Below are positions 1 through 64,000 of a stretch of 64,000 nucleotides of DNA, piece by piece. How positions within the stretch are numbered: position 1 is the stretch's first letter; the number at the start of each line of letters is the position of its first letter. The position numbers were made by a program, and so were the translations under genes. The notes under the pieces are model-generated. The model saw nothing but the letters and a program-made list of their open reading frames with translations. It made no database searches and was not told the origin of the DNA. The stretch is from an uncultured Hormoscilla sp. (GTDB lineage: Bacteria > Cyanobacteriota > Cyanobacteriia > Cyanobacteriales > Desertifilaceae), in assembly GCA_963921275.4 (NCBI GenBank), contig OZ001293.3:5472001-5536000 (forward strand), in the 5' to 3' direction.

Positions 1-238
1 ACCAGAGTAAGGGAAATGAGTCCAGAGAATGGGTATGGAGAGACTCCTCAAAGGCGGGTGCAGCTTCATAACTGATAAAACCCGCCCCATACAGCTTGCG
101 AGCGCGGATCCTTGCATTTACTTCCGCGAACTTCGGCACTACTTCTGACAGGCGATCTGCCCTCACCACCATTTCCGGAGATCGGAAGCGCAGCCATTGC
201 TTATTTTCGGCATCATAAATTACTAATTTATTGCTCAT
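1..238 (-). CDS. pabB: Aminodeoxychorismate synthase component I, N-terminal part (runs off window edge)
   Basis: Manual translation from ATG at 238: MSNKLVIYDAENKQWLRFRSPEMVVRADRLSEVV...GAGFISYEAAPAFE; AGFISYEAAPAF is a typical PabB motif; not in the ORF track. Confidence 0.7.
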   Translation of the reverse strand, partial: MSNKLVIYDAENKQWLRFRSPEMVVRADRLSEVVPKFAEVNARIRARKLYGAGFISYEAAPAFEESLHTHSLDSFPLLW

Positions 239-316
239 TTCAACATTTTAGATCGCATCCGAATAATTTATACCAATTTATTTGGCGTTGTGATAGAGAA
301 AAAACTGCTACCCTCT

Positions 317-341
317 CGTTCCCAGGTTCTACCTGGGAACG
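317..341. repeat. REP-like palindrome CGTTCCCAGG-N5-CCTGGGAACG
   Basis: Inverted repeat; related copies near 12190 and 62855. Confidence 0.6.
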
Positions 342-449
342 GTCTTCTTCCTGCCTCGTATCCTATCTATGCATCCGTGCAGAGTCAAGTCACCGAATAT
401 GTTTAATAAAATAGTATTACACTAATACTTTAGGTTGAGTTGAGGCACG

Positions 450-1320
450 GGATGGGGTCGAGCCGGGAATCGCTTCCCGACCCTCCCTTTCGGAACCGGA
501 CTTGCGATTTTCACCGCATCCGGCTACTGGGTACTAGGCCCTTTTCATAGGTAGACTTAATAGGAATTACTTCCGTTAGCCCTTGCCGCCTGTCTTTTCT
601 TCCCTTTCCTGGTTTAGCGAGTGGTTGTTCTGATAACCGTTAGTATCACCATTTTCAAGTCAGTTTTACCAGTTATCCATACCTTATCCGAAACGCAAGT
701 GGAGGATTAGTTCCGTGGCTTTTTAGGATTACTCATTCCAGCAGCTTCCTAGTATCACCGACCCACGTCAGCGCTGGCTACCCAGCATCATCTACATTAC
801 TGTAGATGTTATCCCAGGAATTACCCCGGGCATTCGCTTCTTGGGCCATCCCTCCCCCCGTGGCTTGCGCTTAACATCTAACTTGTCCTGATGGACAGCA
901 CACGAGAGGTTACTTCGTTCCCTAACAACATTTCGCGATACCTTTAGGTCCACACTATACCCCGGGAGCTATTTGAGTACTATATTAGCCAGAGTCTAAA
1001 ACTAATACTAGCTACCATTTCCTTTTTAGGCCAGCGCATATAGCCTTATTTCGCTGGTTCCTTATAACGAGGCTTGCACATGTTTGCCTGCTCTAACCTT
1101 GGATATCTTTCCTAGCGGCGTCACCGGCTTAGGCTGCCAGTTATCCTACATTTGAGTCCTCGCTTAGCACCACGATGATGTCGCTTCGTAGCACCGAGGA
1201 CCGGTGTCACCCCCGTACCTGGGGGGAGGGGAATTTAACCCCCATGCGGTCAGAGTTCCCGGCTAATGAAACCGGGCTAGCGTTCCGTGTTTGACCACGT
1301 TAGGCTAGAACGAATCGCAC
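450..1320 (-). mobile_element. ORF-less group II intron, copy 1 (871 nt)
   Basis: Starts GTGCGATTCG; domain V AGCCGGATGCGGTGAAAATCGCAAGTCCGGTT then domain VI; near-identical to 14606-15476; removal restores the palindrome GTAGGTTGGGTTT|CGTGCCTCAACTCAACCTA. Confidence 0.92.
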
Positions 1321-1385
1321 AAACCCAACCTACAGTTGCGCTTTTTATCGCAAGCATAATTGATAATTCTTAACAATATCACTCT

Positions 1386-1866
1386 TCATTTGCCAGCGGT
1401 TAAAGTAACAAGGATGCCTAACAACTCATCTACAGGAGTTAGATAGCGCTCGTTCAAGTCTACCATAGCCTTCAGATCGTTTCTCAGAGCCAAGAATCGC
1501 CTGTCCTGTTTCGCCGACACCACCGCAACCATTGGAGCTTTAATCGTCAGCTTATCTGGGTTATCTGTCAGCATGAAGTCAAAATCTCCAGTCAGTAGTT
1601 GAGTCGACGTTAAAGTTTCTACCAGAAAATAGACTGAGTCTAGAGTCGAGCGCGGTAACTTCGCTCAAAATAGGAGCAATCAAATATTCAGAGCGAGCTT
1701 TTTCTGTGTTAATAGCCGTCGCCAGTGGGACGAAGCGTCTCAGAGCTTCCTTAAGAAAGTCACTCGGGGGAATAGGTTTTGCTTTTATTAACTCAGAAAC
1801 AGTCTCTATAGTATCAATCCCTAAAGAAGCAAGTTGTTCTAGAGAGGTAAATTCGCTGTAGTACAT
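1386..1866 (-). pseudogene. Cyanobacterial restriction-endonuclease-like protein, split with internal deletion
   Basis: NTEKARSEYLIAPILSEV and LSLFSG motifs in 1579-1866; second fragment 1386-1574 in another frame. Confidence 0.5.
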
Positions 1867-2073
1867 CTGCCATTCTCCTTAGCAAGGATTACCTATTACT
1901 TAATTTTTCACTGTTTTGAGAGTAGAGGGCGATCCTGCTGCGTAGTCGCTGCCCGATCGCACCCTCCATCCATCACAAATACCCTACACGACCCACCATT
2001 TCTTCTGAACTGTATACTTCATAAATCAAAACTAGACCTTTGATAATCTCACCAATCGAACGAGTCTTCTGTT

Positions 2074-4238
2074 ATTAAACTAAGCCAGTACGTCACCGTA
2101 CCGACTCGTCTTCAAAACCGGACGTGAGACTTTCACCTCATCCGGCTCCTCAGTTTCGTCATCCTTGTCATGGATACGGCCTTTGCTGCCATCCCTGGCA
2201 GATTTATAATCATGGCAGTAGTCGTGCAGCAACTGTAGGTTGGAGTACCAGTCCTTACCTCCCAGTGAGGTTGGCAGGATGTGGTCCACTTCCCATTTGT
2301 CGCCGTCCTTAAACGTTAGTCCGCAATGCTGGCACTTGCCATCCTGCCTCTTGAGCAGGTTAATCACTCTCATGCTTACGTCCGGGCTCTTTCGTAATCT
2401 CTGGCTTACTTACCACCGTCTTGAAGTAGTTGCTCCATCCCCTTATCATTGGGTTTAGTTTGACTATCAAGGCTGTCTGTGGTGCCGATTTATGGCGGCG
2501 AACTATCTGTGATAGTTGCTCTTTATGATTCCTAATGGATTTATCGCTAGGCTTGATTAGGGTCTTGAATCCTAGGGGGGTTCCGTTGCTGAGTTTGCCG
2601 CTTCTGTGTTTCCCTACTTTGTATTGTCGGATATTGAACCCTAGGAAGTCAAATCCGGGGTTTTCTCCTTCCAGTGTGTGGGATATCTGGTTTTCTCGGC
2701 TTTTAGCTCTAGTCCTATTCCCTTCAACCACTCCTCAATCACTCCTTGTGCTCGCTCAATCATTGACCGGTCATCGTGCATTACCACAAAATCATCGGCG
2801 TACCTGACTATCGTTAGTTTCTTTTCCTCTCTCTTTGTGCGGGCAAGACTCATCACTACCTTTTCCAACCCATGTAGGGCTATATTGGCTAGCAATGGTG
2901 ATATTACTCCGCCTTGAGGAGTTCCGGCTTCTGTGTCCTGCCATATTCCCTGGTCCATCACCCCGGCTTTTAGCCATGCCCGTATCTGTCTACGGATTGG
3001 TGATGTTGTATTCAATTTCTCTAGGAGCGCTGAGTGGTCAATTTTGTCGAAACATTTCGTAATATCCGCATCTAACACCCATTTTGGTTTCTTGTTGGTG
3101 CTGGTGAATATCGTTTCGATCGCATCGTGGCATCCCCTTCCTGGTCTGAATCCGTAGGAATTGGCTTCCATGTACGCTTCCCATTCGGGCTCAAGCGACT
3201 GTTTGACCAATCCCTGAAGTGCGCGGTCGTGCATCGTCGGTCTTCCTAGTGGCCGCTTTTCGTCCCTTCCTGGCTTAGGTATCCATACACGCAGTGTAGG
3301 TTTCGCCTTTGCCTTCCTGAATACTCTGAGCTGACTTACCAGTTCCAGTCGCTGCTCCATAGTCAGTGCTTTCACACCATCCACACCAGCCGCATTCTTT
3401 CCTTGGTTTTGTTGTGTTACCTGTCTCACCGCTATCATCTTCGTGGACCATGACCTATTTAGTAACCCTTGGAGCTTGCGAACTTTCCGCTTGTTGCCTT
3501 CCTGTGCCGCTCTGTAAATTCGCTTTTGTAGCTTGAAGACATGGCTGGCGCCACGCTAGCGCGATCGGCGCTCCAGCTCCTGCCAGGGCACCTCCTTCCA
3601 TTCATACTCTTGCTTTTCGGCTAAGTTCCGTGACATATTAACTACTACTCACAACTTCACAATTGACAAAACCGTGAGGGCGTCAGCTTATCCCATCCAT
3701 TACAGATAGGCGTTTGCTTCTCCACTCAATCTTTCCCAGCTATGACCTGCCAAATGAGAGCAGATGTTGCGTCTTTGGTGACTACTCCATCTATCGACCG
3801 GTGATGGAGAGTGCCTAGCTGGGTTACTTCGTTCCTACAGATGATTAATCGTAGTTTTAGATGGATTCTATATGCCGGGTTTGTTGTCAGTGCTTATTAG
3901 TCGGATTACAACCGCTAATGACCATTATCCTTTCCCTTTTGGGCCAGTGTCTCAGCCTTATTACACTGGTTGATGTTGACGACACTTATGAACCTTTGCT
4001 TGCGCTCATCATGACTACTTGCTCGACGATGACCGGTTTAGGCTACCAGTTAGAGCGCCTTTCCTTCCCGCTTTACGGATTGATGCCATCGCTACCGTTG
4101 GGAGGATGCTGTCACGAGAGCACCTGGAGGGGTGGGCTTTCACCACCATCATCTGTAAGTTGTCAGGGCTATTGAAACCCTGCTAGCGGTCCCATTTATT
4201 GACACGTGTCAAGTCATTTTACTCTAAACGAATCGCAC
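2074..4238 (-). mobile_element. Group II intron (IIB, chloroplast-like) with degraded RT ORF
   Basis: GTGCGATTCG at 4238; DV GAGCCGGATGAGGTGAAAGTCTCACGTCCGGTT; end GCTTAGTTTAAT at 2074; EBS1 UGUAAU pairs 6/6 with exon end AUUGCA. Confidence 0.93.
2080..3636 (-). pseudogene. Intron-encoded RT/maturase/HNH protein, inactivated
   Basis: PQGG, YADD and HNH fragments; in-frame TAG from a 24-nt insertion at 3543-3566, frameshift near 2686, deletion of most of domain X near 2404. Confidence 0.9.
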
Positions 4239-4509
4239 TGCAATAGACAATCCCGGGATGCTCCCTGGTCCGACTGGTAATGACTAAAAAATCCCTGTCT
4301 TGAGTAAAAATTACGCGACCCTCTTGACTGATATAGGCTAATTGGAGTTCGTCGCTTGCGCAATCGAGCCTCAACAGTAGTTGTTACATCAATGCCACGA
4401 CGGCGCAACTGAAGTGCAATTTCAGGAGCTACGTGTTCGTCCAAATGAAACCTGATTTTTTCACTCACCTAGAATTGCCCTCCACTTTTCTTGAAAACGG
4501 GATGGAGGA

Positions 4510-4869
4510 CTATTCCGTCTCATTTCTTCTACCAAGGCTTCGCTTTCTGCGGTGCGACGATCGATCCCGATGGTCGTAATAGTAGGCCATCGCTGCATGA
4601 ACTGATGCTATAGATAGATCGTACTCAGCCGCAATTTCTTCTAGAGATTCTCCCATCTCCAGATACATTTCCGCAATAGCCGCCACATACATTCTCCTGT
4701 TGATAATGCGCGGCTTCCCAAAACAATAGTCCGGATGAATGGCAATGTGTTCTTTACTTACCCGTTCCCTGTCATCCCCGATCGCATAACTTTTCCCTGG
4801 TTCCAGTTCCAGTGGTTCGGACGATCGCAGAACTTCACTGTCAAATACAGCCGTTGCGATTTTGCTCAT
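4510..4869 (-). CDS. Antitoxin-like N-terminus fused to DUF433 domain
   Basis: CFGKPRI..RRMYVAAI..GESLEEIAAEYDLSIASVHAAMAYYYDH is DUF433-like; directly upstream of the DUF5615 gene. Confidence 0.7.
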   Translation of the reverse strand: MSKIATAVFDSEVLRSSEPLELEPGKSYAIGDDRERVSKEHIAIHPDYCFGKPRIINRRMYVAAIAEMYLEMGESLEEIAAEYDLSIASVHAAMAYYYDHRDRSSHRRKRSLGRRNETE

Positions 4870-4880
4870 AGTTACTTATC

Positions 4881-5849
4881 TCATTTATCGTATTGTTCGT
4901 AAGCGGCCACGAGCCGCTGCACGAGAGGATGGCGCACCACATCCACCTGAGTCAGCTTACAAAAAGCAATTCCTTCGACATGTTGCAGGATTTTCTGCGC
5001 TAATCCCAATCCTGACATCTGGTTCCCTGGCAAATCAGTCTGAGTGATATCGCCCATTACCACCATTTTAGAACGAAAACCCAGCCTTGTCAGCACCATT
5101 TTCATCTGAGCGGGCGTAGTATTCTGAGCTTCGTCTACAATGATAAAAGAATTATTCAAACTGCGACCCCGCATATAGGCCAGGGGCGCAACTTCTATCA
5201 CCCCTCGTTCCATCAAATTCGCTACTTTTTCTGGCTCGATAAATTCATACAAAGCGTCGTATAGGGGACGCAAGAAAGGATTTACTTTCTGCTGCATGTC
5301 CCCAGGGAGGAAGCCGAGTTTTTCCCCAGCTTCCACGGCGGGACGAGTCAGAATCAGTCGTTCGTACTGATTATCTAGCAATGCTTGGATGGCCAGCACA
5401 GCTGCTAAATAGGTTTTCCCCGTTCCCGCCGGACCAATGCAAAAAGTCATGTCTTGGGTGCGGACTGCTTCTGCGTACCGCTTTTGAGCAAAGGTTTTGG
5501 CGCGAATCTCTTCCCCCCGACGGGTACGCGCCAAGACATTTTTCTTCAGGTCTTGATGTTCCTCTTGGCGTCCCGTATCTAAGGCGTGACGCGCTGTCAG
5601 GATATCCGCCCCAGAAATCATCTTACCTTTGCTCCAGAAATCCGCAAGCGCTCCCACCAACTGGGAGCAGATTTCCACCTGTTTGGCCGTTCCCGAAATC
5701 ACCAAATCCTGTCCCCGCAGCACCAGCTGCGCCCCCGTTTGCCTCATCAGGGTTTTGAGATTTTCTTCTCCATACCCCCCCAGAGCGATCGCGCTATCGG
5801 GACTATTCAGCTCAATTATTGCTCGTTCATCATTGTCTGTATTCATCAC
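4881..5849 (-). CDS. phoH: PhoH family ATPase
   Basis: GPAGTGKT, LTRPAVEAGEKLGFLPGD, YMRGRS, DEAQN, VVRHPLV. Confidence 0.97.
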   Translation of the reverse strand: MMNTDNDERAIIELNSPDSAIALGGYGEENLKTLMRQTGAQLVLRGQDLVISGTAKQVEICSQLVGALADFWSKGKMISGADILTARHALDTGRQEEHQDLKKNVLARTRRGEEIRAKTFAQKRYAEAVRTQDMTFCIGPAGTGKTYLAAVLAIQALLDNQYERLILTRPAVEAGEKLGFLPGDMQQKVNPFLRPLYDALYEFIEPEKVANLMERGVIEVAPLAYMRGRSLNNSFIIVDEAQNTTPAQMKMVLTRLGFRSKMVVMGDITQTDLPGNQMSGLGLAQKILQHVEGIAFCKLTQVDVVRHPLVQRLVAAYEQYDK

Positions 5850-5858
5850 CCTGATGGA

Positions 5859-6251
5859 CTAATCCGGGGACTGGGACTTGCGAGAAGGCTTAAGAATTGG
5901 CGAACCACGACCTTGATGTTTGGCAACCGTTCTACCTTTGGGCATAATTGGCCCTGCCGAACCATTATTTTCCTCAGCTTCCTTAAAGCCACCGTACACA
6001 TCCAGGTATAAAGAATGACCTGCTGCTCGGGCCGCAGCGGTCAGCACCTTGTTAATTGCCTGCAGATTGCGTCCGCCTCTGCCATAGACTCGTCCTTTAT
6101 CAGCGACATCAAAAGCCAGACGAATCCAAACTCGCTGTCTACTCGATGATTTTTCGCAATCCACCGATAATGCCTCTGGTGACTCTAGAAAGGGTTCCAC
6201 TAAAAACTGGACGAGTCCGGCGTAGTCTGGACCTGGCGACTGGGAAGCCAT
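5859..6251 (-). CDS. khpA: KH-domain RNA-binding protein (KhpA type)
   Basis: DKGRVYGRGGRNLQAI; follows rpsP; start reassigned to MASQ at 6251. Confidence 0.88.
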   Translation of the reverse strand: MASQSPGPDYAGLVQFLVEPFLESPEALSVDCEKSSSRQRVWIRLAFDVADKGRVYGRGGRNLQAINKVLTAAARAAGHSLYLDVYGGFKEAEENNGSAGPIMPKGRTVAKHQGRGSPILKPSRKSQSPD

Positions 6252-6255
6252 TTTC

Positions 6256-6519
6256 TTATCCTTCGGCGGTAGTGGCTTTGACTTGTTCGAATACATGGGC
6301 TTTTTCCAGGATGCGACGGACAGTATCGGTTGGTTGAGCGCCTTGCTTGACACGCTTCACCAGTCCGGGGACATTTAGCCTGGTTTCGTCAGTTCTGGGA
6401 TTGTAGAAGCCCAGTTCTTCTAGGGGACGCCCGTCCCGCCTGGCCCGAGAGTCGATCGCCACTATCCGGTAACTGGCTTCCCGCTTTTTGCCGTATCGCT
6501 TTAATCGGAGCTTGATCAT
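6256..6519 (-). CDS. rpsP: 30S ribosomal protein S16
   Basis: [41 protein letters not shown]. Confidence 0.99.
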
Positions 6520-6914
6520 GTTCGTGCTTTGCTGATGAAAAGACCTTGAATTAATTATTCTACCATTTCTGGTGCAGCTATACTGCGAAGGGTCCCTTTG
6601 TTCTTAGGGCCATATGTCATTGCGAGGCAAGTATCACTTGACATAGCGCGATCATATATCATATCACGCATGTCAAGTGATACTTGGGGGGGAGCTAAAT
6701 TTCGATATCCTTGTAAGTTAAGAGTAACACCCCCTGACCTTCGCAGCGGCAGATTGCTTCGTGCCTCGCAACAAGCTCCGGAGGGCTAGCAATCTCCCGA
6801 GCGCTGAGCCTTTGATTGCTAGCGATCCTGCCGTCGCGCCGCTGCGCTAACGGGGGGGTCAAAAGTTGAAGCATACCACAGTTACGGTTTTGGGAGCTCC
6901 CCCTCGCAATGGCA

Positions 6915-9304
6915 ATTAAACTAAGCCAGTCCGTCACCGGACCGACTCGTCTTCAGAACCGGACGTGAGACTTTCACCTCATCCGGCTCCTCGGCAACAT
7001 CACCCTTGTCATGGGTACGGCTGTTTTTGCTGCCATCGTTGACAGTCTTTGAGTCGTGGCAATGCTTGTGCAGTAATTGTAGGTTGTCATACCGGTCCTT
7101 ACCTCCTAATGAAAGGGGCTTGATCTGGTCAACTTCCCATTTGTCACTGTCCTTGAATGTTAGTCCGCAGTGTTGGCATTTTCCTTTTTGCTTCTTAAGT
7201 AGCGTTGCTACCCTCTTACTCAATTCGGGGTTTTTGCCTAACCTTGTACTCCAATATGTAAGGTTCCCGTCATATGGGCTTGCTATTCCTTTCACTTTTA
7301 CGTGTCTGACTATCTCAGTTTCGGAGTGTTTGCGCAGCGTTATCTCTCCCTCTCCTGTCTTACATTGGAATCGCCATTTACCATCCTGGTTTACGGACCA
7401 GTACTTACGGGCTATCCAATGACTTGACTTATTAGGGTGCCTCCTTTTGGCCCATTGCCATAGGATGTTCCATAGGTAGTTGTCCATGTCGGCGTAAGTT
7501 TCCTTACTTACCACTGTCCTGAAGTAGTTGGACCATCCCCGTATTGCCGGGTTTAGCTTGCTAATCAGGGCTGCTTGTCGTGCCGTTTTATGGCTGGTTA
7601 CGATTTGCGCTAACCGTTCTTTATGCTTCCCTATGGATTTCTTGCTGGGCTTGATTAAGGTTTTGAAGCCTAGGGGGGTTCCGTTCGACTGTTTGCCGCA
7701 TTTGTGTTTTCCCACTTTGTACTGTCGGATGTTGAATCCTAGGAAGTCAAATCCTGGTTCCTCACCTTCCAGTGTGTGGGCTATTCTTGTCTTTTCGGCT
7801 TTTAGCTCTAGTCCCACTCCCTTTAACCACTCAGCTATTGTCGTTTGCGCCCTTTCTATTACATCCTTGTCGTCGTGCATTACAACAAAGTCGTCGGCAT
7901 ATCTGACTACTGTCAGTTTTTCCTTCTCTCTTTTTGTTTTGGTAAGTTTCATTACTGTTTCCTCAAGTCCATGTAGGGCTATGTTGGCCAGTAATGGTGA
8001 TATGACTCCCCCTTGGGGTGTCCCTGCCTCAGTTGTATGCCATGCACCGTTGTCCATCACCCCGGCTTTTAACCATGCCCGTATCTGTTTACGGATTGGT
8101 GATGTCGTATTCAGTTTTCTTAGTAGCGCTGAGTGGTCAATTTTATCGAAGCATTTGGCAATGTCAGCATCTAGTACCCATTTGGGTTTTTGTTTGATGC
8201 TGTTGAATATTGCCGCAATTGCGTCGTGGCATCCCCTTCCCGGTCGGAAGCCGTAGGAGTTCCCTTCCATATGTGCCTCCCATTTGGGTTCGAGCGCAAT
8301 CTTCAGGAGCCCTTGTGTTGCGCGGTCGTACATCGTTGGTATGCCTAATGGGCGTTTTTCATCCCTTCCAGGCTTTGGTATCCATACACGTCGTGTAGGT
8401 TTGGCCTTGTCTGAGATTTCGATTTGTCCTACCAGTTCTAGACGTTGTTCTGGGGTTAATGCTTTCACACCATCCACTCCTGCCGTCTTCTTGCCCTGGT
8501 TATCTTGCGTTACCTGTCGTACCGCTAGCGTTTTGGCAGCCCGGGATTTAACCAGTAACCTTTGGAGCCTGCGAACCATCCGCTCATTACCTTCCAGTGC
8601 CGCTCTGTAAATTCGTTTTTGCAGCTTGTAGACCACCCGTTCTAGCTTCCGCCAGGGGGTGTCCTTCCATTCATTCATCGGTCTTTCGATCGTGCTCATG
8701 ACATATTCACTGCTACTTGCAACTTCACAATTGACGTTACCGTGAGGGCGTCAGCGTATCCTACCCGTTACGGTAGGTGTTTGCTTTTCCACTCAATCTC
8801 TCCCAGATATGACCTGCTTGATGGAAGCAGAGGTTGCGCCTGTGGTGGCTACTCTACCTATCGACCGGTGGTAGAGAGTGCATATCTGGTTTACTTCGTT
8901 CCTACAGATGATTGGTTGTAGTTTTAGATGGGTTCTATATGCCGGGTTTATGGTCAGTGCTTATTGGTCGGGAGACGGCCGCCAATGACCTGTATCCTTT
9001 CCCTTTTGGGCCAGCGTATAAGCCTTATTCCGCTGGTTAATGGTAACGACATCTATAAACCTTCGCTTTCGCTCATCATGACTACTTGCTTGGCGATGAC
9101 CGGTTTAGGCTACCAGTTAGAGCGCCTTTCCTTCCCGCTTCATGGATTGATGCCATCGCTACCGTGGGGAGGGTGCTGTCACGAGAGCACCTGGAGGGGT
9201 GGGCTTTCACCACCATCATCTGTAAGTTGTCAGGGCTAATAAACCCTGCCAGCGGTCCCCATTCTTGACCCGTGTCAAGTCGGTTTACGCTAAACGAATC
9301 GCAC
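6915..9304 (-). mobile_element. Complete group II intron (IIB, chloroplast-like) between ffh and rpsP
   Basis: GTGCGATTCG at 9304; DV/DVI and GCTTAGTTTAAT end at 6915; uninterrupted ORF; EBS1 CGUCUC vs exon AAGACG (5/6). Confidence 0.95.
6921..8699 (-). CDS. ltrA: Group II intron reverse transcriptase/maturase with HNH domain
   Basis: RPLGIP, YGFRPGR, TPQGG, RYADDF, GFDFLGF, LNPAIRGWSNY, CxxC and HNH region. Confidence 0.97.
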   Translation of the reverse strand: MSTIERPMNEWKDTPWRKLERVVYKLQKRIYRAALEGNERMVRRLQRLLVKSRAAKTLAVRQVTQDNQGKKTAGVDGVKALTPEQRLELVGQIEISDKAKPTRRVWIPKPGRDEKRPLGIPTMYDRATQGLLKIALEPKWEAHMEGNSYGFRPGRGCHDAIAAIFNSIKQKPKWVLDADIAKCFDKIDHSALLRKLNTTSPIRKQIRAWLKAGVMDNGAWHTTEAGTPQGGVISPLLANIALHGLEETVMKLTKTKREKEKLTVVRYADDFVVMHDDKDVIERAQTTIAEWLKGVGLELKAEKTRIAHTLEGEEPGFDFLGFNIRQYKVGKHKCGKQSNGTPLGFKTLIKPSKKSIGKHKERLAQIVTSHKTARQAALISKLNPAIRGWSNYFRTVVSKETYADMDNYLWNILWQWAKRRHPNKSSHWIARKYWSVNQDGKWRFQCKTGEGEITLRKHSETEIVRHVKVKGIASPYDGNLTYWSTRLGKNPELSKRVATLLKKQKGKCQHCGLTFKDSDKWEVDQIKPLSLGGKDRYDNLQLLHKHCHDSKTVNDGSKNSRTHDKGDVAEEPDEVKVSRPVLKTSRSGDGLA

Positions 9305-9400
9305 CGTCTTCTCCATTTTGCGCTCGTCGATCCCTTTCAAGGTATATACAGGTGAGCGTCGAGTCTGACAGTGGGCACGGCCCACCCTACTGGCTATAGA

Positions 9401-10855
9401 TTAAAAACTGCCAAAGCCTTTGTTCTTCTTGCTCTTTTTCTTTTTCTTCTTAGGAGTCCCGCCGCTGTAGCCCCGCCATCCCTGCTGGGGCCGTCCGCCC
9501 ATTCCACCTCCGGGCATTCCCCCCATTCCGGGCATTCCGGGCATTCCGGGAAAGCCCCCTCCCATGCTCATTTGCTGCATCATCGATCGCATGCGTTGGA
9601 ACTCACTTACAAGCTTGCTGACATCTGACTCAGAATGACCAGAACCAGAGGCGATCCGGCGTCTGCGGCCTGGAGAACTGGATAATAACTGTGGGTTGCG
9701 GCGTTCTTCTTTGGTCATGGAGTTGATCATCGCCTCCACCTGTTTCAGCCGCACTTCTCCCTGTTCCAGTTGATCGCCAGTCAGCTTATTCATGCCGGGA
9801 ATCAGCTTCATCACATTGCCGAAGGAACCCATATTCTTCAGCAGGCGCATCTGCTTGAGGAAGTCGGTGAAGTCAAACTTGGCCTCTAGAATCTTCTCCT
9901 GCATCTGCATGGCGTCTGCCAAGTCTACTTCTTCTTGGGCCTTTTCTACCAGGGTGAGCACGTCCCCCATGCCCAAGATCCGGGACGCCATGCGATCGGG
10001 ATAGAATGGCTGTAGTGCCTCCACCTTTTCCCCCACACCGACAAACTTGATCGGCTGACCGGAGATCCTGCGCACTGACAAAGCCGCACCACCACGACTA
10101 TCTCCATCCATTTTGGTCAAAATCGCCCCAGTAATGCCAATCTGTTCGTGGAAAGTCTGGGTCAGAGAAGCCGCCTCTTGCCCCGTCATGGCATCTACCA
10201 CTAACAGAGTTTCGTTGGGCTTGACATTTTCCTTTATTTGTGCTAACTCCCCCATCATCTCTTTGTCGATCTGGAGGCGTCCGGCAGTGTCGATAATCAC
10301 AGTATCGATGCCCGTGGCTTGGGCCTGTGCCACCCCTTGACGAGCTATTTCTACCGGGTCTGCATCCGAGCCCATTTCAAACACCGGCACATCGATTTGC
10401 TTTCCCAGGGTCACCAGTTGGTCGATCGCCGCTGGACGATAGACATCTGTAGCCACCAGAAGACAGGTGCGATTCGACTTGTGCAAGTGCAAAGCCAACT
10501 TAGCCGAGGCCGTAGTTTTCCCGGTGCCTTGCAAACCTGCCATGAGTATAATGGTCGGAGGGCTGTCAGCTCGAGCGAGGGGAGCATTAGTTTCTCCCAT
10601 CACCGCTACTAGCTCGTCGTAGACAATTTTGATAAACTGCTGGTCCGGACGAACGCCAGCGATAACTTCCGCCCCCTGGGCTTTAGTTTCGACTTCGGCG
10701 ATAAAATCTTTAACCACTTGCAGGTTAACATCCGCTTCCAGCAGGGCGCGACGGACTTCTCGCAAAGCCTCTTTAATGTTGGTCGCAGATATTTTGTCTT
10801 GTCCCCGGAGTTTTTTCCAGGCATCTTCTAGGCGATCGGCCAGGGCGTCAAACAT
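9401..10855 (-). CDS. ffh: Signal recognition particle protein
   Basis: ALLEADV, GLQGTGKTT, DTAGR, TKMDGDSRGGAALS, Met-rich M domain. Confidence 0.99.
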   Translation of the reverse strand: MFDALADRLEDAWKKLRGQDKISATNIKEALREVRRALLEADVNLQVVKDFIAEVETKAQGAEVIAGVRPDQQFIKIVYDELVAVMGETNAPLARADSPPTIILMAGLQGTGKTTASAKLALHLHKSNRTCLLVATDVYRPAAIDQLVTLGKQIDVPVFEMGSDADPVEIARQGVAQAQATGIDTVIIDTAGRLQIDKEMMGELAQIKENVKPNETLLVVDAMTGQEAASLTQTFHEQIGITGAILTKMDGDSRGGAALSVRRISGQPIKFVGVGEKVEALQPFYPDRMASRILGMGDVLTLVEKAQEEVDLADAMQMQEKILEAKFDFTDFLKQMRLLKNMGSFGNVMKLIPGMNKLTGDQLEQGEVRLKQVEAMINSMTKEERRNPQLLSSSPGRRRRIASGSGHSESDVSKLVSEFQRMRSMMQQMSMGGGFPGMPGMPGMGGMPGGGMGGRPQQGWRGYSGGTPKKKKKKSKKNKGFGSF

Positions 10856-10913
10856 AATCGGATATGGCGTACTATTCTTTTGATGTTACCACAAGTCCAT
10901 GAGCTTGCCTGTA

Positions 10914-11540
10914 CTAATCCCACCAAGCTCTGAGGTAATATGGATCCAGGTCTAGTTCGTCTGGATCGCCGACAAATTCCTGGAACTCCACAATCAACTG
11001 ATGGGGGCAACTGCCATTAAATAGAATACCATCAATGCTGACGCGATAATCTCCACGGTCTGGACTAACTGCGTAACCCTCAAAACTGAAATTAAACCCC
11101 TTCGCAGCTTGTTGCTGGCCGAATTCCAGAAATTCCCTAATTGTGGGAGAGTTATTATGTCCTGCTGCTGGGTCGGCAAATCTTTGGGCAATCAGCTGTT
11201 GCAATTTTTCTACACTCAAATTGGTGAAATTCTTGACTCCACCGTAGGTTTCTCCCCATTGAACCGGAGCCCCAAATATCATCCGATCTCTGGTGTCACT
11301 ATAGGTATTGTAGATAAAATTCCGTCTGACCTCTGCTGGCGGATGGTTCCTCTGGGTTCTGCGGTGGTAAGGTCGAGCATTGATTTGCAGTTCTTCCGGT
11401 TTTACTCCTTGATTGAGGTAATAAAGCCTAATTGCCTCCATCCTCAAGAGGGGTGAATTTTCTAAGCATTCGTCCAAGTTGGGGCAGTTATATATTATCC
11501 CCGTCATGGATTTACAGTCAAGTTGCATTGGACAGAACAT
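10914..11540 (-). CDS. Hypothetical protein
   Basis: 208-aa ORF ending LRAWWD; no recognised motif. Confidence 0.55.
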   Translation of the reverse strand: MFCPMQLDCKSMTGIIYNCPNLDECLENSPLLRMEAIRLYYLNQGVKPEELQINARPYHRRTQRNHPPAEVRRNFIYNTYSDTRDRMIFGAPVQWGETYGGVKNFTNLSVEKLQQLIAQRFADPAAGHNNSPTIREFLEFGQQQAAKGFNFSFEGYAVSPDRGDYRVSIDGILFNGSCPHQLIVEFQEFVGDPDELDLDPYYLRAWWD

Positions 11541-11853
11541 TGGATTTTATGTTGATGATAGAATTCAAGGTCGTGACACGGTCATTTCATCGTGCGGGTG
11601 GCTTAGCCGCTAGACCCGTTCTCTGGTCCGCAGCAGGTCGGTCTCTATAATATCATTATATAGGATCTTGTCCTGGGCTGATTATCTCCCCTCTTTACTT
11701 GCTGCCAGCACTGGTTACCCTCTGCCCGATCGGGCTTGGCTCTGGGAAGGTCTAGGTATGGTATAATGCCGCCACTGCTGCCTGACTCTTGGCAGGGGGT
11801 AGATTTTGACAGATCTTTGGTATAATCTAGGGTAAACAAGCACAGATATTCAT

Positions 11854-12143
11854 ATGTCTTCGGAAACAACTTCACCAAACAGCTTGGTGCAGATGCAGTC
11901 GATGAGGCGATCGGCCAAGGACTCGACCTGGACGGTTCGGCCATTCCCCCTGCTAAACTGGAACTGTATCATAAAGTGATGGCCTTGGAGGCGGGCAGGC
12001 AGCGCAGTGGGGTTTCCAATACCATGCGATCGCGCATTGTCACGGGGGCGAAGCACATCGGGCAAGCGGAACTGAATCAAATGCTTCTGGACGCAGACTT
12101 TGCGAAAGACAAGGAAATTGCTTTCTACTATGGCGGCAAGTAG
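11854..12143 (+). pseudogene. DUF4090-family cyanobacterial protein, frameshifted near N-terminus
   Basis: Manual translation GADAVDEAIGQGLDLDGSAIPPAKLELYHKVMALEAGRQRSGVSNTMRSRIV..KEIAFYY; ATG at 11854 is out of frame with it. Confidence 0.7.
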
Positions 12144-12252
12144 GATATAAATGGAGAATGGAGAATTGCCTCATTCTCCATTCTCTCCTCGTTCCCTGGC
12201 TCCGGGAACGCCAGCGGCACTTTTGTTAGATTTTTTAGATAGGGTAAAAAAT

Positions 12253-13280
12253 CTGGCTCGTAAGGTTGGCATAGAAGGACTATACTACATAACTCATTTT
12301 GGCAATGTTGTTTCAATTTTGCAAAATGGTATTCTATCTCACGATCTGGTTGAAAAGAAAAAAATTAACTTTACCCCAATTTATAATAGAGAGATTGTCA
12401 ATCTGCGTTCGACGAAGGTTGTTCAAGGAGATAAAACTTTATGGAATTTTGCCAATCTTTATTTTCAACCTCGAAATCCAATGCTATATTCATTGAAAGA
12501 TATAAGAAATGAAATAGCAATTCTTTGTATAAAAAGAAATATTCTGGATCGACAGAATATTTTGATCGCAACTGGAAATGCTGCACATAGAAATTATAAG
12601 ATACTTCCTATAAAAGAAGGTAAACAATATTTATCTAAGATTAGGGATGAAATTGATAAAGAATGGTGGAACGCAGAAGATGGATCTCAAAGAAAAATAA
12701 TGGCTGAATGCTTGGTGCCTGAATTTGTACCAGCAAAGTTTATACATTCTATTTATGTAGCTCATGATGAAGCCAGAAAAAATTAGAAAAAGTCATCATT
12801 GACTCAGGTATTTCAAACAGTCCTGAACTTGTTGTTGAACCTAAAAGTTCTTTTTGGACGATTGGAGAGCCTCTTTAACTAGCAATATAGATATGATTCG
12901 GGGCGATATGTTTTTTTCAGATAAACAAACTCTGACTATTAGTGTTAACTGTGTTGGAGCTATGGGAAGAGGACTTGCATCGACAGCAAAATACCGTTTT
13001 CCCGATCTTTATGTTAAATATCAAGATGCGTGCAAACATAATGATTTACAAATAGGAAAACCATTTCTTTATAAACGCGAATCATCCATTTTTAAGGAAC
13101 TAGGGTATAGAATCTCTGGCTTTGCCCGCCCTGGGATGTGGTTTAGGTCAGTTGGAGTGGCAGGATGTTGGTCCTTTAATGTGTAAGTATATAACCGCAA
13201 TGGATATTCCTGTTGCTATATATTTGCCTGGGGATAGGGAACTGTCAAAAGATCTACTATCTCCAAAGTTTTTGCTATAG
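12253..13280 (+). pseudogene. darT: DarT (DUF4433) DNA ADP-ribosyltransferase joined to DarG-type macrodomain; fragmented
   Basis: LYYITH..NVVSILQNGIL, YFQPRNPMLY, GNAA, AECLV; then GDMF, VNCVGAMGRGLA and ALPALGCGLGQLEW across frameshifts. Confidence 0.8.
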
Positions 13281-13354
13281 CCCAGAAACCAGGTTTTGAC
13301 AAAAAACCTGGTTTCTTAATTTGCATTTGTTCTCGGATAGTTAAGATGCCCGTT

Positions 13355-13921
13355 CTACGCCGATCGCCAGTATTGCGTTCCCCACTGACGCTGTTGCAGT
13401 TGATGCATGTGATTGAACAATTTCCAGCAATACTCCTCCGAGAGTCCGCAGGTAACCGCACCCCGCATCACGACATGGAAATACCAGTCGTTGGGGGCCA
13501 GTTCTTGTGGCAGTTTCTGCACCACGACATAGGTCCGCACGTCTTCATATATCTGCCCGCCACATTCTACCGCGATCGCTTCCCGTAGATAGCCGTTACG
13601 GGGAATTTCTTCCCTTTCGTCCAGGCGATCGCTGAGTCGCCAGGGCAGCTGATAAAGCACGCCTTCCACATGGGAAGTGGGGTCTGGTACGATATCGAGG
13701 GCACCACATTGGCGACGAAGGGAACGGCGACTAAAGCGCAGTCGATAGCCTGACACTTTTCCTGGACCAATTACATAACTATGGGTATCTTCTGAGAAGG
13801 TGCGCTTTAAGTCTACTGGGCACATACAGGAACCATAGGCAAAGTAGTAGAATGTTGGCTCACTCATCAATTGAGCTACTTTTCTTTGTGAAGCGTGCAG
13901 TTGTTCAGTATGAATACTCAT
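13355..13921 (-). CDS. Gamma-glutamylcyclotransferase family protein
   Basis: YFAYGSCM, VEGVLY, LDERE. Confidence 0.88.
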   Translation of the reverse strand: MSIHTEQLHASQRKVAQLMSEPTFYYFAYGSCMCPVDLKRTFSEDTHSYVIGPGKVSGYRLRFSRRSLRRQCGALDIVPDPTSHVEGVLYQLPWRLSDRLDEREEIPRNGYLREAIAVECGGQIYEDVRTYVVVQKLPQELAPNDWYFHVVMRGAVTCGLSEEYCWKLFNHMHQLQQRQWGTQYWRSA

Positions 13922-14043
13922 GAATCTCTCTCCGTGCTAACTTGCATCTTATCAGAGTATTACTGACTATCTAGAAATAACAGTATCCTAATAGACAAAG
14001 CAGAGATTGAAAATCAATCAATCTCTGTTAAGAAATGTAAACG

Positions 14044-14190
14044 GTTTGTAGTAAGCACTTTAGTGCTTCCGAGGTTTGTAGTAAGCACTAAAGTGCTGCC
14101 CCCGTTTGTAGTAAGCACTTTAGTGCTGCCGAGGTTTGTAGTAAGCACTTTAGTGCTGCCCCCGTTTGTAGTAAGCACTTTAGTGCTTCC
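14044..14190. repeat. Five tandem 30-bp units with internal palindrome AGCAC-TTTA-GTGCT
   Basis: GTTTGTAGTAAGCACTTTAGTGCT plus 6 nt; single copy near 38778, related copy near 63548. Confidence 0.9.
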
Positions 14191-14217
14191 CCGCCTCCCG
14201 GGTTTGGGGTAGGATCT

Positions 14218-14599
14218 TCATTGTTCATATATTTCCAGGGGCAAGTCATCTGGATCCTTAAAGAAAGTAAACCGCTTGCCTGTAATTTCATCAAGTCTGA
14301 TTTCTTCTACGGCCACTCCCTGAGATTTTAAGTGCTCAACTGTGGCATCGAGATTTTCGACGGCAAAAGCTAAATGTCTGAGTCCACAAGCTTCTGGGTT
14401 ATTTGTGGGGCGGGTTGGGAAATGAAAACAGTTCAATTTGGTCGCCTGGGCCCACGCGCAGATCTAACTTGTAAGAGTTGCGCTCTTTTCTGAAGGTTTC
14501 TTGGATAATGGAGAAACCGAGAACTTCCACATAGAAGTGTTTTGATTTTTCATAGTTAGAGCAGATGATGGCGACATGATGGATGCCTGTAATTTTCAT
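14218..14599 (-). pseudogene. VOC/glyoxalase family protein, frameshifted near 14410
   Basis: IHHVAIICSNYEKSKHFY..SYKLDL..IELFSFP, then PEACGLRHLAF..FFKDPDDLPLEIYE in another frame. Confidence 0.85.
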
Positions 14600-14605
14600 G
14601 GGTCT

Positions 14606-15476
14606 GTGCGATTCGTTCTAGCCTAACGTGGTCAAACACGGAACGCTAGCCCGGTTTCATTAGCCGGGAACTCTGACCGCATGGGGGTTAAATTCCCCTC
14701 CCCCCAGGTACGGGGGTGATACCGGTCCTCGGTGCTACGAAGCGACATCATCGTGGTGCTAAGCGAGGACTCAAATGTAGGATAACTGGCAGCCTAAGCC
14801 GGTGACGCCGCTAGGAAAGATATCCAAGGTTAGAGCAGGCAAACATGTGCAAGCCTCGTTATAAGGAACCAGCGAAATAAGGCTATATGCGCTGGCCTAA
14901 AAAGGAAATGGTAGCTAGTATTAGTTTTAGACTCTGGCTAATATAGTACTCAAATAGCTCCCGGGGTATAGTGTGGACCTAAAGGTATCGCGAAATGTTG
15001 TTAGGGAACGAAGTAACCTCTCGTGTGCTGTCCATCAGGACAAGTTAGATGTTAAGCGCAAGCCACGGGGGGAGGGATGGCCCAAGAAGCGAATGCCCGG
15101 GGTAATTCCTGGGATAACATCTACAGTAATGTAGATGATGCTGGGTAGCCAGCGCTGACGTGGGTCGGTGATACTAGGAAGCTGCTGGAATGAGTAATCC
15201 TAAAAAGCCACGGAACTAATCCGAAACGCAAGTGGAGGATAAGGTATGGATAACTGGTAAAACTGACTTGAAAATGGTGATACTAACGGTTATCAGAACA
15301 ACCACTCGCTAAACCAGGAAAGGGAAGAAAAGACAGGCGGCAAGGGCTAACGGAAGTAATTCCTATTAAGTCTACCTATGAAAAGGGCCTAGTACCCAGT
15401 AGCCGGATGCGGTGAAAATCGCAAGTCCGGTTCCTCAAGGGAGGGTCGGGAAGCGATTCCCGGCTCGACCCCATCC
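14606..15476 (+). mobile_element. ORF-less group II intron, copy 2 (871 nt)
   Basis: GTGCGATTCG start, DV/DVI; identity with copy 1 ends after CCCCATCC; EBS1 AGACUC pairs with exon GGGUCU. Confidence 0.92.
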
Positions 15477-15742
15477 AGACCTGGTAAAGGTGATTATATG
15501 ATATACTAAGGGAACTGGAAAAGCTTGCTGCGGGCATATTCGCACCGTTTCCCGTCACCGGAGGTAGGGCCTCCTGGTAGCGCAGCGTGTTACCAGCGGG
15601 ACACGCTCGCTTGAGAGACACTAGAGAATATTTTATCGCCTAGAGGACATTCTGACCCATGGATGAGGAAAGTCGTACTCCCAGAATTACGAAATCAGCA
15701 GCAGTATATCTGTAGCTATATATTGATAACATTATTACTTGG

Positions 15743-16372
15743 GTGCGATTCAACAAAATGGATAAATTTGCTCAAGATAAAGATTTGTCTTTATTGCCAG
15801 AACAAATACTCCAAGAACTGGAGAACTCGATCCTTCTTGAATCCCAAATAACTGGCAATCCTTGGGTTAAGGCAACTAGACTCAGGGAATTATTTTATAA
15901 TAAGTATGGAGCAACACTTGAACAGGAGATAAAATTGAACGGCTATAGCGACAGTTTAGAAAACTTTCTCAAAAGTATTAGCCAACGGTTTTCAATTTAT
16001 AACCATCCAAATCCTCAAGAGTTTTATGTAGCTTTTTTGCATGACATAGTTCCTGATTGTCAAGAGTCACAGTCAACTGCAACATCTTACGAGAGTCAAG
16101 AAGCTGAGGGGAGTGAAGAGAGCCCAAACACCTATTCATCCGAAAATATTATAATAACAGCCTCAGAATATCAACCTAAATTAGTTTCAGAAATTAAATC
16201 TGTAAATGATTTAGAGTCTGTTTTGATAGAGATTATTAAAAGTTTGACGGCAAATAATTCTCAATTAATTGTGACAATTGCAGTACTGAGCCAAAAGTTT
16301 TACTATTATTATGGGCAACCAATACGGGGAAACCAATACGGGGAATTAGACGTAGCTTATGCCCTGACATGA
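15743..16372 (+). CDS. Hypothetical low-GC protein, probably 3'-truncated
   Basis: 209-aa ORF with two similar helical segments (LFYNKYG, KFYYYYG). Confidence 0.45.
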   Translation: MRFNKMDKFAQDKDLSLLPEQILQELENSILLESQITGNPWVKATRLRELFYNKYGATLEQEIKLNGYSDSLENFLKSISQRFSIYNHPNPQEFYVAFLHDIVPDCQESQSTATSYESQEAEGSEESPNTYSSENIIITASEYQPKLVSEIKSVNDLESVLIEIIKSLTANNSQLIVTIAVLSQKFYYYYGQPIRGNQYGELDVAYALT

Positions 16373-16383
16373 CATTGATTGAG

Positions 16384-16977
16384 TTACTTTCGACTATTCC
16401 TTGCCTCCATGTTGAAGAAGTGGATGATGATTGGCAGATTACTGTAAACGATCGTTAGCTCATTACCAATAACTTCCCTACCCCTTAGCTTGCATCGCGC
16501 CCAGATGTCGGTCGCGGCACCCGTTCGCGTAGGCGTAGCCGTGTGCGCGCAGCGCAATCGCTCCGGGGCATGATTATAATGTACAGGCAAAAACATCTTT
16601 AGGGATGCAAGCGGGCGGGGCGATCGATATGATATCATAACCAATAACTTCTCTACCGCAATGGGAGAGCCCTCGGCATCTTCTAACCGCCTCCCTTGAC
16701 GTTTTAACTCTGCATGTATTTCTGATGCTTTTTCCAAAACCTCTATCTCGTTTAACACCGGTAAAACTTGATATTTTCTGCAAAAGAACTCGAAGTCCAA
16801 TAGCTTTCTCGTCGCATTGGTCGCCGGCAATCCTCTTTTTATCTCATAGTATGTAATGCCACTGATAAACATTGACATACCTTGCCGCCGCACTTGCTCC
16901 ATTTTTTGGTCGATCTTCTCATTCTTCCTTAAAATCGCCGAGACGATATTTGTATCCAACAGATAACTCTTACTCAT
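16384..16977 (-). pseudogene. VapC-type PIN toxin, C-terminus replaced by unrelated sequence
   Basis: YLLDTNIVS..SGITYYEIKRG..RLEDA, then similarity is lost. Confidence 0.7.
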
Positions 16978-17614
16978 GCCATTTTCACCATCTTTGCCTG
17001 AATACTTCATCAGATGCATATACTTCACTCACGCGATTGCGCTGCGCGCTACGCGAACAGCACAGTTAAAGTCACACAGCATTACCATCTATTTTCCACT
17101 GCGGCATCAAATATTTCTAGTTCTTCTGGTGTCAGATCGTTTAACGTGCCCGAAACTGCATAGAGAGTCAGAATACTATCTATTCTCTCTCTTATATCTT
17201 CATCGCCAATCTCTTTTAATTATTCCGTCGAAAATTCATCAAACACCTCGATCATACGCTCGCTCGTTTCATCTCTATCCAATCTCTCCTGGTAGAAGCT
17301 CTCGGAAGCAATCAATTTCTCTGTCATCTCCGATATCCGGGCGATCGCATCCTCTTTCTCTATCGCTACTTTTACCATAATTTACCTCCTAGTTTTTGAG
17401 TTACTCGCTTCTCTTTTATTCTCCCATATCATTAGCTTTAATTTTCTAGTTTATCGATAACCAGTTCCCCATCAGTCACTTTTCCATTAGCAATTTGTTG
17501 CACATTTTTGGGATGATAGCAGCCAATGGTTGAAAATTGCACTTTGGCTAATTGAAAAGAGTAAATCCATCTATTCATGACAAGATTATGACTATCGAGA
17601 TTAACCATTGAGTA

Positions 17615-17845
17615 TTAGCCATTAGCAGCCCTTATCATCCCGTAATTGTGCAACCCCGCAATTTGTTCTGTCCCGATCGCGATCTTAGCGCGGAGTTCTT
17701 CCAGTCGCCGTTCGTCGTCAGCCCGATCGCGTTCTGAAAGCAGTCGCAGGGCTTCGAGCACCACTTCGTTTGCGGTGGAGTAGCGACCCCTTTCCACTTG
17801 CTCTGCGATCGCCCGTTCCGTTTCTGGAGTTAGCAATAGCGTCAT
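17615..17845 (-). pseudogene. ParD-like antitoxin, truncated
   Basis: QVERGRYSTANEVVLEALRLL..LEELRAKIAIG. Confidence 0.7.
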
Positions 17846-17957
17846 AACTACCTCTATAATTTCAACATGTTTCCCGTTCAACTTTGCGAGCAAGTAATCG
17901 ATCACGTAAACCTTGCGGATCGAACTTAGCCTCGTTCATCCTCCGAACTTCTTGGGC

Positions 17958-18194
17958 TTACTGCTGCCGTTGCTGTAAGTAGGCTTCCACTTCTTGCTGA
18001 TGGTTGAGATAGAAGGCAATTGTCCCGTAAACATCAGCCAGCTTCAGCGACGGATAGCGATAAACAATTTCTTCTGCCGTTGTTCCTTGTTTGAATACCG
18101 CAACTATCGTGTCAAGGGTTACGCGATTTTTGCCTACCCGAACCACATGCCGTAATTTTTAGTGGTGCAGGTTCAGCTACAATTGCGAGTACCA
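17958..18194 (-). pseudogene. DUF433 protein fragment
   Basis: RVGKNRVTLDTIV..GTTAEEIVYRYPSLKLADVYGTIAFYL. Confidence 0.75.
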
Positions 18195-18313
18195 TAAGCA
18201 ATACCAATACATCATAATTTTGCTGCTATCCGACTGGTGAATTAAGAAACTCGGTTGTTTCGTAAAAACCGGGTTTCTAAGTTAACATCTGGTGGGCAGT
18301 GCCCACCCTACAG

Positions 18314-18547
18314 GGAATGTCACTGATTTAAGCTGAAATCTCCTAGAAGTCATTGCGAGGGGGGGGGAACGTAGCGGTTAACTTATACTTTATGAGTTAA
18401 CCCCCCCCCGAAGCAATCTCCCCAGCAACAGCTCCCCAGGAGATTGCTTCGGGGGGGGGATGCTAATGCAAGATGATGATTTTTCGCTTTGGCACCCCCC
18501 CCTCGCAATGACATTAACAACTTTGTTCCTTAAGTCAGTGCCATTCC
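18314..18547. mobile_element. MITE (234 bp) with 9-bp target duplication ACCCTACAG
   Basis: TIRs GGAATGTCACTGATTTAAG / CTTAAGTCAGTGCCATTCC; ACCCTACAG at 18305-18313 and 18548-18556. Confidence 0.8.
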
Positions 18548-18550
18548 ACC

Positions 18551-19219
18551 CTACAGCTTAAATGCTGCTCCAAAACTCTCGCCGTAGAAGACTTTATCCA
18601 ACCCAAAGCGTCCGCCATACAGCTTCAAGGGTTCCTGAGCATAACCCAAAGGTAACAGACAGCAGACATCTACTTCCGCCGGAATATTAAACGCTTCCTT
18701 TACCTGTGCTGCCACAAACCCTTCCATCGGACAGCTGTCAACGCCAAAGCTTTTCGCCACAATCATGATATGGGCAACCGCTAGCATTGTATGGCGATTT
18801 GTCCAAGCTTCTATCGACTCAAAGCAGGGGTGATTCTCAAATAGCTGGGGAATAGCAGAGCGCATAGCATCAGCATACTTATCATTCACCGCACCAGTTT
18901 CTTTCCCCAGGGCGATCGTCTCTTCAATATACTCGCTGCTGTTCGCCCGCCGATCGCCACAGCAGATCAGCACTACAGGTGCTTCCGTTACCTGACGCTG
19001 GTTGAAGGCACAGGCGCTCAGCTTTTCCTTATTCTGTGGCTCCCTGACTACCACAAAACGCCAGGGTTGTAAATTGAATCCAGAAGGCGATCGCACCCCC
19101 AAGCGCAGAATTTCTGTTAAAGTATCTTGGGGAATAGGATCCGGGCGGAAAGAACGAGCCGCACGCCGCTGCTCGATCGCCTCTTGTAAGCTAATTGCAG
19201 GCTGTTGTGTCATAATCAC
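18551..19219 (-). CDS. Nitroreductase family protein
   Basis: RRAARSF, SPSGFNLQPWRF, SCPMEGF. Confidence 0.93.
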   Translation of the reverse strand: MIMTQQPAISLQEAIEQRRAARSFRPDPIPQDTLTEILRLGVRSPSGFNLQPWRFVVVREPQNKEKLSACAFNQRQVTEAPVVLICCGDRRANSSEYIEETIALGKETGAVNDKYADAMRSAIPQLFENHPCFESIEAWTNRHTMLAVAHIMIVAKSFGVDSCPMEGFVAAQVKEAFNIPAEVDVCCLLPLGYAQEPLKLYGGRFGLDKVFYGESFGAAFKL

Positions 19220-19225
19220 TCCAAC

Positions 19226-20209
19226 TCAGTCTAAACCTAGTTCGCGCTTCAGCCGTTCGATCGACTGAGAATCGATATAATTCTCGCAGGGATAGATCCG
19301 AGGAGCACGAATAATGTCCTCTCTGGCAGCGGCCACCGCAGCCTTGACCGCATCATAACTCACCATATCAGTAACGATCGCTTGCGCAGCGCGCACTATA
19401 GCATCTAGTTTATAGTTATCTTGGGGCTGAGCCTTCATCACATAGATCTCATCTCCCCTGAGACTATTAATGATCACCTCTGTGGCTCGCAGCACGCCAG
19501 CACTAAGGCAGACGATCCCAAAACAGGTGTCCTTGGGCAAGCTTTTGACCAGCTTAATTTCTTCAGCATAGTCATAGATATCCACCGGAATTACCCGCAC
19601 CGATTGGGGAGCCGCCTGTTTCTGGGCTTCTCCAATAAAATACTTGTTAGTGACCACAGTAGCAGAGGAAATCCGCTCTAGCACCTCAGCCAGATCCTCT
19701 AAAGGCACCAGTTGCACCGGTATTCGCAGGTCTTGTTCCAATTCCTGGGTCATCAACTCCCCGACACCGAGATCATGACGCGGTGCAGTCACCAGTACCC
19801 GAGCACTAGAACGCAAGCGCCAGTCAATTTCTGCCAAAAATAACTCTCTGGCTTCATTGAGAGAGCAACCTTGCCCGAGCAGCTCATTTAAGCTCTGTTG
19901 CACCACCTTTTCAGCATCTGGGTATTTTTCCAACAGATAAGACTTGTGTGACGCTTTTCCGTCCAGTCCTTCGGCCCGCACGAAAATCCCAGAACCCGCT
20001 TGCGCTTCCACTAAACCAGTTTCTTCTAACTGTCGATACACCTTGTTTACCGTGTTGCGGTGCAAACCAGTCTGCATCGCTAGAGCTCGGGTGCTGGGGA
20101 GCCGGTGGCCCGGGGGATATTGCCTGGAGGCGATCACGAACCGGATTTGATTAAACAGCTGGTTGGATGCGGGGATGTCACTATCTTGCTGAATCTGAAA
20201 CTGCACCAT
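19226..20209 (-). CDS. plmA: GntR family regulator PlmA
   Basis: RLPSTRALAMQTGLHRNTV HTH plus cyanobacterial PlmA C-terminus; start set to MVQF. Confidence 0.88.
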   Translation of the reverse strand: MVQFQIQQDSDIPASNQLFNQIRFVIASRQYPPGHRLPSTRALAMQTGLHRNTVNKVYRQLEETGLVEAQAGSGIFVRAEGLDGKASHKSYLLEKYPDAEKVVQQSLNELLGQGCSLNEARELFLAEIDWRLRSSARVLVTAPRHDLGVGELMTQELEQDLRIPVQLVPLEDLAEVLERISSATVVTNKYFIGEAQKQAAPQSVRVIPVDIYDYAEEIKLVKSLPKDTCFGIVCLSAGVLRATEVIINSLRGDEIYVMKAQPQDNYKLDAIVRAAQAIVTDMVSYDAVKAAVAAAREDIIRAPRIYPCENYIDSQSIERLKRELGLD

Positions 20210-20266
20210 TCGATAACCTCCAGGCTGGCTGAGAGAGTAATTATGTCTATAGAAAAATGGCACCTA

Positions 20267-20445
20267 GTAAGCTGTCCGGAGCGAGGGGGGGCCAAACTGC
20301 AATTATTGGCAGCACCCACCGGAGTTCCCCCCGAAGCAATCTCCTGGCTACCCGATGTAAGCTGTCCGGAGCGAGGGGGCCAAACTGCAATTATTGGCAG
20401 CACCCATCGGAGTTCCCCCCGAAGCAATCTCCTGGCTACCCGATG
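20267..20445. repeat. Tandem duplication of a ~90-bp GCGAGGGGG..CCCCCGAAGCAATCTC repeat unit
   Basis: Two near-identical units; the motif family recurs near 6615-6912, 18349-18512, 29136-29205 and 52571. Confidence 0.8.
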
Positions 20446-20558
20446 AGCTTGGTCAGTGCTATTAGTCTATAAAATAATTATGCCTTTTCTGCTGCATGGA
20501 TAGAGTTTTCCTAGCGAGCGCGATAAAATCGATCTAGTCAAACTCGCGCACCAGACCG

Positions 20559-21308
20559 ATGGCCGACCCAGAAATTCGCACCGCCCAAGTCCAAGTACCC
20601 AACGGGGACTTACTCCTCGACGCTTACCTGGCCCAACCCACAGCATTGGGAAGCTTCCCTGCTGTGGTAGTCATACAGGAGATATTCGGAGTCAACGCTC
20701 ATATCCGAGAGGTGACCGAACGGATCGCTATGGATGGCTATGTGGCGATCGCCCCTGCCATCTACCAGCGCATAGCCCCGGGTTTTGAAGTCGGTTACAC
20801 CCCGGAAGATATCAAAATCGGCAAGGAATACAAAGCCCAAACCAAGGCCTCTGAACTGAAAAGCGACATCCAGGCCACCATAGACTACCTGAAACAGCAC
20901 GCAGAGGTGGCCCGATCGGGCTTTGGTTGTATTGGCTTCTGTTTTGGGGGTCACGTCGCCTATCTTGCCGCCACCCTACCCGAGATCCAAGCCACCGCCT
21001 CATTCTACGGTGCAGGCATCACCAACTGGTCTCCCGGGGAAGGCCCGGCCACGATCGCCTGCACTCCCGAGATTAAAGGCACCATTTACGCTTTCTTTGG
21101 CATGGAAGACGCCAGTATCCCAGCTGCACAAGTCGATCTTATAGAGGCCGAACTGCAAAAACATCGAATTTCCCATCGCATCTTTCGCTACGATGGAGCA
21201 GACCACGGTTTCTGCTGCGACCACCGTTCTAGTTATAATCATGAAGCTGCAACTGACGCCTGGAATCAGGTGCAGCAGCTATTCTCCCAAGAACTCCAGG
21301 CAGCTTAA
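20559..21308 (+). CDS. Dienelactone hydrolase family protein
   Basis: QEIFGVN, GFCFGG, ADHGF. Confidence 0.95.
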   Translation: MADPEIRTAQVQVPNGDLLLDAYLAQPTALGSFPAVVVIQEIFGVNAHIREVTERIAMDGYVAIAPAIYQRIAPGFEVGYTPEDIKIGKEYKAQTKASELKSDIQATIDYLKQHAEVARSGFGCIGFCFGGHVAYLAATLPEIQATASFYGAGITNWSPGEGPATIACTPEIKGTIYAFFGMEDASIPAAQVDLIEAELQKHRISHRIFRYDGADHGFCCDHRSSYNHEAATDAWNQVQQLFSQELQAA

Positions 21309-21323
21309 TTTCTTCTTAGTACA

Positions 21324-22238
21324 ATGAATTCCCAAGAAACAGCACCGCACCCAACCAAAGATTCATTCTCAATGGATGATTTCACCCAGGCCCTAGAAAC
21401 ACATGACTACAACTTTCAAAAAGGGCAAGTCGTGCGGGGCAAGGTAGAAGTATACGATGAGGATGGCGTCTATGTAGAAATTGGTGCCAAGTCCACAGCA
21501 TTCTTACCCATGAACGAAGTTGCCTTTGGCAGCTTAAAGGATAAGGATATCAAAGAAGTCCTGCCCCAAGAAGAGGAACTGGACTTCCTGATCGTCCGCG
21601 AACAGAATGATGAAGGTCAGGTGACCCTCTCCCGCCGTCAGCTGGAAATCAAGCAGATATGGGAAAAGCTGACCGAGATGGAGGAAAATAGGCAATCATT
21701 GCAGGTGACGGTCACGGGATCCAACAAAGGCGGCGTCACTGTGGACGTGGAAGGGTTGCGCGGCTTTATCCCTCGATCGCACCTGATCGATCGAGACAAC
21801 CTGGAAGTTTTGAAAGGAGAATCCCTGAGCGTCAGCTTTTTGGAAGTCAACCAGGAAACGAAAAAAATTGTCCTCTCTCAGCGGATAGCAGCTCAGTCCG
21901 CTAGCTTCAGCGAATTCGAGTTGGGGCAGTTGGTAGAAGGTAAAATTGCTAACATCAAACCCTTTGGCGTATTTGTAGATTTGGGTGGTTCAACAGCTCT
22001 GCTGCATGTCAAGCAAATCAGCCAAAATTACTTACCGTCCCTGTCAGACCTGTTTCAGATTGGTCAGGAAATTAAAGCGATGATTATTAATCTGGATGAA
22101 GGCAGAAGTCGCATTTCTCTGTCAACCAGGTTGTTGGAAAATTACCCAGGAGAAATGCTGGAAAAAATGTCCGAAGTCATGGCAACTGCAGAGGCCCGTA
22201 AAGACAGGGCGGCGAAAAAAATATTGGAAAACCAATAG
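21324..22238 (+). CDS. rps1b: S1 RNA-binding protein (ribosomal S1 homologue B)
   Basis: Three S1 domains; LRGFIPRSHL, KPFGVFVD. Confidence 0.88.
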   Translation: MNSQETAPHPTKDSFSMDDFTQALETHDYNFQKGQVVRGKVEVYDEDGVYVEIGAKSTAFLPMNEVAFGSLKDKDIKEVLPQEEELDFLIVREQNDEGQVTLSRRQLEIKQIWEKLTEMEENRQSLQVTVTGSNKGGVTVDVEGLRGFIPRSHLIDRDNLEVLKGESLSVSFLEVNQETKKIVLSQRIAAQSASFSEFELGQLVEGKIANIKPFGVFVDLGGSTALLHVKQISQNYLPSLSDLFQIGQEIKAMIINLDEGRSRISLSTRLLENYPGEMLEKMSEVMATAEARKDRAAKKILENQ

Positions 22239-22779
22239 CATCTCAGATTTGGAAATTGAGAATGTAAAATTGAGAATGGCCCCATTTACTATTTGCCATA
22301 GCGCTCGCGTATTGCATACATGCCTTGAGATTGTCAAACCATTAACGGTGATTGCTAATTATTCGGGGTTCATGGTTCGGGAAGGGTGGCAATTAGCAAT
22401 TAGGAAGAAAAAAGCACAGGTTAAATGGATGTCAACTAGTAAGCGGTGTCTGGAGCGTACCGAGTCCTTCAGGACAAGAGTACGCGGAAGACGCCGAGGT
22501 CACGCTGTTTCGCCCAGTCGGGCAAAAGGAAATGGATTTGATTCGGGAAAGTAATTATCGTAACTTTCCACCTCGATGTCTCCTGGGTGCCGTGCCGGAG
22601 GCGAGAGCACCGCAGGAGATATCGAAGTCTCCCGTTTCAGCCAATTTTTTACCCAGTAATTCAGGAATAATATGCAGTGCAGATAAGCTGTCGTGCATTT
22701 AAATTGCATAGGCAGATATTCTGAAAGCATTGCCCTCAATGGGTTTCTCCATTTTGAATTTTTAATTTTGAATTGCTTA

Positions 22780-23140
22780 GCGCGAGACTGGAATAGAAAA
22801 GATCCAGCTTCTGGATACGCTGGTTATGTCACCAATATTCGCATCGATGCCGAATATATCCAGAAATACCAGATCCAAACAGTAGGGAGTTCAAAGCATC
22901 AAGAATATTGGATTCCGGCAGCAGAGTTAGGAGAGTTTAACGAGGGTGCATCTCACTTTTGCGATATGGCAACAATTCTCGCTGCGCTCTGGCTAATTGA
23001 GAATTATTCGATTTCACCCGCAAGGGTCAGTTAAATTCATCGAAGTCTATTTGCAAATATGAGATGCACCCATTTAACGAAAATATTGTCGGTGCAATAG
23101 AAATAATTGCAGAATTTAAGTGCGAGCCGAGTTCAGAGTA
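22780..23140 (+). pseudogene. Fragment of ADP-ribosylation/crystallin J1-annotated small protein, interrupted by a MITE
   Basis: ARDWN..GYAGYVT..VGSSKHQEYWIPAAELGEFNE resumes as NIVGAIEIIAEF after the insert. Confidence 0.65.
22944..23071. mobile_element. MITE (128 bp), TIR GGGTGCATCTCA, duplication TTTAACGA
   Basis: GGGTGCATCTCA..TGAGATGCACCC flanked by gTTTAACGA and aTTTAACGA. Confidence 0.8.
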
Positions 23141-23154
23141 AAGCGGAGGAGAAA

Positions 23155-24126
23155 ATGGGTACGATCTGGGAACTGGATTTTCATTCCCGTCCAATCTTAG
23201 ACGATAACAATAAAAAAATCTGGGAAGTTCTGCTGTGCGAGAGTCCTTTGGATATCCAGCAGGAATCACAGTTTCGGTACTCTCAGTATTGTTCTAGTAA
23301 AGAGGTGAATTCAGTGAAGCTGCGCCAAGCCCTGGAAGAGGCGATCGCCCAAGCAGGAAAAGCCCCCAGCCAAATTCGCTTTTTTCGGCGTCAGATGAAA
23401 AATATGATAACGAAAGCCTGTCAGGAATTAGATATTCAGGCGGTGCCGTCGCGGCGGACGATAGCCCTCAACCAGTTGCTGGAAGAACGAAGCCAGGAAG
23501 TGTATCCCCAGGAGACTGGATACGACCCCCAGGCTGTACCATCAGCATCCGTGCGCTATCAACCCCAAACGCCTCAACGGCTACCAGACGCCCTGATGCC
23601 CAAGCAATGGGCCTTTGTCAGCTTAACAGCGGGGGATCTTCAGGAAATGTCGGAGTGGGAGATTTCCTTTGGCGAAGCCTTCCCGATCCCCCAGAAGGTG
23701 ACACCAGAAACTCCTATCCCGGGAGTGATTTTATTCTCGCCTCGGGCCCTGCCGATGGCGGGTTGGATGTCAGGTATAGAACTGGCGTTTTTGAAGTTTA
23801 TCCCCTTCGATGCACTCGGGGCGCGCTACTCGCACTACCCCTTGATGCCTGAGGGGTTTTTGCGTCTGCGCAGCAGCTGCGCAGCTGCTAGCATCCCGAA
23901 GGCATCGAAGCGCATCGAGTCTCCAGCAAAATTAATCTTGGAAACGGGGGCTAGTGAAAGCTGGATTTTAGCGAACCTGAAGACTAAGCAACTCATCACA
24001 GAAGCAGCAGGATTTGAATCAGCAAAACAGGAAGCGCAGCAAATCCATTTTTTAGCTGTCCAGTCGGATCCGCAGTCCCAATCCTTTGCCGGATTTTGGC
24101 TGTTACAAGAACTGCATCTAGCATAA
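23155..24126 (+). CDS. Tab2/Atab2 (DUF1092) RNA-binding protein with 36-aa in-frame insert
   Basis: WELDFHSRPILD..KKIWE, IRFFRRQM, HFLAVQ..FAGFWLL. Confidence 0.92.
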   Translation: MGTIWELDFHSRPILDDNNKKIWEVLLCESPLDIQQESQFRYSQYCSSKEVNSVKLRQALEEAIAQAGKAPSQIRFFRRQMKNMITKACQELDIQAVPSRRTIALNQLLEERSQEVYPQETGYDPQAVPSASVRYQPQTPQRLPDALMPKQWAFVSLTAGDLQEMSEWEISFGEAFPIPQKVTPETPIPGVILFSPRALPMAGWMSGIELAFLKFIPFDALGARYSHYPLMPEGFLRLRSSCAAASIPKASKRIESPAKLILETGASESWILANLKTKQLITEAAGFESAKQEAQQIHFLAVQSDPQSQSFAGFWLLQELHLA

Positions 24127-24226
24127 ACAAAATCCGGTACCCGTAATGAAAAAATAAATAAATGTAGGTTGGGTTTCCGCACGAAACTCAACATGACCAA
24201 CAAGAAGCTGAGGAGGAAAGCAGCGA

Positions 24227-25555
24227 GTGACAGATACTGAGGACCGAGAAGGAGAAAGCTTGGCCGAGCAACTGTTAGATATAGCAGGTAAAAATGGCGC
24301 AGAAGCAGCAGAAGTATTTCAAGAGCGATCGCGCTCTTTATCGGCGGCATTCGAGGCGAACAGACTCAAGGAACTGACGAACAGCGAATCAGCAGGTACG
24401 GCCCTCAGATTGTGGGTGGACGAGCGTCCGGGTTTGGCAGTAGCCTACGGTCCAGTGGACCCAAAAGCGCTGGTAGAACGGGCGATCGCTATATCCCATC
24501 TCAACCAGACTCAAACAATAGAATTAGCAGAGAAGGGAGGGAAAAATATAGAGCAAAATATGGGAAAATCTGTGGCAGCAGAGCAGCTGGTAGCCTGGGG
24601 TAAAGAGGCGATCGCCCGGGTCATAGAGGCCTATCCAGAAGTCATCTGCAATAGCGAATGGGATTGTGAAATTGAAACCACTAGCATCATTAACTCCAAG
24701 GGACTGAACCGTAGCTATACAGACAGCACCCTCAGCTGCTATTTAGAAGCAGAATGGGTGCGAGGGGACGATTTCTTGGGCGTGAGTGAAGGTCAAACTC
24801 AGCGGACCCGCCTCGATCCCAACCTAGTAGCAAATGCATTATTACAGCGATTAGACTGGGGCAAATCAAAGGTGCCACCCTCCACAACAGGTCGCCTACC
24901 AATCTTGTTTACTGCCAAAGCAGCAGACCTATTCTGGGAAATTATTAGCAGCGCCCTCAACGGTAAACAGGTAGTAGAGAAAGCATCCCCCTGGAGTGAC
25001 TTCTTAGGAGAAAAGGTAATCTCCACCCACCTCACCCTTTTCCAGCAACCAGAAGCTGGTCCTTACAGTTGTCCCTTTGACGACGAAGGCACGAGCACTA
25101 AACCCTTAGTATTCATCCAAAATGGCATCTTAGAAAACTTCTACGCCGACAGGACCATAGGCTTATTGCTAGGTCAAGGTAAAGGAACGACAGGAAATGG
25201 GTTTCGCCCCGGTTTAGGGAGTTATCCCACACCGGGTATGTTTAACTTACTAATTCAACCCGGAACTGGTCAACTGCCCGACTTAATTGCTCAGCTAGAG
25301 GATGGACTGGTAGTAGATCAAATCCTTGGCGATGCGGCGGGAATTTCTGGGGAATTTTCCATCAACGTTGACCTAGGATATCTTGTCCGTGATGGTCAAA
25401 TAGTCGGTCGAATTAAAGATACGATGGTTGCCGGTAATGTCTATCAGGCCCTGAAACAGTTAGTGGCATTGGGAGGCGACGCAGACTGGAAAGGTTCTTG
25501 CTATACCCCATCGTTGATTGTTGATGGTCTTTCCGTTACCGGAAAAACGGATTAA
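24227..25555 (+). CDS. TldD/PmbA family protein
   Basis: FEANRL, PFDDEG, TGNG, SGEFS, DTMVAGN. Confidence 0.92.
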   Translation: MTDTEDREGESLAEQLLDIAGKNGAEAAEVFQERSRSLSAAFEANRLKELTNSESAGTALRLWVDERPGLAVAYGPVDPKALVERAIAISHLNQTQTIELAEKGGKNIEQNMGKSVAAEQLVAWGKEAIARVIEAYPEVICNSEWDCEIETTSIINSKGLNRSYTDSTLSCYLEAEWVRGDDFLGVSEGQTQRTRLDPNLVANALLQRLDWGKSKVPPSTTGRLPILFTAKAADLFWEIISSALNGKQVVEKASPWSDFLGEKVISTHLTLFQQPEAGPYSCPFDDEGTSTKPLVFIQNGILENFYADRTIGLLLGQGKGTTGNGFRPGLGSYPTPGMFNLLIQPGTGQLPDLIAQLEDGLVVDQILGDAAGISGEFSINVDLGYLVRDGQIVGRIKDTMVAGNVYQALKQLVALGGDADWKGSCYTPSLIVDGLSVTGKTD

Positions 25556-25696
25556 GTATGAAATCTCAAAGAGAAAATCGCACTGTACTCTTCAGAACAT
25601 CTTCGGTAAATTTCCCATAATCTGAATTCAGAATGATTCTTTATGGGGAATACGCTCTGATATCATACTTTAGTTGCCTATTGTGCAATCGATGTT

Positions 25697-26630
25697 ATGT
25701 TTAGCCTGAGCCGCTTTCTATCGCCCAAACGCCGCCTCGAAAAGGCAAGTACCTCCCGTGCTGGCACGAACGTAGAAGCTTGCATCATTGGTTTGGTATC
25801 GGGATGCAGCGCAGTTTTACTTCATATTGGCATCGGGCTATTAGGACCAGTCCGCATACAGGTATCTAACTACCTGCCAGTTTGGTTCGTTTTACCAGTT
25901 ATCGGCATCAGTTTTGGCTTCATTGCTGGCTGGTTGATAGAGCAATTTGCACCGGAAACTCGGGGTAGCGGCGTTGCCCAAGTTAAGTCAGCCCTGACTG
26001 GTGGCTCCATCGTGCTGAACTGGCGCGTGGCCCTAGTCAAATTCTCGAGTACCCTGCGATCTGGTCCTAGTCAAATGGGCCAACTGTGTCCCCCGGGAGC
26101 GCTACTCGCACTACCCGGGGGACACAGCCTCCCAGGCCAGAGGCGGGGCTAGCGAGCAGAATAAATCGCTCAATCTGCCCAATCCCTTGTCGAAAAATCC
26201 CGCTCCCAATTATTGTCCCGTCCCCCTCTTTAAACGCTGGCTATTGCCGATGGCGGGTGGTCCCCATAGCGCTGCGGCGGTGCGACTCCTCCCCGCCCTT
26301 GTCAAAGGACAGTTTTCTCCAGAAATCCGCTTGTGCCAGGTTTTTGACCCAGAACTGGACAAGATCGATCGCCACGTGATCGATCGGGCGAGCAAGTTTC
26401 TCAAACCGAAACTGAAGAGTGGTTTTGTCGCTGCCACAGTCCTGCGATCGCCTTCTGTTCCCGAAGCCATAATTGACCAAGCGTCTAATGATAACACCGA
26501 TGTGGTAATGATGGGAGCTAGCCGCGAGGGTTTGCTACAGCAGGCCATTAAGGGCAATATCCCAGAGGCGATCGCCTCTGGCTGTAATTGTACTGTGATT
26601 CTGGTCCGCAGCAGCAATCCTAATAGTTGA
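25697..26630 (+). pseudogene. ClC chloride channel N-terminus plus USP C-terminus, middle deleted
   Basis: APETRGSGVAQVK (ClC) then WLLPMAGGP..MGASREGLLQQAIKGNIPEAIA (USP). Confidence 0.75.
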
Positions 26631-27068
26631 TAAATTATTCACCGTCGCTCTCAACTATTGTGAGAGGGTTTCCAGTTCTTCAAAATGGTATATGGCAATC
26701 AAGGGGCGATCGCCGCATGGTTTCGCATTTAATATCGTCCATTTTTCTTCTGGAGTGGTCACAATACCTCAAGGGATAGCGATCGCATCTGTCGCGCGAT
26801 CTATTTCCACCGACTCCCAAACCCCAACCGTCGGGCCCAACCTACGGGAGTATTCGGTTGTGAAATTTAGAATTGCCAGACCCCACCCCGACAAAGAGTT
26901 AAAATTCTTGGGAACAAATACATCCGCACCTTTCCAAACAGGCGATCGCCGAAAGGTTATAATAGAAACCCGGTTTCTTACCGCCAACCGGCGATCGCCC
27001 TCTTTACCAACTGGTGCAAGACCGCAAATTCCGTGCTAAGATGGTATCGTTGAATTGAGGGAAAAAAT

Positions 27069-27935
27069 ATGGTAGGTTCCACGGTTGATGTTAAGATTTC
27101 TCAAAAGACCCTGAGCTTTGCCGAATACCTAGAGTATTCCGGAAAACCGGGTGTGATGTACGAAATCTATCGCGGTCAATTGATCTAAATGCCAACACCA
27201 ACAGGTTTACACAACCTAATAAGTAAATTTTTAACCGTCGAGTTTCTGCGCTACTTTATATCAGAAAACTTGAACTTGGTAGCGATAGACTTGACGGGAG
27301 TCAGAACGGAAGAAAATACATCGAGGATACCAGATGTAGTCGTTTGTAATCAAAGTTTTTGAAAAAATGTTTGCGATCGCAAAGGCGCAGCAGTGCTGGA
27401 CTTTGAGGAAAAACCACTCTTAGTAGTAGAAGTGACAAGTCAAAATTGGCGCGATGACTACGGAACTAAACGTCCTGAATACGATCGCCTGGATATTCCG
27501 GAGTATTGGATCGTAAACCCAGAGCGGGAGCGAGTGCGGTTGTGTAGTAAAATTGCCGGAGGATCGAGTTACGCAGAGCGAGATTTTTTGCCGGGAGATG
27601 ACGTCAATAGCGCGCAATTTCCGGGATTAATATTACCGGTAGCTCGAATACTAGATCCGCCGGATGTAGACTATTTGGTCCGAGAGGAACTCAGACTGCG
27701 ACAAGAACTAGAAGAACTCGAACAGCAAATAAATGCAGAACGTCAACGTGCTGAGGCAGAACGTCAACGTGCTGATACAGAACGTCAACGTGCTGAGGCC
27801 GCAGATCGCACGTCTGAGGCCGCAGATCGCACGTCTGAGGCCGCAGATCGCACGTCAGAGGCCGCAGATCGCACGTCAGAACAATTAGCGCAATACTTAC
27901 AGGCTCTGGGAATAGATCCCGATACCATTAACTGA
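27069..27935 (+). pseudogene. Uma2 family endonuclease with internal stops and 21-nt tandem repeats at the 3' end
   Basis: SRIPDV, LVVEVTS..DYGTKR.EY..IPEYWIV; premature stops near 27187 and 27360; ERQRA and EAADRTS repeats. Confidence 0.85.
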
Positions 27936-28299
27936 TATCTCGCGATCGCACCCCCGATCGCCAGGGGCGGTCAGCGGTGAAGCGAACTTCTCACACTTGC
28001 GCGATCAACTATTGCGATTGTCGCAATAGTTTTATTGGCCCAGTCGCCATGGCTTCGGAGCGAGGGACTGTGGCGATCGCCGTTGGAGAGTTCTCCCGCT
28101 GTCGTGCATTAAATTGCACGAGCTGATCCGCTGCGATCGGTGTTCATGGGGGACTTTTCCAATGCCAGCAATTTAGCATAGAGAGAATGCCAGAATTACT
28201 TACAGTTCACATCAACCGCCACAGATAAGGTTACAACCCATAGCACCAGACCACGGAAAAACCAGTAGTCAAGGTCGCGGTGTCTGGCACGGCGACCTC

Positions 28300-28551
28300 C
28301 TAGTCAATGAAATAGCCCCTCAACAGCGGCTCCAACTTTTTCCGCGCCTGGGAGACGCGCTTGCAAACACAGTCGTAGGACATCCCTTGCCGTTCGACTA
28401 TTTCTGTATGGGTAAGCTCCTCATAAAAATGCACCCATAAAGTTTCCCGCATCCGTTCCGGTAAGGAGGCGATCGCCCGTCGAATTACCACCGACTTCTC
28501 CTCGCTCTCCAGAACCATCTCCGGCGACTCCACCGCTGACGCCACGCCCAT
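28300..28551 (-). pseudogene. Sigma-70 region 4 fragment
   Basis: AIASLPERMRE..ELTHTEI..VCKRVSQARKKL. Confidence 0.6.
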
Positions 28552-28644
28552 ATCCCCCGTATCGCCAACCCACTCTATATCTCAACACCGACAGCATCGG
28601 CCCGAAGGCACGTTGCAATGTTATTATCAACATCGGCGTCATCA

Positions 28645-28965
28645 CGATATTGGAATATTGGCAGGCAGGATATTACGGCTCATGTGAATTTTACGGCTAT
28701 AGACAAAATGGGAGATTGGTGGGGTTTGATGTTTGTAGATTTTACCCAGCAGGGATTGTTTTTGATGGCGTTGGGTTTGGGGGATAGGTTAAATGAGTTA
28801 TCGAGCGATCGCCTTTTATCAATTACCGATGTTTTGCGACGGCGCTCGGCGTTACATTCCCTGATAGACCCGATGGGATTGGGTGGTTTTGGAGTGTTGG
28901 TGCAAAGCAAGGGTTTGACTGAAGAAGAGGAAGGGATAAAGTTAACAGGTTTGAGGATACCGTAG
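28645..28965 (+). pseudogene. SAM-dependent methyltransferase (MidA/NDUFAF7 type), C-terminal fragment
   Basis: GRQDITAHVNFTA..TQQGLFLMALG..LIDPMGLGGFGVL. Confidence 0.8.
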
Positions 28966-29269
28966 AGAGAATCGACTTATGCCAGAGGTTTACTATACCT
29001 TCTGCACTAATGCCCGTAACTGTCATTGCGAGACGGCGACATAGATCGTCAACCTCAAAGCGCAAAAGCGTCAAACCACGAGCGTTAACGCGCTTATATT
29101 AAGTGGCAATGAATAACCATAATAAATTTCAATATGTCATTGCGAGGGGGGGTGGCAAAGAGATAGGTTATTGGGTTTAGCAATTAAGCCCCCCCGAAGC
29201 AACCTCGATTTGACTCGATCATGGTTGAGAGATTGCTTTGGCTGGTTTAACTTTTTGCTGATAAAGTTT

Positions 29270-29452
29270 AATGAAGCGATCGCTATAGTCAAGCTTTTGA
29301 TAACTCAACGTTTTGGAGAGGTTTCTGAAGGGATTAGTAGTCAGATAGAAGGTTTGCCTTTGGCAGATGTGGAGGGTTTGGTGAAGGCGTTTTTAAGTTT
29401 TAATAGTTTGGAAGATTTGGAAAGTTGGTTGCAGGAACGTTTGAGGTCTTAA
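29270..29452 (+). pseudogene. DUF4351 domain fragment
   Basis: LITQRFGEV..QIEGLPL..L..FNSLEDLESWL. Confidence 0.7.
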
Positions 29453-29546
29453 TTGAATGAGGCAATCGCGTAGCGTGCCGGAGGCGCATCCCTTTATCGG
29501 ACGGGTCGGGCGGGGGTTCGATTTTTGACGAGCAAAAGAAACAATG

Positions 29547-29575
29547 AGGGTGCGTCCACAAAGCGGACGCACCCT
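29547..29575. terminator. 11-bp hairpin between convergent genes, possible terminator
   Basis: AGGGTGCGTCC-N7-GGACGCACCCT. Confidence 0.35.
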
Positions 29576-29646
29576 ACCATTCTCCCAAACAGTATTGACT
29601 CAGATTCAGCCTCCCGGTTTTCCGGGATTTTCCTGTCACCGGGCAG

Positions 29647-29740
29647 GTGAGGTTGAAGCGGCCAGTTACCCGACCGCCTCCTCTCAGCCCCCTGCGTGCG
29701 GAATTACCCCACAAGGTTCCCCGGTGTCGCTCGCTTCACA
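29647..29740 (-). mobile_element. Isolated domain V-VI relic of a different group II intron class
   Basis: Minus strand GAACCTTGTGGGGTAATTCCGCACGCAGGGGGCTGAGAGGAGGCGGTCGGGTAACTGGCCGCTTCAACCTCAC. Confidence 0.6.
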
Positions 29741-29777
29741 CTCTGCCTGAACAGGAATCAAGGTTTGACTTTCTGGT

Positions 29778-31592
29778 TTACTCCTTTACCACACGCATTG
29801 AATGTGGGTGGGAGAAGTCTAAGTACTCACCATTTTGCGCTTTCACATGTTTTAGATCTTCGTTAGGGACGGTGCCTGTAAAGGTAGCAAGACGGTTGTA
29901 GGATAAATTATCGTAATCAGACAGCATGACCCCCGTACCTTCAGATGCTTGCACATAGATTTGTTTATCGTAGATAAACCCTGGAAGTGAGTATGCTGAA
30001 CGCTTACCTACCGGAAGACAGTACTGGTTTTTCACGTCTAAGAGAACAATACAGCCTAGTGGCTCGCTTGATTCAACTACTCGCATCGAATGCGGATGAG
30101 AGAAATCCAGAACCTCACCATTTTGCGCTTTCACCTCTTTTAGCTCATCGTTAGAGACGTAGCCTGTAAAGGTGGCAAGACGGTTGTAAGACAAATTGTC
30201 ATAATCAGACAGCATGACCCCCACACCTTGAGGAGCGTTCACATAGACGGGTTTATTGTAAATAAACTCTGGAAGTGAGTATCCTGAACGTTTACCTACC
30301 GGAAGACAGTACTCATCTTGCGTGTCTAAGCTAACAATACAGCCTAGTGGCTCGCTTGATTCAACTACTCGCATCGAATGCGGATGGGAGAAATCCAGAA
30401 CCTCACCATTTTGCGCTTTCACTTCTTTTAGCTCATCGTTAGAGACGTAGCCTGTAAAGGTGGCAAGACGGTTGTAAGACAAATTGTCATAATCAGACAG
30501 CATGACCCCCACACCTTGAGGAGCGTTCACATAGACGGGTTTATCGTAAATAAACTCTGGAAGTGAGTATGGTGAACGTTCGCCTACCGGAAGACAATAC
30601 TCTTGTTTTGTCTCGACATTCACTATACAACCTTGCGCTTCTTCCACCGCGTGGGCAGGAGTCATAAAGAACAGGTGCGACTCGTTCTAGCCTAATGTAG
30701 TAAATACAGAACGCTAGCCTAGGAAACTAGGAACTCTGGTGATCATGGGGGTTAAATTCCCCTCCTCCAGGTACAGGAGTGACCGCGTGAGGTGCTGCGG
30801 AGCCACATCGCCGTGGTGCTAAGCGAGGACTTAAATGTAGGATAGCTGGCAGCCTCAGCCAGCAACGCCGCGCTTGTTAGAGGCTCATGGTGAGAACAAG
30901 CGAATCTCTGTAAGTATCGTCATCTGAGACCAGCTCTAAGGCTGATTACGCTGGCCCAAAATGGAAAAGTAGTTCGCGTGTCAATGTTTTGTTTTCATTG
31001 ACAATGTGCCCTCAACAACTACCGGTATATAGTCGAGACCTAAAAGCCTCGTGAAATGATACCAGGGAACGAAGTAACCCCATGTGTGCTGTCCATATGG
31101 ACCAGTCAGATGTAAAGCGTAAGCCACGTGTGGGAAAGATGGCCCAAGAAGCAAATGCCTGGGCGGTGTCTTCCGCATGCTCTTGTCCTGAAGGACAAGA
31201 GCATGCGGAAGACGCCGGGTAATGCCTAGGATAAGCAGACATGGGTCGGTGATAGTAGGAAGTCTTAGGTAAAAGTAGCTCTAAACGTCATCAGCCCATC
31301 ATGTAAATGATGAGGAATGAATTACTGGTAAAACGGACATGATAATGGTGATACTAAAGGTTATCCGGCAGCGCCACTCACCAACCAGGAAAGGAGCCAA
31401 ATCGCATAGGACAAGGAACAACGAGAGTAATCCCTAGTAATTCTGCCAATGATAAGGACCTACTACCCAGTAGCCGTGTGCGGTGAAAGTCGCATGCACG
31501 GTTCCGAAAGGGAGGGTTGGAAAGTGATTTCCAGCTCGACCCCTAATAGTTGTAGCAATTACTGACAAACAGAAAAGCAAAATGCGCTTCAT
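29778..31592 (-). pseudogene. Secreted protein with three StcE C-terminal (X409-like) modules, split by an antisense intron (parts 31592-31548 and 30674-29778)
   Basis: Three repeats GCIV..YCLPVG.RS.YSLP..MLSDYDNLSYNRL..AQNG..LDFSHPHSMRVV; intron removal gives signal peptide MKRILLFCLSVIATT|LFFMTPAHA. Confidence 0.82.
30675..31547 (+). mobile_element. ORF-less group II intron, copy 3 (873 nt including a 54-nt palindromic insert)
   Basis: GTGCGACTCG start; DV AGCCGTGTGCGGTGAAAGTCGCATGCACGGTT; boundaries fixed by in-frame rejoining of host gene; EBS1 UUGUUU pairs GAACAG. Confidence 0.92.
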
Positions 31593-32559
31593 AATCTTTC
31601 CTCAAAAGTGAATTGGATGAATTTGAGTTAGAGAGCCTAACGCCCAGAGATTAGCGGTGAGGCTGAGTCTAACGATGGAGTTGAGCCGCGACGAAGCAAG
31701 CTTCGAGGGCTAACTTAACCTCAGTTCGACGGAAGCTAAAACCCAGATTATTCTGTAACAAAACAGAAAATTTGGTTTTTATCAAACTGACTTGGCAATT
31801 AAGACGATTTCTAAACATCATTTCTGACAAACTCAAAACAAACTCAAATCATCTAAATCACCAACATTCAAATTGGCCACGGCATCACCAACACCAATAG
31901 TCTCAAATGCCTAATCAAGGAGGCAAAAAACCGACCGATCGCCCATCCTCATGACATAGGCCGGGCGATAGATATGCCCTGGCAAAGGCGCGAGGACTCG
32001 GGACATCCATCCTCTCGTTGGTCTTCCCAAAGTAGCCATCAACCTTGAGACCTATCGCCGGTCATTAAGCAATCAGAGCCTCATAACAGACCGGCACCGA
32101 ACCAAAGCGTCAGCAATCACTGGCTGTACTAGAAAGATCGCCCCGATAGCGATCGCCCAAAAAAATTCCCCAAACTGCATAAACTCCCCGCGCCCCAGCA
32201 TCGCTTTAAGTCCCACCTAAAGCCCACCGATATCCCACCTATATCCCCTAAAAGGGGTCAGAAGCGCCATTTTTAAACCAGATACTTCAAGAACATACCT
32301 ATACGTAAATAACCGGAAAAGCCTTCCATTAGCACCGGTCATATCGCGTCTCATCAAAATCCGGGGGTAACCCCTTGAGATCAAAAAATGTCATAATCGT
32401 AGGACGGCAAATCTTCAAATTAGTCATGCAGGCAATAGTGCTGATGACTTGTAACAAATGACAGTAAGTCGTCCGATGTTTTTTCGCTTCTTGAGCCCTT
32501 GACGACCTCGGTCCCAGGCTCACGCCCTGCCAGAGTTAACTGGTCTGAAAGTTGTTACC

Positions 32560-33094
32560 ATTGCCAGTATCGCCGTGACTGGCTTGTTGCTGGGGGTGCG
32601 ACAGATGGGTTGGCTACAGCCGTTAGAACTGGCGGCTTTTGACCAAATGGTGCGTCTGGATCCTGAAGAGGAACCCGATCCGCGCCTGCCGATCGTGGAG
32701 ATTACAGAGGGCGGTGGCCTGTGGATTAGCTCTGGGCAAGGCCCTGGAACTGCTTAACCAGAGCTGGTCGGTTCGCAATTTTCCCGAAGTTAAAATGCGG
32801 GTAGGGATTTTTACAGGCCCGATGCTGCTGCGCACCCAGCGCAGCGCTTACGTGGCTGGCAGTTTGGGGGGCAAAGACCGTTTAGAATATGGAGTGATTG
32901 GTGATAGCGTCAATATTGCCTCCCGGCTGGAAAGCTGCCAGAAAGACAGGCAACCAGGTATTTGTCGGGTGCTGATTGCTCGGGAAACGCTAGTTCTTTG
33001 CCAAGATAAGTTTGAGGTAGAGCCTTGGGGTCCGCTGGCCTTGAAGGGAAAAGAGCAAACTGTTGAGGTTTACCGGGTCGTAGGATATCGATAG
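32560..33094 (+). pseudogene. CHASE2-adenylate/guanylate cyclase, middle deleted
   Basis: GWLQPLELAAFDQM..DPRL.IVEITE joined to MRVGIFTGP..VAGSLG..RLEYGVIGDSVNIASRLES. Confidence 0.85.
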
Positions 33095-33189
33095 TCAGCG
33101 GTCAGTAGTCAGCGGTCAGTTAATAACCCACAACTAACAACTGACAACTAACAACTGACAAATTAGATTTCTAGCAAAGGATTAAGATA

Positions 33190-34813
<1,624 letters not shown>

Positions 34814-34883
34814 TCAAGGTGGTAAGATTGTTGATTGTTGATTGTTGATTGTTGATGGCAATTAACAATTAGCAATTGGCAAT

Positions 34884-35204
34884 TCACAAATCATCTTGTT
34901 GCTGACGTTCCCGCAGTTGGAGCAAGATTTCGGCATGGACTTCGCGGGTAATGGGATAAAAATAGGCGAGTACAATTCCCCCTAGCAAACAGATAGCTGG
35001 CAGGACGGCGACCGACAGACGAATGGCAAGCAATGCCGAATCGGGCTGGACTGGGATGGGCTCTCCTGCTACAGTTTCTATATATCCAGACCAATCTAAG
35101 GCTTGCCCTACCAAAAATAATCCAATTGCCAAACCTAATTTTTGCAGCAGTACCATAAAGGCATAGAAAACCCCTTCACGACGCTGACCTGTACGGAGTT
35201 CGTC
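34884..35204 (-). pseudogene. MelB/GPH-type MFS transporter, C-terminal piece
   Basis: DELRTGQRREGVFYAFMVLLQKLGLA..YPITRE. Confidence 0.85.
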
Positions 35205-35206
35205 TA

Positions 35207-36078
35207 GGGCGTGTCATCAGTTAGAGAAAGAAAGGATAGAATAGATAAACCGAAGAGAGAGAAACACAGAGAAAAATGCGTAGATATGCACTTAGAGATG
35301 ACCAGTGGGAAAAAATCAAGGATTTGCTACCTGGGAGAGACGGCCATGTAGGAGGAACGGCCAAAAATAATCGACTGTTTGTTGAAGCAGTGTTGTATCG
35401 ATATAGAGCGGGAATCCCGTGGAGAGACCTACCTGAAAGGTTTGGAGATTTTCGAGTAGTACATACAAGATTTAGCCGATGGAATAAAAGTGGAGTGTGG
35501 GAAAGGATATTCAAGCTGTTGGCGCAAGACGCAGATAACGAGTATGGCATGATTGATTCGACAATCGTGCGAGCGCATCGACACAGTGCTGGGGCGCAAA
35601 AAAAAGAGTCCGGGGAGGACAGAGAGGACAATGAGTGGAGAGAGTAACGCTCAAGCCATTGGTAGAAGTCGAGGAGGATTAAGTACAAAGATTCATGCCA
35701 CTTGTGACGCTCTGGGGAATCCCACAGGCTTCTTTTTGACGGGAGGACAAGCCCACGATCAAGATGGCGCAGATGTCCTCCTTGAAAACCTTGAAGCTGA
35801 GGCAATCCTGGCAGATAAAGCTTATGATGCTGATGAGCGGGTCCGTCAAAAACTCCAAGCTCAAGGTTGCACAGCGGTCATTCCCTCCAAGGTGAATCGC
35901 CAAGTTCCTTATCCTTATGACAAGCACCTCTACAAGGCTCGCCATCTAATTGAAAACTTTTTTGCCAAACTCAAGCAGTATCGCGCTATTGCTACCCGTT
36001 ATGATAAAACAGCCCGTAACTTTTTAGGGGCGATTTATCTGGCTGCTTCTGTCGTCTGGCTTAACTGATGACACGCCC
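35207..36078 (+). mobile_element. IS5 family element with two overlapping transposase ORFs (35276-35647, 35553-36068)
   Basis: TIRs GGGCGTGTCATCAGTTA / TAACTGATGACACGCCC inside CTAG sites; [36 protein letters not shown]. Confidence 0.95.
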
Positions 36079-36902
36079 TAGTTCCTGGGCGATCGTTTCT
36101 AATTCTATTGGCACAGCTGGCAAGGGATTGATCTCGGTAAATTCTGATGCTCCCATCGCCAGCACCGGTGATTTTTTAATCGGGTCATAGTCCGTCTCAA
36201 TCAGGTTGAAAGCGGGGATGCGCGAGATGCTGTACTTTTCCACCAGAAAATGCTCCCCATCATGCAATACTGCCAGTGGTAGCGTGCGCAGACCATCTCC
36301 CAGGCAAAACAGTAGCGTGTCGATGTTTTCAGCTTCCAGTTTGTCGGCGATCGGGGCCACCATCCATTGATATAGTTGCTGGGCTGGTTGCAGGTAGGCG
36401 TTAGTGTTGATCTTTCTGGGATTGGCGACTGCACGGCGCAACCTGTTAACTTCCCGTAGTAGAGCTCGGGGATTAGCGCGTGGGATGTTCCAGGCAGCTG
36501 GTTTGCTGCCAGGGGTGCTTAACATGAGTCTCAGCTGTTCGGGTTGGGGAAATACCCAGATGACTGCTGGCTTTTTGCCGGTCTGGATACCTAGAAGCGA
36601 CAGCTTGACGGCCATCTGGTCGGGGGTCATGGATCTCTCTGCCAGGTTGGTCCCAAGGTAATTCTCGTACTGTCCTTCAAATTTTGGCTCGACTTCTTCT
36701 GCTATACACTTAACAGCAGTTTCCGGACTGAGTCTGATTCTAGATGGGAGTTCCCGGGGGGTGCCGCCCGATATACTCTCTGGGGTAATAGAGTGGGCGA
36801 TCGGGCTCGATAATACCGCCGCCAATGGCAAAGAGGCATATTTGCCTCTTTGCCATCTTCTGGGCTTCGCTGGAAAAGCTTTTACCTTCCGAACATCTGC
36901 TA
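36079..36902 (-). pseudogene. Internal fragment of a CHAT-domain protein
   Basis: YLQPAQQLYQW..LRTLPLAVLHDGEHFLVEKYS..LAMGASEF..LPAVPIEL. Confidence 0.8.
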
Positions 36903-37150
36903 GGGTGTGTCATCAATCAAATTGCTTGACAGAAGTAGATGGATACGGTATGGAGTCCTTATCCAGCAATAACAATCAAGAGGGCATGATATGAGACGCT
37001 ATGGCTTGCGAGACGACCAGTGGGAACGGATCGAACACCTTTTACCTGGTAAAGAGGGTGACCCAGGCGCTACAGCCAAGAACAATAGATTATTCGTGTT
37101 CTGCCGTGTTATATCGATATCGTGCTGGCATTCCCTGGCGGGATTTACCG
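36903..37150 (+). mobile_element. Truncated second IS5-family element
   Basis: cTA-GGGTGTGTCATCA left end; [32 protein letters not shown], then cut off. Confidence 0.85.
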
Positions 37151-37970
37151 GCCACAAAATATTTCATCACACTTCCTATTACCTGTACTGCCAACCAGGA
37201 ACACAGGTAAATTCCAATCACAAAGAGGAAGGTCGATTGCTGAAAGCGACGCGCAGTTGTTCTGGCAAGGATAGGGAAGCCTCTGAGTCTTCTGGATCCT
37301 CAACTCTAAGCCTTTGTACAGCGGCAACTCGCTTTCGCGTTCCCCAGACACAGAGATACAGGGGTAGGACAGAAATAACAGTACAGACGATTCCTAAGAC
37401 TAAATACCGTTGCCCAGCATCTTGGACTTGGGAGAAAATGAATGTAGCCAGAAGTAAGGAGAGGATGCTGCCGCCGATGGAGAAGGCAAACCGAAAGCTA
37501 TTCAGGTTGGTGCGTTCGTTGTAGTCTTTGGTTAGTTCTGGGGTGAGGGCGGTATAGGGTAAGTTGACGACAGTGTAGGCGATGTTGAATAATATCCCAA
37601 TGGCGACATAGTAGCAAAATAGCCCCCATTCGCTGAAGCCCGGTACTATCCATTGTAAGAAGAAGATAATCCCAAAGGGAATGCCGCCAAAAACGATCCA
37701 GGGATACCTACGTCCCCAGGGATGACGGGTGCGATCGCTGAGAAATCCAACTACTGGGTCATTCAGGGCATCTGCGATCTTACCTACCATCAGAATGCTG
37801 CCTGCTAACCCGGCGCTAATCCCAGCGACATCGGTGAAGAAAGGCAACAGGAAAAATACTAGGACATTGGCAGTGATGGCTGGTCCCATGTCACCAGCGC
37901 CATAGGCTAGTTTGGTGAGGAAGCTGAGTTTTTCGCTTTCCGGCGATATTTGAGATAGGTCAGTGGTCAT
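37148..37970 (-). pseudogene. MelB/GPH-type MFS transporter, N-terminal piece
   Basis: KLAYGAGD, DALNDP..SDRT..WGRR.PW, PYTALTPELT; frameshifted continuation [14 protein letters not shown]. Confidence 0.88.
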
Positions 37971-38697
37971 TTGTCAGTTGGTAGGGTGGGCATTGCCAGC
38001 CCTTTCAACGTTAACTTTAAAACTCTAGCTAGTCCCTTATCATTTGTGTCAACTAAAGGGAGGTCATCTAGCGGCTGAAATTCTTGTCTGGTAATGCTTT
38101 CAGCCTCAAAAATTAGTGGCGCTACTTGGCAGCGACTATCATGTATGCGTCTACGCCATTCCCGGTGATGCGAATGCACTACGCGCACGCTGCGCGATCG
38201 CACCTTTTTCTCTAGATTGTGAAGCCCAAATCAAAGAATCCAACCATCAGATGGGTGGTCTTTCTAATGATTATCATGTTTCCAACCCAAGTCAATAGAC
38301 GTGGCTCAGCCTCGTGCTAAACAAGGGCAATAAGGAGTGGACCTTTCAACGCTAATAAAAATTCAGAGAGCCCCAAAAGCCATGGCTGCGCCACGCTGCG
38401 CGATCGGTTATGTCCGTTAACTCTGCTCTCCCGAAGAGTGCAACATGGCGGCTAAGGCGATCGCGCCGGCAGGATATAGAGCACTAATACTGAAAGGCGA
38501 TGTACAATAACTCAGGATAAACACGTATATGCTTCCATGATCGATGCATCGTCGCTCGGTTCTTGAGCAGCAATTACACGAGAGGTTACTATTCAAATAC
38601 TATTCAAACGCTCATCAGATTTCGCCAAATATTTTTGGGGTAGGGTATTGAGGAATCATCCAAGCACCTATAACTGACATGCTGCCGTACTTTCGTA

Positions 38698-38769
38698 AGC
38701 GGACGATCGGACTCGAACCGACGACGTTCAGCTTGGGAAGCTGACATTCTACCACTGAATTACGCCCGC
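38698..38769 (-). tRNA. tRNA-Gly (CCC)
   Basis: GCGGGCG acceptor stem, anticodon arm TCAGC-TTCCCAA-GCTGA, GGTTCGAGT T-loop; no encoded CCA. Confidence 0.96.
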
Positions 38770-38797
38770 ATTGTTGGTAGTAAGCACTTTAGTGCTT

Positions 38798-38980
38798 CAA
38801 GGAGCACCTGACTACCAAGGCACTCTATCTATTCTATACAACTATTTCCCCACTGTCAACCTATTTGATCCAGATTCTGATTTTAGCAAGGAGCACCTGA
38901 CTACCAAGGCACTCTACCTATTCTATACAACTATTTTCCAACTGTCAACCTATTATTTGCTCCAGATTCTGATTTTAGCA
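38798..38980. repeat. ~90-bp tandem duplication covering the RND gene 3' end
   Basis: CAAGGAGCACCTGACTACC..GATTTTAGCA twice. Confidence 0.85.
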
Positions 38981-41900
38981 TGGGACGCTTGCGGTTCCCA
39001 CCTCTGAACAACCTGAGCAACCAGCGCTGAAAACTATCCACGTAGGTGAATAAGGTGGGCACCACCACCAGGGTCAACATGGTGGATGTCGCGATGCCGC
39101 CAATAACAGAGATCGCCATGGGACTGCGGATATGACCGCCGGCCCCTAGTTCCAGGGCGATCGGGGTCATGCCAGCGATCGTGGAGAAGGTGGTCATCAG
39201 AATTGGTCGCAGGCGATCGACACCAGCATCTTTAATTGCCTGGCGCTGACGCAGACCTTCTCTCATATTCGCCAAAGAACAGTCTAGCAGCAAGATCGCG
39301 TTTTTCGTCACCAATCCCATCAACAGCACGATCCCGATCACCGCAAACAACCCCAACTCCTTCTGGGTAATCATCAGGGCCAGCAACGCCCCGCCCAGGG
39401 ACAGGGGCAAAGCCGCCATAATGGTGAAGGGATAGATAAAGTTATTGTACAGCAAGACCAGGATGGCATAAATTGACAGCACTCCCAACCCCAGAGCGGA
39501 ACCAAGGCGAGTGAAAATATCCCTCATAATCCTGGCATCCCCAGAGGGTTCTTGCTCTACTTCTTCTGGGGGTATATTTTTTTCCAGCCAGACATTCACC
39601 TGGTCTAAAGCTTGTCCTAGAGAAATACCTTGCAAGTTTCCTTCCACCGATACCTTACGTGCCCGATCGAACCTTTCGATTTCCGCTGGTCCGCTGCCAA
39701 GACTGACATCAGCGACGGCTAGCAATGGGACTACTCCACCATTTTGACTGGGAACCCGAATATTTTTTAAGGTTTCCAGGTCATTGCGAAAGCGTTCTGC
39801 TAGCTGGACGCGAATAGGAATTTGTCGATCGGACAGATCGAACTTCGCCAGAGAAGAATCATTATCCCCAATGGTAGCCAGAGAAGCAGTACGGGCGATC
39901 GCCTGCACGGAAACCCCCAGATCTGCCGCCCGGGCCGGGTCTGGTGCAATCAAGATTTCCGGCTTCACCAAAGAAGCACTAGAAGTTACCTCCACTAAAC
40001 CAGAAATTGAGCGCATGTGGCGTTCTAAAGCATCAGCTGTCTGGCGAAGGAGTTGGGGATTTTCACTTTTGAGCACGATCTGCAAGTCCTTATCCGTCCC
40101 AGCAGCACCCTGGGCCTGAAAGGCGATCCGCGCCCCCGGAATTTCACCAAACCCCGGTCGCATCTGCTGTTCGAACTGCTTCTGGGATATTTCCCGTTCT
40201 TCCCTGGGTGTCAGGTTGACATAGACGATCGCCTCATTTATCTTTTCTCCCCCAGCAATCGCCAGTATATTTTCTACTACTGGGTGCTGCTGTAAGAGAG
40301 AAGTCGTCTGTTGCATCACCCGATCGGTATTGTTCAGAGTAGCCCCCGGAGGCAATTCTATCGATACTGTACTCAAACCCCGATCGTAGCCACTGAATAA
40401 CCCCTTGGGAATTAGAGGCACCAATTGCAAACTACCGATAAAGAACGCAACAGCCAACAGTAGAGTAGCGCTCCGATGCCGTAGGGCCCAACTCAACAAA
40501 CTGAGATAGGGTTGTCTCTTACCCTGTTTGCCATTTTTTATCTGTAAAGATTCTACCTTGCCTTTGAGCAAATAGGCTGCTAACATGGGCGTCAGCGTCG
40601 TGGCTACCAGAGTCGAAAACATCGTCGATATCGCCACAGTCAGCCCAAAGGGTTGAAAATATTGACCCGGGATACCGCACATAAATGCCACGGGAACAAA
40701 CACTGCCACAATTGTCCCTGTAGTTGCCAATACAGCCAAACCAATTTCCGCCGACGCATCCAGCGCCGCCTGAAAAGGCTTCTTCCCCCTCCCCAGATGT
40801 TGAGCTATATTCTCAATCATGCAAATGGCATCATCCACCAAGTTTCCCATTGCCAGGGCTAAAGCAAGTAGGGTCATGCTATTGAGAGTGTAACCCAACA
40901 TTCTCATCACCATAAAGGTAGGGACGATCGACAGGGGTAAGGCCAAGGCCGTTATCAAAGTGGCTCGCCAATCTCGCAAAAATAATCCTACCGTAATTAC
41001 CGTCAATATCGACCCAATTACCAAAGCATCTATCGAAGCCTGATACGATTCCCTAATATCATCACCTCTGGTAAAAATTAGATTCATGGAGATGTCTGAA
41101 GGTAAAGTTCTTTCTAATTCCTTTACCGCTGCACGCACCCCTTCTTCTACAGTTACCAGAGTGCTGCCCGTACTGCGCAGCACTGAGAAACCAACAACTG
41201 TTTCTTGTTGAACTTTAGCGTCATCTTTAATCGTGAAACGCGCTCGCTGACGGGGTTCGGCGGAGCTATCTGTTACTTCTCCCAAACTGCTCAGGACTGC
41301 GTCACCCCCATTGGGAAGCACTATGCGATAGTTACGCAAAGCTTCTACAGTTTTTGCACTTCCCAGAGTGCGAATACTTTTTTCCGTTCCCGATAGTTCC
41401 GATCGCCCTCCTGGCAAGTTGATATTAAACGCTCGGATCTGATCGTTGATTTCTGTGGCAGTTATTCCCAAGGCTTCCAGGCGTTGGGGGTTAAGGTCTA
41501 CTCTAATTTCTCGATCTACCCCACCGATGCGATTAATTTGGGATACCCCTGGAACCCTAAGCAGGTAACGACTAATTCTTTTGTCCACTAAATCACTTAA
41601 TTCTTCAACTGACCTTTGAGGAGAACTTACCACGTAACCCATAATTGCGCCCCCGATAAATTCCACTCGTTGGACCACCGGTTCTTCTACATCTGAGGGC
41701 AAGTCTTGGCGAATTTGAGCGATCGCATTGCGCACGTCATTTGTCGCCCGATCGCTATCTGTTCCCAGAACGAAGTCGATCCTCGTCGTGGAAACACCGT
41801 CTTTAACAGTAGATCTGAGTTCTTCAATATTTCCCAAACTCGCCACCGCATCTTCTACTTTTTTCGTTACCTGTGTTTCCAGCTCCACGGGGCCCGCACC

Positions 41901-42062
41901 TTGCTGAGTTACTGTGACGGATACGATCGGTACGTCTATATTGGGATATTCGTCAATTCCCAACGTCATAAATGACATGAATCCCACAGTTGCTAAAGTC
42001 ATGAACAGCACCAATGTGGGTATTGGTTTGCGTATTGACCTGGCTGATATATTAAATGTCAT
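38931..42062 (-). CDS. RND efflux permease (AcrB family)
   Basis: VDDAI..EN, GLVTKNAILL, RLRPILMTT; 1043 aa. Confidence 0.97.
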   Translation of the reverse strand: MTFNISARSIRKPIPTLVLFMTLATVGFMSFMTLGIDEYPNIDVPIVSVTVTQQGAGPVELETQVTKKVEDAVASLGNIEELRSTVKDGVSTTRIDFVLGTDSDRATNDVRNAIAQIRQDLPSDVEEPVVQRVEFIGGAIMGYVVSSPQRSVEELSDLVDKRISRYLLRVPGVSQINRIGGVDREIRVDLNPQRLEALGITATEINDQIRAFNINLPGGRSELSGTEKSIRTLGSAKTVEALRNYRIVLPNGGDAVLSSLGEVTDSSAEPRQRARFTIKDDAKVQQETVVGFSVLRSTGSTLVTVEEGVRAAVKELERTLPSDISMNLIFTRGDDIRESYQASIDALVIGSILTVITVGLFLRDWRATLITALALPLSIVPTFMVMRMLGYTLNSMTLLALALAMGNLVDDAICMIENIAQHLGRGKKPFQAALDASAEIGLAVLATTGTIVAVFVPVAFMCGIPGQYFQPFGLTVAISTMFSTLVATTLTPMLAAYLLKGKVESLQIKNGKQGKRQPYLSLLSWALRHRSATLLLAVAFFIGSLQLVPLIPKGLFSGYDRGLSTVSIELPPGATLNNTDRVMQQTTSLLQQHPVVENILAIAGGEKINEAIVYVNLTPREEREISQKQFEQQMRPGFGEIPGARIAFQAQGAAGTDKDLQIVLKSENPQLLRQTADALERHMRSISGLVEVTSSASLVKPEILIAPDPARAADLGVSVQAIARTASLATIGDNDSSLAKFDLSDRQIPIRVQLAERFRNDLETLKNIRVPSQNGGVVPLLAVADVSLGSGPAEIERFDRARKVSVEGNLQGISLGQALDQVNVWLEKNIPPEEVEQEPSGDARIMRDIFTRLGSALGLGVLSIYAILVLLYNNFIYPFTIMAALPLSLGGALLALMITQKELGLFAVIGIVLLMGLVTKNAILLLDCSLANMREGLRQRQAIKDAGVDRLRPILMTTFSTIAGMTPIALELGAGGHIRSPMAISVIGGIATSTMLTLVVVPTLFTYVDSFQRWLLRLFRGGNRKRPMLKSESGANNRLTVGK

Positions 42063-42140
42063 GGCTATTGCTAATTGCTTATTTTACTTGCTTAATTGTT
42101 CGTTTATGGCTATAGGGACAATTAAGCAATTATACCGGGG

Positions 42141-43691
42141 TTATTTGCTTTGATTGATGGTGGCTTCCGGGACGACTTTTACTCGATCGCCTTCTTTGAC
42201 AAATCCTGCGCCAGCCACAATTACTCGATCGCCCTTTTTCAGTCCCTGCTTAATTTCAATTCTGCTCTTTTGGCCGCCGGTGCTATTACCTACTTCTACT
42301 GGTCGCGCCCGAGCTATGTTATCGCCTTCCAACAGATAGATGATCGCCCCTCCGTCGGCTTGCCACTGCACCGCTTCATAGGGAACGGTCAAACTCTCAA
42401 CGGTTTGGGAGGTAATGGCCGCTTGTAAAAACATCCCTGGCCGCAGTAATGGATCTGAGGGCAGGTCGATTTTCAGCGTTGCTTGACGAGTTGTGGCATC
42501 TACCAGAGGAGCTATGCTGCGGACAATTCCGCTTGGCAGTGTTATCCGCGCGTCGGCGTCGGATGTAATTTCTACGGGCATTCCTACTTGCACCCTCGAT
42601 AGCTGAGTTTCTGGTATCTGCACCTGAAGTTCCAAAGCATTATCAGCAATGATCGAAAACAGTTTTTGACTGCCATTAGTGACATCTCCCCGCCGAGCAA
42701 TTCTTTCGGCTACAATGCCACGCGCCGGAGCCCTTACTTCTGTTTGTGCCAGCTGAGTTCGCAACTGTTGCACGGAAGCCTGGGCGCTGCGCACGTTAGC
42801 CTCCGCACTACTTACCGCTGCTTTGGCACTTCTGAGTCGGGCTTTGGCGCTGCCGACGTTAGCTTGAGCACTTTGAATTTTTGCTTGGGCGCTGCTGATC
42901 TTGGCCCGAGCAACTCGCACGGCCTCAGCAGCACTGCTAGCTGTAGTGCGGCGAATTTCTAACTCTTGCAGACTAATAGCCCCATCAGTTTCCAACTTTT
43001 CATATCTTGCTAGTTCTCTGTCCGCTTGGGCCAGATTTACCCGCGCTTGAGCCAAAGACGCGATCTCCTGTTCCTTTTCCGCTTCCTCCTCAGCTAGAGC
43101 CGATAGAGCTTGGGCCACAGACGCTTCTGCTTGGGTGACGGCAGCTTGTCTTTCTAGTAAAGTAGCCTTTGCCGACTCCAAAGCAGCGATCTCTTGGCTT
43201 TGTTGGGCCTGCAATACATCATCATCCAGAACCGCCATTACTTGTCCCGCCACCACCACGTCCCCTTCATCCACCAAAACTCGTTCGATCTGCAAGCCAT
43301 TAGCCTGGGGCAACAGTGGCAGTAAGTCATAAGCCGCCACTGTGCCAGTAGCGCTGATGGTGCGGGCGATCGCTCCTGTCTCTACTGGTGCTGTGGTAAC
43401 CGTTTGGTTGAGTGCTATCGTTATAGCCGCTGGCTGCGCTGCCGAACTCTCGGGACTGGCTGGAGGAGGAGTCCTGCCAGCAAATATACCAATTGCCAGA
43501 CCAATTGCCAACCCGATCGCAATTTTCCCTATCCCTCCCTTACCACCGCTGGAGGTTTTCCGGTCCTCCTTATCTAGATCTACATTTTCCCAAGTCTCGC
43601 CCTGTTCCGACCGTGGCGTGACGGCTGTTGGAGCTTCTGAGTATGCTTGTCCTGTCACTGCTGTCTCCCTCTTGGTATTCCAGCCAAGCAT
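42141..43691 (-). CDS. RND membrane fusion protein
   Basis: Lipoyl-like VDEGDVV..GQ, long coiled coil, APARG, LRPGMF. Confidence 0.92.
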   Translation of the reverse strand: MLGWNTKRETAVTGQAYSEAPTAVTPRSEQGETWENVDLDKEDRKTSSGGKGGIGKIAIGLAIGLAIGIFAGRTPPPASPESSAAQPAAITIALNQTVTTAPVETGAIARTISATGTVAAYDLLPLLPQANGLQIERVLVDEGDVVVAGQVMAVLDDDVLQAQQSQEIAALESAKATLLERQAAVTQAEASVAQALSALAEEEAEKEQEIASLAQARVNLAQADRELARYEKLETDGAISLQELEIRRTTASSAAEAVRVARAKISSAQAKIQSAQANVGSAKARLRSAKAAVSSAEANVRSAQASVQQLRTQLAQTEVRAPARGIVAERIARRGDVTNGSQKLFSIIADNALELQVQIPETQLSRVQVGMPVEITSDADARITLPSGIVRSIAPLVDATTRQATLKIDLPSDPLLRPGMFLQAAITSQTVESLTVPYEAVQWQADGGAIIYLLEGDNIARARPVEVGNSTGGQKSRIEIKQGLKKGDRVIVAGAGFVKEGDRVKVVPEATINQSK

Positions 43692-44102
43692 CGTTGGCTG
43701 TCTTTGTTTATAAAACTTAATAATTCTTTTTTTATTATGACGCAACTCAAACAGTCTTGACTAGATTCTGGGCGATCTCATAGGAATCGTCTCAATACAG
43801 GCATTTATATTTGCCAATAGTACGAGGCTAATTGCAAATGACTAATGGCCGAGCCATTTTCAATTAGCCATTCTCAATTAGCAATTTTCAATTTTCAATT
43901 GTTCGAGCAAGCAAATCCCAGATGCAGCCGTAAATATTTCACTATAGCCATGGAAACCTTATGTATAATCACGTATTATAAGTATAATTACTTAAGAGGA
44001 TAGATCGAGCACAATTGACTCAGAAATGTATATACTAATAAAAATAAGAATCACGCCAAGAAGCTCTGGAGAAGGCAACAGCGTAAAAGCGAGTAAATAA
44101 AG

Positions 44103-44974
44103 ATGTTTAACGCCACCAAAATCCTAATCAACAACTTTGTCAAAAATATCCGGGAAGGCTACAGCCGTACCGACGGGGGGTGGAAAGCTGACTACGCAGA
44201 CATCATCGGCTGGGCGGGGAGTATGGCCCTGGAAAACATCGCCAACAGCGACGCCCTCTATCACAATGTCGCATAGCCATCTTAGTGGGCTTAGTAGGGC
44301 AAGAGATTTTACGAGGCAAGCATATCCGCGAGGGTGGTGTATCCTGTGAAGACTGGTTGCGCTATGTCATCTCTCTGGTCTGCCATGATATTGGCTATGT
44401 GAAAGGGGTATGTCGCCAAGATGGCAATGGATTATATGCCACAGGCCAAGACGGGGCAATGGTTTCTTTGCCCCCAGGTGCTTCTGATGCTAGCTTAACT
44501 CCTTACCATGTGGACAGGGCCAAATTGTTCATAGATGAGCGGTTTGGCGGTCACAAGCTAATTGATGCTGAGGTGATTAAGCACAATATAGAATTGACTC
44601 GCTTCCCGGTGCCCAAGGCAGAAGACCATCAAGATACTGTCTACTATCCAGGTCTAGTACGGGCTGCGGATTTGATCGGTCAGCTGTCTGACCCCCGATA
44701 CTTGAATAAGATTACGTCTTTGTTCTACGAGTTTGAAGAAACGGGCACGAACAAGGCCCTAGGCTATCGACATCCCGGAGACCTGCGCAAGAACTATTCC
44801 AAGTTCTACTGGAATGGAGTTTATCCCTACGTGAAAGATGCTCTCCATTACCTGTCCCTGACCCAGGAAGGGAAACAAATTGTGGCTAATCTCTACTGTA
44901 ATGTGTTTGTGGTGGAACACGAACAGGTAGCTGAGAACTCGGACAAGCTGAGACTGGCTGAAGCTGCGGCTTAG
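44103..44974 (+). pseudogene. Cyanobacterial HD-domain phosphohydrolase, frameshift near 44270
   Basis: ALENIANSDALYHNV, then CHDIGY, YHVDR, RAADLIGQL in another frame. Confidence 0.8.
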
Positions 44975-44983
44975 GAGTAGACT

Positions 44984-46051
44984 GTGGACTGGTGGAAGAA
45001 ACTGAAAAATAATCCTTTGGCCCGCTCGGGAGCCTCGCTGCTGCTGGTTTTCTATATAACTGTGATGGCAGCAGGCTTCGTCGCCCCTTATGACCCCTAT
45101 GTGGGACAGCAGGATGGGGCGCTGTTGCCGCCAACGAGGATTTACTGGCGCAATCAAGCAGGAGAGTTTATTGGCCCTCATGTTTATCCGACGACCCAGG
45201 GATCGGTGAGCCTGGAAACGGGCGATCGGGCTCTGATCGTAGATCGCACTCAGCCCTCACCTTTGGGTTTGTTTGTCAAGGGAGACCCCTATAAACTGTT
45301 TGGGGTGTTCCCGACAGACATTCACCTATTCGGCGCTAAGGGTGAAGGAAAGCTGAATATTCTGGGCACGGACGAGCAAGCACGAGACCAGTTCAGTCGC
45401 ATAGTCTATGGCGGTCAAATTAGCCTCAGTATCGGTTTGGTGGGAATTGCAATTTCCTTTCCCTTGGGCATGCTGATCGGAGGCATATCTGGCTATTTTG
45501 GCGGCTGGGCGGACGCAGTTTTGATGCGGATGGTGGAAGTGCTGATGACCATTCCCGGGATATATCTGTTGGTGGCCCTAGCTGCCGTGCTGCCCCCAGG
45601 CTTGACAAGTACCCAGCGGTTTCTGATGATTGTGGCGATCACTTCTTTTATTAGCTGGGCCGGGTTGGCACGGGTGATCCGCGGACAGGTACTCTCGATT
45701 AAGGAGCGGGAATTTGTCCAAGCGGCAAAGGTGATGGGGGCTAATCCGCTCTCTATTATTGTCCGTCATGTCTTGCCCCAAACGGCGACTTATGCGATCA
45801 TTTCGGCGACGCTATCGATTCCGAGCTTTATTGTGGCAGAATCAGTGCTGAGTCTGATCGGCCTGGGAATTCAGCAACCAGATCCTTCTTGGGGAAATTT
45901 GCTTTCATCTGCAAGTAATGCTTCAATTTTGGTGTTGCAGCCTTGGTTAGTATGGCCGCCAGCTTTGTTGATTATCTTGACGGTGTTGGCGTTTAATTTA
46001 TTAGGGGATGGATTAAGGGATGCATTGGATCCGAGAAGTTTACAGGGTTAG
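44984..46051 (+). CDS. Peptide ABC transporter permease (OppC/DppC type)
   Basis: LGTDEQARD, EFVQAAKVMGA, PSWG, FNLLGDGLRDALDP. Confidence 0.95.
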   Translation: MDWWKKLKNNPLARSGASLLLVFYITVMAAGFVAPYDPYVGQQDGALLPPTRIYWRNQAGEFIGPHVYPTTQGSVSLETGDRALIVDRTQPSPLGLFVKGDPYKLFGVFPTDIHLFGAKGEGKLNILGTDEQARDQFSRIVYGGQISLSIGLVGIAISFPLGMLIGGISGYFGGWADAVLMRMVEVLMTIPGIYLLVALAAVLPPGLTSTQRFLMIVAITSFISWAGLARVIRGQVLSIKEREFVQAAKVMGANPLSIIVRHVLPQTATYAIISATLSIPSFIVAESVLSLIGLGIQQPDPSWGNLLSSASNASILVLQPWLVWPPALLIILTVLAFNLLGDGLRDALDPRSLQG

Positions 46052-46135
46052 GATTCACTCCTGTACTGACACTCGCTGGCAGCGACGGTATGAAGACTTG
46101 GGTTTGGGATTCATGGAAATTATTAGTAAATTGGC

Positions 46136-46777
46136 TTATGTAGCTGAGTCGGTTTTCACGGGATGCTGTCCGTAGAAGGGCAGGGCCTGTTGCCAACTAG
46201 GACGTTTTCCAAGTTGCCAGTCGAGATGGGCAAGTTCTAGGACGCTGAACGCGGAAGCACCAAGATCTGCTGGGGCAACAATAAGTTGGTAGGGAGTCTC
46301 CCAACTATCGAGGGTTTGTTGCCAGATATCGGGGGCCCGTGCCCCATCTGGTAACAAGGGGGTAACTCCTTGGCCATTGACTTCGTAGATGGCGGTGAAT
46401 AACTGACCCCGCTGGGCAGGCATTTGTATGGCAATATTACTAAATTCTACAGAACTGTGCGATCGGGCGATCGCGGCCAGAGAGGAGACTGGGAACAGGG
46501 GAATATCCAGCTGCTGTGCCAAGGTCCGGGCGGTTACGACGCCCATGCGGGTGCCAGTGAAGCTGCCTGGACCGGTTGCTACAGCGATGAAGGCTAAGTC
46601 TGTCCAAGTTTGGGGTCCGATAAATTCAGCTAGTAGCAGGTGTAGCTGGGCGGACAGTTCCCGCCCCAAGTCCCAGGTTTGATAGCGGCTATCAGAGGAA
46701 AAGTTGGCTAAGGCTAAACCTAGTTGAGGGCTGCTAGTATGGAGGGCTAAACCGTATAAGTGGCGATCGGATGTCAC
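46136..46777 (-). CDS. tsaB: tRNA threonylcarbamoyladenosine biosynthesis protein TsaB
   Basis: GPGSFTGTRMG, VSSL, LPFYGQHP. Confidence 0.93.
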   Translation of the reverse strand: MTSDRHLYGLALHTSSPQLGLALANFSSDSRYQTWDLGRELSAQLHLLLAEFIGPQTWTDLAFIAVATGPGSFTGTRMGVVTARTLAQQLDIPLFPVSSLAAIARSHSSVEFSNIAIQMPAQRGQLFTAIYEVNGQGVTPLLPDGARAPDIWQQTLDSWETPYQLIVAPADLGASAFSVLELAHLDWQLGKRPSWQQALPFYGQHPVKTDSAT

Positions 46778-46797
46778 GGCAAGATATATTAGGTTGA

Positions 46798-47037
46798 TTA
46801 TCGTTTACTAGCGTGGAGAATGGTGATGCCAATAATCTCTTCGCGCCTATCGTAGCGGATAATGACATCATCATCGGTGAGTTCGCTATCATCAGCTGGT
46901 AACGCTGGTTCGTGAAAACTGATGTAAAACACATCTGCTTCTGAGTCGTAAGCAGTCCAGAAATCACGCTTCGGTAATTTGTTCGTTACTTTTGCTAGTT
47001 GTAAATATTGCTGTATATCAATACTGACTACGGCCAT
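46798..47037 (-). CDS. DUF2283 family antitoxin-like protein
   Basis: YDSEADVFYISF..IIGITILHAS. Confidence 0.8.
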   Translation of the reverse strand: MAVVSIDIQQYLQLAKVTNKLPKRDFWTAYDSEADVFYISFHEPALPADDSELTDDDVIIRYDRREEIIGITILHASKR

Positions 47038-47279
47038 AATTGTCTCCTTCTGTTCAAAGAACGAATTTTGCGGGTCAGATAAGCAGTGATGATAAATCCA
47101 TCATCTTCAAATTCTCGATAGGCAACAACCAGCCATTTCCCGGGGGTGAACTCACTAATAGCTAATATTTCTTGTTCGCTGCCTTCAAGAATCCGGTTTG
47201 TATGTCCTGTCAGACGGTTAATCCGTTTACCAGTTATCATATTCCAGATTTTGATGGTTTTGTCTTTGCTGCCACTCAC
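47028..47279 (-). pseudogene. Chimera of a WD40 repeat fragment and the C-terminus of a toxin-like gene
   Basis: SGSKDKTIKIWN..LTGH joined to KWLVVAYRE..DGFIITAY. Confidence 0.65.
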
Positions 47280-47643
47280 CAGTCGCCTTGCTTCTTTGGC
47301 AAATAACTCCGCTGCTTTCGATGTCTAAAGGGCCCACTATTCGTACTGCACCGTTCCGGCGTCTTCCGCGGAAGACACCGCCGGAAAAATCGGAGTACAT
47401 CGCTCAGTCATATCTGGGTATTAGTGTTGCGGTAAAAACTGCTTGATTACGCAACTGGGATGAGATGGCTTATATTCATCTACTGCTAAGCATGCTCAGG
47501 GGACGATAGCGATCGCACAACAGTAACTTTGACCGACAGTTGGCGCAGTTGGCGCAACTCGGCGCATTTCTGGTATTTTGCAGATTCTGGCAATTGGGAT
47601 TTAGACAGTAATTCATCCGATCTCCTTTGAGAAGTTAATACAA

Positions 47644-49317
47644 CTATTCTCCTGGATTGCCCTGAACATAAAACAATGGTAAACCTATCAACAAGCAAGC
47701 TAACAGGATGCTAAATCCTCCTTTGAGCAACCAACTGACATGAACTAACCCTAGGATTATACATCCTAGGATAACTGAATTCACTAATTTCTCTTCTTGA
47801 AAGTTTTCGTCTCTGCGCATCCGATTTTTCACGACCATGAACCCACCTGCGGCCATCGTTGCTACGAGCGGATGCCACAGCACTATACGGAAATTTAACA
47901 CAAAGCTTAGCATGGCAAAGGTTAATAAATCCAGCCAAAATTTTCTATCCTGCAATTGTGCCAACCAGAATCTTTGGGTTTGATATTCAGCTAGCTTTAC
48001 TTTGGCTGACTTAAATAACGATGAATTTTCGGGCTTGACTTGATAATCATGCTTCCACTCCGTAATTCGCTGCACTTGCCCAAACACTTTAATGGTTTCT
48101 ACTGATGCTGGTAATTCATGCTCGCCGATCGTCTTGACAATTTCTTTACCTAAATAGGAGTAATTGATTGGCGTCCCTTTCTCCCGCTGGAGGACGATAG
48201 TTACATATTTTTTCCCCCAAGTTAGCTTGACCTTTACCCAGTATTTAGTCAAGCTTGCCTGCAAAGCTTGTTCTATTTTCGTAGCCTTTCTCTTTTCGGG
48301 ATGCAGTGACACAACTTTGGGGTTTTGGGGTTGCGGTTTGGGGAGTTTCTCAGAAACAACTAGCGGTGGTGGCGGTGGTGGCGGCGCAACTAGGGGTGGT
48401 AATGGGACAGATGAGCTTTTCTGTACCGGGTTTAAGTCAGAGAGTATATAGGACGCTGATGAATAGCGACGTTTGAGGGCATTACAGAGCATTTTATCGA
48501 GAATTTGCCCTAGATGATTGGTAATTGGCGTTCTTAAAAAATCCCGCCACACCCATCTACCTTCTGTGCTATCATATAAGTCAAAGGGAGGAATCATCGT
48601 CAGTAGATGAATGCAGGTGACGCCTAAGCTATAGATGTCGCTGGCAAATACTGCTTTCCCTAAAAGTTGTTCTGGGGCTGTGTAAGCTGCACTACCTATG
48701 ACTGTACCTGTCTTGGGCCCAGGGGGTGTTACTTTGGCCGCACCAAAATCAACTAGAATCAGTTCACCCGATCCTGTACTCCGACGGATGATATTCTCAG
48801 GCTTGATGTCCCGGTGAATTACTTGCCGATCGTGAATATATTCTAAGACCGGTAACAGTTCCTTCAGTAGCTGGCGAATCTTCAGTTCGCTAAAGGCCCC
48901 CTGGTTTTCCAGTTCTTGGGCTAAATTTTGCCCCTCAATGAACTCTTGCACTAGATACTGCTGATAGCGCTGCGCTGGGCGCGTAGCGCTATCGTCCTGG
49001 GTGAAGTATGCTAGCAGATGGGGAATCTGGGCATGAACTCCCAGCTGTTCTAGCCGTACTGCTTCTTGGTAAAATCTTTCCGTACTAGAGGCGTAAGAGG
49101 TTTGCTGTTCTCTCAAAAGCTGCTTGATCGCACAAAGTGGTTGAGATGGTTTGTACTCGTCCACCGCTAAGAAGGTTCTGCCGAAACCACCAGACCCTAG
49201 GAGTTTGATGCCATGGTAGCGATCGCCCAAAAGTAAATTGGCCCCACAACCCAAGCAAACCTGGACATCATCTGGGTTCTGGGGGTTCTGGCAAGCGGGA
49301 TTAAAACAATAACTCAT
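47644..49317 (-). CDS. Ser/Thr protein kinase with membrane C-terminus and 9-aa in-frame insert
   Basis: CFNP.C..P.N, GSGGFG, HRDIKPEN, DFG, APE. Confidence 0.95.
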   Translation of the reverse strand: MSYCFNPACQNPQNPDDVQVCLGCGANLLLGDRYHGIKLLGSGGFGRTFLAVDEYKPSQPLCAIKQLLREQQTSYASSTERFYQEAVRLEQLGVHAQIPHLLAYFTQDDSATRPAQRYQQYLVQEFIEGQNLAQELENQGAFSELKIRQLLKELLPVLEYIHDRQVIHRDIKPENIIRRSTGSGELILVDFGAAKVTPPGPKTGTVIGSAAYTAPEQLLGKAVFASDIYSLGVTCIHLLTMIPPFDLYDSTEGRWVWRDFLRTPITNHLGQILDKMLCNALKRRYSSASYILSDLNPVQKSSSVPLPPLVAPPPPPPPLVVSEKLPKPQPQNPKVVSLHPEKRKATKIEQALQASLTKYWVKVKLTWGKKYVTIVLQREKGTPINYSYLGKEIVKTIGEHELPASVETIKVFGQVQRITEWKHDYQVKPENSSLFKSAKVKLAEYQTQRFWLAQLQDRKFWLDLLTFAMLSFVLNFRIVLWHPLVATMAAGGFMVVKNRMRRDENFQEEKLVNSVILGCIILGLVHVSWLLKGGFSILLACLLIGLPLFYVQGNPGE

Positions 49318-49327
49318 TGACGCGCCT

Positions 49328-49576
49328 TTAGGTAGGAATTAGTTCTCCGGGACGCAACAGCGCCCATTTACCAGTCTCCTGCTTAAAGCTGAGACAACCG
49401 ACAACGTCCCATTCCATCTCAATAATATCTTCTCTTTGGCGGATATTCACATTGATGGAGGGTTCAGTGGCTTCAAAATCTGGGGCCTCAGTTAGGTGCG
49501 GCTGCTGGTGTTGCGTTTCCACCGCATGATAGGTGGTGCAATGATCGACATAATGGCAGTTCACGCAAATACACAT
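49328..49576 (-). CDS. ycf34: Ycf34 family protein
   Basis: MCICVNCHYVDHCTTYHAVE..EWDVVGC. Confidence 0.93.
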   Translation of the reverse strand: MCICVNCHYVDHCTTYHAVETQHQQPHLTEAPDFEATEPSINVNIRQREDIIEMEWDVVGCLSFKQETGKWALLRPGELIPT

Positions 49577-49972
49577 TTTCCCATGGCTTCCATTACAGGC
49601 TTTCTGTTAATCTAGCTTAAACTTGGGGCGATCGGGAGTATTCCTTTTTTCTAAATGATCGCGCGGTGTCTGGAGTGTGTCGAGTCCTTCAGGACAAGAG
49701 CACGCGGAAGACGCCGCCCACAACCCCGGCTGCGCCCGACCCACCTCACTCACCCCCAGGCTAAAGCCTGGGGCTACACAAGCAAAGCCCGCCTGCGCGG
49801 GCTTGATGGTCAATTAGGATGGGACCGGTGATTTTGGTCTCGGTTGAGGTAATTTTGTTCTCGCTTGAGCAAATTTTGTTCAACGGTGAGGTAATTTTGC
49901 TCTCGCTTGAGGCACTGGATGCTCAACTGTCAGATAATTTTGCAACCGTAATGGTCCATTTGTAGTAGTTTT

Positions 49973-51313
49973 ATGGCTATGCTCGATACTGCTGCGCACC
50001 CAGCGCAGCGCTTACGGACTCTGAATGCCCTATCTCCGGAAACCTGGCCCTTTAGCCTAGAGTGGTTGCCCGCTGATGCTTATCTGGTAGGCGGTGCGGT
50101 GCGGGATGCCTTGCTGTCAAGTCGATGCCTGAGGGGTTTTTGCGTCAGCGCAGCGCAGCCGCGGCTGCATGCATCCCGAAGGCATCGAAGACGGGAGTAC
50201 CTGGATCTGGATTTTGTCATGCCCGCTGATGCTGTGGAAACGGCCAAACAGATCGCCAGTCACTATCAAGCTGGGTTTGTGGTCCTGGATGCGGACAGGC
50301 AAATTGCTAGAGTGGTGTTCTCATGCCTAACAATTGACTTTGCCCAGCAGGAGGGGGAAACCCTGGCCGCTGACTTGGGACGCCGAGACTTTACTATAAA
50401 TGCGATCGCCTACCATCTACAAAGGGGGGAACTGGTAGATCCCCTGGGAGGTTGTGCGGACTTGGAAGCAAAAATTATCCGTATGGTATCGCGCCAAAAC
50501 CTTCAAGATGACCCATTACGATTATTACGAGCATACCGCCAAGCTGCCCAGTTGGGTTTTGTCATCGAACCGGAAACGAGTTCTACTATTGGGGAACTCG
50601 CGCCCCATTTGTCAAGGGTAGCAGCGGAACGGGTACGAGTCGAGGTGGAGTTTATGCTGGATAATGCTTGTGGCACGATCGAATTGCAAGCTGCTTTTGA
50701 AAATAGTTTACTCGCCCCTTGGTTTCCGAGTGCTACAGCAGCGGGGTTGGCAAGAGTCGCAGCAGTCGATCAGGTCTTTGTCTTGTTGGCAGAATGTTGG
50801 CCAGACCTAGGAGTAAAACTGCAAGCATCCCTGTTGGAGACGCAAAAAACTTCTTGGTTGAGTATTGCTAAATTGGCGAGTCTGTTAAACCCCGATCCTC
50901 AGAAAGCTGAAGCCGAGTTATTACACTTAAAATACTCTCGTGTGGGATTGCGGGCAACCCTTGCGACCCTGAAGAGTTTACCCCAACTGCAAGCAGGCCC
51001 AATGTCTTTGCGAGAACAATATTTCTTCTTTCGGGAAGTCGGCGAGGCGTTTCCTGCTGCTTGCGTACTGACGGTGGCCAGTGGAGTGGACAAACAGGCG
51101 ATCGCCCCAATGATCGATCGCTATCTAGATCCGCAAGATCCTGCTGCTCATCCTACGGCCCTCGTGACGGGAACAGATTTGATGTCAGCACTCAATTTAC
51201 CGAGGGGAAGACAAATTGGCAAGTTACTGACAGAAATTCAGATCGCCCAGGTTGAGGGAAAGGTCTCGACAGCAGCAGAAACTTTAGAATTCGCCGCCCA
51301 ACTACTGAATTAA
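49973..51313 (+). CDS. CCA tRNA nucleotidyltransferase with two in-frame inserts
   Basis: LVGGAVRD, DLDF, RRDFTINA, DDPLRLLR. Confidence 0.93.
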   Translation: MAMLDTAAHPAQRLRTLNALSPETWPFSLEWLPADAYLVGGAVRDALLSSRCLRGFCVSAAQPRLHASRRHRRREYLDLDFVMPADAVETAKQIASHYQAGFVVLDADRQIARVVFSCLTIDFAQQEGETLAADLGRRDFTINAIAYHLQRGELVDPLGGCADLEAKIIRMVSRQNLQDDPLRLLRAYRQAAQLGFVIEPETSSTIGELAPHLSRVAAERVRVEVEFMLDNACGTIELQAAFENSLLAPWFPSATAAGLARVAAVDQVFVLLAECWPDLGVKLQASLLETQKTSWLSIAKLASLLNPDPQKAEAELLHLKYSRVGLRATLATLKSLPQLQAGPMSLREQYFFFREVGEAFPAACVLTVASGVDKQAIAPMIDRYLDPQDPAAHPTALVTGTDLMSALNLPRGRQIGKLLTEIQIAQVEGKVSTAAETLEFAAQLLN

Positions 51314-51421
51314 GAAACCCGGTTTTGACAAAAAACCGGGCTAGAGGGCTAGGTTTCTGGGTAGTGGTCAAGATGTAGTGGTTTGACTACGGGGATCTCA
51401 GGGTTTCAGGCGCTAAAATCA

Positions 51422-52261
51422 CTACTTGTGACCCACTACCCCCTCCAATCGTGCTACCTGCTCGTCCCAGAAAGTGACCCACAAATCGCAATACTGCATG
51501 CAGAGCTGAGCAATCTTTTCACGCTCCTCTGGCAAGAGAGACCCCTGCAGAATGTACCAAAGGTCATCCTCGTGGGTATCATCGTCTGCTTCTGCTTCAC
51601 TATCGTCGCTCGTACCGTGGCACATGTAATAGCCAGATTGAACGTTAACTCCAATGGCTTTGGTGTTCTCCCGTAGAGGTGCGCTGAAAAGGACAACGAC
51701 TTCTTCCCCAACTGCCATCAGGCTGACAACCTGACTTAAGCTGTCATAGGTAGACTCTAGATGCTGAACAATTTTTTGGGAGATCTCGCTGAGAACGTAT
51801 TTGTTTCGCTCCGTTCGACTAATCCCCATTGCGTCGATCACATCCTCAAACATGGGATAGTGTGCAGCGAAAGAGTTGCCTCGATAGTAACCATTTGCAT
51901 CGACCCCAGGGCGGAATCCGAATTCGTCGAGCACATTCAGGGTGAGCAAAAATCTGGCATGCATTTTTGAACCGGACGTTAAGCGTGGTTCTAGCTGCCG
52001 ACATTGGAATTGCGCCATCAAGAGTGCGTCGGTAAAGATCTGGACCATGGCGTGACGATACTCAAGATGGATTTTTTTTATCGCTTCTTTGCTGAACGCC
52101 GCTTCCCGGAGGAGTCTGATGGCTGGGTGGTTTGTAATCGCGTGATTGCCTATTTCCTTACGTAGACGGGTGATAAATACGCTGTTCTGTTGCCAATCGA
52201 CATCGGAAACCGAGCCTCGAATGGCTTTTCTGGCGCTATCACGAGGGTTATCCCATTGCAT
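51422..52261 (-). CDS. Probable heme-oxygenase-like diiron enzyme
   Basis: Helical protein with DEFG..AHYPMF, GEE, CHG..DDTH ligand-like spacing. Confidence 0.55.
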   Translation of the reverse strand: MQWDNPRDSARKAIRGSVSDVDWQQNSVFITRLRKEIGNHAITNHPAIRLLREAAFSKEAIKKIHLEYRHAMVQIFTDALLMAQFQCRQLEPRLTSGSKMHARFLLTLNVLDEFGFRPGVDANGYYRGNSFAAHYPMFEDVIDAMGISRTERNKYVLSEISQKIVQHLESTYDSLSQVVSLMAVGEEVVVLFSAPLRENTKAIGVNVQSGYYMCHGTSDDSEAEADDDTHEDDLWYILQGSLLPEEREKIAQLCMQYCDLWVTFWDEQVARLEGVVGHK

Positions 52262-52610
52262 GATTCCACTCCTTCATGACTGGAGAGTACTCCGTTCTCA
52301 CAGAATACGACCTAGCCTAAAAGCTGAGACCCTTGCTGAGAGCAGCTTACAGCCCGTAGAAGCCAGCTTTATGCCCGGCTGTAAGTCTCTCGGGCTGAAA
52401 CCCGCTTATGACAGGCAGTTATCCAAAGAACTTCCCACTGTCCAGTTCATGAATTATAAATTTTATCCTGGACTATTATAGCCCATATTTTGCTCTACAG
52501 TATTTATCATCAATACTTCGGACAGTTTTTCAGTGGCAATCGACTTGCGCTTTTTGCGGCTATTGAATGTGTCATTGCGAGAGGGGGCCCTTGCCGAGAT
52601 TACCGAAACT

Positions 52611-53753
52611 GGTAGTAATAAACATGTAGTGACATGACATACCATCCCTCTCTTAATCTGCATTTTTTAAGAGGACAATATAACATTTTGACTCTTATAT
52701 TAAGAAATCTTATCTAAGTTATAAGCTATTTAAATATCTCGCTTCTTGGGAAAATGCTATATTGTTATTAGTTTTATAATTTCATGAAAAGATGAGCATA
52801 TCGTTAGATTTGTGTTGGCGACCAGATTGTCCTAAGTGTAATAGTGCGCGAATCGTGAAAAATGGCAGCACTCATAATAAGAAGCAAAAATATAAGTGTA
52901 AAGATTGTGGCAGGCAATTTGTTTAAAACCATATAAAAAAGCAGATATCACCAGAAAATAAAAAGAGCATAGATGTTCTATTACTTGAAATAATTGCCTT
53001 GACTGGAATTGCTCGTATAACTAAAGTTTCCCAAACATTGCTTCAAAATTAAGTTAATAAAAAATCTGCTGAAACTCCCCGGTAAATAAAGGTTTCAGAC
53101 AAGCAAAAAGGCAAATTATGTATTGAATGTGACGAAATGTGGTCTTTCGTAGGGAATAAAGAAAATTAACAATGGATAAGGTTGGTACTCGATACAAAAA
53201 CAAGAGAAATTGTGGGACTTTATGTGGGCGATCGCAGTCGGTAATCGGCAAGACAATTGTGTAAATATTTACCTCCTGTTGCTCGACAATGGGCGGTTTG
53301 TTACACAGACTATTGGGAAGCGTAGGCTCTTCGGTACTTAGTATGGTATTTTGTTAAAAAAATAACGTTGTAAGCCTTGCTGCACAAGGCTGAGAGCCAC
53401 TTAGCATACAAAATGAAGGTAAAATGGCTTAATAAATTTGCAAAAGCCTTACACTGCAATGCTTTTGGCTATTTTTTACTATCAATTTAGCAAACCAAGT
53501 ACCGAAGACCCGAAGCGTATAACACAGTAATTCCGAAAAAGCGTCATCAAGCAGTGGGAAAAAAACTGGAAAAAATAATCATATTGAAAGTTTAAATAAC
53601 ACTTTAATACAAATAATTAGTCGATTAGTTCGTAAAAGATTATCATTTGACAAAAAGCTGGAAAATCAGATTGGATAAATTTGGAATTTTGTGCATGATT
53701 ACAATAAATGTTTGTCGGGATAGATGATGCATCACCACATGTTTATTACTACC
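52611..53753 (+). mobile_element. Degenerate IS1 family element
   Basis: TIRs GGTAGTAATAAACATGT / ACATGTTTATTACTACC; CPKC..KNG..YKCKDCGRQF and ECDEMWSFVG remnants with stops. Confidence 0.88.
53325..53511. mobile_element. ISL3-like MITE (187 bp) nested in the IS1, 8-bp duplication GAAGCGTA
   Basis: GGCTCTTCGGTACTT..AAGTACCGAAGACCC; GAAGCGTA at 53317-53324 and 53512-53519. Confidence 0.85.
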
Positions 53754-53766
53754 GGTTTCTGGGCTA

Positions 53767-54486
53767 CTATGATAAATCGCCAAAGCGTTCCTTGTATTGA
53801 GCTAGTAAAGCTGCCATCTCTGCTATCTGCTGCTGTGTTAAGGCATTAGTTGCCTCTAGTTCATGGTACGCTGTCTTTAGTTCCAGGGAAGTTTGCAGGC
53901 GATCGCCTGTTTGGGCGTCTTCCATGACGATGCGGCCCGAGCGCAAGCTCATGAACAACCCTACTGTTTCGCACAGGATCCGCCCTTCTTCATCGGGGGT
54001 TATGGGTTGGTAATTTTCGCCCACGAGGCGATAACCCAATACTTCTTCTGATACTGTACGTCGCTCAATGATGACGTACTCCTGCACTTTCCCTTCCGCA
54101 TATTCGACTACTTTGATCTCGCGATCTTCTTTGCGATAGCGGGGAGAGACAACTTCAATTATCAAGGCCGGGCGAGTTCCCTCGTTCTCTACCACAAATT
54201 TGCTGCGATTTTGTTCCGGGTTGCGCACATTGAAGGCCAGGAATACATCGGGACAGTTATCTGGCTTATTGGGGATGTCCCACCCGATCAATAAGTCTCG
54301 GAAGATGCCAACGGTGCAAGCGTTGGCGTAGCGACGCTTGAGCATATCTTTGGCATCGTCAGCTACGGTATCGTAAAATGTACTGTTAGGCAAGCGATCT
54401 CCTAGTTGAGGGTGCAGAAATTGTTCGGAAGTCAGGGGAATGCGCTGATAGATAATGGTCCCATCTGGTTGGGATGATTCTACCAC
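53767..54486 (-). CDS. Uma2 family endonuclease
   Basis: PDVF, LIIEVVSP..D..KV.EY..VQEYVI. Confidence 0.8.
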   Translation of the reverse strand: MVESSQPDGTIIYQRIPLTSEQFLHPQLGDRLPNSTFYDTVADDAKDMLKRRYANACTVGIFRDLLIGWDIPNKPDNCPDVFLAFNVRNPEQNRSKFVVENEGTRPALIIEVVSPRYRKEDREIKVVEYAEGKVQEYVIIERRTVSEEVLGYRLVGENYQPITPDEEGRILCETVGLFMSLRSGRIVMEDAQTGDRLQTSLELKTAYHELEATNALTQQQIAEMAALLAQYKERFGDLS

Positions 54487-54980
54487 TCGCCAGCCCCGTT
54501 CGGCTAATTCTGTCGCGCGATCGCCAGTTTTTTATGGTTTAATTTGTAAGCTGACCATCCTTCATTTCTCTGCTACTAAAGGAATAATTAACTAATTGAA
54601 AATAGATAAGAGCTAATTGCTATTAGCCATTCTCAATTTACCATTTGACATTAACAACAATCATCATAGCCTCCCAAGAGGCTATCGAGGGAAATCAGTT
54701 TGCGATCGCCAAAGCTAAAAAAATTGCTCGTCCGTGAGTTGCAGTTCTAATTCCAGAGGCGATTGTAAATATACCATGAGTGCAAAAATTAGGAGTTTAG
54801 TTCTAGTCTAACACAGGTCGAGCGATCCGGGGTACATCATATCGGAAACGCTGATGCGATCGCTGCGCTTCCGATCGGAGATATTACTCTAGCGGAAATT
54901 ATAGAGTCAGCACGAGAAGCCATCTACAGTCCGAAACACCGGTAATATCTACAACCAATCTACCCACAATTATCATAGAA

Positions 54981-55085
54981 ACGGAATAGTCGTGCTCAGG
55001 CACGGAATAGTCGTGCTCAGGCACGGAATAGTCGTGCTCAGGCACGGAATAGTCGTGCTCAGGCACGGAATAGTCGTGCTCAGGC
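54981..55085. repeat. Five perfect 21-bp tandem repeats ACGGAATAGTCGTGCTCAGGC
   Basis: Direct reading. Confidence 0.92.
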
Positions 55086-55299
55086 GTCGTGTAGGGCCGG
55101 TAGATATAAAAGACCGCTTTTCAGCAAGTGATTCATTTTGTATACGAATCGTAGACGAAGAAAGCCAGCGTCGGAGGAAACCTGCTGGGGTATGAGGTTG
55201 CGAAATATGGGTTAAATTGAGAGACACCCAACTTTGACAGTATAGTGGCAAAAAAAATTATGATATGATAATTTCCGGAGTGATGGACCGAGATGTATG

Positions 55300-56020
55300 G
55301 CATGACAAGTATAAAGAGCGACTATCTGAGATAGTGCGTAGCCATAGATCAGCGCCACAGGAGGCAGTGATAGCGAAACTGAACCCTATAATTAGAGGAT
55401 GGTGTAACTATTACAGAACGGTGGTGAGTAAGGAAATCTTCACTGACATGGACGAATACTTATGGAAGATACTATGGCATCGGGCGACTAGAAGGCATCC
55501 GAATAAAACGGGCAAATGGATTGCTAGAAAATATTGGGCCATGACCGGAGAACGCCGGTGGAGGTTCTCTAGCAAGTCGAAAGAAGGCAATGAGATAGAG
55601 CTAAACCGACACTGTGAAACTAAGATAATCAGACACGTTAAGGTGAAGGGGACAGCTAGCCCGTTCAATCGAGAGATAGTATACTGGAGTCAGAGATTGG
55701 GTAAAAGCCCGGATGTGAGTAGAAGAATCTCAAAACTAATCAAAAAGCAAAAAGGGAAGTGCTTGCATTGCGGGTTAAAATTTAAGCATGGTGACAGATG
55801 GGAGGTTGACCATATAAAACCAGTTTCAAAAGGAGGTAAAGACTGGTACGAAAACCTACAACTGTTACACGATTATTGCCATGACTACAAATCTGCCAGA
55901 GATGGTAGTAAAAGCCGTATCCATGACAAGGATGGCGAAACTGAGGAGCCGGATGAGGTGAAAGTCTCACGTCCGGTTCTGAAGACGAGTCGTCGGGGTG
56001 ACCCGATGGCTTAGTTTAAT
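55300..56020 (+). mobile_element. 5'-truncated group II intron (domain X, HNH, DV-DVI)
   Basis: LNPIIRGWCNYY, WEVDHI..LHDYCH; DV and GCTTAGTTTAAT end. Confidence 0.9.
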
Positions 56021-56821
56021 TGTTACCAATGTTGCCAGTAACCAACACTTGAGTTATAATAGACAAAGGTGCGACTCGTTCCGGCGTAAGTCGGAAATAA
56101 GCAATTCTCTCATTATGAGGAACCAAAAAATGAAGCATAATACCAATGCCAACACCATGGTAGTAGTGGATGCCTCCCTAGAAAACTACCAGCAGCTTAT
56201 AGACGGTATCCGGCCTGGGGCCAAATCTTTCCTCTTAGACCCTCAGTCCGATGGCATCGAACAGATCGGCGAACTTCTCCGACAGCATCAAGAAACAGAG
56301 GTTCTGCACCTACTTTCCCACGGCAGCCCTGGCTGTCTGTATCTGGGGAACTCCCAACTGAGTTTAGATACTCTAGGAGATTACGCCTCTACCCTGCAGA
56401 AGTGGAAGGTAAAACAACTCCTACTCTACGGCTGTAACGTCGCCGCCGGAGATGCAGGAGAGGAGTTGATGACTAAGCTACAGGCCCTAACCGGGGCATC
56501 CCTCGCCGCCTCTACTACCCGGACAGGGACAGCAGCCCGGGGCGGAAATTGGAAGTTAGAGTGGCGAACTCCGGGGATGAAAACTCCCTTAGCATTGTCC
56601 GCAGAAGCTCAGATGGCCTATGGGGGCATATTGATCTCCCAGCAGGAGTATCAGGCCTTAAGGGCTCTATACCAAGGCACCAATGGGGCTTCTTGGAGGA
56701 ACAATACAGGCTGGGTTAGCTGGAATTTCAGCAGCTCAACTCCCCCCGATGCTTCTGTTGTTAATGGTTGGCGTGGAGTGACGGTAACTAACGACAGGGT
56801 GACGGGACTCCAGCTGTTCTC

Positions 56822-57782
56822 CAACCAACTGACTGGCAGCATCCCGACGGAGTTAGGGAATCTTTCCAATTTGGAGGATCTCCGGCTGAACTTCAACCAA
56901 CTGACTGGCAGCATCCCGACAGAGTTAGGGAATCTTTCCAATTTGATTCGTCTCCAGCTGAACGAAAACCAACTGACTGGCAGCATCCCGACGGAGTTAG
57001 GGAATCTTTCCAATTTGAATCGTCTCTTGCTGTACTCCAACCAACTGACTGGCAGCATCCCGACAGAGTTAGGGAATCTTTCCAATTTGAATCGTCTCCG
57101 GCTGGACTCCAATCAACTGACTGGCAGCATCCCGACAGAGTTAGGGAATCTTTCCAATTTGGTATCTCTCGAGCTGGACTCCAACCAACTGACTGGCAGC
57201 ATCCCGACAGAGTTAGGGAATCTTTCCAATTTGGTATCTCTCGAGCTGGACTTCAACCAACTGACTGGCAGCATCCCGACGGAGTTAGGGAATCTTTCCA
57301 ATTTGGTATCTCTCGAGCTGGACTTCAACCAACTGACTGGCAGCATCCCGACGGAGTTAGGGAATCTTTCCATTTTGACATCTCTCTGGCTGAGCTCCAA
57401 CCAACTGACTGGCAGCATCCCGACGGAGTTAGGGAATCTTTCCAATTTGAGATTTCTCTGGCTGCACTCCAACCAACTGACTGGCAGCATCCCGACGGAG
57501 TTAGGGAATCTTTCCAATTTGAGATTTCTCTGGCTGCACTCCAACCAACTGACTGGCAGCATCCCGACGGAGTTAGGGAATCTTTCCAATTTGACATCTC
57601 TCTTGCTGTACTCCAACCAACTGACTGGCAGCATCCCGACAGAGTTAGGGAATCTTTCCAATTTGATTCGTCTCCGGCTGCACTCCAACCAACTGACTGG
57701 CAGCATCCCGACGGAGTTAGGGAATCTTTCCAATTTGACATCTCTCTTGCTGTACTCCAACCAACTGACTGGCAGCATCCCC
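56822..57782 (+). repeat. 72-bp LRR tandem array (13 full 24-aa units)
   Basis: Near-invariant AACCAACTGACTGGCAGCATCCCGACRGAGTTAGGGAATCTTTCCA framework. Confidence 0.95.
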
Positions 57783-58084
57783 CAAGAGGTCTTAGATTTG
57801 AGGGCTAGCAAGCAATTGGAAAACCCCCCTTATGTAAAAACCCAGATTCCCGACGTCTCGTTCTTGCTAGGTAATAACCTCAACATAGACATTAGCGACA
57901 ACTTCGGCGACATCAATAACAACATCAACAACTACACAGCTACCGGTTTACCAGGGGGCGTAACGATCAACAGTCGGGGAGTTATCAGCGGTACCCCTAC
58001 TACCGCAGACACCTTTACCGTGACGGTAACCGCCATCGACCAAGCGGGATCTGAAGTGACAGATATCTTTGACATTATTATAGA

Positions 58085-61000
58085 GAACTCCCCTCCTACC
58101 GACCTAGTCCTTAGCAACAGCAGCATTGATTCTAACTCCCCTGATAATGCAGTCGTAGGGACTTTCTCAACTACCGATCCTGACATTGGAATTGGAGATA
58201 CCTTTACCTACCAGTTAGTCACAGGCGACGGTGCCGATGATAACGACGCCTTCACCATAGAAGGGAACTCACGGGAACAGTTACTCAGAGGCCTTGACTA
58301 TTAGCGTCAACGATGTTCCCGAACCTTCGACCTCCATAGTCCTTAGCAACAGCAGCATTGATTCTAACTCCGCATCGGGTGCAGTCGTAGGGACTTTCTC
58401 AACTACCGATCCTGACATTGGAGATACCTTTACCTACCAGTTAGTCACAGGCGAGGGTGCCGATGATAACGCCGCCTTCACCATAGAAGGGAACTCACTG
58501 CAAATTAACAGTTCCCCTGACTTTGAGACCCAGTCCAGTTACAGCATCCGCGTCCAGACTACTGACTCGACCGGGAACAGTTACTCAGAGGCCTTGACTA
58601 TTAGCGTCAACGATGTTCCCTCACCTCCGACCTCCATAGTCCTTAGCAGCAGCAGCATTGATGAAAACTCCTCTGATAATGCAGTCGTAGGGACTTTCTC
58701 AACTACCGATCCTGACGCTGACGATACCTTTACCTATCAGTTAGTCACAGGCGAGGGTGCCGATGATAACGCCGCCTTCACCATAGAAGAGAACTCACTG
58801 CAAATTAACAGTTCCCCTGACTTTGGGACCCAGTCCAGTTACAGCATCCGCGTCCAGACTACTGATGCTGGTGGCTTAGTTACTCAGAAGCCTTGACTAT
58901 TAGCGTCAACGATGTTCCCTCACCTCCGACCTCCATAGTCCTTAGCAGCAGCAGCATTGATGAAAACTCCACATCGGGTGCAGTCGTAGGGACTTTCTCA
59001 ACTACCGATCCTGACTCTTCCGATCCCTTTACTTACCAGTTAGTCTCAGGCGAGGCTGCCGATAATAACGGAGACTTCACCATAGTAGGGAACTCACTGC
59101 AAATTAACAGTTCCCCTGACTTTGAGACCCAGTCCAGTTACAGCATCCGCGTCCAGACTACTGACTCGACCGGGAACAGTTACTCAGAGGCCTTGACTAT
59201 TAGCGTCAACGATATTCCCGAACCTCCGACCTCCATAGTCCTTAGCAGCAGCAGCATTGATAAAAACTCCCCTGATAATGCAGTCGTAGGGACTTTCTCA
59301 ACTACCGATCCTGACGCTGACGATACCTTTACCTACCAGTTAGTCACAGGCGAGGGTGCCGATGATAACGCCGCCTTCACCATAGAAGGGAACTCACTGC
59401 AAATTAACAGTTCCCCTGACTTTGAGACCCAGTCCAGTTACAGCATCCGCGTCCAGACTACTGATGCTGGTGGGCTTAGTTACTCAGAAGCCTTGACTAT
59501 TAGCGTCAACAATGTCAACGAACCTCCGACCTCCATAGTCCTTAGCAGCAGCAGCATTGATTCTAACTCCCCTGATAATGCAGTCGTAGGGACTTTCTCA
59601 ACTACCGATCCTGACTCTTCCGATCCCTTTACCTACCAGTTAGTCACAGGCGACGGTGCCGATGATAACGCCGCCTTCACCATAGAAGGGAACTCACTGC
59701 AAATTAACAGTTCCCCTGACTTTGAGACCCAGTCCAGTTACAGCATCCGCGTCCAGACTACTGACTCGACCGGGAACAGTTACTCAGAGGCCTTGACTAT
59801 TAGCGTCAACGATATTCCCGAACCTTCGACCTCCATAGTCCTTAGCAGCAGCAGCATTGATAAAAACTCCCCTGATAATGCAGTCGTAGGGACTTTCTCA
59901 ACTATCGATCCTGACTCTTCCGATACCTTTACCTACCAGTTAGTCATAGGCGACGGTGCCGATGATAACGCCGCCTTCACCATAGAAGGGAACTCACTGC
60001 AAATTAACAGTTCCCCTGACTTTGAGACCCAGTCCAGTTACAGCATCCGCGTCCAGACTACTGACTCTGCTAGTAATAGTTTTGAGGAGGTCTTGACTAT
60101 TAATGTTATTGATGAAGCAGAGAATTCTTCTCCTACCTCCATAGTCCTTAGCAACAATAGCATCAACGAAAACTCTCCATTGGGTGCAGTCGTAGGGACT
60201 TTGTCTACTAGCGATCCCGACGAGGGAGATAGCTTTACCTACATGCTTGTCTCCGGCAACAATGCCTTTACTATAGTAGGGGACCAACTGCTAACTAACA
60301 GTTCTTTGGACTTTGAGACTCAGTCCAGTTACAGCCTCCGCGTCCAGACTACTGACTCTGCTAGTAATAGTTTTGAGGAGGTCTTGACTATTAATGTTAT
60401 TGATGAAGCAGAGAATTATTCTCCTACTGATATAATTCTTAGCAGCAGCATCAATATCAACGAAAACTCCCCAGCCAATACTGTCGTGGGGACTTTCGGA
60501 ACTACTGACCCCGATAATGGAGATACCTTTACCTACCAGTTAATCTCCGGCTTTGGTGCCGATGATAACGCTGCCTTCACCATAGTAGGGAACCAACTGC
60601 GAATTAACAGTTCCCCTGACTTTGAGACTCAGTCGAGTTACAGCCTCCGCGTCCAGACTACTGACTCGACTGGGAACAGTTACTCGGAGGTCTTGATTAT
60701 TAACGTCAACGATGTCGGCGAGTCTCCTACCGACCTAGTCCTTAGTAGCAGCAGCATCAATGAAGATTCCCTATTGGGTGCAGTTGTAGGGACTTTCGGA
60801 ACTACTGACCCCGATAATGGAGATACCTTTACTTACCAGTTAATCTCGGGCTTTGGTGATGATGATAACGCTGCTTTCATCATAGTGGGGGACCAACTGC
60901 GAATTAACAGTTCTCCGGATTTTGAGACTCAGGAGATTTACAGGATATTCGTTCGGACTACCGACTCGACTGGGAACAGTTACTCGGAGGCTTTGATTAT

Positions 61001-61340
61001 TAATGTGAACAATGTTGCTGAGTCTCCTACTGATATAGTTCTTAGTAATGGCAGCATTAATTCTAATTCCCGTGTGGGTGCGATCGTGGGGACTTTCGGA
61101 ACTAGCGATCCGGACGGGGGAAATACTTTTACCTACGGGTTAATCTCGGGTTTTGGTGACGATGATAACGCTGCTTTCACTATAGTAGGGGACCAACTGC
61201 TAATTAATAGTTCTCCGGCTTTGGAGATGAGGTCGAGTTACAGTATCCGCGTTCAGACTATTGACGTTACTGGGGCCAGTTACTCGGAGGCTTTGATTAT
61301 TAATGTGAACAATGTTGCCGAGTCTCCTACTGACCTTAAC
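58085..61340 (+). repeat. ~300-bp cadherin-coding tandem repeats
   Basis: Repeated GTCCTTAGCA..GGGACTTT..GACTTTGAGAC.. Confidence 0.92.
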
Positions 61341-61628
61341 TTCAGCAATACTCGTCAACCCCTAACTTTCAACCCCCAACCCCTAACTTTATCACTCTTT
61401 GAGAAGGAGGAGGAGGACACTCTGATCGGCCGGGAGGGAAGAGATCGCGTCTACGGAAACCATGGAAGCGATCGTCTCTACGAAGGATCAGAGGCCAATA
61501 TTTTTGTTCTGAAGTCGGACATGATGGGTACTATCATGGACTTTGAAGATTATACGCACGGGGCTGGACGCGATCGGGCTGGACGCGATTTTTCCGGAAC
61601 GGTAGATTTGGCGATCGTCTCTCAGGGC

Positions 61629-61964
61629 CTAGATGTTAAACTCGGAGTAAGTTTTTTTGCTCACCCCTGTTCTGTAGTAGTTAGCCCATTCCCGGATTAC
61701 TGGGTTTAACCTGCTTATTAGTGCCGCCTGTGGGGCTGCTTTGTGGTTGGTTACTATCCTTGCTAACTCTTTGTTGTGCCTATCTATGGATTTCTTACTG
61801 GGTTTGATGAGAGTTTTGTATCCTAGAAGTTTTCCATGTGCATTTTTGCCCGTATGGTATTTACCTACCTCATATTGCCTGACGTTGAATCCGAGAAAAT
61901 CAAATCCCGGGTTATCGCCGTTCAGCGTATGGGTTATTTTCGTTTTTTCGGGCTTGATATCCAT
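61629..61964 (-). pseudogene. Internal fragment of a group II intron RT gene
   Basis: KPEKTKITH..GFDFLGFNVRQY..KTLIKPS..LNPVIREWANYY. Confidence 0.88.
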
Positions 61965-62629
61965 AGCACATAGCCCACACCCCGCACGGTTTGGATTAGG
62001 CGCTTTTCTTGGTTGGCTTCTAGTTTCAGGCGCAGATAGCGGATGTATACTTCAATTATATTAGAATCTCCCATGAAGTCGTAACCCCAGACCTTGTCCA
62101 AGATTTGAGCGCGGGTGAGAACCTGCCAGGGATGGGCCATCAGATATTCTAGCAGATCGAATTCTTTCGCTGTCAGTTCGATTAATCTTTTGCCCCGATA
62201 CACTTCCCGCGATCGCCTATCTAATTTCAAATCTTCATATTCCCACATTTGCGGGTCTGCTTCTTGGGTGCGGCGGAGGTGGGCGCGGACTCTGGCTAGC
62301 AACTCTTCAATGCTGAAGGGTTTGACTACGTAGTCATCGGCACCGGTGTCTAATCCCGTCACCCGATCGAGCACTTCATCTTTAGCAGTTAAGATAATCA
62401 CGGGCACTTGATTGCCAGTACTGCGCAGGCGGCGGCAGATCTCCACACCGCTGATCCCCGGCAGCATCCAGTCGAGAATGACTAAATCAAGTTTAGCTTC
62501 CCGCACTGCTGTCAGTCCGCTTAAGCCGTCCTGGGCTACAGTGACTTGATAGCCTTCGTAGCCCAGTTCTAAGTCGATAAATTTTGCCAGTTTTGCTTCA
62601 TCTTCTACCACTAGGATATGTGATGTCAT
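61934..62629 (-). CDS. OmpR family response regulator, last residues supplied by the RT fragment
   Basis: ILVVEDE, DWMLP, GADDYVVKPF, LTAKEFDLL, TVRGVGY. Confidence 0.93.
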   Translation of the reverse strand: MTSHILVVEDEAKLAKFIDLELGYEGYQVTVAQDGLSGLTAVREAKLDLVILDWMLPGISGVEICRRLRSTGNQVPVIILTAKDEVLDRVTGLDTGADDYVVKPFSIEELLARVRAHLRRTQEADPQMWEYEDLKLDRRSREVYRGKRLIELTAKEFDLLEYLMAHPWQVLTRAQILDKVWGYDFMGDSNIIEVYIRYLRLKLEANQEKRLIQTVRGVGYVLWISSPKKRK

Positions 62630-63578
62630 GGCATGAGGGAATGTATGAAGACTATCGATCGATCGCTTGCTGGAGATCCCCTCCAAACCCCCCTTAGTAG
62701 ATGCTGTGGGCGAATTACCAATTCATGGCGTTCATCAGGGGGGAGGGAGGGGAAAGTTAAGCGCCATCAGCATTTGAGGCTGATTTTGGGTCATACCTTT
62801 CAGTTAATTATCCCACAGTATCTTAGTAAGGGGGGCTTTGAGAGTTCTCACTCTCGTTTCCTGGCTCGGCCAGGAAACGACGCTCTAGAGGATCTGTCTC
62901 CTGAGCGCGATATATTCTGGAGACAGAATATATTTGGTCCGATCCTGTTCTACTGATTATACCCTATTGCACAATCTTTTCATAGGAATATCGCCATGTC
63001 AAGCAGAGGTCCGGTGAATTTCAGACATAATAAGGGTTGAGCGCGATTTACCAGAGATCGCACTAATTTTAGAACTGCTATATTTTTTTCTATATTTTTC
63101 GCGGTAACGACTACCACGATCGCATCAGTCCCTTTAATCTGAGCCAACCCTGTTTCTGATCGCTTATATGTATTCTGCGCTACAGAAAATATCCTGATTC
63201 GGTGCTAAATTAACCTATAGTCTAGGGAACAAGTGCCTGACCGAATATTCTCATGGGTAAGCCCCTCATCGGACAAAGTGCGATCGCCCCCTATTCCGAG
63301 ACAGGCAATATTCTTGGACTGCGGGGGGCGAGGGTCAAACAACCTACAGTATTATGACTAATCATCTATGTCTCCTGTGTGCCGTATCCCTTGCGGGAGC
63401 GTAGTGTGCAGCCATGTACCCTGGGACAAGAGCTCTGGCAGAGACATCGAACGGACTTTATATTACATCTGGAAAGCAAAGATATCGCCTTCTGGTGATG
63501 CCTACTTGACTATCTCTGATTTTTCCGGAACGGTAGCAGGGCTTCTTAAGGACTAAAGTCCTTACTACGAACCTATCT

Positions 63579-63806
63579 TTAAGCCTCAACCACTCGTAAC
63601 CATCCTCGTTTCACTGCATGAAATAGACGGTTAACTAGCTTAGCTTCGCTCAGTGCTTGATTTACTCTTATCAATTCCCACTGTCGCAATTCATGCTTGC
63701 TAATTCTCCCGGAATCGTAAATATCAGAAAATTGCTCCGCCAGACTAGACTTGCAGAAAAAATATTTACTGTCCATCCCTTGCCAATAATCCTTTGCTAA
63801 CGCCAA
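63579..63806 (-). CDS. Small hypothetical cyanobacterial protein
   Basis: VNRLFHAVKRGWLRV C-terminus. Confidence 0.45.
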   Translation of the reverse strand: MALAKDYWQGMDSKYFFCKSSLAEQFSDIYDSGRISKHELRQWELIRVNQALSEAKLVNRLFHAVKRGWLRVVEA

Positions 63807-64000
63807 AAAATAGAAGCGCTGTTTCTATCTTAATACGATCGATCCGATTCTAGTACAGAAAATATACTGATTTTTGCTCCCGTATATTCCGGTAACATTT
63901 GCCTCCTGCTCTGCTCAAACTGGTTTCCTAAAGCATCGTCTCGAAGGGCTAATTCCCACAACCGCACGGTCTCCCGGTGCGATGTCGAGACACCACGCAC

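Follow-up and report, generated by a model that had tools for sequence, protein, structure and literature searches.

The window, a stretch of 64,000 nucleotides of DNA from a genome referred to here as G000, carries a Tab2/Atab2-family gene, Tab2 being an RNA-binding protein, with an in-frame insert made of two hairpin repeats. The features of the locus, together with two related repeat copies elsewhere in the window, are the following.

23155..24126, plus strand: Tab2/Atab2-family gene of 323 aa with PF06485 and PF20429; the closest insert-free homologues have 286 aa
23806..23916, plus strand: whole insert, 111 nt at CCC^GAA; empty sites in the congeners G002 to G004 and skipped in a contig of run X14
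23806..23843, plus strand: 5′ part of module A, 38 of 45 nt, with TT overhang, stem arm and conserved loop
23837..23864, plus strand: terminator-like hairpin and T run at the A/B junction, a consensus match only
23844..23909, minus strand: module B, a 66-nt hairpin repeat within the 3′ arm of A
23866..23889, minus strand: core of B, 24 nt, GC-rich and palindromic, boundary uncertain by 1-2 nt
23910..23916, plus strand: last 7 nt of module A, whose stem is closed by the target G at 23917; compare intact 45-nt copies
26084..26128, plus strand: A-type 45-nt copy with different, fully paired arms; site empty in G004
50124..50189, minus strand: second B copy, 66 nt long and lying in frame within a CCA-type nucleotidyltransferase gene (49973-51313), with a different 24-nt core

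Membership of the gene in the Tab2/Atab2 family is given by both Pfam domains, which score above the cut-off. The extent of the insert was determined by DNA alignment with four congeners. In G002, G003 and G004 the site is empty (ATC CCC^GAA) and the protein across it reads FIPE(S/P)P, and because of these empty sites the length was set at 111 nt (37 codons) and not at the 108 nt and 36 residues proposed by an earlier sequence-only reading; deletion of 108 nt would leave FIPFESP, with an extra Phe. The boundary is ambiguous by a single C, so that the insert could equally be shifted one base to the left, and no target duplication is present at the site beyond this C. The same empty sites speak against the duplicated TCGA that had been taken as the bounds: the first TCGA is the element's own 5′ end, while the second consists of the element's last two bases and the GA of the target. 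That the insert is in frame, strongly folding and repeat-derived was borne out, with folding z-scores of -3.74 as DNA and -4.57 as RNA and none of 200 shuffles folding equally well. In the fold prediction the whole insert forms one closed stem with both ends adjacent. The Tab2 gene was found in all 31 genomes searched, and the orthologues were checked for the segment, which was absent from 29 of 29 other loci and from 72 of 72 aligned homologues.

Both junctions are covered by overlapping contigs of the short-read runs X1 and X2, which show zero differing letters, and no skipping joint across the insert was present in the contigs of X1, X2 and X4. An assembly artefact was thereby ruled out, with the qualification that the runs X1 to X4 belong to one study, are possibly the assembly's own samples, and include no single contig that spans the whole stretch. 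Runs with small shares were left out of the comparison of read contigs. A contig of the RNA run X14 skips exactly 111 nt; because it is about 8% divergent and belongs to a relative, the skip was assigned to another strain's empty allele, and a reading as splicing was ruled out.

Two hairpin repeats and their family

A search of the genome with the insert returned two separate clouds of matches, at insert positions 1-36 and 38-104. The composite is a 45-nt hairpin repeat (A) holding a 66-nt hairpin repeat (B) on the opposite strand, with B placed at a C^G site in the 3′ arm of A and no duplication left by either. The Tab2 copy of A belongs to a subvariant with 16 copies within 3 mismatches, seven of them within one larger repeat; base 23843 is T in Tab2 and C in the 15 other copies. 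This subvariant also occurs as a clean 45-nt insertion at CCC^GAG relative to G004. The 40 matches of B comprise 23 of a 42-nt form, 13 of a 66-nt form, which is the 42-nt form plus the 24-nt core, and four of other lengths. Two clean 66-nt B insertions were found against empty sites (G000 versus G004), and related 24-nt cores stand free in long ORFs as four insertions in an earlier 2.4-Mb comparison set. The nested, multi-layered build first noticed from the letters thus holds, A, B and core each occurring elsewhere as separate clean insertions. The two similarities within the window that had been pointed out hold as well: the 18-mer at 26099-26116 is identical in its letters, and the segment shared with the CCA-type gene at a different centre is the part belonging to module B (about 50124-50189).

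The A+B composite occurs a single time in G000 and is absent from the fetched congener loci, and A alone stays open in the Tab2 reading phase. Because A, B and core insert separately elsewhere and the composite occurs once, local assembly at Tab2 in two in-frame steps, +15 and then +22 codons, is likely and is the simplest history.

The loop motif of A was found in five of 31 genomes, which are all five of the genus (the Hormoscilla carriers), and in none of the 26 other relatives. It was counted 121 times in G000 and 23-59 times in the other four carriers, with 0 counts for the reversed control. In a species-wide scan (30 of 64 parts), Hormoscilla records made up 70 of 73 among the matches listed. 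A total of 332 loop matches was obtained in G000, 175 of them having 10 or more of the 14 stem pairs formed, and 42 of these 175 A units lie within long ORFs. Over 111 distinct arm pairs, collected by exact loop and with no pairing filter, the arms are 86% paired versus a mean of 62% and a maximum of 65% in 500 shuffles, a control which treats related copies as independent. A and B follow a common plan, namely a long variable stem, an asymmetric inner loop, a 3-bp stem and a small loop, and stacked units reach at least 287 nt. An Rfam search with the insert gave no match, and no description of A/B-type repeats was found in the main-text portions of two publications from the Hormoscilla genome literature (PMC6520454, PMC7313196) or through a literature search on repeats in Hormoscilla genomes.

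Several other observations were made in the same genomes. The chloride-channel/Usp gene at window positions 25697-26630 is without about 1.8 kb found in G001 to G004 and is likely a pseudogene; the deletion lies near 26052-26063, some 20-30 nt upstream of the A-type copy at 26084-26128. Further tiny mobile units, many of them in frame in genes, occur in the window (61588-61602, 63519-63533, 16544-16556, 22472 and 49692) and genome-wide; they are a unit of 15 nt, SDR5-like units of 24 nt that insert at CGATCG-like sites, and hairpins of 48-54 nt. A 102-nt MITE-like element is present in identical copies at TA sites in G004 (L036, L060, L092, L096, L127 and L150), and G000 is without it. Tandem arrays with periods of 72, 300, 288, 30 and 21 nt lie at 56736-61421, 29788-30651, 14044-14193 and 54981-55106 of the window. 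One contig of the G000 assembly (C3, 31 kb) has 17.6% GC versus 47% for the genome and is probably foreign to the assembly.

Junction geometry and proposed route of insertion

G000 was compared with 140 regions, covering 2.8 Mb of about 6.9 Mb, of the congener G004 (about 93% identity); 495 clean single-gap events were kept, of which 39 belong to the A/B family, and 505 multi-gap events were dropped. A stem was called in 26 of the 39 family events and was not called in the other 13. A geometry with a 2-nt 5′ overhang and a stem closing on the first target base was seen in 19 of the 26, and seven did not fit it. The first target base is G in 13 of the 19 canonical events (p 8e-5) and another base in six; C or T usually precedes it. 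Pairing of the overhang with the second target base was counted by hand at eight of 13 empty sites (p 0.006). Of the 106 genomic A copies that stand free, 58 show this pairing versus 35 in shuffled ones, and farther out there is no excess. At Tab2 the target GAA is the exact complement of the first three bases of A. At the CCA-type gene the base beside the target G matches neither the empty allele of G004 nor that of the more distant G001, and the difference is of the kind that lengthens the stem.

The B insert of the CCA-type gene (50124-50189; loci L262, L263, L264 and L266) is present with different 24-nt cores in G000, G002 and G003 and absent from G004 and G001, though G004 is close to G002 and G003. 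Loss, allele exchange and repeated insertion are alternative origins of this pattern.

At slightly better than even odds, the repeats move as a single-stranded hairpin intermediate that is joined at Y^G with a splint of 1-3 nt. By this route a single-stranded copy would fold up as a long stem interrupted by an asymmetric inner loop; fold and loop would be the conserved features, and the sequence of the stem would be free. The 3′ end of the element would be joined to the target G, its first three bases would pair with the first one or two bases of the target as a short splint, and the joining would be done by something acting in trans. Copies that break a frame would likely be purged by selection, so that the copies surviving in genes would be multiples of three. 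The insertions themselves likely spread as selfish DNA. Points against this mechanism are the events given above without target G (6/19), off the geometry (7/26) or without a stem (13/39) and the lack of any mobilising gene beside the repeats, none having been found at the Y1 loci and among the neighbouring ORFs examined. A lagging-strand route might be expected to give a strand bias along the chromosome, and it also counts against the mechanism that no such replichore bias was seen (p 0.28; 93 of 171 repeats follow the local skew). The earlier description of the units as transposase-free stands as far as they are gene-less; it fails to the extent that a factor acting in trans is suggested by the fixed geometry of the junctions and by stems which vary yet remain paired.

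Host replication or repair enzymes are a tentative candidate for this factor, the group II intron reverse transcriptases, which are very abundant, a doubtful one and an HUH tyrosine nuclease an unlikely one, with any other factor less likely still. G000 has 93 reverse transcriptase matches, 442 matches of the group II intron 5′-end pattern and four IS110 matches. The heavy load of group II introns extends over the whole genome and comprises several families, each with its own upstream target consensus; in the window, group II intron loci lie at 450-1327, 14599-15476, 31014-31549 and 33612-34453. A motif cluster near intron genes was discarded as a chance match inside the reverse transcriptase frame. 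The reverse strand of the A loop and the group II intron 5′ end have six bases in common and nothing more, which was left as coincidence.

The alternative that survives best does without a dedicated enzyme: the repeats would spread by gene conversion, or by template switching at replication forks, with the help of 1-3 nt of microhomology, and fold-back repair would keep the arms complementary. We hold this to be possible, if doubtful. It agrees with the lack of a partner gene beside the repeats and with some inserts ending in bases complementary to the left flank, and the pairing of the arms could come from repair rather than from recognition. The mismatch near the junctions, raised to 0.10-0.12 in the first 5 nt versus about 0.06 farther out, would also fit, but control indels show similar values (0.06-0.14). 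A specific factor better accounts for the fixed polarity (the 2-nt overhang and the stem closing on the target G) and for the restriction to one genus, and recognition better accounts for a conserved asymmetric loop in freely varying stems.

REP/REPIN-like units moved on single-stranded DNA by an HUH tyrosine transposase (RAYT or IS200/IS605 TnpA) would be a further and less probable route. The chemistry of IS200/IS605 and TnpA-REP, as presented in parts of PMC8266576, is similar in its strand polarity, its base-pairing close to the junction and its absence of target duplication, and Y1 (HUH) genes occur in all five genomes of the genus. Yet the A/B loop motif was seen at none of the 20 Y1 loci examined (0/2 in G000, 0/18 in congeners), both Y1 matches of G000 being flanked by palindromes other than A/B. 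The conserved GTAG-type tetranucleotide before the stem is missing, the overhang varies, many copies are intragenic and the replichore bias is lacking. The palindromes beside the Y1 genes of G000 (contig C1, 241795-242139 and 1348544-1348780) are arranged in tandem and abundant genome-wide, and genes and palindromes together are probable RAYT/REP systems, the second gene being apparently frameshifted. No recurrent ORF was found next to the 581 merged motif loci, a set which includes chance matches.

To return to the hairpin intermediate, a bolder form of it can be sketched, to which we give little credence: a minimal element defined by shape, with a fixed loop, a free stem and target pairing of its 5′ end, would borrow an enzyme such as a group II reverse transcriptase and, through nesting, make peptide loops in housekeeping proteins grow codon block by codon block.

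Reading frame and the Tab2 protein

In ORFs of at least 170 codons, 27 of 28 family insertions keep the frame, versus 10 of 16 elsewhere. Among the 122 element-like indels (of 359 examined), selected by a filter which drops most of an AT-richer 15-nt family, multiples of three account for 71 of 74 in ORFs versus 27 of 48 elsewhere, and no stop occurs in the 71 frame-keeping ORF indels. The other indels keep the frame likewise (84/94 in ORFs, 69/124 off genes). The expected enrichment of multiples of three in coding sequences is thus present and is nothing special to the repeats; because the control indels behave alike, it points to selection on genes and not to a special mechanism. For the same reason, the off-gene excess of multiples of three was dropped as proof of an intrinsic codon size. 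Since the off-gene excess (27/48) equals that of the other indels (69/124), the off-gene class probably holds short or broken genes.

An AlphaFold model built with 73 sequences has a mean pLDDT of 90.8, with residues 227-244 below 50. When mapped on this predicted structure, the insert lies between the strands 210-216 and 258-264, in a beta-hairpin turn that spans 5-13 residues across the 72 homologues. The notion of a peptide loop added in frame is in keeping with this model: 37 residues, open in the frame of the gene, would be added to the predicted surface turn. Other inserts are found in the same protein, since G002 carries a different in-frame insert, 54 nt long and three codons from the G000 insertion site, as well as a 63-nt insert near residue 133, where G003 carries 18 nt. 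Independent Tab2 inserts are present in three of the five congeners, two of them in the same turn. It is likely that the G000 insert is tolerated because it would loop out of the predicted beta-hairpin turn, and its peptide is most likely a near-neutral passenger.

The gene next to Tab2 in G002 also carries a 54-nt insert. The Tab2 gene of G002 (L027) has a 1-base deletion in a C run near codon 127, which is a true break of the gene or else an error of long-read sequencing. A sequence search for solved structural relatives of Tab2 gave none that was credible. For part of the predicted fold a weak similarity to the RNase H-like cores of integrase and YeaZ was seen, with E about 3e-4 to 3e-3 and TM by query of 0.2-0.26.

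The possibility that the filled gene is dying, inactivated by the insert or by the junction terminator in a symbiont under relaxed selection, appears remote. Two points speak for it: a terminator-like hairpin followed by five T is formed at the A/B junction on the sense strand (-10.0 kcal/mol as is), and neighbouring genes are broken in G000 or in congeners. The hairpin would reach -12.8 kcal/mol with the A-consensus base at 23843; the actual T is this copy's sole deviation from the consensus of A and makes the hairpin 2.8 kcal/mol weaker. As four such sites occur in the region versus 1.8 expected, the signal is weak; the putative terminator could lower read-through. Against a dying gene stand the intact frame, dN/dS values of 0.19-0.23 versus the four congeners, and 12 synonymous versus 7 non-synonymous changes in the G000 lineage, counts that are blind to very recent loss. 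Judged by a dN/dS of about 0.2, Tab2 remains under purifying selection. Removal or bypass of the insert on the mRNA, intron-like or by a ribosomal hop and with the Tab2 protein unchanged, is highly improbable: the adjacent ends of the one closed stem and the abundance of group II introns in G000 would suit it, but the insert is open in frame like nearly all family insertions in ORFs, which is expected only if they are translated, its ends are unlike the genome's own intron ends, Rfam holds no match and the skip in X14 belongs to the divergent strain.

Altogether, we consider it probable (roughly 0.8) that the Tab2 insert is a 66-nt repeat inside a 45-nt repeat, that both belong to a genus-wide gene-less family, and that they arrived in two in-frame steps and are tolerated in a predicted turn of Tab2. 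The site is a clear record of two steps, and the independent inserts in three of the five congeners map where Tab2 tolerates extra sequence. Hundreds of insertions that are recent and datable are available in the genus, with sister genomes supplying the empty alleles; the rules of the junctions are thus directly legible, and a 45-nt substrate would serve for testing candidate enzymes.

Comparison with known small repeats

Small dispersed repeats (SDR1-8) were reportedly described by Elhai and coworkers in 2008 in Nostoc punctiforme and relatives. The SDRs of Nostoc are 21-27 nt long, have a conserved fold with compensatory changes and nest in each other. We know of no enzyme assigned to them, and to our knowledge the question of how SDRs and Rickettsia palindromic elements (RPEs) are mobilised has stood for some two decades. 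The likeness of the Tab2 insert to both groups, proposed from the letters alone, is upheld in that small gene-less nested hairpins are inserted in frame.

Nostoc SDRs are treated in sections of PMC5861425, PMC4390886, PMC3116915 and PMC2884548; insertion of SDR5 in HIP1 is given in parts of PMC4390886 and PMC5861425, and the relevant part of PMC5861425 states that no SDR-like repeats were found outside Nostocaceae. In common with them, A and B are tiny gene-less multicopy units of less than 100 nt (175 A-type units and 40 B matches in G000) which are present or absent at orthologous sites between close relatives, nest, and keep a paired-stem fold despite variation, the last with a control that treats related copies as independent. 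The 24-nt units of G000 that insert at CGATCG-like sites recall SDR5 in HIP1. The lengths differ, A having 45 nt, B 42 or 66 nt and stacks at least 287 nt, and only the 24-nt core fits 21-27 nt. Unlike in Nostoc, the stems vary almost freely, the target of A and B is Y^G rather than HIP1 and the host lies outside Nostocaceae; the likeness to SDR1-8 concerns build and behaviour.

RPEs are, according to parts of PMC10969869, elements of about 150 bp with a conserved peptide, found in frame in unrelated housekeeping genes. A and B resemble them as palindromic in-frame inserts in conserved genes with a recurring peptide, the peptide encoded by module B being almost identical between Tab2 and one gene of G004; they differ as nested modules of 45-66 nt that are read in several frames and on both strands and are cyanobacterial. 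REPs, in the portions of PMC3116915 and PMC8266576 that treat them, are extragenic, have a conserved tetranucleotide and flank their own transposase. Short hairpins, high copy number and presumed single-strand processing are shared by A/B with the REP/REPIN-RAYT systems, whereas A and B do not flank Y1 genes, have no conserved tetranucleotide and are intragenic in 42 of 175 A units. MITEs, as covered in parts of PMC10969869, are bounded by conserved terminal inverted repeats and show target duplications; A and B are likewise non-autonomous, have inverted ends and are able to fuse in frame, but their termini vary between copies and no target duplication was seen. Within this range of known systems, the Tab2 insert consists of two SDR-like mobile hairpins, one nested in the other, and its predicted effect on the protein is RPE-like.
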